From NCBI GenBank assembly GCA_977017645.1, contig OZ360238.1, forward strand, positions 52,390,001-52,454,000: a stretch of DNA of 64,000 bases. The letters run 5' to 3'. Shown one piece after another: positions 1 through 64,000 of the stretch (position 1 is the first letter of the stretch; every line of letters starts with the position of its first letter). The notes under the pieces were generated by a model. That model was given only the letters and a program-made list of their open reading frames with translations, searched no databases and was not told the origin of the DNA. This DNA comes from Torpedo marmorata. Lineage: Eukaryota. The position numbers were made by a program, and so were the translations under genes.

Positions 1-660
1 CAAAAATTGCGATGCCTGAGATGTTGCGCATTGACCGGCGTATAAGTCGACCCCCAATTTTCAGGCTGTCTGGGCCTCCCAGCAACAACCCAAAATTTGT
101 TACAACATCCCAATCGCCAAGTAACAAAGCTGTAAATTAAGCAAGTACCAGTAAGTAAAAAAAACAGTAAAAAAAACCTTTGCTTCTGGCCGGGAAGATG
201 CAGGTGCGCCAACGTCTTTCTCCCGGGCAGGAGCGGGGAGCTCGTTCTCCCGGGCAGGAGCGGGGAGCTCGTTCTCCCGGGCAGGAGCGGGGAGCTCGTT
301 CTCCCGGGCAGGAGCGGGGAGCTCGTTCTCCCGGGCAGGAGCGGGGACCTCGGGCTCTACAATTGCAGAATGTCTGGGTGGTTTATGGCGGCGCCCGGCG
401 TTGGGGAGGTGTCGGGGAGCGGCGGCGCCGGCGGTGGGGAGGCGCTTCCAGGGTCGACCTATACGCCGAATCGTGTTTTCAGGGGTCGACTTATACGCCG
501 AATCGTGTTTTCAGGGGTCGACTTATACGCCGAATCGGCGTGAACTCGATTTTGAGCTGATTTTAAGGTCTCAAAAGTATATCCGGCGTATAAGTCGACC
601 CCCGTTTTTTGAGACATTTTTGAGGGTTTCAAGGGTCGACTTATACGCCGAAATATACGG
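1..660. mobile_element. Right end of a non-autonomous Tc1/mariner-superfamily (pogo/Tc2-like) DNA transposon
   Basis: Ends ...GCCGAAATATACGG followed by TA (661-662), i.e. TIR CCGTATATTTCGGCG. Motif GTCGACTTATACGCCG recurs in both orientations (about 36, 453, 485, 517, 584, 634). Abuts the L1 at 663; left end is outside the window. Confidence 0.7.
220..352. repeat. 27-bp GC-rich tandem repeat (about 5 copies) inside the DNA transposon
   Basis: TCTCCCGGGCAGGAGCGGGGAGCTCGT repeated; explains the SPGQERGAR ORF repeat. Confidence 0.95.
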
Positions 661-662
661 TA

Positions 663-2820
663 AATCCTTCCAACTTTCTAAATCTTTTTTAATTTTCACA
701 AATAAATGGTAAATAATTTAATTTATATAAATTAGCTATTTTTGTATCAATCTTTATTCCCAAATATTTAATTCCTTCCTTTGACCATTTAAATTATGTA
801 ATTTCTTTACATTTACTATAATCCCCTTGTGTCAATGCCATAATTTCACTTTTATCAGAATTAATCTTATAACCAGATATTTCCCCATATTCTTTCAATA
901 AAACAGTCAATTGTATTAAAGTAGTAGTAGGTTTTTCATATAAATCAATACATCATCTGCAAATAAACTAATTTTATGCTCTTCTCTTCCAACTTTAATA
1001 CCTGGAATCTTAGTATCTTGTCTAATTAATTCTGACAAAGGTTCTATTGCTAAAATAAACAATGCAGACGACAAAGGACATCCTTGTCTAGTTGACCGAG
1101 TCAAAGAAAATTTTGAAGAAATTTGTCCATTTGTCACCACTCTGGCAGATGGTTCTTTATATATAGTTTTAATCCAATTAATAAATGTAGTTCCAAAACC
1201 ATATTTCCCCAATACCTTAAATAAATAATTCCACTCTAATCTGTCAAAAGCCTTTTCAGCATCTAATGTTAATACTAATGCTAGATCCTCTTTTTTTTGT
1301 GCCACATTAATTAAACTAATTAATCTAGCTATATTATCTTTTGAGTATCTATTCTTAATAAAACCAGCTTGATCTACATGGATTAAATCTGGTAAATATT
1401 TAGCCACTCTATTTGCTTAAATTTTTGCCATTATCTTATAATCCACATTTAACAATGAAATTAGTCTATATGATTCTGTTTTCAACACATCTCTATCTTT
1501 TTTTTGGGTTTTACTGTAATTATTGCATTCGAAAATGTTTCCGGTAACAAATGAGTTTCCGTTATTTGTTTCAACACATCCATATATGGAGGCATCAATA
1601 AATCTTTAAACTCCTTATAAAATTCTGATGGGAAACCATCCTCCCCTGGAGATTTTCCACTCGTTAAAGAACTAAGAACATCATTAACTTCCCTCATCGA
1701 AAAAGACAAATCTAAAAGTTCTTTACTTTGAGTATTTAATCTAGGTAACTTAAATTTAGATAGGAATTCATTAATTTTAGAATCATCTTTATCAATTTGA
1801 AATTTTCTATAAATTCAAATAAAATTCCTTAAAGGAATCATTTATTTCGAGGTTTATATGTTATTTTCTTGGAATTCTTTTTTATAGCATTTATAGTTCG
1901 GAGGTTTGTTCTTTCTTTAATTGCCACGCCAACACTTTATGCGCTCTTTCTCCCAATTCATAATATCTTTGCTTAGTTCTTTCAATTAATTTTTCCATTT
2001 TATATGTTTGTAACGTATTATAAAGCAATTTTTTTCCAATTAAATTTTTCCTCTTTTCTTCTGATCTCTTTTTCTTCAAGTCCTTCTCCAAGAATTCAAT
2101 CTCCCTCTCCAAATTATTTACTTCTCGAACATATTCCTTCTTAACTTTTGCTGAATAACTTATTATTTGGCCTCTTAAATAAGCCTTTAAGGCTTCCCAA
2201 ATAATAAATTTATTATCAATCGAGTTAAAATTAATCTGTAAAAATTCTTGAATTTCTCTTCATATATAATTATAAAAATCCATTATTTTTAATAAAGAGG
2301 AATTAAATCTCCACCTATATATAGTTTTTTCTTTTTCTGGAATTATACAAGACATTAATAAAGGCGAGTGATCAGAAATTATTCTTGCTTTATATTGTGC
2401 TTGAGTTACCCTATCTTGTACTTGTGAGGACAATAAAAACATATCTATCCTAGAATATGAGTCATGCCTAAAAGAATAAAAAGAATAATCTTTTTCTCTT
2501 GGATTCAACTTTCTCCAAATATCTATTAAATTTAAATCTTTCATCAAAATAAGAATTCTTTTAGCAATTTTAGTTTTGATAATTGATTTTGATGTTTTAT
2601 CCATTATCGGATCTAAACAACAATTAAAGTCCCCACCAATTAAAATATTATCATTAGCTTCTGACAAATGCATAAAAGAATCTTGAATGAATTGTTCATC
2701 TTCCACATTTGGTACATATATATTCATAAGTGTCCACATTTCTGAATATATCTGACAATGTATTAAAACATATCTTTCTGACACATCTCTAACCACAGAT
2801 TGTATTTTAAAAGGTAACTA
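663..2820 (-). mobile_element. Degraded L1/Tx1-like LINE ORF2 (endonuclease C-half + RT)
   Basis: ORF pieces with GGDFN, SRIDMF, SDH (EN) and LDAEKAFD, QGCPLS, FADD (RT), broken by frameshifts and stops; visibly the same family as 16079-19446. Confidence 0.92.
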
Positions 2821-2832
2821 TTTATTAACTAT

Positions 2833-3712
2833 TTGCCAGGGTTTCTGATGTCATACCAAACTTCCGCAAACTCCTGAGGAAGTGAGGCTCTGACGTGCTT
2901 TCTTCACGATGCCATTAGTGTGTTGGGTCCAGGAAAGATCCTCCAAGATAGTGACTCGCAAGAACTTAAATTTGCGCACCCTCTCTGCCTCTGATCCCCC
3001 AATGATCACTGGATTGTATACCTGTCTTTCTCTTCCTGAAGTCAACAATCAGCTCCTTAGTTTTGGTGACATTGAGTGCAAGGTTGTTGTTGGTGCACCA
3101 TTCAGCCAAGTTTTCAATCTCCCTCCTGTATGCTGACTCATCACCTTCCTTTATACAACCCACCACAGTGGCAAATTTGTAGATGGTGTTATTGTCGTAC
3201 CGAGCCACATAGTCGTAGGTGTAAAGTGAGTAGAGCAGGGGGCTAAGAACACAGCCCTGTGGTGCTCCGGTACTGATGGAGATTGTGGTGGTGATGTTCT
3301 TGCCAATCCTCACTGATTGTGGTCTGGAGGTGAGGAAATCCATGATCCAAATACACAGTGGGGTGTTGAGTCCCAGGTCTTGGACTTTGCTGATCAGTTT
3401 TGAGGGGATAATGGTGTTAAATGCCGAACTGCAGTCGATAAAGAGCATCCTGATGAATGCATCTTTACTGTCCAGGTGTTTGAGGGCTTTATATAGAGCC
3501 AGTGAGATGGCATCTGCCGTAGACCTGTTGCTACAATAGGCGAACTGGAATGTATCCATGTCACCGCTCAGACAGGAGCTGATATGCTTCAACACCAGCC
3601 TTTCAAACACTCCATCATTGTTGATGTTAGTGCTACTGGTCGATAGTCATTAAGGCAGGTTACTACACTCTTCTTGGGCACCGGTATGGTTGATGCCTGT
3701 TTGAAACAGGTG
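2833..3712 (-). mobile_element. Rex1/Babar-type LINE RT fragment
   Basis: [51 protein letters not shown]. Confidence 0.88.
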
Positions 3713-4024
3713 AGTTAACAGGTGTCACCTGGATTCCTTAACAATTACAGATGCATCAATGAATATATCCTGTGAGGATGCATCACTGCATGGTACAGGA
3801 ACTCTTCCACCCAAGAACATAAGAAACTGCAGAAAGTTACAAACAAGGCAGAGACCATCACACAAACCCTCCATCTACATCTCCCACTGCCTTGGAAAAA
3901 TAGCTAACATATTAAAGACTCATCCCACCTTGACCACACTCTCTTCCCACCCTACCATCAGGAAGAAGATTCATAAATACGAGATTACATAGCACCAGAT
4001 TCAAGGGGTTAGACTCCTGGATAG

Positions 4025-4570
4025 AACTATAGAACCATAGAACACTACAGCACAGAAAACAGCCCATTCGGCCCTTCTAATCTGTGCCGAAACATCATTC
4101 TGCTAGTCCCACTGACCTGCACCCATTCCATAACCCTCCAGACCTCTCCCATCCATGTATCTATCCAATTTATTCTTAAAACTTAAGAGTGAGCCCGCAT
4201 TTACATCAGATGGCAGCTCGTTCCACACTCCCACCACTCTGAGTGAAGAAGTTCCCCCTAATGATCCCCCTAAACCTTTCCCCTTTCACCCTAAAGCCAT
4301 GTCCTCTCGTATTTATCTCTCCCAATCTAAGTGGAAAGAGTCTACTCGCATATACTCTGTCTATACCCCTCATAATTTTGTAAACCTCTATCAAATCTCC
4401 CCTCATTCTTCTACGCTCCAAGGAATCAAGTCCTAACCTGTTTAATCTTTCCATGTAACTCAACTCCTGAAGACCCGACAACATCCTAGTAAATCTTCTC
4501 TGCACTCTTTCAATCTTACTGATATCCTTCCTGTAGGTTGGCGACCAGAACTGCACACAATACTCCAAAT
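4025..4570 (-). mobile_element. CR1 LINE 3' end
   Basis: EYCVQFWSP...LERRRMRGDLIEVYK...TRGH motif and short-repeat tail (GAACTATA/GAACCATA) at about 4025. Confidence 0.9.
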
Positions 4571-6528
4571 TTTTCTAAATTGCTGCAGACTTCCATGCTT
4601 CTTTCCATGTTAGGATCGACATTTAGATAAAAATCCTTGGCGGCTTCAACAAGTTTAAATCCTTCTTCAAGTTCTTTTATAGTGATTTCTTTAGCCGTAT
4701 TTTCAGCTGTTTCACCCTCTGTCTTCAGCTGCTTCAAATGCACGTTGCTCATCGAGTTGAAGATGATCATTTTCGCTTAATTCTTCTACATGCGAATCAA
4801 GCAATTCTCGCACATTTTCTGTATCCACGTCAAAACATACGTTACTTCCAATAGCAGTTAACTCTTCAATTATTTTGTCCGTGGGACTGAAGCCAAGAAA
4901 ATCATTTGCACAACAGGGCAAAAGATATTTCCAAACTGCTCGCATATTGCTGGAAGTAACCTCTTGCCAGGAAAGTTTAATGTTTTCAATGGTAAATCAC
5001 GAAAATCTGTAGACACCGTGGTTTTAGTAAAAACACAAAATGCTGGAGAAGCTCAGCAGGTCAAACAGCGTCCTTTATGTAGCAAAAGTAAAGATACATA
5101 ACCGACATTTCGGGCTTGAGCCCTTCATCAAAGTATGAGAAAATGCCAGCAGGCGTCCGAACAAAAGAATGGGGGGGGTGGGTGGCCTGCTTTATATTGT
5201 ATTTCTTCCAAAATTCTGTACATAAAATTCCATTTTCTCCTGATGTTGCTTGAAGTGCTTGTGCAAAAGTCCTTCGAAGATAATATGCTTTGAATGATGC
5301 AAGAGTTCCTTGGTCCATCGGTTGCAATAATGATGTTGTATTCGGTGGTAGAAACACAACTTTTACATTTTCATTCAAATCTCCCAATGAAGTAGGATGT
5401 CCTGGAGCATTATCTAACAGCAAGAGCGCTTTAAAGCTAAGGTTATTATTCTTGCAATATTTTTCAACTGTTGGACAAAAATACAAAATGAACCAGTCTT
5501 CAAAAAGTTCCTTGGTTATCCATGCTTTTTTTATTAGCACGCCAAATAACTAGTAGTTTGACTGCTAGTCCCTTTTAAAGCACGGGGATTCAGAGTACGG
5601 TACACTAGCATAGGCTTAAGTCCCCTTCTGCATTGCCTCCTAATAAAAGGGTAAGTCGATCTTTCGAAGCTTTGTATCCTGGTTGAGATACTTCATCTTT
5701 AGCTAAAAAAGTTTTTGTTGGCATTCTTTTCCAGAATAGGCCTGTTTCATCAACATTAAATATTTGCCTATCATCGTAATTGCCTTCTTCAACAATTTTG
5801 AAAAATTTCTGGAAATTTTGCAGCAGCATTTTTATCAGCGCTAGCAGCTTCCCCTGTAAATCTTACGTTATGTAATCCTGTTCGATGTTTAAAGCGGTCA
5901 AACCAACCTAAACTTGCAGCAAAAGTTTCCGTATCCCCATGAAATTTATTTTCTTTAAGCATCGAAATGAAACATTGAATGTTTTTTGTACAAAGTGGTA
6001 TTCGCTTTTGGTTACAATCTTCAATCCAAAGATGAAGTAGCCATTTCATTTCAATCATTAATGGACTTCTGTTTCGAGTAATTTGCATGCTTAAAGAAAC
6101 TGATGCAATTTTACCTTGTTCTTTATATTCGTGCTTCTTACTTAAAATTGTGCGTACCGTTGACTCGTTGTAGCCCAGATCGTGTCCGATTTTCTCATTG
6201 CTGGCACCGTCTTCATGTCGTTTAATAAGTTCATGTTTTTCTTCTAAAGTAATTGCTTTTCTTTTCCTTTTAATATCACTGTCAAGATTCTTTTCCACAT
6301 TTTCTTTTATCCATATTTAATAGGGGGCAAACACTGAGTTTGACTGTCATTTGTGCATATTTTATTTAGGGCCGTTCACACTTGTAACTCGAGTTTTCCA
6401 GAAATTTCCAGAAAGATCTCGTGGTAACTAAATAATTACACGCGTAAAACAGGAAATGGTCGCAGTTTTCCAAATCGCGGTAACTGAATTTCGCGTTGAT
6501 TGAAGTAGCTTATAGCAGGGTTTGCCTG
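4571..6528 (-). mobile_element. Tigger/pogo transposon, frameshifted and missing its 3' end
   Basis: HTH (KRKAITLEEK, GWFDRFK) and DDE (FNVDETGLFWK, LLLLDNAPGH, FLPPNTTSLLQPMDQG) ORF pieces; 5' TIR CAGGCAAACCCTG next to TA at 6529-6530. Confidence 0.9.
4992..5184 (-). mobile_element. Penelope-derived short element (pLTR fragment) with hammerhead-like core, inserted in the Tigger
   Basis: Minus strand TTTGATGAAGGGCTCAAGCCCGAAATGTCGGT; matches the pLTR at about 44830-44985. Confidence 0.8.
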
Positions 6529-6580
6529 TATAATACTCCAAGTTGGGCCTAACCAAAATTCTATATAGCTACAAAATCAA

Positions 6581-7385
6581 GGTTCAAGGTTCCTTTTATT
6601 GTCATGTCATAATACATTAAAAATATAACAAACATTATGTACTTTTTAAACTTTTGCCGTCATAAGGCAGACAGAGTCACCATTAGTATTGCCTGGCACC
6701 ACTTACACTATGTGAGAAAGAGAAGCAAAAGAGAGTCCCTTCAGAGGCACTGAGTGTCCATGGATTCGCTTCCATGCTCGCAGCTGCACAGGCTCCTGTT
6801 AGATTCATCGGCAACCCGAGCTCCAAATCCAAACCTCCAACATGATCAGGAAGCCTTCAGCGCCCAAGGCCCTTTGGGAGCCCTTCTTGCCCGCAACACC
6901 CCCTCAGATCCAAGCTCTAATACCTGGTTCCTATGAGCCATGGTCCAGCAGCCCATGCGGGTATACCCGACTGCAAGTCGCCAACAGCTCACAGCCTCTG
7001 TGTGTCCTTCAGCTGCTGAGTCCCTCACTGGTCTGCTCTGATGGTCACCGTCCTGTAGGTCTTTCAACCACTGAGCCCCTCGCTGGTCTGCTGCCGTGTT
7101 CACCATCCTGTAGAGTTCGTCTCCCATGTTACTTCTTCTCAATGGGGAGGGGGTGATCTTCCCGTTTCTAGTGCCCTGCACCGGTCTACTACTCTCCCGG
7201 AGTCTGCAACCCCTCATGGCTGCTGCCAAGCACAGGCACCAACATCTTGGGCACAGACCTCGCAGTTGCAGGATTTCACATAAACACCTTCGGCTCCTTC
7301 AACAGGCTGTTTAAAGCCTGCAGAGCCACCGGCATTAGGATCGGGCAGCTGAAACCTTCAGAGCAGCGGTGTGTCTCCGCTCTCC
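6581..7385 (-). mobile_element. Unclassified retroelement with LINE-type 3' tail, interrupting a CR1
   Basis: Minus strand ends GACAATAAAAGGAACCTTGAACCTTGA (polyA signal + short-repeat tail); CR1 sequence on both sides; no recognisable ORF. Confidence 0.45.
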
Positions 7386-7825
7386 TTACGACTTCCTTAT
7401 TCTTGTACTCAATGCACCAACTAATGAAGGCAAGCATGTCATATGCCTTCTTTACCACCCTATCTACTTATGTGGGCACTTTTGGGGAGCTATGGACTTA
7501 AGACCCCCAGATCCCTCTGCACAGCAATGCTGTTAAGGATGCTACCATTAACTGTATACGCTCCCCTTACATTTAACGTCCCAAAGTGCAACACCTCACA
7601 TTTGCTCAGATTACATTCCATCTGCCATTTCTTCACCCATATCTCTGATATATATCCTATAATCACAGACAAGGGTCTCAACACAGATTCCTGTGCAACA
7701 CTATTGGTCACAGACCTCCAGCCAGTAGAGCACTCTTCCACCACTACCCTGTCATCTATGGGAAGGCTATTCTGAATCCAAATGATCAATTCACCATGGA
7801 TCTCATGCATCTTTACCTTCTAGAT
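7386..7825 (-). mobile_element. Degraded CR1 RT fragment
   Basis: WIQNSL, WQMECNLSKCEVLHFG, QRDLGV, VKKAYDMLAFI. Confidence 0.8.
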
Positions 7826-8403
7826 CAGGGGCAGGCAACCTTTAACCATGCGTGGGCCAGATGGTGTGTCAGTGGTTGAACGGCGGGCCGCACTGAAATT
7901 TTAAAATGCACTCATTCACTCAGATTTCAAGATACATGCATTCACATTACAATACAAATATTTACATATGCACAAATTAACTGAAGTGGACATATATTGA
8001 AAAATCTACACTCAATAATGCAGGGGCGTATCTACGCAAAATAGCGCCTATGGCAGGAGTGGCGAATGCGTCAAAATAATGACGACAAGGAGGTCTCGTG
8101 AGAGCTGGCCTTGGTGGCCGCCATGTTGTATTTGGCATTGTATAATTGAGAGCGAATGGTAGGACGACGAAGGGTATACGGAGTGTAGAAGAAACAGGTG
8201 TGTGTTCCTTGTATGTCCAGGGGGAGGGGGGGGTGGCGGTAGCGGCGCTGACTGGGGGGGGGGGGTGTGTCAGACTTTCCCCGAACGGACAGTAGGCAGC
8301 GCATACCTATACTTGTATCGGCGGGCCGGGTGCACATGGTACTTTTGCATTGGGTTGCGGGCTGGATAAATCCGGCCCGCGGGCCATAGGTTGCCCACAC
8401 CTG
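7826..8403. mobile_element. hAT (Charlie-like) MITE
   Basis: TIRs CAGGGGCAGGCAACC / GGTTGCCCACACCTG; 8-bp TSD TTCTAGAT / TTCTCGAT. Confidence 0.85.
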
Positions 8404-9150
8404 TTCTCGATCAACTTATCGTGAGGAACTTCGTCCAATTAAACATTGATGCAAAAATTTGTTTGAGGGGCAGGGTGGGGAATGTTGTGCAGGTGCACTT
8501 GCTTGATGAACTACAACAAAGAGGCAAGGAAGCTTGAAAACGAAAATCCAAACCATTTCTACTTTGACTTGTAATTTAGACCTTGCATTACAACACTACA
8601 AACTCTGGACAACCAAAAGCAAAGTGCTGGAAGAACTCAGCAGTTCAAGCAGCATCCAGAGGAAGGAACTGTTGATATTTTTTGTCGAGACCCTCCAGCA
8701 GTTTGTTTTTGCTGCAGGTTCCAGCATCAGTTTTGTGTCTCTATTTCAGAAGTAATTCTGTAAAAATGTGTTTTTTTTATTTTCTTTACACCAAACACTT
8801 GCAAAATAATATTTCTATGAAATCCTACATTCCCCTTTTCTCAGACAACTGCTGAACCACAGGAATCAATTTCACGAACATTTGCTACTTCACCTTCAAA
8901 GTTTCCCCTTCCAAAATAAGACCAAAATTCAACACAGAAATCCAAGTGTGGTCTCACCAATAGTACAATTACAGCAAGACTTCTTTACTCTTAATTTCCA
9001 TCACATTTGTTATGATTACTGTACTCGCATGTTAAGTTTTGCTTCTTATGGAACAGACATTTCAATGTCAGTCTACTTGTCTATGATAATCTCACATTTT
9101 CCTTACATCTTCCAAATTTTGCTGAACACATTGTAGTCAACAATACTTAC

Positions 9151-9186
9151 CCATTTCTTCACTTGACACGTCTCATTATATCATTC
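9151..9186 (-). other. Candidate 36-nt micro-exon of the leftward transcript
   Basis: Minus strand tttgtgatatttag|GAATGA...GAAATGG|gtaagtat: canonical acceptor and consensus donor in non-repeat DNA. Confidence 0.35.
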
Positions 9187-10130
9187 CTAAATATCACAAA
9201 CACATAGCATGTACCATGCTTTTATGTACATACTCATCTTAATCTGCTTCACGTCTGCCCCTTGTGCAATCCATCCCATTATAAAATATCGTTTTGTTCA
9301 GTATCATTTGTCTCTCCACACCCACTGTGCACAGCATTTTTTAATTTTGCATTTGCATATTCAATTCACTGGCAAATTAGGCCAGCACCCCCTCCCACCA
9401 AGAAAAGCTAGAGAAACTTGGTCCTGACCAGATGCCAGGACAAGGGCAGTGAAAGGAAAATATCTGACATTTGTCAGAAAGAGCGAGACATGGCATAATT
9501 GTCACGTGCAGCAGGCAAACCTTTTAGGATTGTTTTCTTTTTCAGTTATTGCGACACACAAAAAAAGCTCATGGCATTAATTTCTATGTTAACAGACAAC
9601 TGTGTTATTTAAGAAACAAATGGCAAGAACAGGGATTTTTCTTTTTAAATAACAACTTGTCAATTTTGAAGTACAAAATTCAAGGATTCTGTGAAGACAA
9701 GATTAAGCACAATTGTTTAAACACTAACAAAATGGAACCTACAAGTAGAATCAAAAACTGCACAATTTGGGTAGCATTAAATAAAACCCTCTCCAATGAG
9801 TTACGTGCCTGAACAAACAGTTTTTAATTATTAAAAAGGTCACTTCAGAATAAAGTAAAAAAATGCAATGATTGCTAATCACTGGATAAATGAGTGTCTA
9901 TTATCAGCTCTGAGGGGGATGTCCTTACCCAACCTATAAGCTGTAACTCAATTATTTTACATTGAGGGATATAAAACTCCCAAATAAGATTAAAGGGCAG
10001 TACAATTACAGAAATTTAAAAACACCTTTAAACACAAATGAATGATAGGGAACAATATATCCCTGCAAAAAAAAAAAACAATGACAGTAGATGTAATTAT
10101 TTAAGAAAAATCAAAAGTGCGATTTGATAT

Positions 10131-10270
10131 TCTCATACTTTGATGAAGGGCTCAAGTCTGAAACGTCGGTTATGTATTTCTACCTTTACTACATAAAAGA
10201 CCTGCTGAGTTCCTCCAGCATTTGTGTTTTTTACTTCAACCACGGTGTCTACAGATTTTCGTGTTTTACT
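10131..10270 (+). mobile_element. Penelope-derived short element with hammerhead-like core
   Basis: TTTGATGAAGGGCTCAAGTCTGAAACGTCGGT; flanked by TTTGATAT direct repeat (10123-10130 / 10271-10278). Confidence 0.8.
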
Positions 10271-10589
10271 TTTGATATCTCAAGAAATGAAGTAGATTGG
10301 CGGCCCCCGTCGAATGATCATTTTCCTGTTGCAGTGACGGGAGTTCAGAAACAGAAGAGCAAAACTCCTGCAAAGCCAGCTTGGCTGTGGGGGGATTTGC
10401 GTCAAAATCATCTCCGAATTCCTCAATGCTTTTCAGCACAGGGAGGTGATTGTGGTGAAGATTTGTGGAGTACAAGGCGAGTGGCCAAGGGAGAGAGACA
10501 CACACAGAGGGGAAATAATATATATAAACCGTCTCCTGTACACAAAATAAAAGGACAATATGGTACTGGAGGAGTTTAAGTTCAGGGCA

Positions 10590-11290
10590 CAATGTGCCGA
10601 TGTTTCAGAAGGAGAATGCACCCGAGGGTGCGCGCACGTGTGGCCGCTCGCTGGTGTCCGTCCATCGAGTTTGAAACTAGTTGGAAGTTAACGTTTAAAG
10701 GCGCAGCGTCATTACCGCCAACCCCGAGCACTTCCCGCCATGTAACCGCCTCTCCCGGCTATCCGGCCTCGTCAATGAGATGCAGACCGATGCCCGGCGA
10801 AGCCAGCCGCTCACGACCGAGGCCGCCATCGTGCAGCCTGAACATACTCCCCACCAGGCCCCGGCCGCCCGAGGGAGGAGGGGGCAGGCCGGCCGCCGCG
10901 CGGCCTACAAACGCCGGGCCGCTCCCCACTCTCTCTCACACGCACCCCGCTAGACCCTCGTTCCGTTATCGCACGCCTGACGAGAGAGAGAAAAAATACT
11001 TGCCCGATGGCCCCCCCCCCGCAAACCTCCGGCGGATGGCAGAATGGCGACGGTCGGCACCAGGCCCCTCCCAGCCCCTGCATGGAGGGCTGTGAGTAGA
11101 ACGAGTAGGCACCCGCGACCTTTTTTTTAGCACTGCGCATGCTCGTAGGGTAGAGGAGCAGAATGCATCATGGGACTTGTAGTGCTTAGCGAACTCCCCG
11201 AGCATGAGAGTGAAAGGGCCAGGTGACTACGGTTCCCACAATGCATTTTGCTAGCGAGAGAGGCCATGAGGTTGGGCTCGGTTGCTGTGA
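10590..11290. promoter_or_regulatory. CpG-island promoter, probably of the leftward gene (NUTF2 by synteny), possibly bidirectional
   Basis: High CpG; two oppositely oriented ZNF143/THAP11 motifs (TGCATCATGGGACTTGTAGT 11164-11183; ACTACGGTTCCCACAATGCA 11226-11245); NRF1-like TGCGCATGC about 11134; YY1-like CCGCCAT about 10735. No NUTF2 coding exon recognised in the window. Confidence 0.8.
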
Positions 11291-11344
11291 AGTTCAGTCA
11301 GATTGGTCGTTTAAAGTGTTGATTTTTTAAAAAAAAATATGGTT

Positions 11345-14300
11345 TTATGGAAGATGTGAGGTATTAGCAGGGAAGTATTGGCTTTGTGGCCAAGTTTGCA
11401 GATGATACGAAGGTAGATCGAGGAGCAGGTGGTGTAGAGGAAACAGGGAGGTTGCAGAAGGACTTAGATTAGAAGAATGGGCAGAGAAGTGGCAAATGAA
11501 ATATAATGTCGGAAAGTGTACGGTCATGCACTTTGATAGAAATATAAATGCACAGATTATTTTCTAAATGGGGAGAAAATTGAAAATACCCACATGCAAA
11601 GGGACCTGGGAGTCCTTGTGCAGGTTGAGTCGGTTGTGAAGAAGGCAAATGCAATGCTGGCATTAGTTTCAAGAGAACAGAATATAAGAGCAGGGGTTTG
11701 ACACTCTTGAATCTTTACGCACCAAATTTTGACGACGAGACATTTATGCAGAATATTTTTTTGAGTGACAGGAGGTCGACAAAACGTTTTGATTAGTGGG
11801 GATTTTAACTTTTGTCTGGATCCCATTCTGGATAAATCGGCAAAGACAGTTAAAGCCAGGGTGGCTAAAACAACCTTGGCTTTCATGAAAGATTTAAACC
11901 TAATAGATGTATGGAGACAGTTGCACCCTCAAGCTAGAGACGACTCCTTTTATTCAAAGCCACATGATTCTTACACCAGAATTGACTATTTCCTGATGTC
12001 TGCACAATTAGAAGGCAGAGTGATTGAATCGGAATATCAAGCCAGACTTCTATCGGACCACGCACCCTTGATTTTGTCTATGGTAATGCCAGATAAACAA
12101 GCTAACGCGTACAGATGGCGCCTTAATTCTACGCTGTTGAAAAGACTAGATTTATGTGGTTTTATAAGTGGTCAGATAAGTTTGTTTTGCGAAACAAACT
12201 GCCCCTCTACTAATAATAGTTTTCTAATATGGGATACATTGAAGGTGTATCTAAGGGGGCAAATAATTTCATACACCAAAAATGTCAAGAAAAAGTATAT
12301 GGCGGAAATAAAAAATTTGGAAGGGGAGATTTTAAAATTGGAAAAGGAATACCAACAGTCGGAATCAAAGAATAAATATCAAACTTTGGTAAATAAGAAA
12401 CTTAAATATAATACTTTACAAACATACAAAATGGAGAAGGACATTTTAAGATCTAAGCAGAAATACTATGAATTAGGGGAAAGAGCACATAAGGTTTTGT
12501 CTTGGCAATTGAGGACAGAGGAGACTTCGAGGACAATTAATGCAGTTCAGTCGGGACCGGATAAGATATCGTACAATCCAAAAGAGATCAATTACACTTT
12601 TAAACAGTTTTATGCAAAATTGTATGAGTCAGAGTCGCCAAGTGACTCAACTACAATAGATGAGTTCCTGTCCACGATTGAATTGCCAAGGTTGGACCAG
12701 GAGGATCAGATGGAATTAGGTGCCCCATTCTCCGAAGAGAAGATTGAAAAAGCCTTGGGTTCTCTACAGGCGAATAAATCACCGAGAGAAGATGGTTTCC
12801 CGCCTGAGTTCTCCAGAGAGTTTAAGAATCTTTTGATGCCTCTTATTATGAATGTAGTTAACCAGGCGGAGGAAACACGGACTCTCCCGGAATCCTTTTC
12901 AACAGCTATTATTACGGTTATACCAAAGAAAAATAGAGACCCATTAAAACCTTCTTCACACAGGCCCATTTCATTATTAAATGCGGACTACAAAATAATA
13001 GCCAAGGCATTGGCCAATAGATTGGGTCAATATTTACCAAAATTGATAAATTCGGACCAAGTCGGCTTTATTAAGAAGAGACACTCGGCCAACAATTTGG
13101 GCAGACTATTGAGAATTATACATTTGGCACAATCAAAGGCAGACCCAAGTATAGCCGTGTCTTTGGATGTGGAAAAAGCTTTCGATAGTTTGGAATGGCC
13201 TTTCTTATTTAAAGTACTGGAGAAATTTGGATTGGGAGAATCATTTATTAATTGGGTAAGAACGCTCTATTACAAACCTCGGGCCAAGATCATTATGAAT
13301 GGTCAGATATCGTCGACATTCCCCTTAAGTAGGTCCAGCAGACAGGGTTGTCCACTGTCTCCAGGTCTTTTTATCTTGGCAATTGAGCCACTAGCAGAAT
13401 CTATTAGGCGGGACCCAGACATAAAAGGATTCAGGGTGGACCAGGTGGAACATAAAATTAATTTATTTGCAGATGATGTGTTGTTGTATTTGACAGACCC
13501 TGCCGAGTCCTTGGCCAGGTTGCAGACCACACTGGAAGATTACGGCATGATTTCGGGTTACAAAATCAATTTAGAAAAAAGTGAGATCATGCCGTTGACA
13601 AAATTTGATTACGGGGAATATCAACAAAAGAGTCGCTTTAAGTGGCAACCAAAGGGTATTAAATATTTGGGAATAATGAGTGACAATGATTTGCAAAATT
13701 TGTATAGACTTAACTACCTCCCTATGCTTGGAAAGATCGAAGACGATTTACTTAGGTGGAGGGACCTGCCCATTACTCTAGTGGGCAGGGTGAACTGCAT
13801 TAAGATGAAGGTGATGCCGAGACTGCAATACCTCTTTCAGTCCTTGCCAATCCCATTGCCGCGGGTCTTTTTTAAAGCACTTAACGGACATGTAAGGCAA
13901 TTTATCTGGAGTGGTAAGGTCTCCAGAGTTTCCATGGAGAAGCTGACATGGGATTACAATTTGGGGGGTTTGCGATTACCAGATTTTAAGAAATATTATT
14001 TAGCAGCTCAGTCGAGGTTTCTTTCATCCTTTTTCGAGGGGGACGATCCCCCCTCATGGGTCCAAATTGGACTACACACCATAGGAGAGAAAATAGCGAA
14101 GGACTTTATCTACAAATGGAACACCAAATTAATATCTAGGCGAACGGACAATCCCATTCTAAAATATATGATTAAGATTTGGCAGGAAATCATTGAATGT
14201 ACTGGAGGAAAGGTGGAAATATCACCAAAGGCACCTTTGATCCAAAACGAAACTATGCCCATGGCTTTGGGTAACAAAATTTAAACATTTGGCACCAGAG

Positions 14301-16035
14301 GGGAATCCAGTATATTGAAGATTGTTATGAGAAAGGACAATTTATGTCTTTTGAGCAATTGAAGAGTAAATATGATTTGTCTAATGGAACCTTCTACTGT
14401 TTTATTCAACTAAGGTCCTTCTTGAGGGATTGATGGGGTCCTACAATGACCCCACCTCGGTGTAATGAAATGGAAACGTTGCTTCGATTGGGAAATGCAC
14501 CTAAATTCATATCTAGAATGTATTTCGTACTCCAAAGCGAAAACCCTAAGCCGGGCCTACAAAGATTGAGAGAGAGATCGGAGTCGGACTTGGGAACAAC
14601 AATTCACGAACGATGCTGGTCAGACTGGTGTTTAGATAGCATGACAGCAGTCATTAATGCCAGATATAGGCTGGTTCAATATAATTTCCTACACCAATTG
14701 TATCTCACACCACAAAAACTACACAAGTCAAAACTGGAGATATCAGAAATGTGTTTCAGGTGTGGGATAGAAATTGGATCCTTTTTACACTCCAGCTGGT
14801 CATGTGCAAAGGTAAGGCCCTTTTGGCATGATTTGGCTAACGTACTAACTAGGATTACGGGAGTAGCTTTCCCACTAGACCCGGAGTTGTATCTTTTAGG
14901 AAACCTCATGGACATAAGCAACAGATTATCTAAATTCCAAATTCAATTTGTAAAAGTTGCTCTGTCCGTAGCAAAAAAATGCATTGCAGTTACTTGGAAG
15001 TCCGACTCCCCCCTTCTCATCACTCGATGGTCTACGGAAATGTACAGCTGTATCCCCATGGAAAAAATTATATATAGTCTTAGAAATAAGTACGATAACC
15101 TTGTTAAAGTGTGGCAACCGTACTTGGAGCACATTGGTGCTCAATTGTAATCAAACCTCTGAGGTATGGTGTACTGTAATGTATAATTATTTTAAGGGTG
15201 TGTCATCCCCAAATACTTGGACAAAAGTTGTAAGCGCTGACGGTACGTTTAGTTTTCTTTTCCTTTTCTTTTTCTTCTGTTTTGGTTTTATTCTTTTTGG
15301 GTGGGGGAGGGAGGGTTAAGGGGCATAATGTATTCTGTACTTGATACGTTTGAAATTTATGTATGTTCGTGATTGTTTATTAATGTTTTGTGAAAATTTT
15401 GAAAATGAAAAATAAAATATTTTCAAAAAAAAGAGCAGGGGTTTGATGTTGAGGCTTTATAAGGCACTGGTGAGGCCTCACTTGGGAGTGTTGTGAGCAG
15501 TTTTGAGCTCCTCATTTAAGAAAGGATGTGTTGATGTTGGTGAGGGTTCAGAGGAGGTTCACAAGGATGATTCCGGGAATGAAAGGGTTATCATATGAGG
15601 AGCGTTTGACAGCTCTTGGCCTGTAGTCATTGGAATTTATGAGAATGAGGGGGGGATCTCATTGAAACATTTTGAATGATGAAAGGCATGGACAGAGTAA
15701 ATGCAGAAAAGTTTCCCATGGTGGGAGAGTCTAGGACAAGAGGGCACAACTTCAGGATTGAAGAGCATCCACTTAGAACAGAGATGCGGAGGAATTTCTT
15801 TAGCCAGAGGGTGGTAAATCTGTGAAATTTGTTGTCACATGCAGTTGTGGAGGCCAGATCATTGGGTGTATTTAAGGCAGAGATCGTTAGGTACTTGATT
15901 AGTCAGGGCATCAAAGGTTACGGGGAGAAGGCCAGTCAGTGGGGCTAAGTGGGAAAATGGATCAGCTCATGATTAAATGGCAGGGCAGACTCAATGGGCT
16001 GAATAGCCTATTTCTGCTCCTATGTCTTATGGTCT
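11345..16035 (+). mobile_element. CR1 LINE 3' part, split by the L1 insertion
   Basis: AKFADDTK-type RT remnant at about 11390, continuing after 15446 to the TATGTCTTATGGTCT tail; same family as 25975-26335. Confidence 0.85.
11702..15430 (+). mobile_element. 5'-truncated L1/Tx1-like LINE (nearly full ORF2, a few stops/frameshifts)
   Basis: 839-aa and 234-aa ORFs with EN, RT (FADD) and C-terminal CFRC..H..WSC; AATAAA + polyA; 16-bp TSD AAGAGCAGGGGTTTGA (11686-11701 / 15431-15446). Confidence 0.95.
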
Positions 16036-16078
16036 CAGCTCTTATCCATCTATTGAATTTCTTTCAGATCCTCAATTC

Positions 16079-19000
16079 ACCTTTATTAATATCTTGTATA
16101 ATTCCGGAAAAAGAAAAAACTGTATATAGTTGGAGATTTAATTCATCTTTATTAAAAAGGAAAGATTTTTGTGAATATATGAGAAGGGAAATTCAGGAAT
16201 TTTTGCAAATAAATTCTAATTCTACTGATAATAAATTTATTATTTGGGAAGCTTTAAAAGCTTATTTAAGAGGTCAAATAATAAGTTATTCAGTAAAAAT
16301 TAAGAAAGATTATCTTAAGGAAGTAGAAAAACTTGAGAAGGAGATTGAATGTTTGGAAAAAGATTTACAAAAAAATAGATCAATTCAAAAAAGAAACCAT
16401 TTAATAGGGATGAAATTACATTATAATTTATTACAAACATATAAAATGGAAAAATTAATTGAAAGAACTAAACAAAGGTATTATGAATTAGGAGAAAGAG
16501 CTCATAAAGTTTTGGCATGGCAATTAAAAAAAGATCAAATTTCTAGAACTATAAATGCTATAAGGAAAAAAAACTCTGGAGAGATAACTTATAAACCTCG
16601 AAAAATAAATGATTCTTTTAAAGATTATTATTTGAATTTATATAAATCTCAGATTGATCAAGCTGATTCTAAAATTACTAGATTTTTATCTAAAATTACA
16701 TTACCTAAACTAAATATTCAAAGTAGAGAATCTTTAGATTTACCTTTTACAATGAGGGAAGTTAATGAAGTTCTTTCTTCATTAAAGAGTGGTAAATCTC
16801 CAGGTGAAGATGGGTTTCCATCAGAATTTTATAAGGAGTTTAAAGATTTATTAATACCTCCATATATGGAAGTATTGAATCAAATTACGGAAACTCACTC
16901 ATTACCGGATACTTTTTTAAATGCAATAATTACAGTTATACCAAAAAAAGATAGAGATGTATTGAAAACTGAATCATATAGACCTATTTCATTGTTAAAT
17001 GTAGATTATAAGATAATGGCAAAAATTCTAGCAAATAGAATGGCTAATTATTTACCAGATTTAATTCATGTAGATCAAGCTGGTTTTATCAAAAATAGAT
17101 ATTCAAAAGATAATATAGCTAGATTGATTAGCTTAATTAATTTACATAAAAAGAAGGAAGATTTACCATTAGTTTTAACATTAGACGCTGAAAAGGCTTT
17201 TGATAGATTAGAATGGAATTTTTTATTTAAGGTACTGGAGAAATTTGGTTTTGGAAATACATTTATTAACTGGATTAAAACTATATATAAAGAACCATCT
17301 GCTAAAGAAGTCACAAATGGACAAATTTCTCCAAAATTTCCTTTGACTCGATCTACTAGACAGGGATGTCCTCTGTCACCAGCATTATTTATTTTGGCGA
17401 TAGAACCTTTGGCTGAATTAGTTAGAAAAGATCCTAAAATAGTAGGTATTAAAGTTGGAATGGAAGAACATAAAATTAGTTTGTTTGCAGATGATGTATT
17501 GATATATATGACAAAATCTGTTGCATCTTTAGTACAACTGTCTATTTTATTGAGAGAATATGGGGAAATATCTGGATATAAAATTAATTCTGATAAAAGT
17601 GAGATCATGGCATTATCACAAGGGGATTATAGTAGATGTAAAGAAATTACACAATTTAAATGGGCAAAGAAAGGAATTAAATATTTGGGAGTAAGGGTTG
17701 ATACAAAATTGGCTAATTTATATAAATTAAATTACCTACCATTATTCGTGAAAATAAAGAAAGATTTAGAAAATTGGAAAGATTTACCTATAAGTTTATT
17801 GGGAAGAGTAAATTGTATTAAAATGAATATTTTTCCAAGAATTCAATATCTTTTTCAATCAATTCCTTATGGAATTCCTCAAAAAAAATTTAAAGATTTA
17901 AATTCAATTATTAGGAAATTTTTATGGAAAGGAAAGTTAGCAAGAGTAGGTATGGAAAAATTAACTTGGAATTATGAAATGGGTGGCTTGCAACTTCCTA
18001 ATTTTCAAAATTATTATAAAGCAGCTCAATTAAAATTTGTTAATGAATTTTTTGACTTAACTAAATCTCCTGCTTGGATTAAAATAGAATTAAATAATAT
18101 AGGTGATGACGCTAAAGAAGAAATTATTTATAAATGGGATTCTAAATTAATATCAACAAGAAAGAAAAATTCGCCTATTTTTAAACATTTGTTAGAAATA
18201 TGGAATAAGACGGATAAGGAAATAGGAGGAAAAGGATTGATTTCTCCAAGGATGCCTTTATATCAAAATGGACTTATTCCATTTACTATTAATAATCAAT
18301 TATTTAAAATTTGGTTTCAAAAAGGAATTAAGAAGATTAGTGATTGTTTTGAAGCTGGGAAATTTATTATGTTTCAAAGAATGAAAGATAAATTTAATAT
18401 ATTAGATAATACACTTTTTGCTTATTATCAAATTAGAGCTTTTCTGATTGAGAAATTAGGTTATGCTTTGATTTTACCAAGACAAAATGAATTAGAATTA
18501 TTAGTTACTAATGGAGATGTTAATAAATTTATTTCTCAAATGTATAAATTGTTTCAGAGGAAAATGCCAAAAGTAGGTTTGCATAAATCAAGATTAAAAT
18601 GGGAATTAGATTTGAATGTAAGAATAGATGAAAATCATTGGAAAGAATTATGTAAATTAAGTATGACGAAGATTATTAATGTTAGATATAGATTAGTACA
18701 ATATAATTTTTTTCATCAATTATATTTAACACCTAAAAAATTAAAGAAATTTAATCCGACATTATCAGGTTTATGTTTTAGATGTAATAAAGAGGAAGGG
18801 TCTTTTGTACACTGCACATGGTTTTGTCCAAAAGTTTATGATTTTTGGTTGAAAGTTAAAAACTTTTTAGATAAAGTATTTAAGATTACATTTCCAATGG
18901 ATCCTATGATATTTTTGTTTGGAGATATTAGAAAATTTAGTATTAGGATGAAACTAAATATGTATCAGATAGAATTTTTGCGAATTGCTTTAGCTGTTTC

Positions 19001-19446
19001 AAAGAAGTGCATTGCTATTACTTGGAAATCTGATTTAGATTTAGGATTAGAAAGATGGCATGCAGAACTTCGTTCATGTATACCACTTGAAAAAATTACT
19101 TATAATTTACGTAATAAATACCATTTCTTTTTAAAAATTTGGAGCCCATATATGAAAGCTGTTGGTTTATGGATTTGAAGATCTCTAGATATCGGATCTG
19201 CTGGCATACTTGACCTCCATAATAGAATTAGTTTATAGATTGACATTCCCCTTACTCTATCTTTTTCTTTCTTTTTCTTCTTTTTCTATTTTTATTTTTT
19301 ATATTTTTATTTTTATTAGATTAGTGGGGTTGGGAGGGGAGGGAGGGAGGGGGGGTGAAATTGTATCACAAATAATTTGATAATTTTATATTCCATTTTA
19401 TGTATTTTGTGATTTAAAAATTTTAAATAAATTTTTTTTTTTTTTA
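16079..19446 (+). mobile_element. Young 5'-truncated L1/Tx1-like LINE with uninterrupted ORF2 (no endonuclease domain)
   Basis: Open from SPLLISC to the stop at 19178 with RT and cysteine-rich domain; 11-bp TSD ATCCTCAATTC (16068-16078 / 19447-19457). Confidence 0.95.
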
Positions 19447-20161
19447 ATCCTCAATTCCGAATCCAGCTTTTTATATGACAGTGTTTCATATTTAATAGTG
19501 ATTGCCTCTATGGTGTTTTATATGAACATGCATTCCTGCTGAGTAATTGTGTGTAAACGATGTTTTATCTCAAACTAACTATGTTATTTTCTCTTTTTTA
19601 AATTTGAATTTGTAATTAATCGGCTTCGCGTTAAACCACCATTCAACTTGCGATGTTGGAGGAACTCAGCGGGACAGACAACATCCAGCACCTCATTGTT
19701 TGCTCAAAATTCCAGCATGTCCAGTTTTTGTGTTTCTCTAGTATCCCATTTGAGAGTTTTTAAAAATTCCATTAATTAAAATTCCATTAATTTCCATTAA
19801 TCGTGATATGTGCCAAGGTACCCTATTTGAGTTGAATTCTCATTATGCCTTTGCACAAATAAAATGCCCCATTCTATGTTTTTATTACTTGCGTCGATAT
19901 TCAATACACTAAAAAGTATAGATCGGGTTGGTTGAAAGGTTTATGTAAGGTTTAACCTAAATTGATAGTGATTGTTGAATAGTTCTTGTTGAAAGTTGGA
20001 GAAATTTTAGCAATGTGCCCCAAAGTACTTTAGAAATGTATTAATTTCCTACATGACATTGGAGGAGGCTATTCAGCCCAATGACTCCAGACAAGTTTTC
20101 AGAGCATTCTCATCAGTCTGGGATATCAAGAAATGAGTTGCTCACTACAGGATTACACAAA

Positions 20162-20370
20162 GTAAAAACTCAATGCTGGAGAAACTCAGCTGGTCAAACA
20201 GTGTCCTTTATATAGTAAAGATAAAAACACATAACTAATGTTTTGGGCTTGAGCCCTTCATCAAGCCCGAAACGTCAGTTATGTATTTTTATCTTTACTA
20301 TATAAAGTACACTGTTTGACCAGCATTGTGTTTTTACTTCAAACACGGTGTCTGCAGACTTTTGTGTTTT
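20162..20370. mobile_element. Penelope-derived fold-back (hairpin) insertion
   Basis: Inverted arm 20162-20262 plus forward pLTR piece; 18-bp TSD ACTACAGGAT(T/A)ACACAAA at 20144-20161 / 20371-20388. Confidence 0.85.
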
Positions 20371-20419
20371 ACTACAGGATAACACAAACTCTGCTGAGCT
20401 GTTGGTAACAACAATATTC

Positions 20420-21085
20420 AAATTATTCCTGTACGACCGGAATATCACCCACAATGCACATTGTCCCTGAGATAACAGTGGTAGAGTGGAGATGGTTGCC
20501 CACCTCTACAGAATGTTGATTTGCTATAAGTGTGTGGAGAAGGATGCAAGGGTCCCTGTCATAGTTCATCCCCAGCCGCAGCGTAACAGAGGAATCTCTG
20601 ATTTACGTGCTGTTCTCGGGGACGCATGTAGAAACAGACATCCAGAGCTGCTGGAAGATCATTAACTGGGTATAAGATGCCCTTTGATCTGCACATAACT
20701 TGTTAATCTTCATCTTGAGATGTCAGTGAGGGAATGCTGCTGACTGGCAGATCCCAGGCTGCAGAAATATGTGCTGAGGGATGTATTGAGGTTTGGTGCA
20801 GCAATGCAAGGGCTTTTTTGGGAAGGACTGCAGTCGAGAATCCTTCCACTACTGGACATTGAAGGGCTAAAAATGGAGGAGAAGCCCCTCAAACAATGGA
20901 GGGGGGAGTAACTGCAAGGGGCCACAGTGGTGGCAATGATGCTACATAGCAAATTACAGAATGAATGTAGCAATGTACAGTTACGGAATGTATGAATATG
21001 ACCCTCAGGATGCAAAAAGACTTTGCACGGTTTTCTTTTGTACATAGTTTTATTAAGAATAAATGTTATTTTTGGGAAAAAAAAC
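20420..21085 (+). mobile_element. Probable 3' end of an older L1/Tx1-like element
   Basis: Ends AATAAATGTTATTTTTGGGAAAAAAAA; decayed coding-like sequence upstream. Confidence 0.4.
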
Positions 21086-21289
21086 AATATTTAATGGGCT
21101 GATCCAATAGAGTTCTGATCAATAAAATGACCCCTGGATATTGATGTTAGGAATCTTGACAAGTGATGTTTCAAAAGGAGGTAAACTGCGTTTTGCTTTC
21201 CATGGATGCCCTGTTGAGTTTCCCCAGCACTTTTGCATACTGATGTTTCAAAAGTGCAGACAGATCTTTTGGTGGTCCAAAACGAATTT

Positions 21290-21870
21290 ATGGTCAGGGT
21301 AGGTCAGGGAGGTTGATGAGCCTGATAACTATTGGGAAAAAAACTGTTCTTCGAACCTAGAGGTTCTCCTCTCCAAGCTTCTCTACTGCCTATCTGAAGG
21401 TAGCAGTAAAAGAGATTGTACTCAGGGTGGTGGGGATCCTTGTGATATTGGCTGCCTTCTTGATGCCTTCAATGGCCGTGATGGACATGCCAAGATTTGC
21501 CCCTTTCTGCAACCTTCTGTTTTCCTGGGCACTTGGTCAGTCAGTATACTTTCCACAGTACTCCTGCAGAAGTTTGATCGAGCATTTGATGATATGCCAA
21601 ATCTGAACTTTTCACAGTTGCCTCAATATGCTGGCTCCAGGAATGGTCCTCCGATACGTGAACTCCCAGGGACTTGAAGGTGCTAAACTTCACCATTCCA
21701 CCAATGAAGACAGAGGAGTAGTTCCTTGGCTTCTGCTTCCATAAGTCCACAATAAGCTCCTTGGTCAGTCTAGCTGTTGATGAGAGCAAGATTGTTGTTC
21801 TGACACTGCACAATCCTCAATCTCCATCCTGTACTCAGACATCATTATTTATTTGGCCAGCAACAATGGA
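21290..21870 (-). mobile_element. Old Rex1/Babar fragment
   Basis: TKELIVDL, FKSLGVHVSEDHSWSQH. Confidence 0.7.
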
Positions 21871-22854
21871 TTGCGCTGGAGCCAAACTTAGCTACGCTAA
21901 CATGTTTAAGTTTTGCTGCATGTTGGCATGAACTTCATTTACTGAGGACATGTATTGCAATTGAATATTGTACGGTCATTATTGAATAATCCTGCTTCTG
22001 TCATTTTGATGGAATGGAGGTTGTTAATGAAGCAAGACGAGCAAAGACCTTTTCTAATAAAGGGCTCATCAGCTTAAAATAGATTTTCATTTCACAGTAC
22101 CAACAAATTGCATTTCTCATGAGTGATATTTAATTCTGCTTCAGCTTGAGTGATTAAATAGAGGGAGAGAAATGTGGTGAGGGAATGGCTGTGTTGATTG
22201 GAAATGTGCAAGAAATCAGAAATCTAGGTTTTAAGAATCAAGCAGGAGGACCTGAGAGGAATTTGGGAAGAGGGTTGATCATTTTTGAATCTCCACTTGT
22301 GGCCCACAAACCAGACTCCCACCCGCACCCACCTAATCAAGACGCAAAGGCCCAATCAATCTGACACTTCCCACTCTAGAGGTGTCCAGCGGAGCATAGT
22401 GAAGCCACAATGATGAGTACGCCTTGGACAGCGAGCCCACCTGACTTCTTTTGACAAGAAGAAAAGTTAGGAATGGAAATCATCTCTGTCAAAACCTATG
22501 AGGGCTTTTCATATTTTTTTTAAAAAAATCACTGTCATTCAAAAATGTTTAAAAACTATTAAAATTGCTGTAAACATTTTGACACATTAAAAATACACCA
22601 AAATACTAAGAATAATGTAATACATAAAAATAAAGGAAGTGGATAATAATTTTTTTTTTGTCCAACCTCTTGGCTTGGAAATTCCAATGAGGTGATGAAA
22701 TAACCAGTCTTGTACCAGGTCTCCCTTACTTTGGTGGAACTATCCAATTAATTGGCGTCTCTTACTCTTTTCCTGGAGACCTGTAATAATTTCCTTTCAA
22801 GTGCTTATTTAATTCTCTTTCAAAAGTTATTGTGTCTGGATTTTTTTTTTAAAC

Positions 22855-23155
22855 TGTTGGAAGAACTCAGCAGATCAGTCAGAATCTGTGGAGGTAAAAG
22901 ATGCAAGTCAACATTTTGGGTTGAGAACCTGCATCAGGACTGAGAGGGAAGAGGAAAGATTGCCAATATCTATCAGGACAAGGGGAATAGGATGGAGGCT
23001 GGTAGATGATTGGTGCAACCAGATGTGAAGGGGATGCTGGGCAGATGGAACCATACGGGGAAGAAGATGGGAAAGATAAAGGGAGAAGGAAACTAGATGG
23101 ACTGGTGAGTGTGTGGGGGGAGGAGAACACTGAATGTATGGGTTACCTGAAACTA
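22855..23155 (-). mobile_element. Old Penelope pLTR fragment
   Basis: TGTTGGAAGAACTCAGCAG start; degenerate hammerhead-like CTGATGCAGG...CCCAAAA on the minus strand. Confidence 0.55.
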
Positions 23156-23444
23156 TTGCATCTAGTTGCACTACCTCTTTTTGCAGTGCATTTCATATCT
23201 TTCTGGATAAAATAAATATTTTTTCAAGAAATAGCAAAAAAAACTGCAAATTCTGTGAATCTGTACGAAAATATGCTGCAGATCAGGCAGCATCTATGAG
23301 AAAAACTGAATTTGTGTTTCATGTCACTAACCTTTCATCAGAACTCAAAGGGAGAAATCAAGGGATTGTAGCTATCAAAACCTTTTGAACACCTCAATCA
23401 AAAATGCTTAATCTCTTCTAAGGAAAAAAAAATGTAAAACAAGT

Positions 23445-24400
23445 CATGCAGCAATTCTGGAACACTTGAAGAACAAGGACACCTACATCAGACTACTATG
23501 TATCAACTGTTGCTCCGACTTCAACACAATAGTGCCAAACAAACTAATCCTCAAACTGCTGGTCTTAGCATGCCTATCTGTAATTGGAACCATGACTTTC
23601 TATCTTGCAGGATTGGTGACAGCACTTCCTGCACAATCATCCCTCAACTCCAGCGAGGTTGTGTACTCAGCCCCTGACGATACTCACTGTACATTGAAGC
23701 ACCACTCCAACTCCATCTATAAATTCACGGATGATTACCATCGTAGACAGGATATCTGACAACGATGAAGCAGAGTACAAAAGGAAGGTAGAGGGACTTG
23801 TTGCTTGGTGCCAGAACAACAACCTCTCCCTCAAAGTCAGCAAGACCAAGTAGCTGGTTATAGATTTCCATAAGAGTGTTAGAGCTCACACCCCAGTCTG
23901 CATCAGCAGTGCTGAGGTGGAGATAGACGACTTTAAGTTCCTAGTGGACATCTACACTGACTTGTCCACCCACGTTGAGGCAATGGCCACAAAAATGCAC
24001 AAATGCCCTTACTTCCTCAGAAGGGAATTTGAGGAAATTTGGCATGTCACCAGCATCCCTTAATAACTTCCACAGAGGTGCAAATGAAAGCATCCTATCA
24101 ACATGCATCACTGCGCGGTATGGGAAATGCTCTGCCCAAGACCTCAAGAAATTGCAGAGGGTTGTAAATGTCGCACAGGCCATCACATATGACCCCCACC
24201 CCTCCAACAACTCCATCTACAACTCCCATTGTCTTGGAAAAGCTACATATTAAAAGAGTTATCCCCTCCTGGCCACACTCTTTTCACTACCCTCTGTCAC
24301 TTAGAAGATTCACAAGTATAAGATCGAGTACCACAGAATCAAGCACAGTTTCTTTCCTGCCTTTATCAGACTTCAGAAAGAACCTCAAAATAGTAAAATT
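23445..24400 (+). mobile_element. Old Rex1/Babar RT fragment
   Basis: YIRLL..SDFNTIVP, YKFTDD, ESILSTCITARYG. Confidence 0.8.
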
Positions 24401-24458
24401 ATGTTGCTTTTGCTCCATACCAACCGATCTCTCTCTATATCTCTACACTTTAGCACTG

Positions 24459-25570
24459 TGTAACGGATGTGTTAAAGTTAATATTAATATTTAAAGTTAA
24501 GTTATAGAATTATATATATATATTGTTAGTAAGGTTAGTTGTGGGCTGGTACAGGGTCACACACAGGTCACAGCACATTTACAGAAAAAACCATTACTAA
24601 GGGAAAAGAATGTCAGCTTAGAGTCGCCGCGTCTAACAAGACAAAAGCCAATAATGAAACAGAAGTGCATTTAAGTGATTTAAGGACAATGTGTAGTTTT
24701 TAAAAGCCTTATGATAGCAGCTGTTGCAAACTCAAGTGCCATTTGAGTGACATGTGCCAGACTTTACAGAGCCATGGCCAATTAAGCAGTGATGAGGTCA
24801 GAGAGGCAGGAGTTTTAGCAGAAATGAAACAAACGGTGGTGATGTAACGTCACATGATGTCAGAGACCCATATTACTGAAGAAATCGGACATTTTGAATC
24901 AGACTGTACCAGACTGGAGAAACTTAAAAAAACCTTGAAAGACCAGGGATTGAAGCATTCTGAAGAAATTTGACTTCCTGGAAAGTCGGAATTTTGAGCA
25001 ATGATCTCTGAATGGATAGAGGTACTATCTCTGTGTATTATCCTTATCATAGGAAATATATAATAAGTGGCTTTTAAAATAAGTAAAACCACTTTCCAAT
25101 TGCTTCTCAGAAAAGAGGACATCACCGTATGTTACTCCTGATTAAAAAAGAAATCATCTTGAAGATCACAGTTCCGTAACCCTAACAAGATAGGAGGAAA
25201 CTTGTGAAAACACTCGTATGAAGACTATCTCTGAAAGACAACTCATCAAAAGACATGTGAGTTTGAAAGAAATCGAATGCTCCATTCTTGCTTTATAATC
25301 ACTTCTGAATCACAATTTAAAGGGATCCTAAAGTTCAACAAGAAGTTGGAAACTGGACTTTAAAAGTGACTTTTCAGATTTAAGTTTAAACTGAAATAGT
25401 TTGGACTTTAACACACACACATTTACATTTGCGCATAGTGGGTTTAAGTTAGAGTTAAGTTTAGAGATAAGTAAGATATGTTATGTTATTAATAGTTTAA
25501 ATAAAAACTATTTTTGAATTTACCATTGTCTGGTGAATTTTCCATTGCTGTTCCTTTGTTAGTACTAACA
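24459..25570 (+). mobile_element. Probable solo LTR (family A)
   Basis: TGTAAC...CTAACA termini, AATAAA about 70 bp from the 3' end; its internal part resembles 58901-59120. No clear TSD. Confidence 0.6.
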
Positions 25571-25974
25571 GTGTTTGTTAGTTCATAACAACTGTGTCTT
25601 ACTTACACTATGTATGAGATGTCTAACTCGTCTGCTTGCAAAACAACTTCCATCACTGCAATTTTGGGATATGTGACAATAAACTGGAACTTGATCATTG
25701 TGGCCTGCTGGACTGTTTTCTTGGATTAGATTGCCCACGAAATGATCTGAGAAGAATTTGACAGGTTTCCGCTCCCAAGGGATTATACGACTCCTGATGG
25801 GTGGAAATGTCTGAACCATATAACTGCATGGCATAAGATAGATGGATCAGCCGTTCTTATCCTGTGCAATGTTTTCATGTGGAAGTTGTCAGAGCAGAAA
25901 GTGGTTGGTAGGAGAACCATTTGGTGGCCACAAGGTGGAGCTGAACGTTGACTCAAACCAGAAATTCAAAGGAG

Positions 25975-26335
25975 AGGCATGGACAGAGTGGATGTTGAAA
26001 GGATGTTTCCCATGGAGGGAGAGTCTCAGACAAGAGGGCACAACTTCAGGATTGAAGGGCGTCCGCTTAGAACAGAGATGTGGAGGAATTTCTTTAGCCA
26101 GAGGGTGGTGAATCTGTGGAATTTGTGGCCATAGGCGGTTGTGGAGGCCAGATCATTGGGTGTATTTAAGGCAGAAATTAATAGGTTATTGATTAGCCAG
26201 GGCATCAAAGGTTATGGGGATAAGGCCGGGCAGTGGGGCTGAGTGGGAAAATGAATCAGCTCATGATGAAATGGCGGGGCAGACTCAATGGGCTGAATAG
26301 CCTATTTCTGCTCCTATGTCTTATGGCCTTATGAT
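25975..26335 (+). mobile_element. CR1 3' end
   Basis: Near-identical to 15690-16035, with TATGTCTTATGG tail. Confidence 0.88.
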
Positions 26336-26704
26336 CTGACTCCACCCAACCAAAGAAAGCTTTATTCAATGCCCAATGAACGTATCACTTCACAAACAAA
26401 TATGATAAAATTACTTGCCTGTGACAGTGTCCAGCAGTTTAATGTTTAATTCCTGAAGATTTCATGACAATCCTATAGGACTGGGAACCCTAAGCAGAAA
26501 TACAAATTCTTCCTTTGATTTTAGCATAAATTGATTGGAATTGAACCAATTGCCAGCTTTAATCATCTTTATCAACATTTTGCTTCTGACCCGGGAGAAG
26601 GGATTGCTTGTTAAATGTGAGAACAAAGGGACAATCAAGGGAAGAAGAAAAAGAAGTCAACAAGCATCAGTCGAAATATATCAACGTGTCATTTGTACAA
26701 ACCA

Positions 26705-27265
26705 TGTCAAGTCAACTTTATTGTCATTTGATTGTTCAAGTACAACCCAACGAAACAGCGTTCTACGGTCCTCGGTGCAAAACACGCAGACATACAATCA
26801 GACATAACTCTCAGATAAACAATATATATGCAGGACAAGTATTTCATCTATACAAATAAATAAATATTGTTTCATGAATACGAGAGTCTCGGATGGTTAG
26901 TGTGAGCAGTTCCTTTGGTCGTTCAGCATTCTCACTGCCCGTGGGAAGGAGCTGTTCCTCAGCCAGGTGGTGCTGGCTCTGATACTCCTGTATCTCTTCC
27001 TTGACGGGAGCAGCTGAAAGATGCTGTGTGCAGGGTGGAAGGGGTCCTCAATGATTTTGCGCGCCCTTTTCAGACAACCATCCCAGTAGATCATGTCAAT
27101 GGGGGGGGGGGGGAGGGAGACTCCAGTGATCCTTTCTGCCGCTCTTATGGTCCTGTGGATTGACCTCTGATCCATTTCCCTGCAGCATCCGTACCGCACT
27201 GTGATGCAGCCGGCCAGGACGCCCTCGATAGAGCTCCTATAGATAGTTGACATAATGGTGGCCTT
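26705..27265 (-). mobile_element. Rex1-like LINE 3' end (AATAAA-CTTGAC tail family)
   Basis: FQLLPSRKRYRSI..RLRNSSFPRAVRMLN; same family as 62555-63047. Confidence 0.85.
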
Positions 27266-27269
27266 CATC

Positions 27270-27560
27270 AGAATTAAACAAGAGGGCTTAGGTTTAAGGT
27301 GAGAGGGGAGAGATTTAAGAAGGATCTGAGGGATAACGTTTTCACTCAGAGGGTGGTCTGTATCTGAAGCAAGCTGCTGGAGGAAAGTGTGGAAGTGGGC
27401 ACAATTCCTGTGTTCAAAAGACATCTGGCAGATAAATGGATGGGAAGGCCTTGGATACAGACTTAATGCAGGCAAGTGGGACTTGCACAGAATGCCAACT
27501 GGTTTGGGATGGGTGAGTGGGTCTGACAGCCCTGTTCAATGCTGTGTGATTCTGATTATG
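27270..27560 (+). mobile_element. Old CR1 3' fragment
   Basis: AGGTTTAAGGTGAGAGGGGAGAGATTTAAG...TTCACTCAGAGGGTGGT. Confidence 0.75.
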
Positions 27561-27660
27561 AGAAAGCTAAACAAATACTTTCAATGGAGTGAGGAAAGAG
27601 AGGGAGGGGGCAAAAGTTAGGACAAAGAAGGAACCATTCCCATTCCTGGAGGAGGGAGTG

Positions 27661-28305
27661 TCAGAATCAGAATTTATTGTCATGAACAAGTCACGAAATT
27701 CGTTGTTTTGCAACCACTTTACAAAAAAATAAATAAAAATATTGCACGAAAAGTGGTTCATTGATCATTCAGGAATCTGATGGCAGCGGGGAAGAAGCTG
27801 TCCTTGTGCCGTTGAGTGCTCGTCTTTAGGCTCCTGTACCTTTTTCCGATTGGTAGCAGAGTGAAGAGAGAATGGCTTGGGTAGTAGGGGGGGGGGTCCT
27901 TGAGGATAAAGGCTGCTTTCTTAAGACACCGCCTCTTGTAGATGTCCTCATTGGAGTGAAGACTGGTGCCTGTGATGTCGCAGGCCGAGTTAACAACCCT
28001 CTGGATTTTTTTCTTGTCCTGAGCGTTGGCACCTCCGTACCAGACAGTGATGAAACCAGCCAGAATGCTCTCCACGGTACACCTGTAGAAGTTTTCGAGA
28101 GTCTTCAGTGACATACCGAATCTCCTCAAACACCTCACAAAGTATAGCCATTGGCGAGCCTTCTTTGTGATTGCATCGACGTGGAGGCTCCAGGACAGAT
28201 CCTTGGAGATGTTGACTCCCAGGAATTTGAAGTTCTTGACCCTCTCCACTACTAAGCCATCGATGAGGACTGGATTGTGTTCTCCTGAAGTCCACAATCA
28301 TCTCC
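27661..28305 (-). mobile_element. Rex1-like LINE 3' end (AATAAATTCTGATTCTGA tail family)
   Basis: FKFLGVNISKDLSWSLH, FYRCTVESIL, SFFPAAIRFLN. Confidence 0.9.
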
Positions 28306-28734
28306 TGTTGTTGGCAGGACAGGAAAGTGCATGGATCAGGGTCAAAGTCTCTGTCAAATGCTTGGTGCAGGGGTTGTGCTGAGCAAAAATGACTTCGCAA
28401 GCGCTGATATGGAAACAGAATCATCAGCTGCAATGGAGAAATGCAAACTCCATGCTTTCATAACATTGGGAACACATAGCAAGTCAGACAGTATCAAAGG
28501 ACAGTTCTAACTTTTAGTCTGTGCCCTTTTCCATAGCAATCAGCAGCCAAAACGCCTGTTCCTGTTCTCCCACCATGTGTTCCAAATACCCTCTGTTTTT
28601 CTTTTTATTCTTTTTCCAATGGACATTTTTTTTTAATATCTCAAACGTAAGATAGGGACAAGCTAAGAAAATTTAATTCTTTGGAAGTGAAACAAATAGA
28701 CTGAGGAGGATGATGGACATGGGATTTGAGCGAA

Positions 28735-29200
28735 GAACATTGAGCCTGCTCCGGAATTCAATGAGATCATGGCTGATCTGATGATAGGGTTATCTCCACC
28801 TACCTGCCTTTTCCCCATATCCCTTAATTCCTCTACTATGTAAGAATCTATCCAACCTTGTCTTAAATATATTTACTGAGGTCGCCTCCACTGCTCCAAT
28901 GGGCAGCGAATTCCACAGATTCACCACCCTCTGGGAATAGCAGTTCCTCCTCATCTGTGTCCTAAAACTGCTACTCTGGATCTTGAGGCTATGTACCCTA
29001 GTTCTGGTCTCCCCCACCAATGGAAACAATTTACCTACCTCTACCTTATCTATGCCTTTCATAATTTTATATGTTTCTATAAGATCCCCTCTCATTCTTC
29101 TAAATTCCAGCGAGTGCAGTCCCAGATGACTCAATCTCTCCTCATAGGCTAACCCCCTCATCTCTAGAATCAACCTGGTGTACCTCCTCTACACTGCCTC
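28735..29200 (-). mobile_element. CR1 3' end
   Basis: YEERLSHLGLHSLEFRRMRGDLIETYK. Confidence 0.88.
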
Positions 29201-31502
29201 CAAATGAGACAATGCACGCAATGAGGATTGATGAAAAATGAAGCATAAATTCTTGGACCAGAGGAGGTGTAATGGCGGTAAGGTGGAATATCAGAGAGAA
29301 CTCTGTTAAAGCGCCAGGCGGGTAGACCATTTTGAGCATTGTTGGTCATGTGCCTCAAAATAAGTGGGGTTCTCTCCCGTTGTGAGGAAAAGCTCAAAGC
29401 CCTCTCTCAATAACTAGTTAACAGTTAGGCATTCCCTCAGTGAAGCAGGCATTATGAATGACTGGCTTTCTCTCACAGTAGTTGACTCACATGTCTTTCT
29501 GAGGATCAAATGAGAACGTTTGGATTTAATAAGTACAAATGGGTTTTCTCTTCTAACCTCACATCAGAAGAATTAGTGCCTGGTTTTCTCAGTTGAGTTT
29601 CTAAGACATTTTCAAGACTTGCATTCCTGGCAAATGTGGAGTCCCTAACAATTGAAAATAAAACGCCTGTAGTTCCAATTTGGGTTTTCTTTCCCCTTCT
29701 GCTGTCTTAACCTTGCTATTAAATTTGGCATAGCTGCGGTTCTTAGATTTCAATATTATAGAATGCTGCTTAGAAGAAGTGGCTATAAGAATTATGGATA
29801 CATTGAAAAATATTTTTTCAAAGTTTAATAGATTCTGGAATAGACACTGAATATGAAAGTTCACAAATGTAATAAGGCTATTGAAGTCAGAAGGGACAGG
29901 GAAAACGAGGAAATACAAGGCAGTTAATCAGACTGCGATGTTGGAACCTATTCTTAGGCAGTCCATTGGGACAGAGGATGACTTACTTCCATGCTGGCTT
30001 TTGAGTTGAGAGGTGGTTAATGAGATCACTGTGAGAACCGCAGACTCCCCTATACACAGGGCGGGTGACAGCTGACAGGACAGGGAGTGGATAGTTTTTG
30101 AGATGGTGTACTCCTTCCCCCACTTAAGTAGGCCCCATATGGGCTCATAATGCATGCACCAAGTTTCTCGACACCATCCCAAATGCTCCTTTTCTACTTT
30201 GAGTGGTCATGGGTGTGATCTTCCCAGATAGTCCCCAAATCGGTTCATCCAGAGATATGAACTACATTGGGTAGCTGCTCTAAGTCTGGAATACAGTACT
30301 ACATTACTATAAAATGCCTCTCTCAATACAATCAAGTTTTAAACTCCATTAAATGAATGGACTGTTTAATACTAAAGCTGGCTGTCCACAGTAATTTCTA
30401 TCTTGCTGTTGCTCCTTCACGGCACGCTCTGCTCAGTGAAGACTGGTGTCCAACAAGGCTGTGTCATTGTCCCATTTCTCAGTCCTCCTTGCCAATAACT
30501 TTGCACCTCACTTCAAGCAAATTTCCTGCGGCAGTTGAGCTGATCTTCAGCAGGATATAACTCATCACTATCCTTTCATTTATTTCTGTTCTCCTCCCAT
30601 AATGGTGCTGCTGCATTTTTCATACACAGATTTAAAATATGTTTCAATGCCTTTTAATAATAAATTCTTAGCTTTCCCCTCATACTTCTCAAATTTAGTT
30701 AAACCACTTCTTCGGAAGAAAACATTGTTTCCATATTACCAATGGGATTTTTGTGATGCTTCTGGCCTCCTAATGCTGGCCGTCTAATGCAACGCGCAGG
30801 GAAACAATTCAATGACACTGTGCGGAAGCGAGAACAACTAAGCTCTGCGTTGGCCAGTCCAGGGTGAGCTGTTCAGCTACAATCTATTAATTTGCAAACA
30901 GGGGCGGGAACATTGGCTTTCTGTGTCTGTTTAAACCTGATAGTACACAGGTAATTCAAAGGGTTGTTGACATGCTCTTCAAAATACAATTTCAGTTAAG
31001 TGTACAGTTCACCCTTTGTCACTATAAACATGGAACGACTGGAGAATAACAGCATTACACTTCGAAATTAGGTAGTTAAAGCATTCATACACGCTACCGG
31101 CCTGAAATAAGCATTCTAAGTGTAGACTGTGGTGTTAAAATAAAGATTACTGGATTGAAGAAACACTTTAGAACAAACGCTCTGGAATTAGCCAATCTCT
31201 TAGAATCAGCGAAGTTTTATATGTGTCCAAAGCAGTCATGTTGCGACGAATTTTAAAACAGAATTCAGCGAAGTTTGTTCATCTGTTGTTTATTTACAGA
31301 GCAAGTTCACACTCGCAGGCACTGCGTTTGCCAATGTACTATCAGTAATCTGTGACCATGTTTGTCGGCAATGGGCGTGGTGAACTTGTGAAGAGTAATC
31401 ATTTCGTGTAGGGGGACAGTTGAAAGATTGCGTAGGACCGGTGAGGAACATTCACCCGATTTGGGCTGGGAACAAATTCCTTAGACATCAAGACAGCCAA
31501 TA

Positions 31503-31950
31503 GTTCAAAACCATGAAGTGCAACATGTTACTGAAAATTCATTTTCTGCATTCGCACTTGGACTTCTTCCCTGCTGATCTTGGTGCAGTCAGTGACGAAC
31601 ATGGTGAAAGGTTTCACCAGGACTTTGAGACTATGGAAAAGCGATACCAGGGCAACTGGAATCCATCAATGTTGGCCGACTATTGTTGGACACTGACACG
31701 AGAGGCAACAGATGCTGAGTACAAACGAAAATCTGCGGCAAAACGTTTTTAGGTCAGTCGAACTAACACAACGTGTCAGCATCATAATGCGATTAAACAT
31801 GCTAAATGTAATAAAAGTTAATTTAATGTTTCCCCAACTTCCTATGTGATACAGCAAATCTGAATTTATCTGTGTTCAGCTTGAAGTTGTCTATCATAAC
31901 CCCCAATTTTTTTTCAATAAGCAAACTCTTTGAAAAAAAGTTGTCCAGTG
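31503..31950 (+). mobile_element. Chapaev3-like (CMC superfamily) DNA transposon 3' end
   Basis: KIHFLHSHLDFFPADLGAVSDEHGERFHQD..RYQG.W...MLADYCW; terminus GTTGTCCAGTG followed by TAA (CACTG TIR, TWA target). Confidence 0.7.
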
Positions 31951-32149
31951 TAATCAGATCATACAGGTCCAAAGGTGCTCCCAGACATCCTTCTGCTTTG
32001 AGAACAGCTGGACTTGTGCCACTGTCCTTTTGTCCAAATTGACAGATTAGACTTTAAAACAAGAACCAAACGAGTTAATGATTCAAATAAAATTAATGCT
32101 GTTTTATATGTTCATATTCTGATAATATAGTTAATGAAAAGAACATTTT

Positions 32150-34280
32150 ATAGTTCGAGATCAAATTTATTATCATCTGACTGTACATATACAACCAGAT
32201 GAAACAGCATTTCTCCAGACCACGGGGGCACGTAGATACGCACACACACACAATACACAGCAAATAATAATCATATAAATAAATAAAGATATACCAGTAA
32301 TTAGAAAAAATATACACATACATACAGGGCCCTCCACAATGTTTGGGAAAAATACACTTTTTTCCTTTATTTGTCCCTGTGCTCCAGTTTTAAATTTGTA
32401 ATCAAACAATTCGCATGTGATTAAAGTGCACATTCCAGATTTTATTCAAGGGTACATTTTGGTTTGACCATGTAGAAATTACAGCACTTTTTATACAGAG
32501 GCTCCTCATTTCAGGGCACCATAATATTTGGGACATAGCAATGGTATGTATATTAAAGTAGTCATGTTTAGTACTTTGTTGCATATCCCTTGTATGCAAT
32601 GACTGCTTGAAGTCTGTGATTCATGGACATCACCAGATGCTAAGTATCTTCTCTGGTGATGCTCTGCCAGGCCTCCACTGCAGCCATCTTCAGCTCCTGC
32701 TTGTTTCGGGGGCTTGTCCCCTTAATTTTTCTTTTCAGCATATGGAAAGCATGCTCAATTGGATTTAGATCGGGTGACTGATTTGGCCATTCAAGAATTT
32801 TCCAGTTTTTAGCTTTGAAAAACTCCTATGTTGCTTTAGCAGTATGTTTGGGATAATTATCTTGCTGTAGGAAGCGCCGTCCAATGAGTTTGGAGGCATT
32901 TGCTTGAACTTGAGCAGATAAGATGTTTCTATACACCCCAGAATTCATTTTGCTACTGCCATTAGCAGTTACATCATCAGTGAAGATAAGTGTGCCAGTA
33001 CATACATACTACTAAAGCAACAAAAGAGTTTCTCAGAGCTAAAAACTGGAAAATTCTTGAATGGCCAAGTCAGTCTCCCAATCTAAATCCAATTGAGCAT
33101 GCCTTCCATATGCTGAAGAGAAAACTTAAGGGGACAAGCCCTTGAAACAAGCAGGAACTGAAGATGGCTGCAGTAGAGGCCTGGCATAGCATCACCAGAG
33201 AAGATACTCAGCACCTGGTGATGTCGATGAATCACAGACTTCAAGCAGTCATTGCAAGCAAGGGATATGCAACAAAGTACTAGACATGACTACTTTAATA
33301 TACATTACCATTGCTATGTCCCAAATATTATGGTGACCTGAAATGAGAGGAAAAGTTACATAAAAAGTGCTATAATTCCTACATCGTCAAACCAAAATGT
33401 ACACAAATACCCTTGAATAAAATCTGGAATGTGCACGTTAATCACATGTGAATTGTTTGATTACAAATTTAAAACTGTGGAGCACAGGGGCAAATAAAGG
33501 AAAAAAAGTGTCTGTCCCAAACATTATGGAGGGCACTGTATATATTTTGGGATGATTTACTCAGTGACAGGATGCTGTTCATCAATCCCACAGCCTGCAG
33601 GAAGAAGCTATTTCCCTTGCCTGGTAGTGCTGATTTTGATGCTCCTGTACCTCCTTCGGAAGTGTAGGCACTTCGGCACCTACCTGACTAATGAGGTGGT
33701 GTTGTGGGTCCAGGATAGTCGTCCTTTATATGCACACCAACGAATTTTGTGCTCTCCACAAGTCCACAACAGAACCATCGCTGTGTAATGGAGAGTAGTC
33801 AACCTTCATCCTCCGGAAGTCTAGAATCGTCTCCTTTGTCTTGTCTGCGTTGAGACTCAGGTTGTTGTTCTTGCACCACTTTAGGAGCATCCCAAATTCC
33901 TCTCTGTAAACTGACTCATCATTGTTGCCGATGTTGTAACATCCAAAAACGATGATTCTGTTGGAACTGAACCTAGCAGTGTGAACAGTAGCGGACTGAA
34001 CATATAGCCCATAGGTGCGTCAGCGCTCAGCGTGATGGGACTTGAGGTTTTGCTACCAACCCGGACAGACTGTGGCCTTTCGGTCAAGAAGTCCAGAATC
34101 CAGTTGCAGAGAGTTGAGTCCAGCGAGGACAGTTTATCCACCAGCCTCTGAGGTATGATGGTGTTGAATCCCAAGCTTAAGTTAATAAACAGCAGCCTGG
34201 CGTCTAACTGGAACAGATTCAATGTTGCTGGAAGGTGCAATTTGATGCGTTCCATTACCAGTCGCTCAAGTCGCTCCATA
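32150..34280 (-). mobile_element. Degraded Rex1-like LINE split by the Tc1 derivative
   Basis: Tail at about 32160, RT remnants (LERLVMERIK, FNTIIPQRL, WILDFLTERPQSVR) at 33881-34279. Confidence 0.75.
32325..33538. mobile_element. Palindromic Tc1 derivative made of two 3' halves
   Basis: TA|CAG(G/T)GCCCTCCA...TGGAGGGCACTG|TA; about 520-bp inverted arms, both encoding WPSQSP.LNPIEH remnants. Confidence 0.9.
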
Positions 34281-34407
34281 ATCGTATGTTGAATTAATCA
34301 TAATATTAAAAATTGGTTTAATGAACTATAATTTTGCTTCTAATCAAAGCATCATCCACCTCTGCAATTGTGATACAAATGCAAGGCTGAGCGTCACTTG
34401 GAAGTAC

Positions 34408-34779
34408 TGTAGCCGCGCGCTACTCGAAAGAAGACACACACACGTAGTGTAGTCAGGTTAAGCTCTGAGTTTTTATTAGGGCTCAGGCCCAACTTTTATA
34501 TTTGCACTGTTCCCGCCGTGCAACATGCATAACAAAAACGGGTTTCCCGCGCGCGGGTACTTTCCTGCATAACAATACCCTTCTTCCCCGCACGCTGTCC
34601 CTGTCTGTTGGCTGCGCAGCAAGTCAGCGCCATTTTGGGGTCGCTGGCCTTTAAGCTGCCCTTGCCGTTCACCCGCCGGTTCGCTTGTTGGGGCCAGTGC
34701 CGCTGCGCGGTCTGCTGGCCTTTGGTTCCGCTCGCCGCCCGGAGCGCCGGCTTGATCGCCGCCGCGGCGGGCCGCCACA
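34408..34779 (-). mobile_element. Young CpG-rich solo LTR (Gypsy-like)
   Basis: TGTAGC...GCCACA termini, perfect 4-bp TSD GTAC, TATAAAA and AATAAA on the minus strand. Confidence 0.85.
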
Positions 34780-37700
34780 GTACACTCATGTCACTCACTG
34801 CACACATTCAGCGGGCTTTGATCTCTGGAATGAACACTGTCTTATAACAGCGATCTTATGAAGATTAAGACTGTGTCTGAAACATCACCATTTGTAAGCT
34901 TGTAAATTCAAAATGTGGAAGTCACACCCACCTCCCCATTTCGTAGTGGGGTCAGCATAGGCGTAAAAGGCAACAACAGTCTTCCACAAGGGAAGAGGAG
35001 AAATGACAGTCAGCTGGAAAGCCCTACACTCATCAACTCGTCACAAGCCAATACAGTGAAACCAGCAATGGTACAATAACCAAGATATGTGATTGCATCA
35101 AGAGTACAACCAGACAAGATTTATGGTTTTCCCAGTGCTTGAAAACAAGCTATTCATGATTCAGGATCTTGCTGAGGCCAACTGATGAGTTTTGCATTGT
35201 ACCCTTCAATAGACGGAACTCTGCCTTTGGTGGACAAACATAGGAAAAAAGTGGCAACCAAAGTGGTAATTAGAGAAATTTATATCTGAAAGCAGTAATA
35301 TCGCAGTTACAAGACTTTCATTAGATACGAGACTTGAGTAACTTTCATTGCTAATTTGATTTCTGAATTAGATTCACAAATCACTTTCAATAATATCTAT
35401 TGCAAACACTGTGGACTCTGTGAAACCTTGAGCAAATCTACGAGGTGTTTATATCCACTGAAATAAATAAGGAAACATCATCCAACAACCCCTTTTTGTT
35501 CTAACCACAAGAATTGCAAAAATATATATCTTTAAAACACAAAGTGTTGTCACCTGCTCAGGTTCACCTGCACTCGTTGGACCATTTGAAATACACTCAC
35601 AGTTGAAGTTGCTATTATAAATGTTTTCTGCAGTTGATACGCTGAGTTTGGCATTTATGAAAATGTTGCTGCAGATATCATATTACTTTTTGGGATGATC
35701 TAGAGCCAAGAATACTCATCATCTCTATTATTTTTTCATTATCACATCGTATTAACACATTTGTGAACTTTGTTATTTGTGATCGGCAAAACACCTATCC
35801 AAACAATCTGCATTTAGCTGTGTATTTCATATTCTTATTTAAACTTTCATTTACGTAGCACCATATTTTTTAACAAGGTCAACTCAAGACAATTTGCAAA
35901 GTGGAAGAGCTTCCAATCTTTTATTATAAATAGAATCAAAGAGACTTGACACTGACTTAACAGGTATTATTTCATTTGAAATGCATTTAATTAGGCTAAT
36001 GATCAAGTGTTTTAATGATATTTGAAGCATTATAGTTTAAATTCAGGTACTTGGCAACAATAATAATTTTCCTACCATGTCAGCAACAGCGTGAAATTAA
36101 TTTGATTAATTGTTATTAAAGGGAAAAAAACTGATATCATACCTTAATATGTGCAAAGGATATTCCAAAGCAATTTTCTCTCAGTGACCAGTATGTTGGA
36201 ATTATGAGGGTGTACAGTATAAGTAAAATAGATAGTCCATTGCAATAGTTATGCTGAAAGCATGTGACACTATTTGAAACATATAATCCCCAAGCAACCA
36301 ATTACCACTTGGTTCATATTAAACTTGCAGTATTTGAGTCTGACTTCCAAAACAATTACTTTCATGTGCATCAACATTAAATTATTAAAATAAAAGCAGA
36401 ATATTCCAAATACAAAGTCGTCCATTGTGCATCTGGAAGGGAGAGTAACTAAAGTGGACAGTAATAACCCCACTTGTGAGAGAGTCCGCAACTAAGATAA
36501 ACAAACCAACAAAAATTAGTGAACAGAAATTACTTCAAAACTGACATTCCCAAACGTGTCAGTGACTATTTATCGCATTTGTATTTTGAAAAGTACAATT
36601 TCTTTATATTGAAAACTGCTGACAACATAAATGAAAAACAAAATTCATAATAAAAAAAAACCCTTTCTCTCAGTACCTCATATCCAATATATTTAAAGAT
36701 AGTTCTGATCCTTTTGAAATTTGTTTAGGTTTTATTACCTTAATTATTATTCCTAATGTTTTATAGCACCAGCAGGTATCTATTATTCCATGTATTCTGA
36801 AGGACCATTGAGAAATTGTTTACAATTTGATTTCATAGAACATAGAAATCTACTCCACAGTACAGGCCCTTCGGCCCACAGTGTTGTGCCGACCAAATAA
36901 CCTACTCTAACAACTTCAATTTCAATTATATTTTAATTATACCATACACTCACAAACCAGATTAAGTGATGCAATAATGGTGACCATTCGCCAGACAGCT
37001 GCACTTTATATATATAAATTGATATTTTTTCATAACAGGCTTTGAAGCTCTTCTCATTCTGTCAGACAGACACTAATATAATGGTGCCATTAATTAATTG
37101 TAATAAACTTGGTACTTGTGAATTCCATAACTCTTTGTGGAGAGTACATTGAAATTATTCTATACTTTCAGTTAAAACTCAAATATTTCAATTGTTTACA
37201 TTGAAATGACAGATGAGGTTTTGTGCTTTGCAAAGTCATGCCCACAACAAAAATAAGCTGCCGAAATATTCATCAGAAAACTGCCAAGAAACACTTTATA
37301 GAGGCACTAATAAAGACAGGCACAGTGTCAAGGAAGAAAATAATAGGTAGGGTGAGCAGAATCTTTGTCAGAGGTTATTTTTAAAGGAGGACCGCGATAG
37401 AACATAGAACAGTACAGCACAGGAACAGATCCTATGGCCCACGATGTCTACGCTGAACAGGATACTCAAATTAAACTAAAACTCATTGGACTGGGTGGTT
37501 TGGAATCAGCCTAATATCTGTTTGTGAATATTGAAATATGGTTTATATTTTGTTAGTTCATATTTATATTCTTACTATTAAAACACTAAAAATACAAAGT
37601 GAAAATCTTATTCAACGAATTTACAAAGGATAACCATGAGTAGATTTATTATATTTTTTTCCGGTTATTGTTGTACAGTGGCTTCATGGAAGGGGAAAAT

Positions 37701-38172
37701 ATACAAACTAGGTGGAGCTGCTATAGTTATAACATCATTAAAATGAAACAATAGCATTGATTCACAACATTTCCTCAATGGTAAATTATCTTGTCAGTGC
37801 TTTAATACACATGGTTTTCTTCTGCGAGATCGTTCGTAACAAAGACTTGTGCCAAAATGAATCTTTTTCGGTTTCCTGTTGCTTCACTGTTTCTAATGTT
37901 AAATTGATTCTTGCTGCCACAGAGTGCACCTCAAGTTTGTACTGTTGTGCACGGATCAATAACCAAGGCTGCAGTCTGTCGGAGACAAACACTGAAGTTA
38001 TGCAAGTGGTGTTAATATTATTTGTATAAAAACGTTGTGATACCACATCTCAAACATCACACTCAAATAACGTCTTGACATCCCGTACAAACACAGGTGG
38101 TGATCCGTGTATCTGTTGCTTCTCTCCTGCCATCCGGGGTCGGGTCGTTGCGAAGTGTCCGTGTGAAAGCGG

Positions 38173-38799
38173 TCACATGCCGTGTTTCTTCCTGATCACT
38201 GACATGGACAGCAGCTTCTCCTTGTTCCTCAGCTCCTCCCGCAGGATCGCCTCGCCGACCTTCAGCTGCCGGATGGTGCCCTTCATCTCCTTGATCCTCA
38301 CCTCCATCAGCGCGATGATGTCCTTCTGCTCGTTGAGCTTCCTCAGCAGCTCCTCGGAGGTGGTGGTGGAGGAGAGCGAGTAGGAGTGATCCAGGCACTC
38401 GGGCGGAGCGGGCGAGGAGGAGGAGGAGGAGGGCGGCGGCGGCGAGGAGAAGGAGGAGAAGAAGCCGGACAGGTCGACCGGCTTGGCTTCGCCGGGCACG
38501 GCCGTCGGCAGCTTCTTGCGGTAGCGCCGCACCTTCCTCTCGTTCACCCCTCTCAGCGGGAAGATGGTGGGCACGTTGACCGAGTAGGTCTTCCTGCCGC
38601 CGGCGAAGTGGACGCTGCACACCCGGTGCCCGGTGGTGGGGTGGAAGGTGCTGAAGCAGCCGGCCACGCCGGCTCGGGACACGTTCTGCAGCCACGCCCG
38701 GCGCTGCCCCTCGTCCTTGGGGAAGGTGTAGAAGCGCAGGTCGCGGTCGCGGTGCGAGTTGTTGTAGCAGCCGGGCACACAGCAGGTGAAGCCCGGCAT
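38173..38799 (-). CDS. THAP11: THAP domain-containing protein 11 (Ronin), intronless, 208 aa
   Basis: [22 protein letters not shown] zinc finger through VPTIFP; HCF-binding motif DHSY; C-terminal coiled coil [19 protein letters not shown]; neighbour of CENPT. Confidence 0.97.
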
Positions 38800-38990
38800 C
38801 TCCCCACGCCGATGCCCCGGGGCCGCGTCTCGGCCCTCTCCCCGCCGCGGCTGCTCCTCTCCCCGCCCAACTTTCCGCTTTATTTATTTTTTCCCCGAAA
38901 CGCCGAGTTCGTTGCAAAGCCCAGGCCACAAGCGGAACTACATCCCCCACAATGCCGCGCGCCCTGCACGGCTACTTCCGGTCAAATAAC
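38800..38990 (-). promoter_or_regulatory. THAP11 promoter / 5' UTR
   Basis: CpG-rich; ACTACATCCCCCACAATGC at 38937-38955 (ZNF143/THAP11 type); ETS site ACTTCCGG about 38974. Confidence 0.8.
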
Positions 38991-39139
38991 TCCCCTTTCT
39001 GCTCCAAAGTAAGAGCACTATTGCAATAAACGTATTTTCTAAATTATAAATATGTTATAAATGCAACTTAATTCTATCTGACCCCGAATATCCAGTTATT
39101 ACCACTGTAAAGTCTGCACTAATAAACACTATTGCAATA

Positions 39140-39648
39140 AAAACACAATGCTGGAGAAACTCAGCAGGTCAAACAGTGTCCTTTATGTAGCAAAGATAAA
39201 GATACATAACCAACGTTTCGGGCTTAAGCCCTTCATCAAGGTACAGTATGAGCAAAATGTAGGCAGGCGTCTGAAGATAAAGATACATAACCAACGTTTC
39301 AGGCTTGAGCCCTTCATCAAGGTATAGTATGAGCAAAATGTAGACAGGCATCCGAAGATAAAGATACATAACCAATGTTTCGGGCTTGAGCCCTTCATCA
39401 AGGTACAGTATGAGCAAAATGTAGGCAGGCGTCTGAAGATAAAGATACATAACCAACGTTTCAGGCTTGAGCCCTTCATCAAGGTATAGTATGAGCAAAA
39501 TGTAGACAGGCATCCGAAGATAAAGATACATAACCAATGTTTCGGGCTTGAGCCCTTCATCAAGGTACAGTATGAGCAAAATGTAGACAGGCGTCCGAAG
39601 ATAAAGATACATAACCAACGTTTTGGGCTTGAGCCCCTCATTAAGGTA
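39140..39648 (-). mobile_element. Penelope-derived insertion containing an 81-bp tandem array
   Basis: Units start at 39193, 39274, 39355, 39436, 39517 and 39598; flanking direct repeat TAAACACTATTGCAATA (39123-39139 / 39662-39678). Confidence 0.92.
39193..39648 (-). ncRNA. Putative tandem minimal type-I hammerhead ribozymes (6 motifs, 5 with intact core)
   Basis: Minus strand unit: UAC C UUGAUGA a GGGC ucaa GCCC GAAA C guug GUU a UGUAU. Core has U in place of C3; activity untested. Confidence 0.6.
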
Positions 39649-39924
39649 TCACTATTTAAGGTAAACACTATTGCAATAGACATATTTTCTAAAATATAAA
39701 TACCGGTATGTTTTAAATGCAACTTAATTATATCTGACTGCAAATCTCCAGTTATTACCCCTGTAAAGTCTGCACTAATTACTGTTGGAAGTTTTGCAGT
39801 TTTATGATTCAAATTTACCACAGTAGACTCATAATGTTCACAAACACTTTCAAAAATGCATGGTTTAGAGTACCTATTAATTGAGAATATCCATACATGC
39901 ATAATTATATAATACATAACAAGA

Positions 39925-42556
39925 TGTCAATTTATTATTATTACACTGCGTATACACGATGGGTAAACCCCAGCCCCCCTTCCCCCCAAACCAAAACCCC
40001 AGAAAAGAAGAAAGAAAATAAATAAAAGAAAAGTATGAAGAAAGATAAAGTGACCTGGATGGTAAACAGTCGCCACCTACATCACGGTTTTTAATTAGTT
40101 ACTTTTTTTTCCTCATATATTTCTCAGGGGGAAATTGATGAGACGCTTGATAAGGGAAAGAAAAAAAACTATAAGTTTATTCCTACATTTGTAAATATGG
40201 GTGCCATATTTTCAAAAATACATCATATTTATTTCTTAAGTTGTACGTAATCTTCTCAAGTGGGATATAACTATGCATTTCTGTATTCCACCGTTCCATA
40301 CCCAAATGGGAGTCTGATTTCTAAGTTGCTGCTATACATTTTTTTGCTACTGCTAACGCAATTTTTAAGAATTCTTTTTGATACATATTTAATTTCAATT
40401 TAGGTCTTATCCCCTCAATATTACCTAATAAAAACAACATTGGATCTTGTGGAAATTTAGTTCTCATAATCTGCTCTAAAAAGGTTTGTAAATCTATCCA
40501 AAAAGATCTTACTTTAGGGCAAGACCAAGTTGAATGTAAAAAAGTTCCTATTTCCTGATTACATCTCAAACATTGATCTGATAAGTCTGATTTTAACCTT
40601 TTCAGTTTCTGTGGTGTAATATATAATTGATGTAAGAAATTATATTGAACCAATCTGTACCTAACATTTATTGTATTTGTCATACTATCTCGACATAACT
40701 CTGACCAGTTTCGTTCATCAATATTTATATTCAAATCCATCTCCCATCTTTGTCAAGATCTATGAATCCCTTTTTTAAAGTTAATTTTTGTAATAAATTA
40801 TACATAGACTGACGGAATATTTACCAAAATTGATAAATATGGATCAAACAGGATTTGTACAAAAAAGACAATCTGCAGATAATAATACATTTAGCACAGA
40901 AAAGGGGAGATTTAAGTGTAACAGTGGCTTTGGATGCCGAGAAGGCGTTTGATAGATTATAATGGGATTTTTTATTTAAGGTGTTGGAAAAATATGGGAT
41001 GGGACAGATATTTGTAAAATGGATTAAAGCTTTGTATAATGAACCTGGGGCCAGAGTGGTAACAAATGGACAGGTCTCTGTACCATTTCCATTAACAATA
41101 TCGAGTAGACAAGGTTGTCCATTATCACCAGCTTTATTCATTTTAGCAATAGAACCACTTGTAGAATTGATACGGTCAGATCCAGAGATTAAAGGATTTA
41201 AAGTTAACCGAGAAGAATACAAAATTAATTTATTTGCTGATGATGTTTTAATTTATTTGACAGAACCAATAAGTTCATTACGTAAATTATATTTAAGACT
41301 TGAAGAATATAGGAAAGTATCGGGTTATAAAATAAACTGGGATAAGAGTGAAATTATGCCTCTTACTACAGGAGACTATACTCAGTGTCAAAGAGAAACT
41401 CAATTTAAATGGCCAACGAATGGTATAAAGTACTTAGGTATACGAGTAAATAATGATTTTAAAAATTTATATAAATTGAATTACTTACCTTTATTGAAGA
41501 AAATTGGAGATCTTAATAAATGGATGACATTACCAATAACTTTGCTGGGTAGAGTTAACTGTGTTAAAATGAATATATTTCCTAGAGTACAATATTTGTT
41601 TCAAACACTACCGATACTATTACCACAAAAGTTTTTTCAAGAACTAAATAAATTTATAAGGAAATTTCTTTGGAAGGGTAAGATGTCGAAGATTTCTTTA
41701 GAAAAATTAACATGGAAATATGAGTTGGGAGGTTTACAACTTCCAAATTTTAAGAATTATTATAAAGCAGCACAAATGAGATTTATAACATCTTTTTTTG
41801 AAGAAGGACAGAAGTCGGCGTGGATTAAAATAGAATTAGATAAGATAGGAGAAAAAATATCAGAAGATTTTATATATAAATGGGAATCAAAATTAATAAC
41901 GGGTGATAGAGAAACCCCTCTGTTGAAACATTTGATTAATATCTGGAAAAAAGCAAACATTGATGATGAAATGAGGGGATCTCTATTATCAAGAATGTCT
42001 TTAATTCAAAATCGACTTATTCCTTTTACAATGGATAATCAACTATTATCCACCACCCAGGCCATGCCCTCTTCACTCTGCTACCATCGGGAAAAAGATT
42101 CAGGAGCCTAAAGACGAACACTCAACGGCACAAGGACAGCTTCTTCCCCGCTGCCATCAGATTCCTGAATAATCAATGAACCAAAGACACTGCCTTACTT
42201 TTCGTGCACTATTATTTATATTTTTTATAGTAATGTCGTAAGATGGTTATAATATGAATGTTTGCACAATGATGCTGCCGCAAAACACTGAATTTCATGA
42301 CTTGTTCATGACAATAAATTCTGATTCTGAAGAAATATATGGTCTCGCAAAGGAATTAAATATATAGAAGATTGTTATGAAGGGGATAAATTAATGTCAT
42401 TTGAACAATTAAGAAATAAATATGGAATACAAAATAATACACTTTTTTGTTACTATCAGTAAAAAGCATATTTAAGAGAAAAGTTAGGCCCAACAATGCT
42501 ATTGCCAAAACCTAGTGACATTGAAATTTTGATTCGGAATAGACGTATAAATTTTT
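39925..42556 (-). mobile_element. L1/Tx1-like LINE with an inverted 5' segment
   Basis: 39925-40815 is the ORF2 C-terminus and 3' UTR on minus; about 40816-42556 is the preceding RT region on plus (376-aa ORF, FADD). Confidence 0.88.
42049..42330 (+). mobile_element. Rex1-like 3' fragment nested in the L1
   Basis: Matches the 27661 family and ends AATAAATTCTGATTCTGA; L1 resumes after it. Confidence 0.88.
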
Positions 42557-43014
42557 TTACCTGGGAATGTCTTATGGAAACAATACAGATAATCACCAAT
42601 TCTTCTTTTAAAATAAAACTAAAAAAAAAATACAGTCTTCTGCAGGATTTGCTAACTGAGACACTGTCAGAATTTTTCTGAAGACCACAAAATGATGTCT
42701 CACTGCCACAATGTAGAGACACATGGTGGAACAAAGGAACTTAAGGATACCCAAGTGCACTTATAAATCTAACAATTCTTTTGAAACATATCAGAACAGT
42801 ACTCTTCCACTGAGCATGATTCCTTGTAACTGACCAAGATATTTTCTCCACATCAGTCTGACAGACCAAAATCTACTGCAGATTTTGTTTCCCAATGAAA
42901 TTCCCTTCATGGGTGTCATCACCATAGTGAAAGGTTCTGTCTCCTCTGCAGCTGGCCTAGTTATTTTAAAACCTGAGGTTCTAAGCAAGCAAAGTCACAG
43001 TGCTGAGATAAGTA

Positions 43015-44985
43015 TTAAAAGCACAGAAATGCTGGAGGAACTCAGCAGGTCTCACAGCATCCATGAGGTAAAGGTATATTTCTGATGTTTTGGGCCTGAG
43101 CCCTTCAAGGTATGAGCAAAAAACAGGCAGGTGTCTGTATTAAAAGACTGGTGAAATGGGAATAATAGCAGGGGGAGGAGTACAGGCCAACAAACCAAAG
43201 GTGTAATTAGATATGATAAGATGACAAGTGAGGAAAGGTGAGAATTGATGGTGTAGGCTTGTAGCATGGATTGCTCCACATAGCCAACAAAGACGCAGAC
43301 ATAGCTGGGGCCCATGCGGGTACCCATGGCTACCCCTTTGAAATGGAGAAAGTGGGATGAGTCAAAGGAGAAGTTATTGAGGGTGAGGACAAGTTCTGCC
43401 AGCCGGAGGAGGGTAGTGGTGGAGGGGGTCTGTTGTCAAGAAAGAAACGAAGGGCTTTGAGGCCTTCGGTGTGGGGGATGGAGGTTTATCGTGATTGGAT
43501 GTCCATGGTAAAGATGAGGTGGTGGAGTTCAGGGAACTGGAAGTTGTTGAAGTGATGGAGGGCGTGTGTACGACTACTTTGGTGCTGCTTTGTGTACCCA
43601 TGATGAGCTCGTCGACTTTATCCACTTTGCTGCCAACTTCCACCCCGACCTCAAATTCACTTGGTCCATCTCCAGCAACACTCTCCCTTTTTTTGATATC
43701 TGTGTTTCCATCTCGGGAGGCAAACTCTTGACAGACATCTTCTACAAACTCACCACTCCCACAGGTACCTTCACTGCACCTCTTCACATCCTGTCCCCTG
43801 TAAGGATTCCATTCCATTCTCTCAATTCCTCCGTCTCCGTCGCATCTGCTCCCAGAATGAGGTCTTCCATGCCAGATTATCAGAGATGTCCTCCCTCCAA
43901 ACAATGTGGCTTCCCCTCTACCACCATCAACTCGGTCCTCACCTGCATACCTCCATTATCCGCACAACTTCCCTGGCCCCCTCCATCCCCATGCGCAACA
44001 AGGACAGGATTCCCCTTGTCTTCAGCTACCAACCTCTGCATCCAACATATCATACTCCACCAATTCCGCCACGTGCTGCATGGTCCCACCACCAGACACA
44101 TATTTCCCTCTCCGCCTTCTACTGCAGGGACCGCTTCCTCCGTGACTCCCTCGTCCACTCCTCCCTTCCTTCCAATCGCCCCCTTGGCACCTACCCCTGT
44201 GATCGCAGGAGGTGCTCCACTTGCACCCACACCTCCTCCCTCACCACCATTCGGCGCCCCAAACAGTCTTTCCAAGTGAAGCAACACTTCACGTGAATCT
44301 GCAGGGGTCGTCCACTGCATCCGGTGCTCATGTTGTGGTCTTCTCTACTTCGGAGAGACTAGGCGCAGACTGGAAGATCAATTCATTGATCACCTCGGAT
44401 CTGTCCGCCGCAATAGCATGGATCTCCAAGTGGTCACCCATTTCAATTCCCCGTCCCATTCCCTTGCAGACACGTCTGTCCATGATCTCATGTACTGCCT
44501 GACTGAGACCACCTGCAAATTGGAGGAACAACACCTCATCTTCCATCTGGGCACCCTCCAACTGGATGGCATTAACATCAACTTCTCTGGTTTCTGTTAG
44601 CCCCCACCCCATCTTTCCCTATGTCTCCTTTCCTCCAGCTCTGTCTCTCTCTCTCTCTCTTCCCTTTTCCCTTGGTCTCCTTTCACAGAGTCAAAAACAA
44701 ACCCCCTCCCCCATCAATTCTTATCTTTCCTCTCTCCTGTCCTCTTATCATATCCAATTAACACCTTTTGTCTGTTGGACAGTACTCCTTCCTCTCCCAT
44801 TCTTGCCTTTTCACCAGTCTTTAAATACAGACGCCTGTTTTTTGCTCATACCTTGACGAAAGGCTCAGGCCCGAAATGTCGGTAAAACATCTTTACCTCC
44901 ATGGACACTGCGAGACCTGCTGAGTTCCTCCAGCATTTCTGTGTTTTTACTATAATCACAGCATGTGCAGACTTTTGTGTTTCAC
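43015..44985 (+). mobile_element. Penelope-like element: inverted 5' pLTR/RT piece, RT C-terminus, GIY-YIG remnant and 3' pLTR
   Basis: MGTRMGPSY (minus), FHPDLKFTWSIS..LPFFD, VQVKQHFT-like, EEQHLIFHLGTLQ.DGININF; hammerhead-like CCTTGACGAAAGGCTCAGGCCCGAAA at about 44851. Confidence 0.88.
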
Positions 44986-44996
44986 CCTCACTGCTC

Positions 44997-45636
44997 ACCC
45001 GTGGAGAGCATTCTGGCTGGTTGCATCACTGCCTAGTATGGAGGCGCCAACTCTCAGGACAAGAATAAACTCCAGAGCGTTGTTAACTCGGCCTGTGACA
45101 TCACAGGCTCCAGACTTCACTCCATCGAGGACATCTACATGATGCGGTGTCTTAAAAAAGCAGCCTCTATCCTTCAAAGACCCCCACCACCCAGGCCATG
45201 CCCTCTTCACTCTGCTACCATCGGGAAAAAGGTACAGGAGCCTAAAGACGAGCACTCAACGGCACAAGGACAGCTTCTTCCCCGCTGCCATTTCAAAGGC
45301 ACCCGACAACACCTAAAAGGAGAGGCTATAATAATTGGAAAACGGGGCAATCAGTGACTGGCTCACTGTCACAGCTTTTGTTTGCAAATAAAAGTTTAAA
45401 ACTTCTTGAAGAATCTTCTGCGTCTCCTGGTAATTTTCGGGCTACGGTAAATCACAACACCATCAGATTTCTGAATAATCAATGAACCAAAGACACTGCA
45501 CTATTCGTGCACTATTATTTATATATATTTTTATAGTAATGTCGTAAGATGGTTATAATATGAATGTGTGCACTATGATGCTGCCGCAAAACACCGAATT
45601 TCATGACTTGTTCATGACAATAAATTCTGATTCTGA
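44997..45636 (+). mobile_element. Rex1-like 3' end interrupted by an LTR remnant (45292-45459)
   Basis: Family tail ATTCTGATTCTGA; the insert is flanked by CCAT/CCAT, has AATAAA and ends ACAACA. Confidence 0.8.
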
Positions 45637-46193
45637 CTATGCTGAGACCAGAGCAAAAAATGATGATAAATTTCTAAACTTTAACCTTTGCAATGCCATC
45701 GTGGGAACCACTGAGCCATGATAATATTGTCCATTAGCATATTGCAGCAGTCATGTACTATGCAAAGTGCCATCTAGAAAATAACTTATTTCAGCCAAAA
45801 CAGGTTCTGATTACTGAACTGGAGAAGAACTTCTGCCAGGTCAGGACAAATGGACTGGCGGAAGAAGTTTGTTTATTCATTTGCACCAAATATAATTTAA
45901 ATGAATGTGATTAAATTAAATTGAATTAAACTCTTACTTTCTCATGAGCATTACAATATTTTTAACAGAATGCAGTAGAAAGTGAAAATGTGTAATCATC
46001 AGATTATGCTGCTATGGAGAAAGAAATAGAGCAAATGTTTCAAGTCAATACCTTTGCAATTCTGTTTAGGGATGCAACAGCATGGGATTCAGGAATTAAT
46101 AATTAATTTTGAGATTGCTGCAAGCAATATGGGTAAAAAAAATCATAGCTCATAAGTTGAATTGGGTTCTCTTCATTTTTGACTTTTTCACAT

Positions 46194-47029
46194 TGTTATG
46201 GACCATGACTGACCACTTAGACTGCGGACGGTCAGCAGGAATGAAGTCTTTTGGAGTACACACTGGGACCAGGTACTGAAAGAGTTAACTTGCCCAGGAC
46301 TTCTAGACACCAGAGAGAGACAGACTGTGGACAGATACTTTGTTGCACTTTTGCAAAAGCAGGTGCAAACCTCTGCAAAAAGCATTGAGGTTCAGTTGTG
46401 TTTGCAGTTGCAAAGGCTGGAGAACACAGCCAAATCCAGGCTTGTGCATCCCAGGGGAAAAGGCTGGGAGAATAGCACATGGCCTCCTGTATCATGAGTT
46501 AAAACAACTTTTGTGAAGAACAGGCGTGAGATCAGCGAGACCGGCTGTGAGATCCAAGTACACGCCTCAATCAGTAGTATACTGATTTGGAGTCGCAATC
46601 CTTGTGAATCTACCAAAAGGGAAAATCATCAGAGAAGAAAAGCAGGCCAAGCATTCGTAAGCTTAAACAGTCATTGTCTCTCTCTCCAACGTTCATTAAG
46701 AAGTCCTTCTTGCCAGCACACAGAGCTGAATTTGGACCCTGAACATAGAGAGTGAATTTTTGTGGACTGTATTTTTGGGACTGACTTATTTTTATGACTG
46801 ACCTGGGGGTTTTGGGGAAGGTTTTCCATTTTTACATGAGGGTTGGGCACAGACTGTAATGGTCTGGGCTTTACACACACACTCTTTAGATAAGAATAGT
46901 GTTTATAGACGTTTATAGTGGGGTTAATTGTTGTGAAATTATATGTTTAATTGTCTTTAATAAATATAAATTTCAATTTTACCCCTTTTGCATTGCGTCT
47001 TCTGTCGTTGCTGGTTTGAATTTGTAACG
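46194..47029 (+). mobile_element. Solo LTR (family B)
   Basis: TGTTATGG...TGTAAC(G); AATAAA near the 3' end; inverted near-copy at 59852-60712. Confidence 0.82.
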
Positions 47030-48295
47030 TTAATGATAAAATATTGAAAATGAGGCAAAAGCTGATTGGGGCAGCTGGAGAGAGTGAATGAAGCCTCCAG
47101 GAATACATCCAAAAAGTGCTGACAACCCTCAAATTGTTTGTCTTGAGTATGCTTTTGTGTGATCCAAATTATTCAGAAAGATAGATGTTCTACTTTGCAG
47201 AAATTGCTAAACCGATGCCTATGTGATATCGATATATTTGTTACCAGACAGAAATAGTTTATTCCTTCGAGTTTACAACTGCTTTTTACACACTAATCCA
47301 GTCATTCTTTACTTTGTGTCATAGTTGCGAAAAGTTCTTCAAATAATTGAGAACCGCAATTGAATCAGCATCCATCACACTTTTACATCAACCAGCATCA
47401 TAGAAAGTTTCCAGAATGAAGAGGCCTGTTGGCCTAACAAGCTTTTGCCAATAATGTGAAAGAGCAAACAAGATTGTCACACTCCCCTGCCATCTCCACA
47501 CTGATCTGCATATTTTTTCCATTTCAAGTACACATCCTATTTCCTTTCGAATGTTACTGCCATCCTTGAATTATTACTGCATTCTTGATTCTAACTAGTC
47601 ATGGTGTCTACCTGTGTAACTGAAATCCTTCATCCCAAGAATCATTCCTTGTGCAATCTCTCTGAGGTCTTCATGTCTTTTCTGAATTGTGATGCCCACA
47701 AATCGTCACAATATCCCATTTGTGACTGACTGAGTTCTATAAAGGTTCACCATGTTTGCTTTGGGTGCATTTATTTATGCAATCCAGAATCCAATATGTT
47801 TTTAAATAATTTTCTTCACCTGCTCAACTGCTTTCAACAGTTTATGCAAACGTTCCCCAGATATCCTTTTATTCCTTTTAAAATTGTAACAACCTGTTAT
47901 TCATTATTGAGAATAGTTAGTTGTTAATTTAATTGTTATTTTAATTACAAATTATTTAGTGAAGTCAATTCAAATTCCCTAGCTGTAGTGGAGGAACCTC
48001 GTTTAGTAACTTTAAAAAAACACCCACTAGATTTCTTGTCATTCGCTTAAATCCGCCTTCTCTGGCCTTGATCATCCCTCAAAGTTTTTTTTTTGTATTT
48101 ACCCTATCTAAACCAGCCATGATGTGTACATCTCTATCATTCTCGTTAGTGAAATCCATAATTTCTAAAATTATTAAGTACATCCTTTAAAATTACTTTA
48201 ATTGTTTGAATGTTAACGTGGATAAATAAAATTAAAAGGGATAAACAATTAAAAGTGATAAACAATAGTCCTGATTAATGTGGTGGACAAATATC

Positions 48296-48842
48296 AAAAT
48301 CAGAATTTATTGTCACAAACAAGTCATGAAATTCGGTGTTTTGCGGCAGCATCACAGTGCAATTAACATTCATATTATAACCATCTTATGACATTACTAT
48401 AAAAAAATTATAAATAATAGTGCACGAAAAGTAAGGCAGTGTCTGGTTCATTGGTTATTCAGGAATCTGATGGCAGCGGGGAAGAAGCTGTCCTTGTGCC
48501 GTTGAGTGCTCGTCTTTAGGCTCCTGTACCTTTTTCCCGATGGCAGCAGAGTGAAGAGGGCATGGCCTGGGTGGTGGGGGTCTTTGAGGATAGAGGCTGC
48601 TTTTTTAAGACATGTAGATGTCCTCGATGGAGTGAAGTTTGGTGCCTGTGATGTCACAGGCCGAGTTAACAACCCTCTGGAGTTTACTCTTGTCCTGGGA
48701 GTTGGCGCCTCCATACCAGGCAGTGATGCAACCAGCCAGAATGCTCTCCACGGTACACCTGTAGAAGTTTACGAGAGTCTTCGGTGACATACTGAATCTC
48801 CTCAGACGCCTCACAAAGTATAGCCGCTGACGAGCCTTCTTT
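48296..48842 (-). mobile_element. Rex1-like 3' end
   Basis: FYRCTVESILAGCITAWYGG, FTLLPSGKRYRS and family tail. Confidence 0.9.
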
Positions 48843-48849
48843 TCTATAC

Positions 48850-49178
48850 TATTCTGGGCAAGCGAACCGGTGCCAGCAATGGCAGCCGTGCAAGTACACG
48901 TGGCAACATCAGGGGCCGGCGCAAAGATGGCACCGACCCCCCTTCTTCAACCAGGAGAAGAAGGACAGGAGACCCGAACGTGGAAAGTTCCCATTGTAAT
49001 GTACAGCTCCCATTGTCATGTAGATGACAGCGATTAAGCGGCAATGGTCATGTAAACGACAGCAATTAAGCTCACAGCCCTGCTTAAAAGCCAGGGCTGC
49101 GAGACCCGATTAAACAGTCTTGCTTGCAACCCACCGACTGTGTGTTGTTCTTCAGAATTCTGTGTAGCTCACGCTGCC
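48850..49178 (+). mobile_element. Probable LTR remnant related to 34408-34779
   Basis: CTTAAAAG, ATTAAA, then GACTGTGTGTTGTTCTTC..GTAGC resembling the 3' end of the 34408 LTR. Confidence 0.45.
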
Positions 49179-49384
49179 CTATCTTCAATAAAGCTTCAAC
49201 CCAGAGCGTTTATTTCGACATCTCAGACAACCAGCCAATCCCACATTTTCAACAGTCATAACAAAATTGCACGGCTCTCGAATGCTAATTTGTATGATGT
49301 TTTAACTGAGTATGCAACAGGAGTCGCTCAATTAGTGTTGTTCCCTCCTCCTTTCCCGCCGGCTTCACATCGAGAGTCCGGGGT

Positions 49385-49517
49385 ATTGATGAAGGGCTCA
49401 AGCCTGAAACATTGGTTATGTATCTTTATCTTTACTATATAAAGTACACTGTTTGACCTACTAAGTTTCTCCAGCATTGTGTTTTTACTTCAACCACAGA
49501 CTTTAGTGTTTTACTTC
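49385..49517 (+). mobile_element. Penelope-derived short element starting at the hammerhead core
   Basis: TTGATGAAGGGCTCAAGCCTGAAACATTGGTTATGTATC. Confidence 0.8.
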
Positions 49518-49839
49518 CAGGGGATTGTTTCCAACCATTTAATTTGGGTATGGCGCTGTACCCTCACAAGGCAAATGAGTGCTGCAGTGAATATGAACTA
49601 AACTGAGCGAAGTTATCTCCCTACCGTTGGAAACCCATTGGACCATTGCAACCAAGTTGGTGGAGGCATTGGACCCGGCAGCGTCTGTGGAGGGAGAATC
49701 ACAAGTAACGTTTCATCAGAAAACTGATAGTAGGGCAAGGGACTTAACTGTTAGCTGTTTCCCTTCCCAAAGATCGGGCCTGGGTTTTACAACGGGTTTT
49801 GATCATATTTCAGAATTCCTTCCAACAGCTGTTTTATTC

Positions 49840-50060
49840 CGCTTTTCACATAATGGCGACTGGTGAAGAAGTGCCCACAACAGAGGACTACATGTCCCAG
49901 GGTTCACTGCGAGGCGGGACCGGGCCTTCTGCCGCCAAGATCTCGCGAGAGCAGGTTGAGCCGCGAAGCGGGAGAAAGGGGATATTTTGAACCAGGGTTC
50001 GGGCTGTGGTGAAATTGGAGTGATCGTTCTGGTCACTTTGTCAACCGATGTTCTCGAAGG
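49840..50060 (+). promoter_or_regulatory. Probable CENPT promoter / first exon region
   Basis: ACTACATGTCCCAG at 49887 (ZNF143/THAP11 type), TCTCGCGAGA at 49941-49950 (BANP-type), AATGGCG (YY1-like), CpG-rich, about 2 kb upstream of the first coding exon. Confidence 0.7.
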
Positions 50061-50198
50061 TGAGAGAACCTTCAATTAAAGACAATAACGGCCGCTGGTC
50101 AAGAGCCCAACCGTCACGTGTGGGACAACGGCCTCTGCACAATCCCCAGCCCCTCGTCACCTCCTCACTGCCCCCATCCCCCTGGTGTACTCACTGGA

Positions 50199-50633
50199 GG
50201 CCCCTCTCCCCCGGCGCGGCCCGCGGGGCCCCTCTCCCCCGGCACGGCCCGCGGGGCCCCTCTCCCCCGGCGCGGCCCCTCTCCCCCGGCACGGCCCGCG
50301 GGGCCCCTCTCCCCCGGCACGGCCCGCGGGGCCCCTCTCCCCCGGCACGGCCCCTCTCCCCCGGCACGGCCCGCGGGGCCCCTCTCCCCCGGCGCGGCCC
50401 CTCTCCCCCCGCACGGCCCGCGGGGCCCCTCTCCCCCGGCGCGGCCCCTCTCCCCCGGCGCGGCCCGCGGGGCCCCTCTCCCCCGGCACGGCCCCTCTCC
50501 CCCGGCACGGCCCCTCTCCCCCGGCACGGCCCGCGGGGCCCCTCTCCCCCGGCGCGGCCCCTCTCCCCCGGCGCGGCCCCTCTCCCCCGGCGCGGCCCGC
50601 GGGGCCCCTCTCCCCCGGCGCGGCCCGCGGGCC
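50199..50633. repeat. GC-rich minisatellite with 17- and 29-bp units
   Basis: GGCCCCTCTCCCCCGGC(A/G)C with optional GGCCCGCGG insert. Confidence 0.95.
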
Positions 50634-50894
50634 GCTCTTCCCCCTCCCCCTCCAAAATCAGAGATAATTGGAAGTTGTATTCGTGTAGTTGCTCTCAAAT
50701 CCCATTCGATTGGGCTCCAAGCACTTGGTGACAGATGAAATACAGCTCCCTCAGATGGGAATGTGATCATCTAGTTTTTAAAAAGAGTGCTGAGTGACTA
50801 GAATATTGGCCAAAACACCCACTTAATAGCCTATTCTTTGAAATAGTGTAATGATCTCTTGTGGTTGGCAATTCGTCTTTTGGGCAGTATTATT

Positions 50895-51090
50895 TTTTAA
50901 ATTTAAACATACATAACGGTAACAGGGCATTTCAGCCCACGAGTCCGTGCCGCCTAATTTACACCCAATTAACCTACACCCCCGGTACGTTTCGAACGGT
51001 GGGAGGAATCCGGAGCCTCCGGGGAAAACCCACGCAGACACGGGGAGAACGTACTAACTCCTTACGGACGGGATTCGAACCCCGGGACGG
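50895..51090 (-). mobile_element. tRNA-derived SINE (V-SINE/HE1-like)
   Basis: B-box GGTTCGAATCC and TCTGCGTGGGTTTTCCCCGG core on the minus strand. Confidence 0.8.
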
Positions 51091-51871
51091 GACTTTTAGG
51101 TGGTAGAACGAAGAAAGTACTTTCAATCTGAAGTTTGTGCATATTCTGTTAATGCTGTTGTGTTTGATTCACTTACTGAAGTCTTTTGTGTCTGTTTATT
51201 GTTAAATTATTGTTTACAGGTTTATTGTTGAACTTAAGCAATTTCCTGAATAATATTGCCACTTGTACTTCATTTTGCTGCTTATTATTCAATGCTGTCA
51301 AAGATCAATGAGTGATCAAAGATATCCAACTATGAGGACATCACAAATTATTTGCTTTAATTCTGTACTTAATGAATAGTGGTCACAGTATAGTCAAAAG
51401 AATTGGAAGTATTGCATTTTTTAAACCCTAGCCTTGTGTATCTTTATTTGTTAATGCTGTTTGATATTTGTAAAGTATAAACTTACTGGAAAATAAATAT
51501 TTTTGAGAGACGAGTCATGGCATTTCTGCTGTATTTTGCAAGTTTATAAGATAAAATGAATAATCTAAGGATGAAATGTAACAAGGATAGAGAGATATAC
51601 ATGGATTTAATTTTTGTTTTACAGAGCCATCCAGAAAACCCTGCCCCAATGTAAACAGTAATGGCAGAATTGAAAATGTGAAATATGCATGTTTGAATAA
51701 AACAGTAGGTCTGCAAAGCAAAGCTGAGACATAATATTCAGTGAGTTTCTCATACACTTTTAAATTCAACAAAATTTATTTAATCTATTTTTATGGTTAG
51801 TAATTGATGATCAGCAAGATTAAAGTGTTGTACTAAATGTTTTAAACTGACAAACTTTTCTACCCAAGACT

Positions 51872-51969
51872 ATGGATTATTTACGTGAAGATGTTACATT
51901 GCGTACTCTAATGAAGGGTGTGATTGCTGAAGAGATTCCAAAGAGCATAGTATGTCCAGGGAAACAGAG
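51872..51969 (+). CDS. CENPT: Centromere protein T, first coding exon
   Basis: MDYLREDVTLRTLMKGVIAEE resembles the CENP-T N-terminal TPRTLL motif; acceptor AG 51867-68, donor GT 51970, phase 2. Confidence 0.75.
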
Positions 51970-52479
51970 GTTAGTATGTTTTCGATCTCTCTTCGTTACC
52001 AAGTACTATACTAAGTGCTGTCATAGTTGTACTAAATTTCGTAGATGCTCATTTTTAAAGTAAGTTGCAAGCTGGTGCTTCAGTTGGACACGAAGATCTG
52101 AGCTGTCAATAAAGTATATAATAATTTCTATAAAGTATCTTGATGTTGAATCTTAATGTTTTGCAGCTGTGGAAGCTCACTGGGCAACTTGCTCTTGAGC
52201 CTTCTCAATGCTGCTATAGGTACCCACGATGTCAATTGACATCAGATTGATGAGTTGATTTTTGAATATTTTACTGCTTTGATGTGACTCATCGTTATTC
52301 GTGTTATTCAGTTCCCTCCATAATTACATTGATTAATGGATATTCATGGTGTCCAGTGGAAAATTCTTATTTCAACAACACTTTGCAACTATTTTAACCA
52401 GTTGCATTCAAGTACTTGTGTGGCAAGTATACAATACTTGCTGAATTAAGAGTTAATTCTCTTTCTCTTTAAAATGTAG

Positions 52480-52597
52480 GTTACGAAAAAGCATGGGTAA
52501 TTCTAAGACGCTCACTGATGTTGCAATGCAGCAATCTCCACAAATGATTCTCCGTAGCCAAATGAAAACAAAAGTCCGATCTCAGAAACAAATGGCA
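52480..52597 (+). CDS. CENPT: Centromere protein T, coding exon 2
   Basis: tgtag|G...GCA|gtacgt; phase 2 to 0 keeps frame (LRKSMGNSK...SPQMILRSQMK). Confidence 0.72.
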
Positions 52598-53319
52598 GTA
52601 CGTAACAAATCACTTTCTTTCTATTTAATTCCAACAAACACCAGTGTTTGTTTTACTGCTTTGTGGTGGTTAGTTGCTGATCCTTAGTAAAGCATTTTCT
52701 AAAAGTTTTAATTGTCTTCCATTGGAAGTCTGGTACTGTATACTAACATACCAGGATACAGGCAGCCTCTTTCTTACAGTTGACTTGTGGTAATTCACCC
52801 ATAGAGAATTCACAAATTACTACCCGAATATTTGAGATGCAGAATAAAATTTGCCCTCTTCGGAAAGAAAATTCACCGGGGAAGTAGAGATAAACATTTT
52901 TTTAACAACTCTCATTTCCTGATGGGTACATATGTGGCTTTATGTCGCAGAAAATGTGATTTAGACCATTTTCTAGGAACACAAATTGCAAACTGGATTC
53001 ATTCTCAGAGGCTTCGCCATTCCAGAAATCGCTCGATCATTGGTTGGTGAATAGGAATTCCCAGCACTAGCAGTTGTCCCTTAACATATACTGTACAAGG
53101 GATAAACATTTTACAACAGTAAAATGCACATATAATTCAGTGACTATATGACATGGGGTTGGGTCATAAAACAGGAATCACAATCTCACAGTGGTACTTT
53201 CAATCCCAGGTAAAATGGCAACAATGATAACAAAATATGTTGTTAATCCCATTTTTTAACTTGTCATTGCCTTGAACACAATGCTGTCTAGCATTTCATA
53301 TTCATCAATTATAGAGAGG

Positions 53320-54480
53320 AAGGAGACCAGATAAGGGAGAAATGTTGGGTAGATGGGAACAATAGAAGGAGGGAATAGGGGAACCAGTGAGAGGAGTGTG
53401 TGAGTGATGGTCGGATGAAGCCAGGTGGGGAGGGGGGCTGGGGAAAGAAAGTGGATAGCAGTGGGTTGGGGTATGGGGTGTGTTTATGTGTGAGGAGAGT
53501 GTGTGAAGATTTGGGTGGATCAGGAAGAGAGAAGACCAGAGGGATTGCAGGTTACCAGAAATCAGAGAATTCCGTGTTCATGCCATTTGGGTTGTTGACT
53601 ACACAGGCGGAATATGAGCTGCTGATCCTCTAGTTTGCGGTTGGCCTCATCCTGGCAGTGGAGAAGGCTGAGAATAGTCTGGCCGTTGTGGGAATACAGA
53701 GGGTGAGTTAAAATGGCTTGCAACCAGGAGCTTGAGATGGCCATTGCAGATAAAGGCCAGGCGCTCGGCAAAACGGTTGCCTTGTCTGCGCCTGGTCTCA
53801 CTGATGTAGAGTTGGCTACATCAAGCACACCAAATGCAGTAGATGAATTTGAAGGAGGTGCACATGAATCTTTGCTTCACCTGGAAGGGCTGTTTGGGTC
53901 CCTGGATAGTGGCAAGGGAGAAAGTGTAGGAACAGGTGTTGTACCTCCTGCAGTTGCAGGGAAAGTGCCTGGAGAGATGTGTGGACCAGTGAATCACAGA
54001 GAGAGAGTGGTTCCTGAGAAAAGAATGGAAGAGGAAGATGAGACTGGTGGTGAAATTGCATGGTAGCTGATGAAAATGATGAATGATGAGAAGGCAAGGA
54101 AGGACGAAGAGAACTCAAAATCTATTCCTTTTGGGGAGGAAGGCAGGTTGATAATGGAAGGGTGGGAAATAAAGGAGATGAAAGTGAGGGCTTGCTCAAT
54201 CATAGTCAAAGAGAAACTGCCTTTCCTGAAAAAGGAGGATATTTCAGAAGTCCTGAAGTGGAACGCCTCGTCTATAAAACAGTTGTAATGATGATGGAGT
54301 AATTAAATGAAAGAGATGGTATCTTTGCAAGAAATAGATGGAAGGAGATGGAGTTGAGTTGGCTGTGGGTGTCGATGGATTTATAGTCAATGTTTTCTGA
54401 GGTGAGGACAGATCCAGAAAGGGGAGACCTGTGTTGGAAATAGTCCAAGTGAATTTGAGGGCTGGGTGGAAGGTAGTGAT
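53320..54480 (-). mobile_element. Old Penelope-like element fragment
   Basis: RKLEDQQLIFRLCSQQP GIY-YIG tail and RT remnants similar to 43566-44600. Confidence 0.75.
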
Positions 54481-54874
54481 ATCAGGGTGAAGTCAATGGG
54501 TGTGAAAGGAAAAACCCTTCAATTGCCAGAGTCATACTTCCCGCAAAGGAATGTGGCTGTGGATACACAATGTTCAATTTTATTCGTGAACATCAGTAAA
54601 TGAACTGGCCCATTGATGCAGCAAGGAGGCGACATCCAGCTCTGAAGTAACGTTCATGCATCAGAAATGTCAGAAAATGACCATCTCCTACAAGAGAGAA
54701 TATAACCATCAACCCTTGATATTCAATGGCACTTCATCAACAATTTCTCTACTATTAATATTGGAAGGATCACCTTTAACTAGAAACTCAAATGCAGTTT
54801 CTCTTCTGTCAACATACATAAATAGTCTGAGGCTGAGTATCCTGCAGTGACTCGCCTCCAAATCTCCCAGGTTT

Positions 54875-55115
54875 TTTTTAAAATGTGGATCCTACAAAAC
54901 ACAAATTTGGCATGTGGACATCCAGCGCAGTCACAGACCCTTCCGGCCCATGAGCCCGTGCCGCCCAATTGAACAACAACCCCCATGCGTTTTGAAGGGT
55001 GGGAGGAAACACACGGGGAGAACGTACAAACTCCTTACAGACAGCACCGGATTCGAACTCGGGTCGCTGGCGCTGTACCAGTGTTGTGCGAACTGCTATG
55101 CTAACTGTGCCGCCT
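54875..55115 (-). mobile_element. tRNA-derived SINE (V-SINE/HE1-like)
   Basis: A box TAGCATAGCAG and B box GAGTTCGAATCC on minus; same family as 56330. Confidence 0.82.
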
Positions 55116-55228
55116 ATTTGAATCTTGATGGAATTCTGAACTACTCTGTCTGGACGATTGCCTCGCCAGCGACCCGCAAGAAGCTTGATGTCCAAGGCAT
55201 TGCAATCTACTTGATTGGCACTCCAATA

Positions 55229-55683
55229 CAGGTATACCCCGCTTTACGAAACGAGAGCATTTCGACAGAACCTTTCGTAAGCTGAAATAGCATAAAGCAA
55301 AGAAGCGATTACCATTGATTTCTATGGGAAAAACGTTTGAGCGTTCCCAGACCCAAAAAATAACCTACCAAATCATACCAAATAAAACACAAAACCTAAA
55401 ATAACAATAACATATAGTAAAAGCAGAAATGATATGATAAATACACAGTCTATATAAAGTAGAAATAATGTATGTACAGTGTAATTTCACTTACCAGAAT
55501 TGGGAAGACAACGAGTTTTGACAGTCCCGCTGGCCGCCCTGTGACCGCCCCGCCGGCCGCTCTGTGACAGCTCCACCGGCCGCTTTTTCGTACAAGCGAA
55601 AATCCTTTCGTAAAAGTGAACACAGGTTTCTTCGTAAAAGCAAATTTGCGTAAAGCGAGTATTCGTAAAGCGGGGTATACCTG
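55229..55683. mobile_element. Tigger-type MITE
   Basis: Perfect TIR CAGGTATACCCCGCTTTACGAA with TA duplication on both sides. Confidence 0.92.
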
Positions 55684-56329
55684 TACCTCCAATGTGGTGC
55701 ACAGCAGCTGCAGAAATTGATGCTACAAAATTTGCTTGCTCAGTCAACTCTGATAGCATTCTGCAAACCTGCGACCTCTGCAACAAAGTCAAGATGAGCA
55801 GTCATATTAGAACCCACTGATTCACTTTCAAATTACACATTGCCCTGACTTGGCAATATATTGTTGGTATGTCACCGTCATTGGGCCAAACTCCCCATGC
55901 AACAGCACTGTGGAAGAACCTTTTTACCAGGGGAACTGCAGGGGTTTAACATGGCTTATGGGAAATTAGCAATATTCAGATCCTGACAATGAATTTGTAT
56001 CCAGCAATTGCAGGTGAATTTATAAAGCTTTTGGATTTATTGTTGGGAATGGGGTAGGTGGTTTCTTTCATGCGGCCAATACTCTGACAAATTAATGTCA
56101 CAAGCTTAATTGCTGGTATTTGCATCAGTATTCAGCAGGTAGATGTCTGTCAGAATGCCAAAAGAAGAATGAGAGTTTTATTTGCTGTTATTGTGCTGGA
56201 TGACCACAGTCATGCCCAGATATTTGGTTTATTCTCTCTTTGAAGTGGATATCATTAAATATTTGTGAGATGCAGGTGAATCTGAAGCAGTCTTTCGACA
56301 GGATCAATTATTTGTTTCCCGTGGTCAAG

Positions 56330-56600
56330 GGTAGCATGTTTAGCGTAGCGGTTAGCGCAACACTCTTACAGCAGCAACAATTGAGACCGGGGTTTGAATC
56401 CCGCGCTGTCTGTGAGGAGTTTGTACATTCTCCCCTTGTCTGCGTGGGTTTCCTCCGGGGGCTCTGGTTTCCTCCCACCGTTCAATACGTACTGGGGGTT
56501 GTAGGTCAATTGGGTGTAATTCGGCGGCATGGGCCGAAAGGGCCTGTTACTGTGCTGTTTGTCTAAATTAAAAAAAATAAAAATAAAAATTTAAAATTTA
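56330..56600 (+). mobile_element. tRNA-derived SINE (V-SINE/HE1-like)
   Basis: TAGCGTAGCGG A box, GGTTTGAATCC B box, conserved core, A-rich tail. Confidence 0.85.
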
Positions 56601-56951
56601 ATTGAAAAAAATTTAAAAAACAATTACTCCAAAAGGTATTTCATAGTCTCTCAGCATCAAATATTTGTAAAACCATGGAGATTCTGTTGTTTAATGGTTT
56701 GACAAACTTCTGAAGACAAGATTAAAATCCTGCAAACCTTTAACTTTGTGGAATTGGGGAGGTGTTGAGTACGTAAATACCTAAATAAATGTTTGTTTTG
56801 GGTTATCTATCGCCCTTTTTCTACTGTACTACGTTGTCAGTGGAAATGAATATGTGAATAGGCTGGTGGAACTCTAAGACTTCAGACATATTAAAGTCTG
56901 AAACATATGCTGCAATACATATTCATTATAACAAACTTTTTTTGGTCAAAG

Positions 56952-57093
56952 GCAACAACTCGATCGTCTGCAGAATATTCAACCAGAAAGAATTCTTCAG
57001 CATTGAGGAAATCAAAGCATTTAGAAACAGTTCCTCAAGAGAATCTAAATGATTACACTCCAAGAATACTGCTGAAGAAATTCATACAGACTG
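56952..57093 (+). CDS. CENPT: Centromere protein T, coding exon 3
   Basis: DYTPRILLKKFIQT matches the second CENP-T TPRTLLK motif; aag|GCA...ACTG|gtgggt, phase 0 to 1. Confidence 0.82.
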
Positions 57094-57893
57094 GTGGGTA
57101 GCAATGTGATTTTTTTTTTAACAGATTTTATTAGTTGTAGATTGGCTGTGGTACAGTGATCAAGTTACCAGTCTGTAATCCAGATGCCTGGTCTTGCATG
57201 CAAGATGATTAGTTGTTTCCTTTCTGCATCATCTCAGTTCACTTTTTAACCACTAATGAAGCCTCTGCAGAGGTGAATCTGTAAATAGGCTCGCAAAGTT
57301 TCAAGATTGTAACACAAACCAAAGTGCTGAATACCAGAAATAAAGTGAGAATGACTGCCTTTGACATGAGCATGTGATCAAATGTAGCATGAAAGAGCTC
57401 AGGTAAAACTGGTCAATGTCATCAAAGGGGGACAAAAAAATCCAGCGGTTGGATACAGGAACCTTGCACAAAAGGTGATTATTTGAAGGTCAATTATTCC
57501 AGCCATGGGATTTCCTCGGCAGATCCCAATCTTGGAGCTGCTTCAGTCATGACATTCCTGTCATATTGGGTCAGAAGTTGGGCTGTTTGCACATTAAGTT
57601 CTATTCAAGGTATGATGGTAGTGCAGTAGCTAAATTACTGAAGTGTTAACCCAGAGAGTCGATTAACAATCCAGAAAACAAAGTTCAAATTCTATTGAGT
57701 TTATATTCTTCCCCTTGTAATGGCACGAAGACCATTCGGTCTCTGCTGGCTCTCAGACTTTTTGATTGCACAATATTCAATTCCATTTGCAACTTCTCAC
57801 CAAATCAAGCAGTGCTTGTCACTTGCAGCAAGACTTGGGACAACATTCAGACACAGGTTTGTAACTGACGAGAAATAATCACGGTATAAGTGT

Positions 57894-59157
57894 AAATTGA
57901 TTCTGAAGTAAAAAGCACAATGCTGGAGAAATTCAGCAGGTCAAACCATGTACTTTATATAGCAAAGATAAAGATACATAACCAACGTTTCGGGCTCAAG
58001 CCCGAAACGTTATGTATCTTTACCGTTGCTATGTAAAGTACATGGTTTGACCTGCTGAGTTTCTCCAGCATTGTGCTTTTTACTTCAGAATCAATTTATT
58101 GTCATGAACAAGTCATGAAATTCGGTGTTTTGCGGCAGCATCATAGTGCAAACATTCATGTTATAAACCATCTTACGACATTACTATAAAAAAATATAAG
58201 TAATAGTGCAGGAAAAGTAAGGCAGTGTCTTTGGTTCATTGATTATTCAGGAATCTGATGGCAGCGGGGAAGAAGCTGTCCTTGTGCCGTTGAGTGCTCG
58301 TCTTTAGGCTCCTTTACCTTTTTCCTGATGGTAGCAGAGTGAAGAGGGCATGGCCTGGGTGGTGGGGGTCTTTGAGGACAGAGGCTGCTTTTATCATGTA
58401 GATATCCTCGATAGAGTGAACTCTTGTCTGGTGCCTGTGATGTCACAGGCCGAGTTAATAACCCTCTGGAGTTTATTCTTGTCCTGAGAGTTGGCGCCTC
58501 CATACCAGGCAGTGATGCAACCAGCCAGAATGCTCTCCACGGTACACCTGTAGAAGTTTACGAGAATCGGTGACATACCGAATCTCCTCAGACACCTCAC
58601 AAAGTATAGCCGCTGGAAAGCCGCCTTTGTGATTGCATCAACGTGGAGGCTCCAGGACAGATCCTCGGAGATGTTGACACCCAGGAATTTGAAGTTCTTG
58701 GCCCTCTCCACTACTGAGTCCTCGATGAGGACTGGGTCGTGTTCCCCTGACTTCCTTCTGAAGTCCACAATCATATCCTTGGTTTTGCTGACGTTGAGCA
58801 CAAGGTTGTTGTCGTTACACCATTCAACGAGCTGATCTATCTCCCTCCTGTACGCTTCCTCATTGCCATTTGTGATTCTGTCGACAACTGTGGTGTCATC
58901 GGAGTTTAAGAAAATTTGACATCCTGGAAAGAGGATTGGAGCAGTAATCTGGAAAGAGAGGGAGATGCTGTTCTGTCTTGTATCATCCTTATCATAGGAG
59001 ATACACAACATAAGTGGCTTTTAAATAAGTAAGACCACTTCTGACTGCCTCTAAGAAAAGAGGGCAGCCCCGTGTGTAACTTTCGATTAAGAAAAAAATT
59101 ATCGTGGAAAACAGGATCCGGACAACTATGGTGACTGCAGACTTTCATGTTTTACTT
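57894..59157. mobile_element. Composite insertion: Penelope hairpin + Rex1 3' fragment (-) + LTR-A-like fragment + Penelope 3' tip
   Basis: 14-bp TSD CA(C/T)GGTATAAGTGT (57880-57893 / 59158-59171); palindrome 57894-58097; Rex 58085-58900; LTR-like 58901-59120. Confidence 0.8.
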
Positions 59158-59851
59158 CATGGTATAAGTGTGTCAATCAGTAACCATCTCTAGCCACCCA
59201 CCATTGATATTCAGTGCCACTATCATGGCCTGATTTTCCCCACCATATCTTTGGTGTCACCATTTACCTGAATCTCAACCTGACCACCCACATAAATACC
59301 ATGGCCCCAAGACCAAGCCAGAGGTTGGGTGTTCTTTGAATGATTTACCACTGAACCCCCCACCCAACCCCAAAGCTTTCCTACCATCCACAAGGCAGGC
59401 ATGTGATGGGATACATGCCTTTTGTCCAGATTAGTGCAACTCGAGCAACATTCAAGAAGCTCAGCACCTTTTAAAGACCAAGCAACTCACTCAATTGGAA
59501 CCCCATCCACCTTCCTAAACATTAATTTCCTCTACTGCTGTCGCACTATGGCTGCAGTGTGTGCTGCCTCTCTCCTGGTTGACATGTTCACTTCTACATT
59601 CAAAATCTAGTGCAGCAGGTGCATGAGGACACCACTGTCTGCAGTTTACGTCCAAATCACACCCCATCCTGATGTGAAACACCTATCAATGTTTATTGTC
59701 ACATGGTTTAAATCTTGGGACACCTGAAGGAATTCAGTGGATCAAACAGAGCTTATCACCACCTGTTTCAAGGGCAAGTGGGAATGAACAATGCTTGTTG
59801 GCCTTCCCAGGGACTCATCATAAACAAATCATTAAAAGCAGGACAGCATTT

Positions 59852-60712
59852 TGTTACAAATTCAAACCAGCAACGACAGAAGACGCAATGCAAAAGGGGT
59901 AAAATTGAAATTTATATTTATTAAAGACAATTAAACATATAATTTCACAACAATTAACCCCACTATAAACGTCTATAAACACTATTCTTATCTAAAAGGT
60001 GTGTGTATGTGTAAAGCCCAGACCATTACAGTCTGTGCCAAACCCTCATGTAAAAACGGAAAAACTTTCCCCAAAAACCCCAGGTCAGTCATAAAAACAA
60101 GTCAGTCAAAAAAATATAATACAGTCCACAAAAATTCACTCTAAGTTCAGGTTCCAAATTCAACTCTGTGTGCTGGTAGAAGGACTTTTCAATGAATGTT
60201 GGAGAGAGACAATGACTGTTTATGCTTACGAATACTTGGCTTGTTTTTTTCTTCTCTGATGACTTTCCCTTTTGGTAGAGATTCACGAGGATTGCGACTC
60301 CAAATCAGTATACCACTGATTGAGGCGTGTGCTTGGATCTCACAGCTGGTCTCGCTGATCTCACGCCTGTTCTCCACAAAAGTTGCTTTTAACTCAGGAT
60401 TTCTCTGAGACAGGAGGCCATGTGCTATTCTTCCAGCCTTTTCCTCTGGGATGCACAAGCCTGGATTTGGCTGTGTTCTCTAGCCTTTGCAACTCCAAAC
60501 TGCCTGCTTTTTGCAGAGGTCTGCACCTGCTTTTGCAAAAGTGCAACAAAGTATCTTTTCCACAGCCTGTCTCTCTCTGGTCTCTCTCTCTGGGTACACC
60601 AAGTCCTGGGCAAGTTAACTCTTTCAGTACCTGGTCCCAGTGTGTACTCCAAAAGACTTCATCCTTCCTGCTGACCGTCCGCAGTCCAAATGGTCAGTCA
60701 TGGTCCATAACA
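59852..60712 (-). mobile_element. Solo LTR (family B)
   Basis: TGTTACA...CCATAACA; reverse complement of 46194-47029. Confidence 0.85.
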
Positions 60713-60865
60713 AAATATGGATTTTTAATGAACAGTCCAAAACAAAAAAATTGTGCTTAAATAGTTGAAAAAGGGGGCTATCAATCTAATCGTATCAGTT
60801 CTGATTTATGGAAATTGTATTGTGGCAAAAATGAAAATGGGAGATGCTTTGCAGTTCCATGAGCA

Positions 60866-61248
60866 TGTGGAGGATCGGTCTTATTCCTTGATCCTGGTTC
60901 TGGGGTGAGATCCGAATCAGCAGTTTACTCTCCTGAGGAATGAAGGACTCGGACTTTTCTTCAGCCAATTCCCTTTATTCTACACAGGCTTGTGGGAGGT
61001 CCGTTACCCCTGCGCGGGGAACCAGGAGCTCCCTGAACATATAATTACATTGGTCTGTCTATTCCCATGTGACAAGCATTACCCTATCAACATTAAGCTA
61101 CACACCTATTCATCTGCAAATTGCATCATTATGCGAACCAATCTCGTAACCAGGTTTCCCCTTTTCTCAGGCATTGTTCTTGCCACCTGAATGGGGAAAC
61201 TCCAGGCTGGTGGAAACTTACTAGCTGGGCTGGGGTTGTCCAGCAACA
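60866..61248 (-). mobile_element. Possible solo LTR
   Basis: TG...CA ends with near-TSD AGCA/AACA. Confidence 0.35.
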
Positions 61249-61574
61249 AACATCAATTCATTATTGCATTATTCAAATTACATTCTTGATTACATTTGTT
61301 CAGAGTCTTACTTCTACAAGCACCATTCTTGATTAAATGGCAATCATTTTGTAATCTGAAATGTTACGGTTCATGTTAACCAGATTGCCTTTTTATTGAC
61401 CTGTCTACATAGGATTTCTCAATTTTAAAGCAAAAATTCTAATCTTAGTAGTTTCTCGCTCTTAGTAAAGCAAGTTCAGTTCTACTTGAGATATAAATTT
61501 CTCAGTTCCAAGGAGATTTAATTACGGTACTTAATGAGCATTTTTTTAACCTCCAATGAAACTTTTTAACCTCC

Positions 61575-63047
61575 AATGAACGATGAGTCACACTACAGAG
61601 AAGAAGTGGAAAATGTCGTGAAATGGTGTGAGAGTAACAACCTGAGTCTCAACGTGGACAAGATGAAGGAGATGATCGTGGACTTCAGGAGGATCAGGAA
61701 CGACCACCCTCCACTACACATCAACAACTCTGTAGTAGAGAGAGTGGAGAGCACCAAGTTTCTTGGAGTTCACTTAACTAGTGACCTATCGTCAACACTC
61801 AACATCTCCTCACTTGTCAGGAAGGCGCAACAGCGACTGCACTTCCTGAGAAGACTGAAGCGGGCAAGGCTGCCGGCTTCCATTATGTCAACCTTTGTTA
61901 CAACTCAAACCAGCAACAACAGAAGACGCAATTCAAAAGGGTTAAATTTTAACTCTATTTATTAATGACTATTAACAATATAATGTCTTAACACAATTAA
62001 CCCCACTATAAGTATCTATAGCAAATATGCAGATATCATATATTTATAAACAGTGTGTATGTGAAAAACCCAGACCATTACATTCTGTGCCCAATATTCA
62101 AAAAGGAAAAATCCCCAAAACCCCAGGTCAGTAAGTCAGTCCAAAAAACACAGTCCACAAAATTCAATCTCAAAGTTCAATGTCCAAGTTCAGTTCTTCA
62201 ACTGATAACAAAGGACGTTGTATTGAACGTTGGAGAGAGAAATGACTGATGTTGCGTTGCAGTAAGCCTACGAATCCTTTTTCAGGCTTCCTCAGATGAC
62301 TTCCCTTGTTTCTCAAAGTGTGGTTTTTAACCCTTCCCCACTTATGAGACATGTGCATTTCACACAGCTCTCCAGCTGCCCTCTATCACTCCAACTGTCA
62401 TTCCATTGTCTCTGCACAGCTCGACCTTGGCGAGTCAGCACTCAGCTGTACCACAAGTCAGTCAGCACTCAGCTGTACCACAAGTCACACAGTTCTCAGC
62501 AGAATTCCATCCTTTATAATGACAGTCCAAAAGGTCAGTCCATGGTCCATAACACCATCTATAGGAGCTCTTATCAAGAGCGTCCTGGCCGGCTGCATCA
62601 TAGTGTGGTTCGGTTGCTGCAGAGAAATGGATCGGAGGTCAATCCACAGGACCATAAGAATGGCAAAGAGGATCACTGGAGTCTCCCTCACCCTCATTGG
62701 CACGATCTACCGGGATCGTTGTCTGAAGAGGGCGTGCAAAATCATTGAGGATCCCTTCCACCCCGCACACAGCATCTTTCAGCTGCTCCCATCGGGGAAG
62801 ACATACAGGAGTATCAGAGCCAGCACCACCAGGCTGAGGAATAGCTTCTTCCCACGGGCATTGAGAATGCTGAATGACCAAAGGAACTGCTCACACGAAC
62901 CATCCGAGACAGTCATATTCATGAAGCAATATTTATTTATTTATTTGTATAGATGAAATACTTGTCCTGCATATGTATTGTTTGTCTGTATGTGTGTTCT
63001 GTCTGGTTGTATGTCTGCATGTTTTGCACTGAGGACCGGAGAACGCT
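61575..63047 (+). mobile_element. Rex1-like LINE 3' part split by an LTR
   Basis: NDESHYREEV...KFLGVHL...LHFLRRLK, resuming at 62555; AATAAACTTGAC tail. Confidence 0.9.
61896..62554 (-). mobile_element. Solo LTR, diverged family-B relative
   Basis: TGTTACA...CCATAACA; 4-bp TSD CCTT/CCAT inside the Rex ORF. Confidence 0.85.
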
Positions 63048-63204
63048 GTTTTGTCGGGTTGTACTTGTACAATCAAATGACAATAAACTTGACGTGACTT
63101 GACTTGGGCAGTTGGTCAGGTAACTACTATTGTTACTTATGAACAGATCTTTTCATTGCATTAAGAGTGTCTTTTTACACTCTACCGTTTGCTTTCTTAA
63201 ATAG

Positions 63205-63295
63205 AGCTGGAATCCTCTTTGGTCAAGGTTTCGAGTTCTGAAATGAAAAAGTCTGTGGAAAAGGAATCTCAACCCAAGACAGCATTGTCTGACAG
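63205..63295 (+). CDS. CENPT: Centromere protein T, coding exon 4
   Basis: aatag|AG CTG GAA TCC...GAC AG|gtatac; phase 1 in-frame ELESSLVKVSS (compare human APESSILM). Confidence 0.68.
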
Positions 63296-63404
63296 GTATA
63301 CAAATTATTTATTGCACAGAACTCTTCATTGATTTTTGCAGAACTTCTATTTAAAATTCCTCTTTTCGAGGCAGGATATGCTTTTCATAGGAAAGATTTT
63401 GAAT

Positions 63405-63940
63405 CATAGAAATGTTACGGCACCAAACGGGGCTATTAGATCCATTGAGACACAAATCCTACCCTTATTTTCCAAGGTGTATCACCTCACACCTACCAGA
63501 TTTAAGTTCCATCTGCAATTCCTCTGGCCACCTTGTCAACTGATCAGTATTGTCCTCTACCCTATGACTATTCACCTTTCAATCAAAAACACCACGAATG
63601 TTCATGTCATCTGAAAACGTACCAATCACGTGTCTTGCATTCGTATCCCAATTATTAACACAGAACAAACAGGAAGAGTCCCAGCATTGCACACCATTTG
63701 TCACAAGCTTCCAATCATAAAAATAATCTTTCCACAATTCCTCTCTGCCTCCTATTGCTGATCCAATGTGCCAACTCGCCGGTGATCTTGTGAGCTCGAA
63801 CCTTTTGGGACAATTTCCCATGTAGGACTTGCCAAAGGCCTTATTGAAATCCACGTAGACTAAATCAACCACCCTGCCCTCATCAATATATTTTGCTACC
63901 TCTTTGGAAAATTGTATCAAATTGATCAGACAGGGCCCCA
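63405..63940 (-). mobile_element. Old CR1 RT fragment
   Basis: CLINLIQF, VDLVYVDFNKAF, FSDD. Confidence 0.8.
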
Positions 63941-64000
63941 AGCAAATTCTCTCTCATCTCATTGAAATCAGTTCTCCATTTAAGAAGTTATACTTTTCGA

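What the first reader, a model, noticed from the sequence alone, without database searches (positions are those of the whole stretch)
39193..39648. Tandem array of 81-nt hammerhead-ribozyme units about 200 bp upstream of the THAP11 promoter
Seen: six head-to-tail units with an 81-bp period and alternating variants giving a 162-bp higher-order repeat. On the THAP11 strand each reads UUGAUGA-a-GGGC(ucaa)GCCY-GAAA-C-(g/a)uug-GUU, with a minimal helix III; units 1, 2 and 4 keep the palindrome AACGUU, and unit 6 has a broken core. Known: Penelope pLTRs carry minimal type-I hammerheads, short helix III ribozymes can cleave as dimers (newt satellite 2, ASBVd), and retrozymes are tandem hammerhead repeats yielding circular RNAs, usually larger than this. 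Inference: a retrozyme-like unit that may release 81- or 162-nt RNAs or circles, may have arisen by rolling reverse transcription or slippage, and could cut read-through transcripts before THAP11.
Basis: partly seen in the sequence, partly recalled or inferred. Interest (0 to 1): 0.78.

Follow-up and report, generated by a model that had tools for sequence, protein, structure and literature searches.

The report
Decayed hammerhead repeat from a retrotransposon
A short piece of a very common jumping-gene repeat, carrying a probably broken self-cutting RNA motif, landed as a head-to-tail array next to the THAP11 gene of a shark or ray; it fits a known kind of element and is unlikely to regulate the gene.

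Summary
The array is real: 5.6 copies of 81 bp. It lies inside one 522-bp insertion (39140-39661) with an exact 17-bp target-site duplication. The unit is a slice of a dispersed repeat found at 9 other places in the window. One of these is the 3' end of a decayed Penelope-like element. The host is probably a ray. All units have U3 against G8, and only unit 1 has no further damage. The junction is 19 nt from the cut site, and the insertion keeps the family's 3' tail. It was therefore copied from linear RNA that was, or became, longer than one unit; one 162-bp DNA duplication followed. The same junction, with other letters, stands in contigs of two runs with other organism labels, one guessed to be RNA. 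It may thus be a small family or a recurrent template jump. Verdict: new, probably inert member of the Penelope-derived tandem hammerhead repeats (non-LTR retrozyme-like).

The parts
39140..39661 (-). Whole insertion, 522 bp: 5' filler, 5.6 units, 3' tail
   Evidence: Lies between the two copies of the 17-bp duplication
39123..39139 (.). Target-site duplication, left copy (17 bp)
   Evidence: Exact match to 39662-39678, and this 17-mer occurs only at these two places in the window; 0 of 1951 random 40-nt window pairs share 12 or more bases
39662..39678 (.). Target-site duplication, right copy (17 bp)
39140..39192 (-). 3' tail of the dispersed repeat, present once and not part of the unit
   Evidence: Matches the other window copies; contigs of 4 runs commonly end at 39138-39141 (tables 7 and 8)
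39193..39273 (-). Unit 1: U3 at 39239, ACGU intact, G10.1-C11.1, predicted cut after 39212; the least damaged unit
39274..39354 (-). Unit 2: ACGU intact, G10.1.U11.1, predicted cut after 39293; identical to unit 4
39355..39435 (-). Unit 3: palindrome lost (ACAU)
39436..39516 (-). Unit 4: ACGU intact, G10.1.U11.1, predicted cut after 39455
39517..39597 (-). Unit 5: palindrome lost (ACAU)
39598..39648 (-). Unit 6, 5'-truncated (about 51 nt), G5 and G12 changed to A, ACGU kept
39641..39672 (.). 5' junction: 16-bp two-copy repeat made of element end and target start (filler)
   Evidence: TRF row 39641-39672; sequence
39227..39586 (.). Region of the recent 162-bp duplication (198 bp without a mismatch at period 162)
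39016..39123 (.). Older direct repeat of the flank, copy 1; 86% like 39666-39779
39666..39779 (.). Older direct repeat of the flank, copy 2; the insertion sits at its start
38173..38799 (-). THAP11 coding sequence (neighbour), one open frame of 208 aa
42996..44986 (+). Decayed Penelope-like element: inverted 5' piece, RT-end and GIY-YIG-like frames, 3' repeat with a related hammerhead at 44848. Shows where the repeat family comes from

Best explanation
The array is one retrotransposed insertion of a non-coding derivative of a Penelope-like element's pLTR, now most likely inert. Steps: (1) Shown: the unit is a slice of an abundant dispersed repeat that also forms the 3' end of a decayed Penelope-like element in the window. 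(2) Shown: the insertion has a 17-bp target duplication, the family's 3' tail once, and a 5' end in mid-unit with filler. (3) Inferred: a Penelope RT/GIY-YIG protein acting in trans primed at a nick, began in the tail and copied a linear RNA. The cDNA was already longer than one unit, either because the donor was tandem or because the RT jumped back about 81 nt at a short T/C-rich microhomology. It stopped in mid-unit after at least 1.6 and perhaps 3.6 units. (4) Shown: the units then diverged, half of the changes at CpG, and one 162-bp DNA duplication gave 5.6 units. (5) Inferred: the motif is a minimal type I hammerhead that could only work as a strand-swapped dimer through ACGU:ACGU. With U3.G8 in every unit and further damage in 5 of 6, it cuts very slowly or not at all. 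Its position near THAP11 is accidental.
For: Other copies: 9 further segments, 1991 bp in all. In two DNA runs 68,592 and 69,187 contig records were laid, nearly all on the repeat part; summed depth in run X1 was about 1e7 against 18 on the unique flank, which is not a copy number. Penelope link: pieces of 43052-44597 match shark and ray proteins with RT (PF00078) and PF26215 labels; the best hit has a weak GIY-YIG match, E 4.6e-4, below cut-off. Target duplication; 2 of 6 other copies tested also show 8-10 bp flanking repeats. The sequence of unit positions 52-81 is missing from the outermost unit, so a monomer ending at the observed 5' end could not supply it. The junction is 19 nt 3' of the cut site. 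CpG: 5 of 10 variable columns fall in the 8 of 81 positions that are CpG. Core states. In a type III hammerhead, all single changes in the CUGA/G8 region had low activity and only the G3-C8 swap was rescued (PMC9901934, passage). Minimal PLE hammerheads cut weakly even as dimers (PMC4209133). 8 of 9 Xenopus tandem dimers tested did not cut (bioRxiv 10.64898/2026.07.22.740005). No compensatory change in 10 pairs over 10 distinct copies.
Against: No cleavage assay exists, and I saw no rate for U3.G8 in a dimeric minimal hammerhead. A natural U3...G8 core is cited from a halophile virus (PMC7151607, passage), and a lizard PLE hammerhead cuts only with its protein (PMC11167929). U3 seems to be the family norm (12 of 12 aligned rows; no other letter listed at 39239 in 4 runs), so it is not decay of this copy. 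The junction stands at depth 670 in run X10, guessed to be RNA. The match of the microhomology rests on one native copy. No empty site was seen, and the order of the early duplications is not resolved: position 71 is shared by units 4 and 5 against the outgroup copies, which hints at stepwise growth.
Confidence: 0.7

Rival explanations
1. The junction marks an active, very small retrozyme family. Tandem arrays are transcribed, cut as dimers (perhaps with protein help) and give 81- or 162-nt linear or circular RNAs that Penelope RT re-inserts. This locus is one ageing copy.
For: The joint 39267 to 39193 with six other letters between, i.e. the array's own head-to-tail junction in another sequence version, is listed in run X1 (DNA?, organism A, depth 74.6) and run X10 (RNA? 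guess, organism D, depth 670.2) among the 12 rows shown of table 5c. In X10 this is 22% of the depth of bin 39258-39273, against 0.06% in X1, and X10 has no cover on the THAP11 flank. Tandem layout, long target duplication and low GC fit the retrozyme description (PMC7229834). Units 2+1 and 4+2 can form all 4 helix III pairs.
Against: Contigs only: no strand, ends or level. RNA is a guess, and the organisms differ. The depth in X1 (4 to 8 times the flank) fits one array or a few. Side lengths of these joints were not shown, nor whether they carry C3. The family makes many other joints (15 shown, 174 more hidden), so this may be one of many recurrent template jumps. The insertion has a tail that a cut circle lacks. 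Predicted 81-nt circles fold no better than base-shuffled sequence (-6.0 to -7.2 against means of -8.3 to -8.8 kcal/mol), unlike the stable retrozyme circles described.
Confidence: 0.1
2. A single ordinary pLTR copy inserted, and all tandem units arose later by replication slippage or unequal exchange at the locus (an ordinary minisatellite).
For: The 162-bp duplication is clearly a DNA-level event. The flank itself has an unrelated 110-bp tandem duplication. One column suggests stepwise growth. Within the window the junction occurs only in this array, 5 of 5 exact matches. The cited preprint proposes local amplification after insertion.
Against: The insertion's 5' end lies at unit position 51, next to an intact target duplication, so positions 52-81 had to arrive with the insert. 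The alternative needs a later deletion that ends exactly at the duplication. The junction exists elsewhere with other letters.
Confidence: 0.15
3. The array has been co-opted to cut or stop minus-strand read-through transcripts before they reach the THAP11 promoter.
For: The ribozyme strand is the THAP11 strand, and the insertion ends 159 bp from the ETS-type motif.
Against: No upstream gene was found: 0 of 54 minus-strand frames and 0 of 73 plus-strand frames tested had a Pfam match at E 0.001 or better (short exons can be missed). Cores are damaged and still decaying. There is no sign of selection on the structure. The family covers 3.1% of the window.
Confidence: 0.03

Closest known systems
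[quoted passage not shown]
   Same: No helix III beyond the palindromic 15.1-16.1 tetramer, an extra nucleotide between 9 and 10.1, short helix I, location in the terminal repeat, thousands of dispersed truncated copies.
   Different: U3 faces G8 (the paper reports C3-G8 and U3-A8). Helix II has 4 bp. Motifs are repeated every 81 nt, not every 3 kb or so.
Animal non-LTR retrozymes (Cervera and de la Pena 2020, PMC7229834)
   Same: Head-to-tail non-coding units each with a type I hammerhead motif, GC below 50%, target duplication longer than 4 bp.
   Different: Unit 81 nt against 170-400 nt RNAs. Minimal, not canonical hammerhead. No stable circle fold. No cleavage or circle shown. The insertion keeps a pLTR tail.
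pLTR-derived tandem hammerhead repeats of vertebrates (Li, Clavereau, Pollet 2026, bioRxiv 10.64898/2026.07.22.740005)
   Same: Tandem repeats with canonical or minimal type I hammerheads, derived from pLTRs. Family consensus lengths 51-972 bp, most with 7 units or fewer, found also in the one chondrichthyan sampled. Most tested dimers did not cut. This is the closest description.
   Different: Their descriptor may not accept U3.G8 (not tested). Whether this ray family is in their tables is unknown, as the supplements were not seen.
Partial-tandem and inverted Penelope insertions with tail (PMC8557442, PMC3846280, PMC11167929)
   Same: 5' truncation, partial tandem, tail at one end, microhomology junctions, target duplications of 8-10 bp, AT-rich targets.
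   Different: Here the tandem unit is only a sub-pLTR slice, repeated several times, and the duplication is 17 bp.

Membership tests
Minimal PLE hammerhead (PMC4209133) | Located in the terminal repeat of a Penelope-like element | tested here: met
   Unit 1 plus tail is 72% like 44818-44949, which follows the RT-end and GIY-YIG-like frames
Minimal PLE hammerhead (PMC4209133) | Palindromic 15.1-16.1 tetramer in place of helix III | tested here: met
   ACGU in 4 of 6 units; ACAU in units 3 and 5
Minimal PLE hammerhead (PMC4209133) | Unpaired nucleotide between 9 and 10.1, and G10.1-C11.1 | tested here: met
   Extra base in 6 of 6 units; G-C in 4 of 6, G.U in units 2 and 4
Minimal PLE hammerhead (PMC4209133) | Short helix I closing the core | tested here: met
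   6 of 6 pairs with one bulge in 5 units, 5 of 6 in unit 6; 78.3% of cells paired over 10 copies
Hammerhead ribozyme (catalytic consensus) | Watson-Crick pair between positions 3 and 8 (C3-G8 or U3-A8) | tested here: not met
   U3 with G8 in 6 of 6 units and U at that column in 12 of 12 aligned rows
Hammerhead ribozyme (catalytic consensus) | Match to an Rfam hammerhead model | tested here: not met
   No match at gathering score or at E up to 10; the models are not built for motifs without helix III (my inference)
Hammerhead ribozyme (catalytic consensus) | Self-cleavage as monomer or dimer | not testable with these tools
   Needs in vitro transcription
Non-LTR retrozyme | Head-to-tail tandem units each holding a type I hammerhead motif | tested here: met
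   5.6 units; motif present but damaged
Non-LTR retrozyme | [quoted passage not shown] | tested here: inconclusive
   Units 2 and 1 qualify only if U3.G8 and G10.1.U11.1 are accepted; their descriptor was not run
Non-LTR retrozyme | Target-site duplication longer than 4 bp | tested here: met
   17 bp exact
Non-LTR retrozyme | Unit of about 170-400 nt (2020 definition) | tested here: not met
   81 bp; inside the 51-972 bp range of the 2026 preprint
Non-LTR retrozyme | Expressed as unit-length linear and circular RNA | tested here: inconclusive
   Only contigs were available; a junction contig at depth 670 in a run guessed to be RNA, from another organism label
Non-LTR retrozyme | Same unit at several unlinked loci (mobile family) | tested here: inconclusive
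   No genome held; junction only in this array within the window; a variant junction in 2 of 4 runs among the rows shown
Penelope-like element, EN+ (source element 42996-44986) | RT followed by a C-terminal GIY-YIG endonuclease, direct or inverted pLTRs | tested here: met
   Broken frames match elasmobranch proteins with PF00078 and PF26215; GIY-YIG only weakly, through the best hit; inverted repeat 42996-43257 / 44705-44967 at 82%. Neptune clade suggested by a CxxC linker (PMC8557442), no tree made

The most novel reading that the evidence does not exclude
Rays carry a mobile, expressed mini-retrozyme with a unit of about 81 nt, half the size of the smallest retrozyme circles described in the papers read. 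It arose by a template jump inside a Penelope pLTR. It cuts as a protein-assisted double hammerhead, either tolerating U3.G8 or with C3 in its live copies. The junction contig that makes up a fifth of the upstream-pLTR signal in run X10 would be its RNA. The THAP11 array would be a dated insertion that records the birth of such a family.
Probability: 0.08. Interest if true: 0.7.

Novelty: new member of a known kind. Interest (0 to 1): 0.3.

Why it matters
As most likely read, it matters modestly. It is a clean single-locus record of how a tandem hammerhead repeat arises from a Penelope terminal repeat. The target duplication, the tail and the mid-unit 5' end show that the tandem form came in by retrotransposition and was then extended at the DNA level. 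That bears on a proposal made from phylogeny in a 2026 preprint. It also points to a very abundant ray repeat whose hammerhead has U3 against G8 throughout, which is a cheap test of whether Penelope mobility needs an active ribozyme. If the novel case held, it would give the smallest retrozyme circle among those I found described, and a natural core variant.

Tried and rejected
No whole genome is held, so the junction could not be counted genome-wide. Rfam gave no hammerhead match. Pattern scans found 0 matches in metagenome contigs for the junction and for the core, and 0 in prokaryote genomes and viral contigs for a relaxed core; these collections are not expected to hold ray DNA. Sequencing runs: 21 listed, none with half of the words, no RNA holder listed on record. 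The stretch laid on reads was 38810-39273 only (flank, tail, unit 1), so an empty site could not be seen. One X1 contig (38965-39163, 4 other letters) runs 24 bases into the insertion, short of the 31 needed to count as bridging. Missing cover of the flank in X10 and X12 is no finding. The open minus-strand frame through the array found no protein at E up to 1 among 8000 candidates; 81 is a multiple of 3, and I treat the frame as incidental. Pfam did not recognise the broken Penelope frames directly. Single units and the 2+1 dimer fold no better than shuffles (z 0.21, 0.70, -0.90). Earlier findings of the scan: three look-ups, nothing shown. Two papers likely to bear on the core and on dimer cleavage (Lunse et al., RNA Biol 14:1499; Przybilski and Hammann, RNA 13:1625) are not held; I saw them only in reference lists.

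Full report
Verdict. The array is real and holds a hammerhead-type motif, but it is a local form of a very common Penelope-derived repeat, and this copy is probably inert. I rate it a new member of a known kind, interest 0.3.

Observation. Tandem Repeats Finder gives 39193-39648, period 81, 5.6 copies, 93% matches. There are five full units and a sixth of about 51 nt. Units 2 and 4 are identical, and the other pairs of full units differ at 2 to 6 places. The neighbouring gene is THAP11: Pfam THAP domain and matches to both PDB chains of that name. Its ATG is at 38799 on the minus strand. The array edge lies 212 bp from an ETS-type motif at 38974-38981 (the motif name is recalled). Rfam reports no hammerhead in the window or in the region.

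With GUU after a 4-nt loop as the triplet, the bases that should form helix I pair in 0 or 1 of 6 places in every unit. With the triplet directly after GAAAC, helix I forms 6 of 6 pairs with one bulge in units 1-5 and 5 of 6 in unit 6. Over 10 distinct aligned copies, helix I cells pair 78.3% in this register and 13.6% in the other. This is the minimal hammerhead of Penelope-like elements: no helix III in the monomer, an ACGU palindrome that pairs between two copies, and an extra base before helix II (PMC4209133, parts 1-2 of 4 read). Predicted cuts fall after 39212, 39293, 39374, 39455, 39536 and 39617. No pair shows a compensatory change, and the structure does not beat the column shuffles, so there is no sign of selection on the fold in this small set.

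State of the cores. All 6 have U3 against G8. Units 3 and 5 have lost the palindrome. Units 2 and 4 have G.U at 10.1-11.1. Unit 6 has lost G5 and G12. Only unit 1 has no damage beyond U3, and the only adjacent pair able to form the full dimer helix with both catalytic guanines is 2+1. In a pairwise mutagenesis of a type III hammerhead, all single changes in this region had low activity and only the G3-C8 swap was rescued (PMC9901934, passages). Natural covariation is to U3-A8 (PMC3088659, section 8 and passages). Against a firm 'dead': a natural core with U3 and G8 from a halophile source is cited (PMC7151607, one passage), and a lizard Penelope hammerhead cuts only in the presence of its protein and is not needed for insertion in vitro (PMC11167929, parts 1-2 of 4). 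U3 looks like the family norm: 12 of 12 aligned rows, and no other letter is listed at 39239 in 4 runs, though that place lies near common alignment ends and minor forms under 5% are not shown.

Origin of the unit. The same repeat occurs at 9 other places in the window, 1991 bp in all with the array. One copy (hammerhead at 44848) follows directly on broken reading frames at 43551-44597, and an inverted piece with another copy lies at 42996-43435. These frames match proteins named from Mobula, Hypanus, Rhinoraja, Leucoraja, Rhincodon, Chiloscyllium and Stegostoma, several with RT (PF00078) or PF26215 labels. The best hit has a weak GIY-YIG match below cut-off. This layout fits a Penelope-like element with an inverted pLTR (PMC8557442 and PMC3846280, passages). 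The top hits are rays, so the host is probably a batoid; this is inference. In public DNA runs X1 and X3, 68,592 and 69,187 contig records were laid on 38810-39273, nearly all on 39130-39273. Summed depth in X1 is about 1e7 against 18 on the unique flank; this is not a copy number but shows a very abundant family.

One insertion. An exact 17-bp repeat lies at 39123-39139 and 39662-39678 and nowhere else in the window. Among 1951 random pairs of 40-nt stretches the longest shared word was 10. Between the two copies lie 522 bp: read on the minus strand, a short filler, unit 6 from position 51, units 5 to 1, and 53 bp of family tail. Contigs of the family commonly end at 39138-39141, the same 3' end. 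Of 6 other copies tested, 2 show flanking repeats of 8 and 10 bp and 4 show none of 7 or more. No empty site could be checked.

What that says about the mechanism. (a) The tail is present once and lies outside the unit. A circle cut from the array would not hold it, so reverse transcription began on a linear RNA. (b) The junction between units is 19 nt 3' of the predicted cut, so it was not made by cleavage and ligation. The bases before unit position 81 in the closest native copy (5131) are T/C-rich and resemble those at the unit's 3' end, which suggests a microhomology jump; this rests on one copy, and the older copy at 44850 does not show it. (c) The outermost unit lacks positions 52-81 and abuts an intact target duplication. 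A monomer ending there could not supply those 30 bases, so the insert was longer than one unit on arrival, unless a later deletion ended exactly at the duplication. (d) At period 162 there is one perfect run of 198 bp from 39227: one recent DNA duplication. Removing it leaves 3.6 units with 10 variable columns, 5 of them in the 8 of 81 CpG positions. Most changes are private to one unit. Position 71 is shared by units 4 and 5 against the native copies, so some stepwise growth before the last duplication is possible.

The open lead. Table 5c shows 12 rows, with 141 hidden. Two of the rows shown join 39267 back to 39193 with six letters between: the array's own junction in a sequence version not found among the window's five junctions. 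One is in run X1 (DNA?, organism A, depth 74.6, 4 to 8 times its flank contigs). The other is in run X10 (RNA is a guess, organism D, depth 670.2, 22% of that run's depth in bin 39258-39273 against 0.06% in X1). So the junction is not unique to this sequence. It could be an orthologous array, a small mobile family, or a recurrent jump; the family shows many other joints (15 shown, 174 hidden). Contigs cannot show strand, ends or level, the side lengths were not shown, and the state of position 3 in these contigs is unknown. Predicted 81-nt circles from the window fold no better than shuffles. I give an active mini-retrozyme family about 0.08-0.1.

Regulation of THAP11. No upstream gene was found: of 84 unmasked plus-strand frames of 38 aa or more to the right of the array, 73 were scanned (the 11 left out lie in the Penelope element and a GC-rich tandem repeat), with one weak hit at E 0.003 below cut-off; 0 of 54 minus-strand frames of 45 aa or more matched. 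Short exons would be missed. A cut upstream of the promoter would not touch THAP11 mRNA itself. With the family on 3.1% of the window, closeness to a promoter needs no explanation.

Comparison with what is known. It works like, or once worked like, a Penelope minimal hammerhead and has its layout, but it fails the 3-8 pair of the catalytic consensus, so I do not file it as an active ribozyme. It has the shape of an animal non-LTR retrozyme (tandem, long target duplication), but the unit is under half the 170-400 nt described (PMC7229834, part 2 of 6 and passages; PMC7761336 and PMC6765202, passages). A 2026 preprint (10.64898/2026.07.22.740005, parts 1-3 of 5 read) describes pLTR-derived tandem hammerhead repeats in vertebrates, with consensus lengths of 51-972 bp, mostly 7 units or fewer, including one chondrichthyan; 8 of 9 dimers tested did not cut. 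Its supplements were not seen and may list this or a related family. Two searches for hammerheads or retrozymes in sharks and rays showed no other paper on the subject among the 20 rows listed in each; most subscription journals are not held. PMC3884650 (one passage) added nothing used here.

Scores. Best explanation 0.7; local slippage only 0.15; active small retrozyme family 0.1; co-opted cutter for THAP11 0.03. Novelty: new member of a known kind. Interest 0.3; 0.7 if the mini-retrozyme case held.

Noticed in passing
window 57893-58098 and 20160-20373: Two head-to-head inverted pairs of the same pLTR repeat, each turned at the helix II hairpin of the hammerhead. At 57893-58098 the inverted match (91%) reaches about 14 bp beyond the family match on each side.
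   Followed up: partly
window 42996-44986: Decayed Penelope-like element with an inverted 5' piece, a CxxC linker before the GIY-YIG-like region (Neptune-like) and an older subfamily of the same hammerhead, also with U3 and with GUC as triplet.
   Followed up: yes
window 39016-39123 and 39666-39779: An older 110-bp tandem duplication of the THAP11 upstream flank (86% alike); the insertion landed at the start of the second copy. Run X1 holds contigs like both copies.
   Followed up: partly
window 38937-38981: The THAP11 promoter region holds an ETS-type motif and an ACTACA-type motif of the kind bound by ZNF143/THAP11 (names recalled, not tested), which would allow self-regulation.
   Followed up: no
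window 39241-39246 (unit positions 49-54): Array units carry a 5-nt insertion in the 5' strand of helix I that most family copies lack (table 4). It allows an alternative, longer helix I with an internal loop.
   Followed up: partly
window 39169-39648 and 39183-39926, minus strand: Two of three minus-strand frames stay open through the whole array (81 = 27 codons); no protein relative was found for the one searched.
   Followed up: yes
window 15903-19178 (+) and 11765-14284 (+): Long open frames of LINE ORF2 type by eye (1091 and 839 aa stop to stop), possibly young L1/Tx1-like elements.
   Followed up: no
window 50199-50644: GC-rich minisatellite of 19-, 28-, 47- and 66-bp periods in a CpG-island-like stretch.
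   Followed up: no
protein P0013: A database protein labelled Proteus mirabilis, on a 474-nt contig, is 79% like the elasmobranch Penelope RT piece; probably contamination of that record.
   Followed up: no
window 5061-5549 and 5789-6316, minus strand: Tigger/pogo-like transposase pieces (DDE_1); a copy of the pLTR repeat is inserted at the end of the DDE frame (4986-5172).
   Followed up: no
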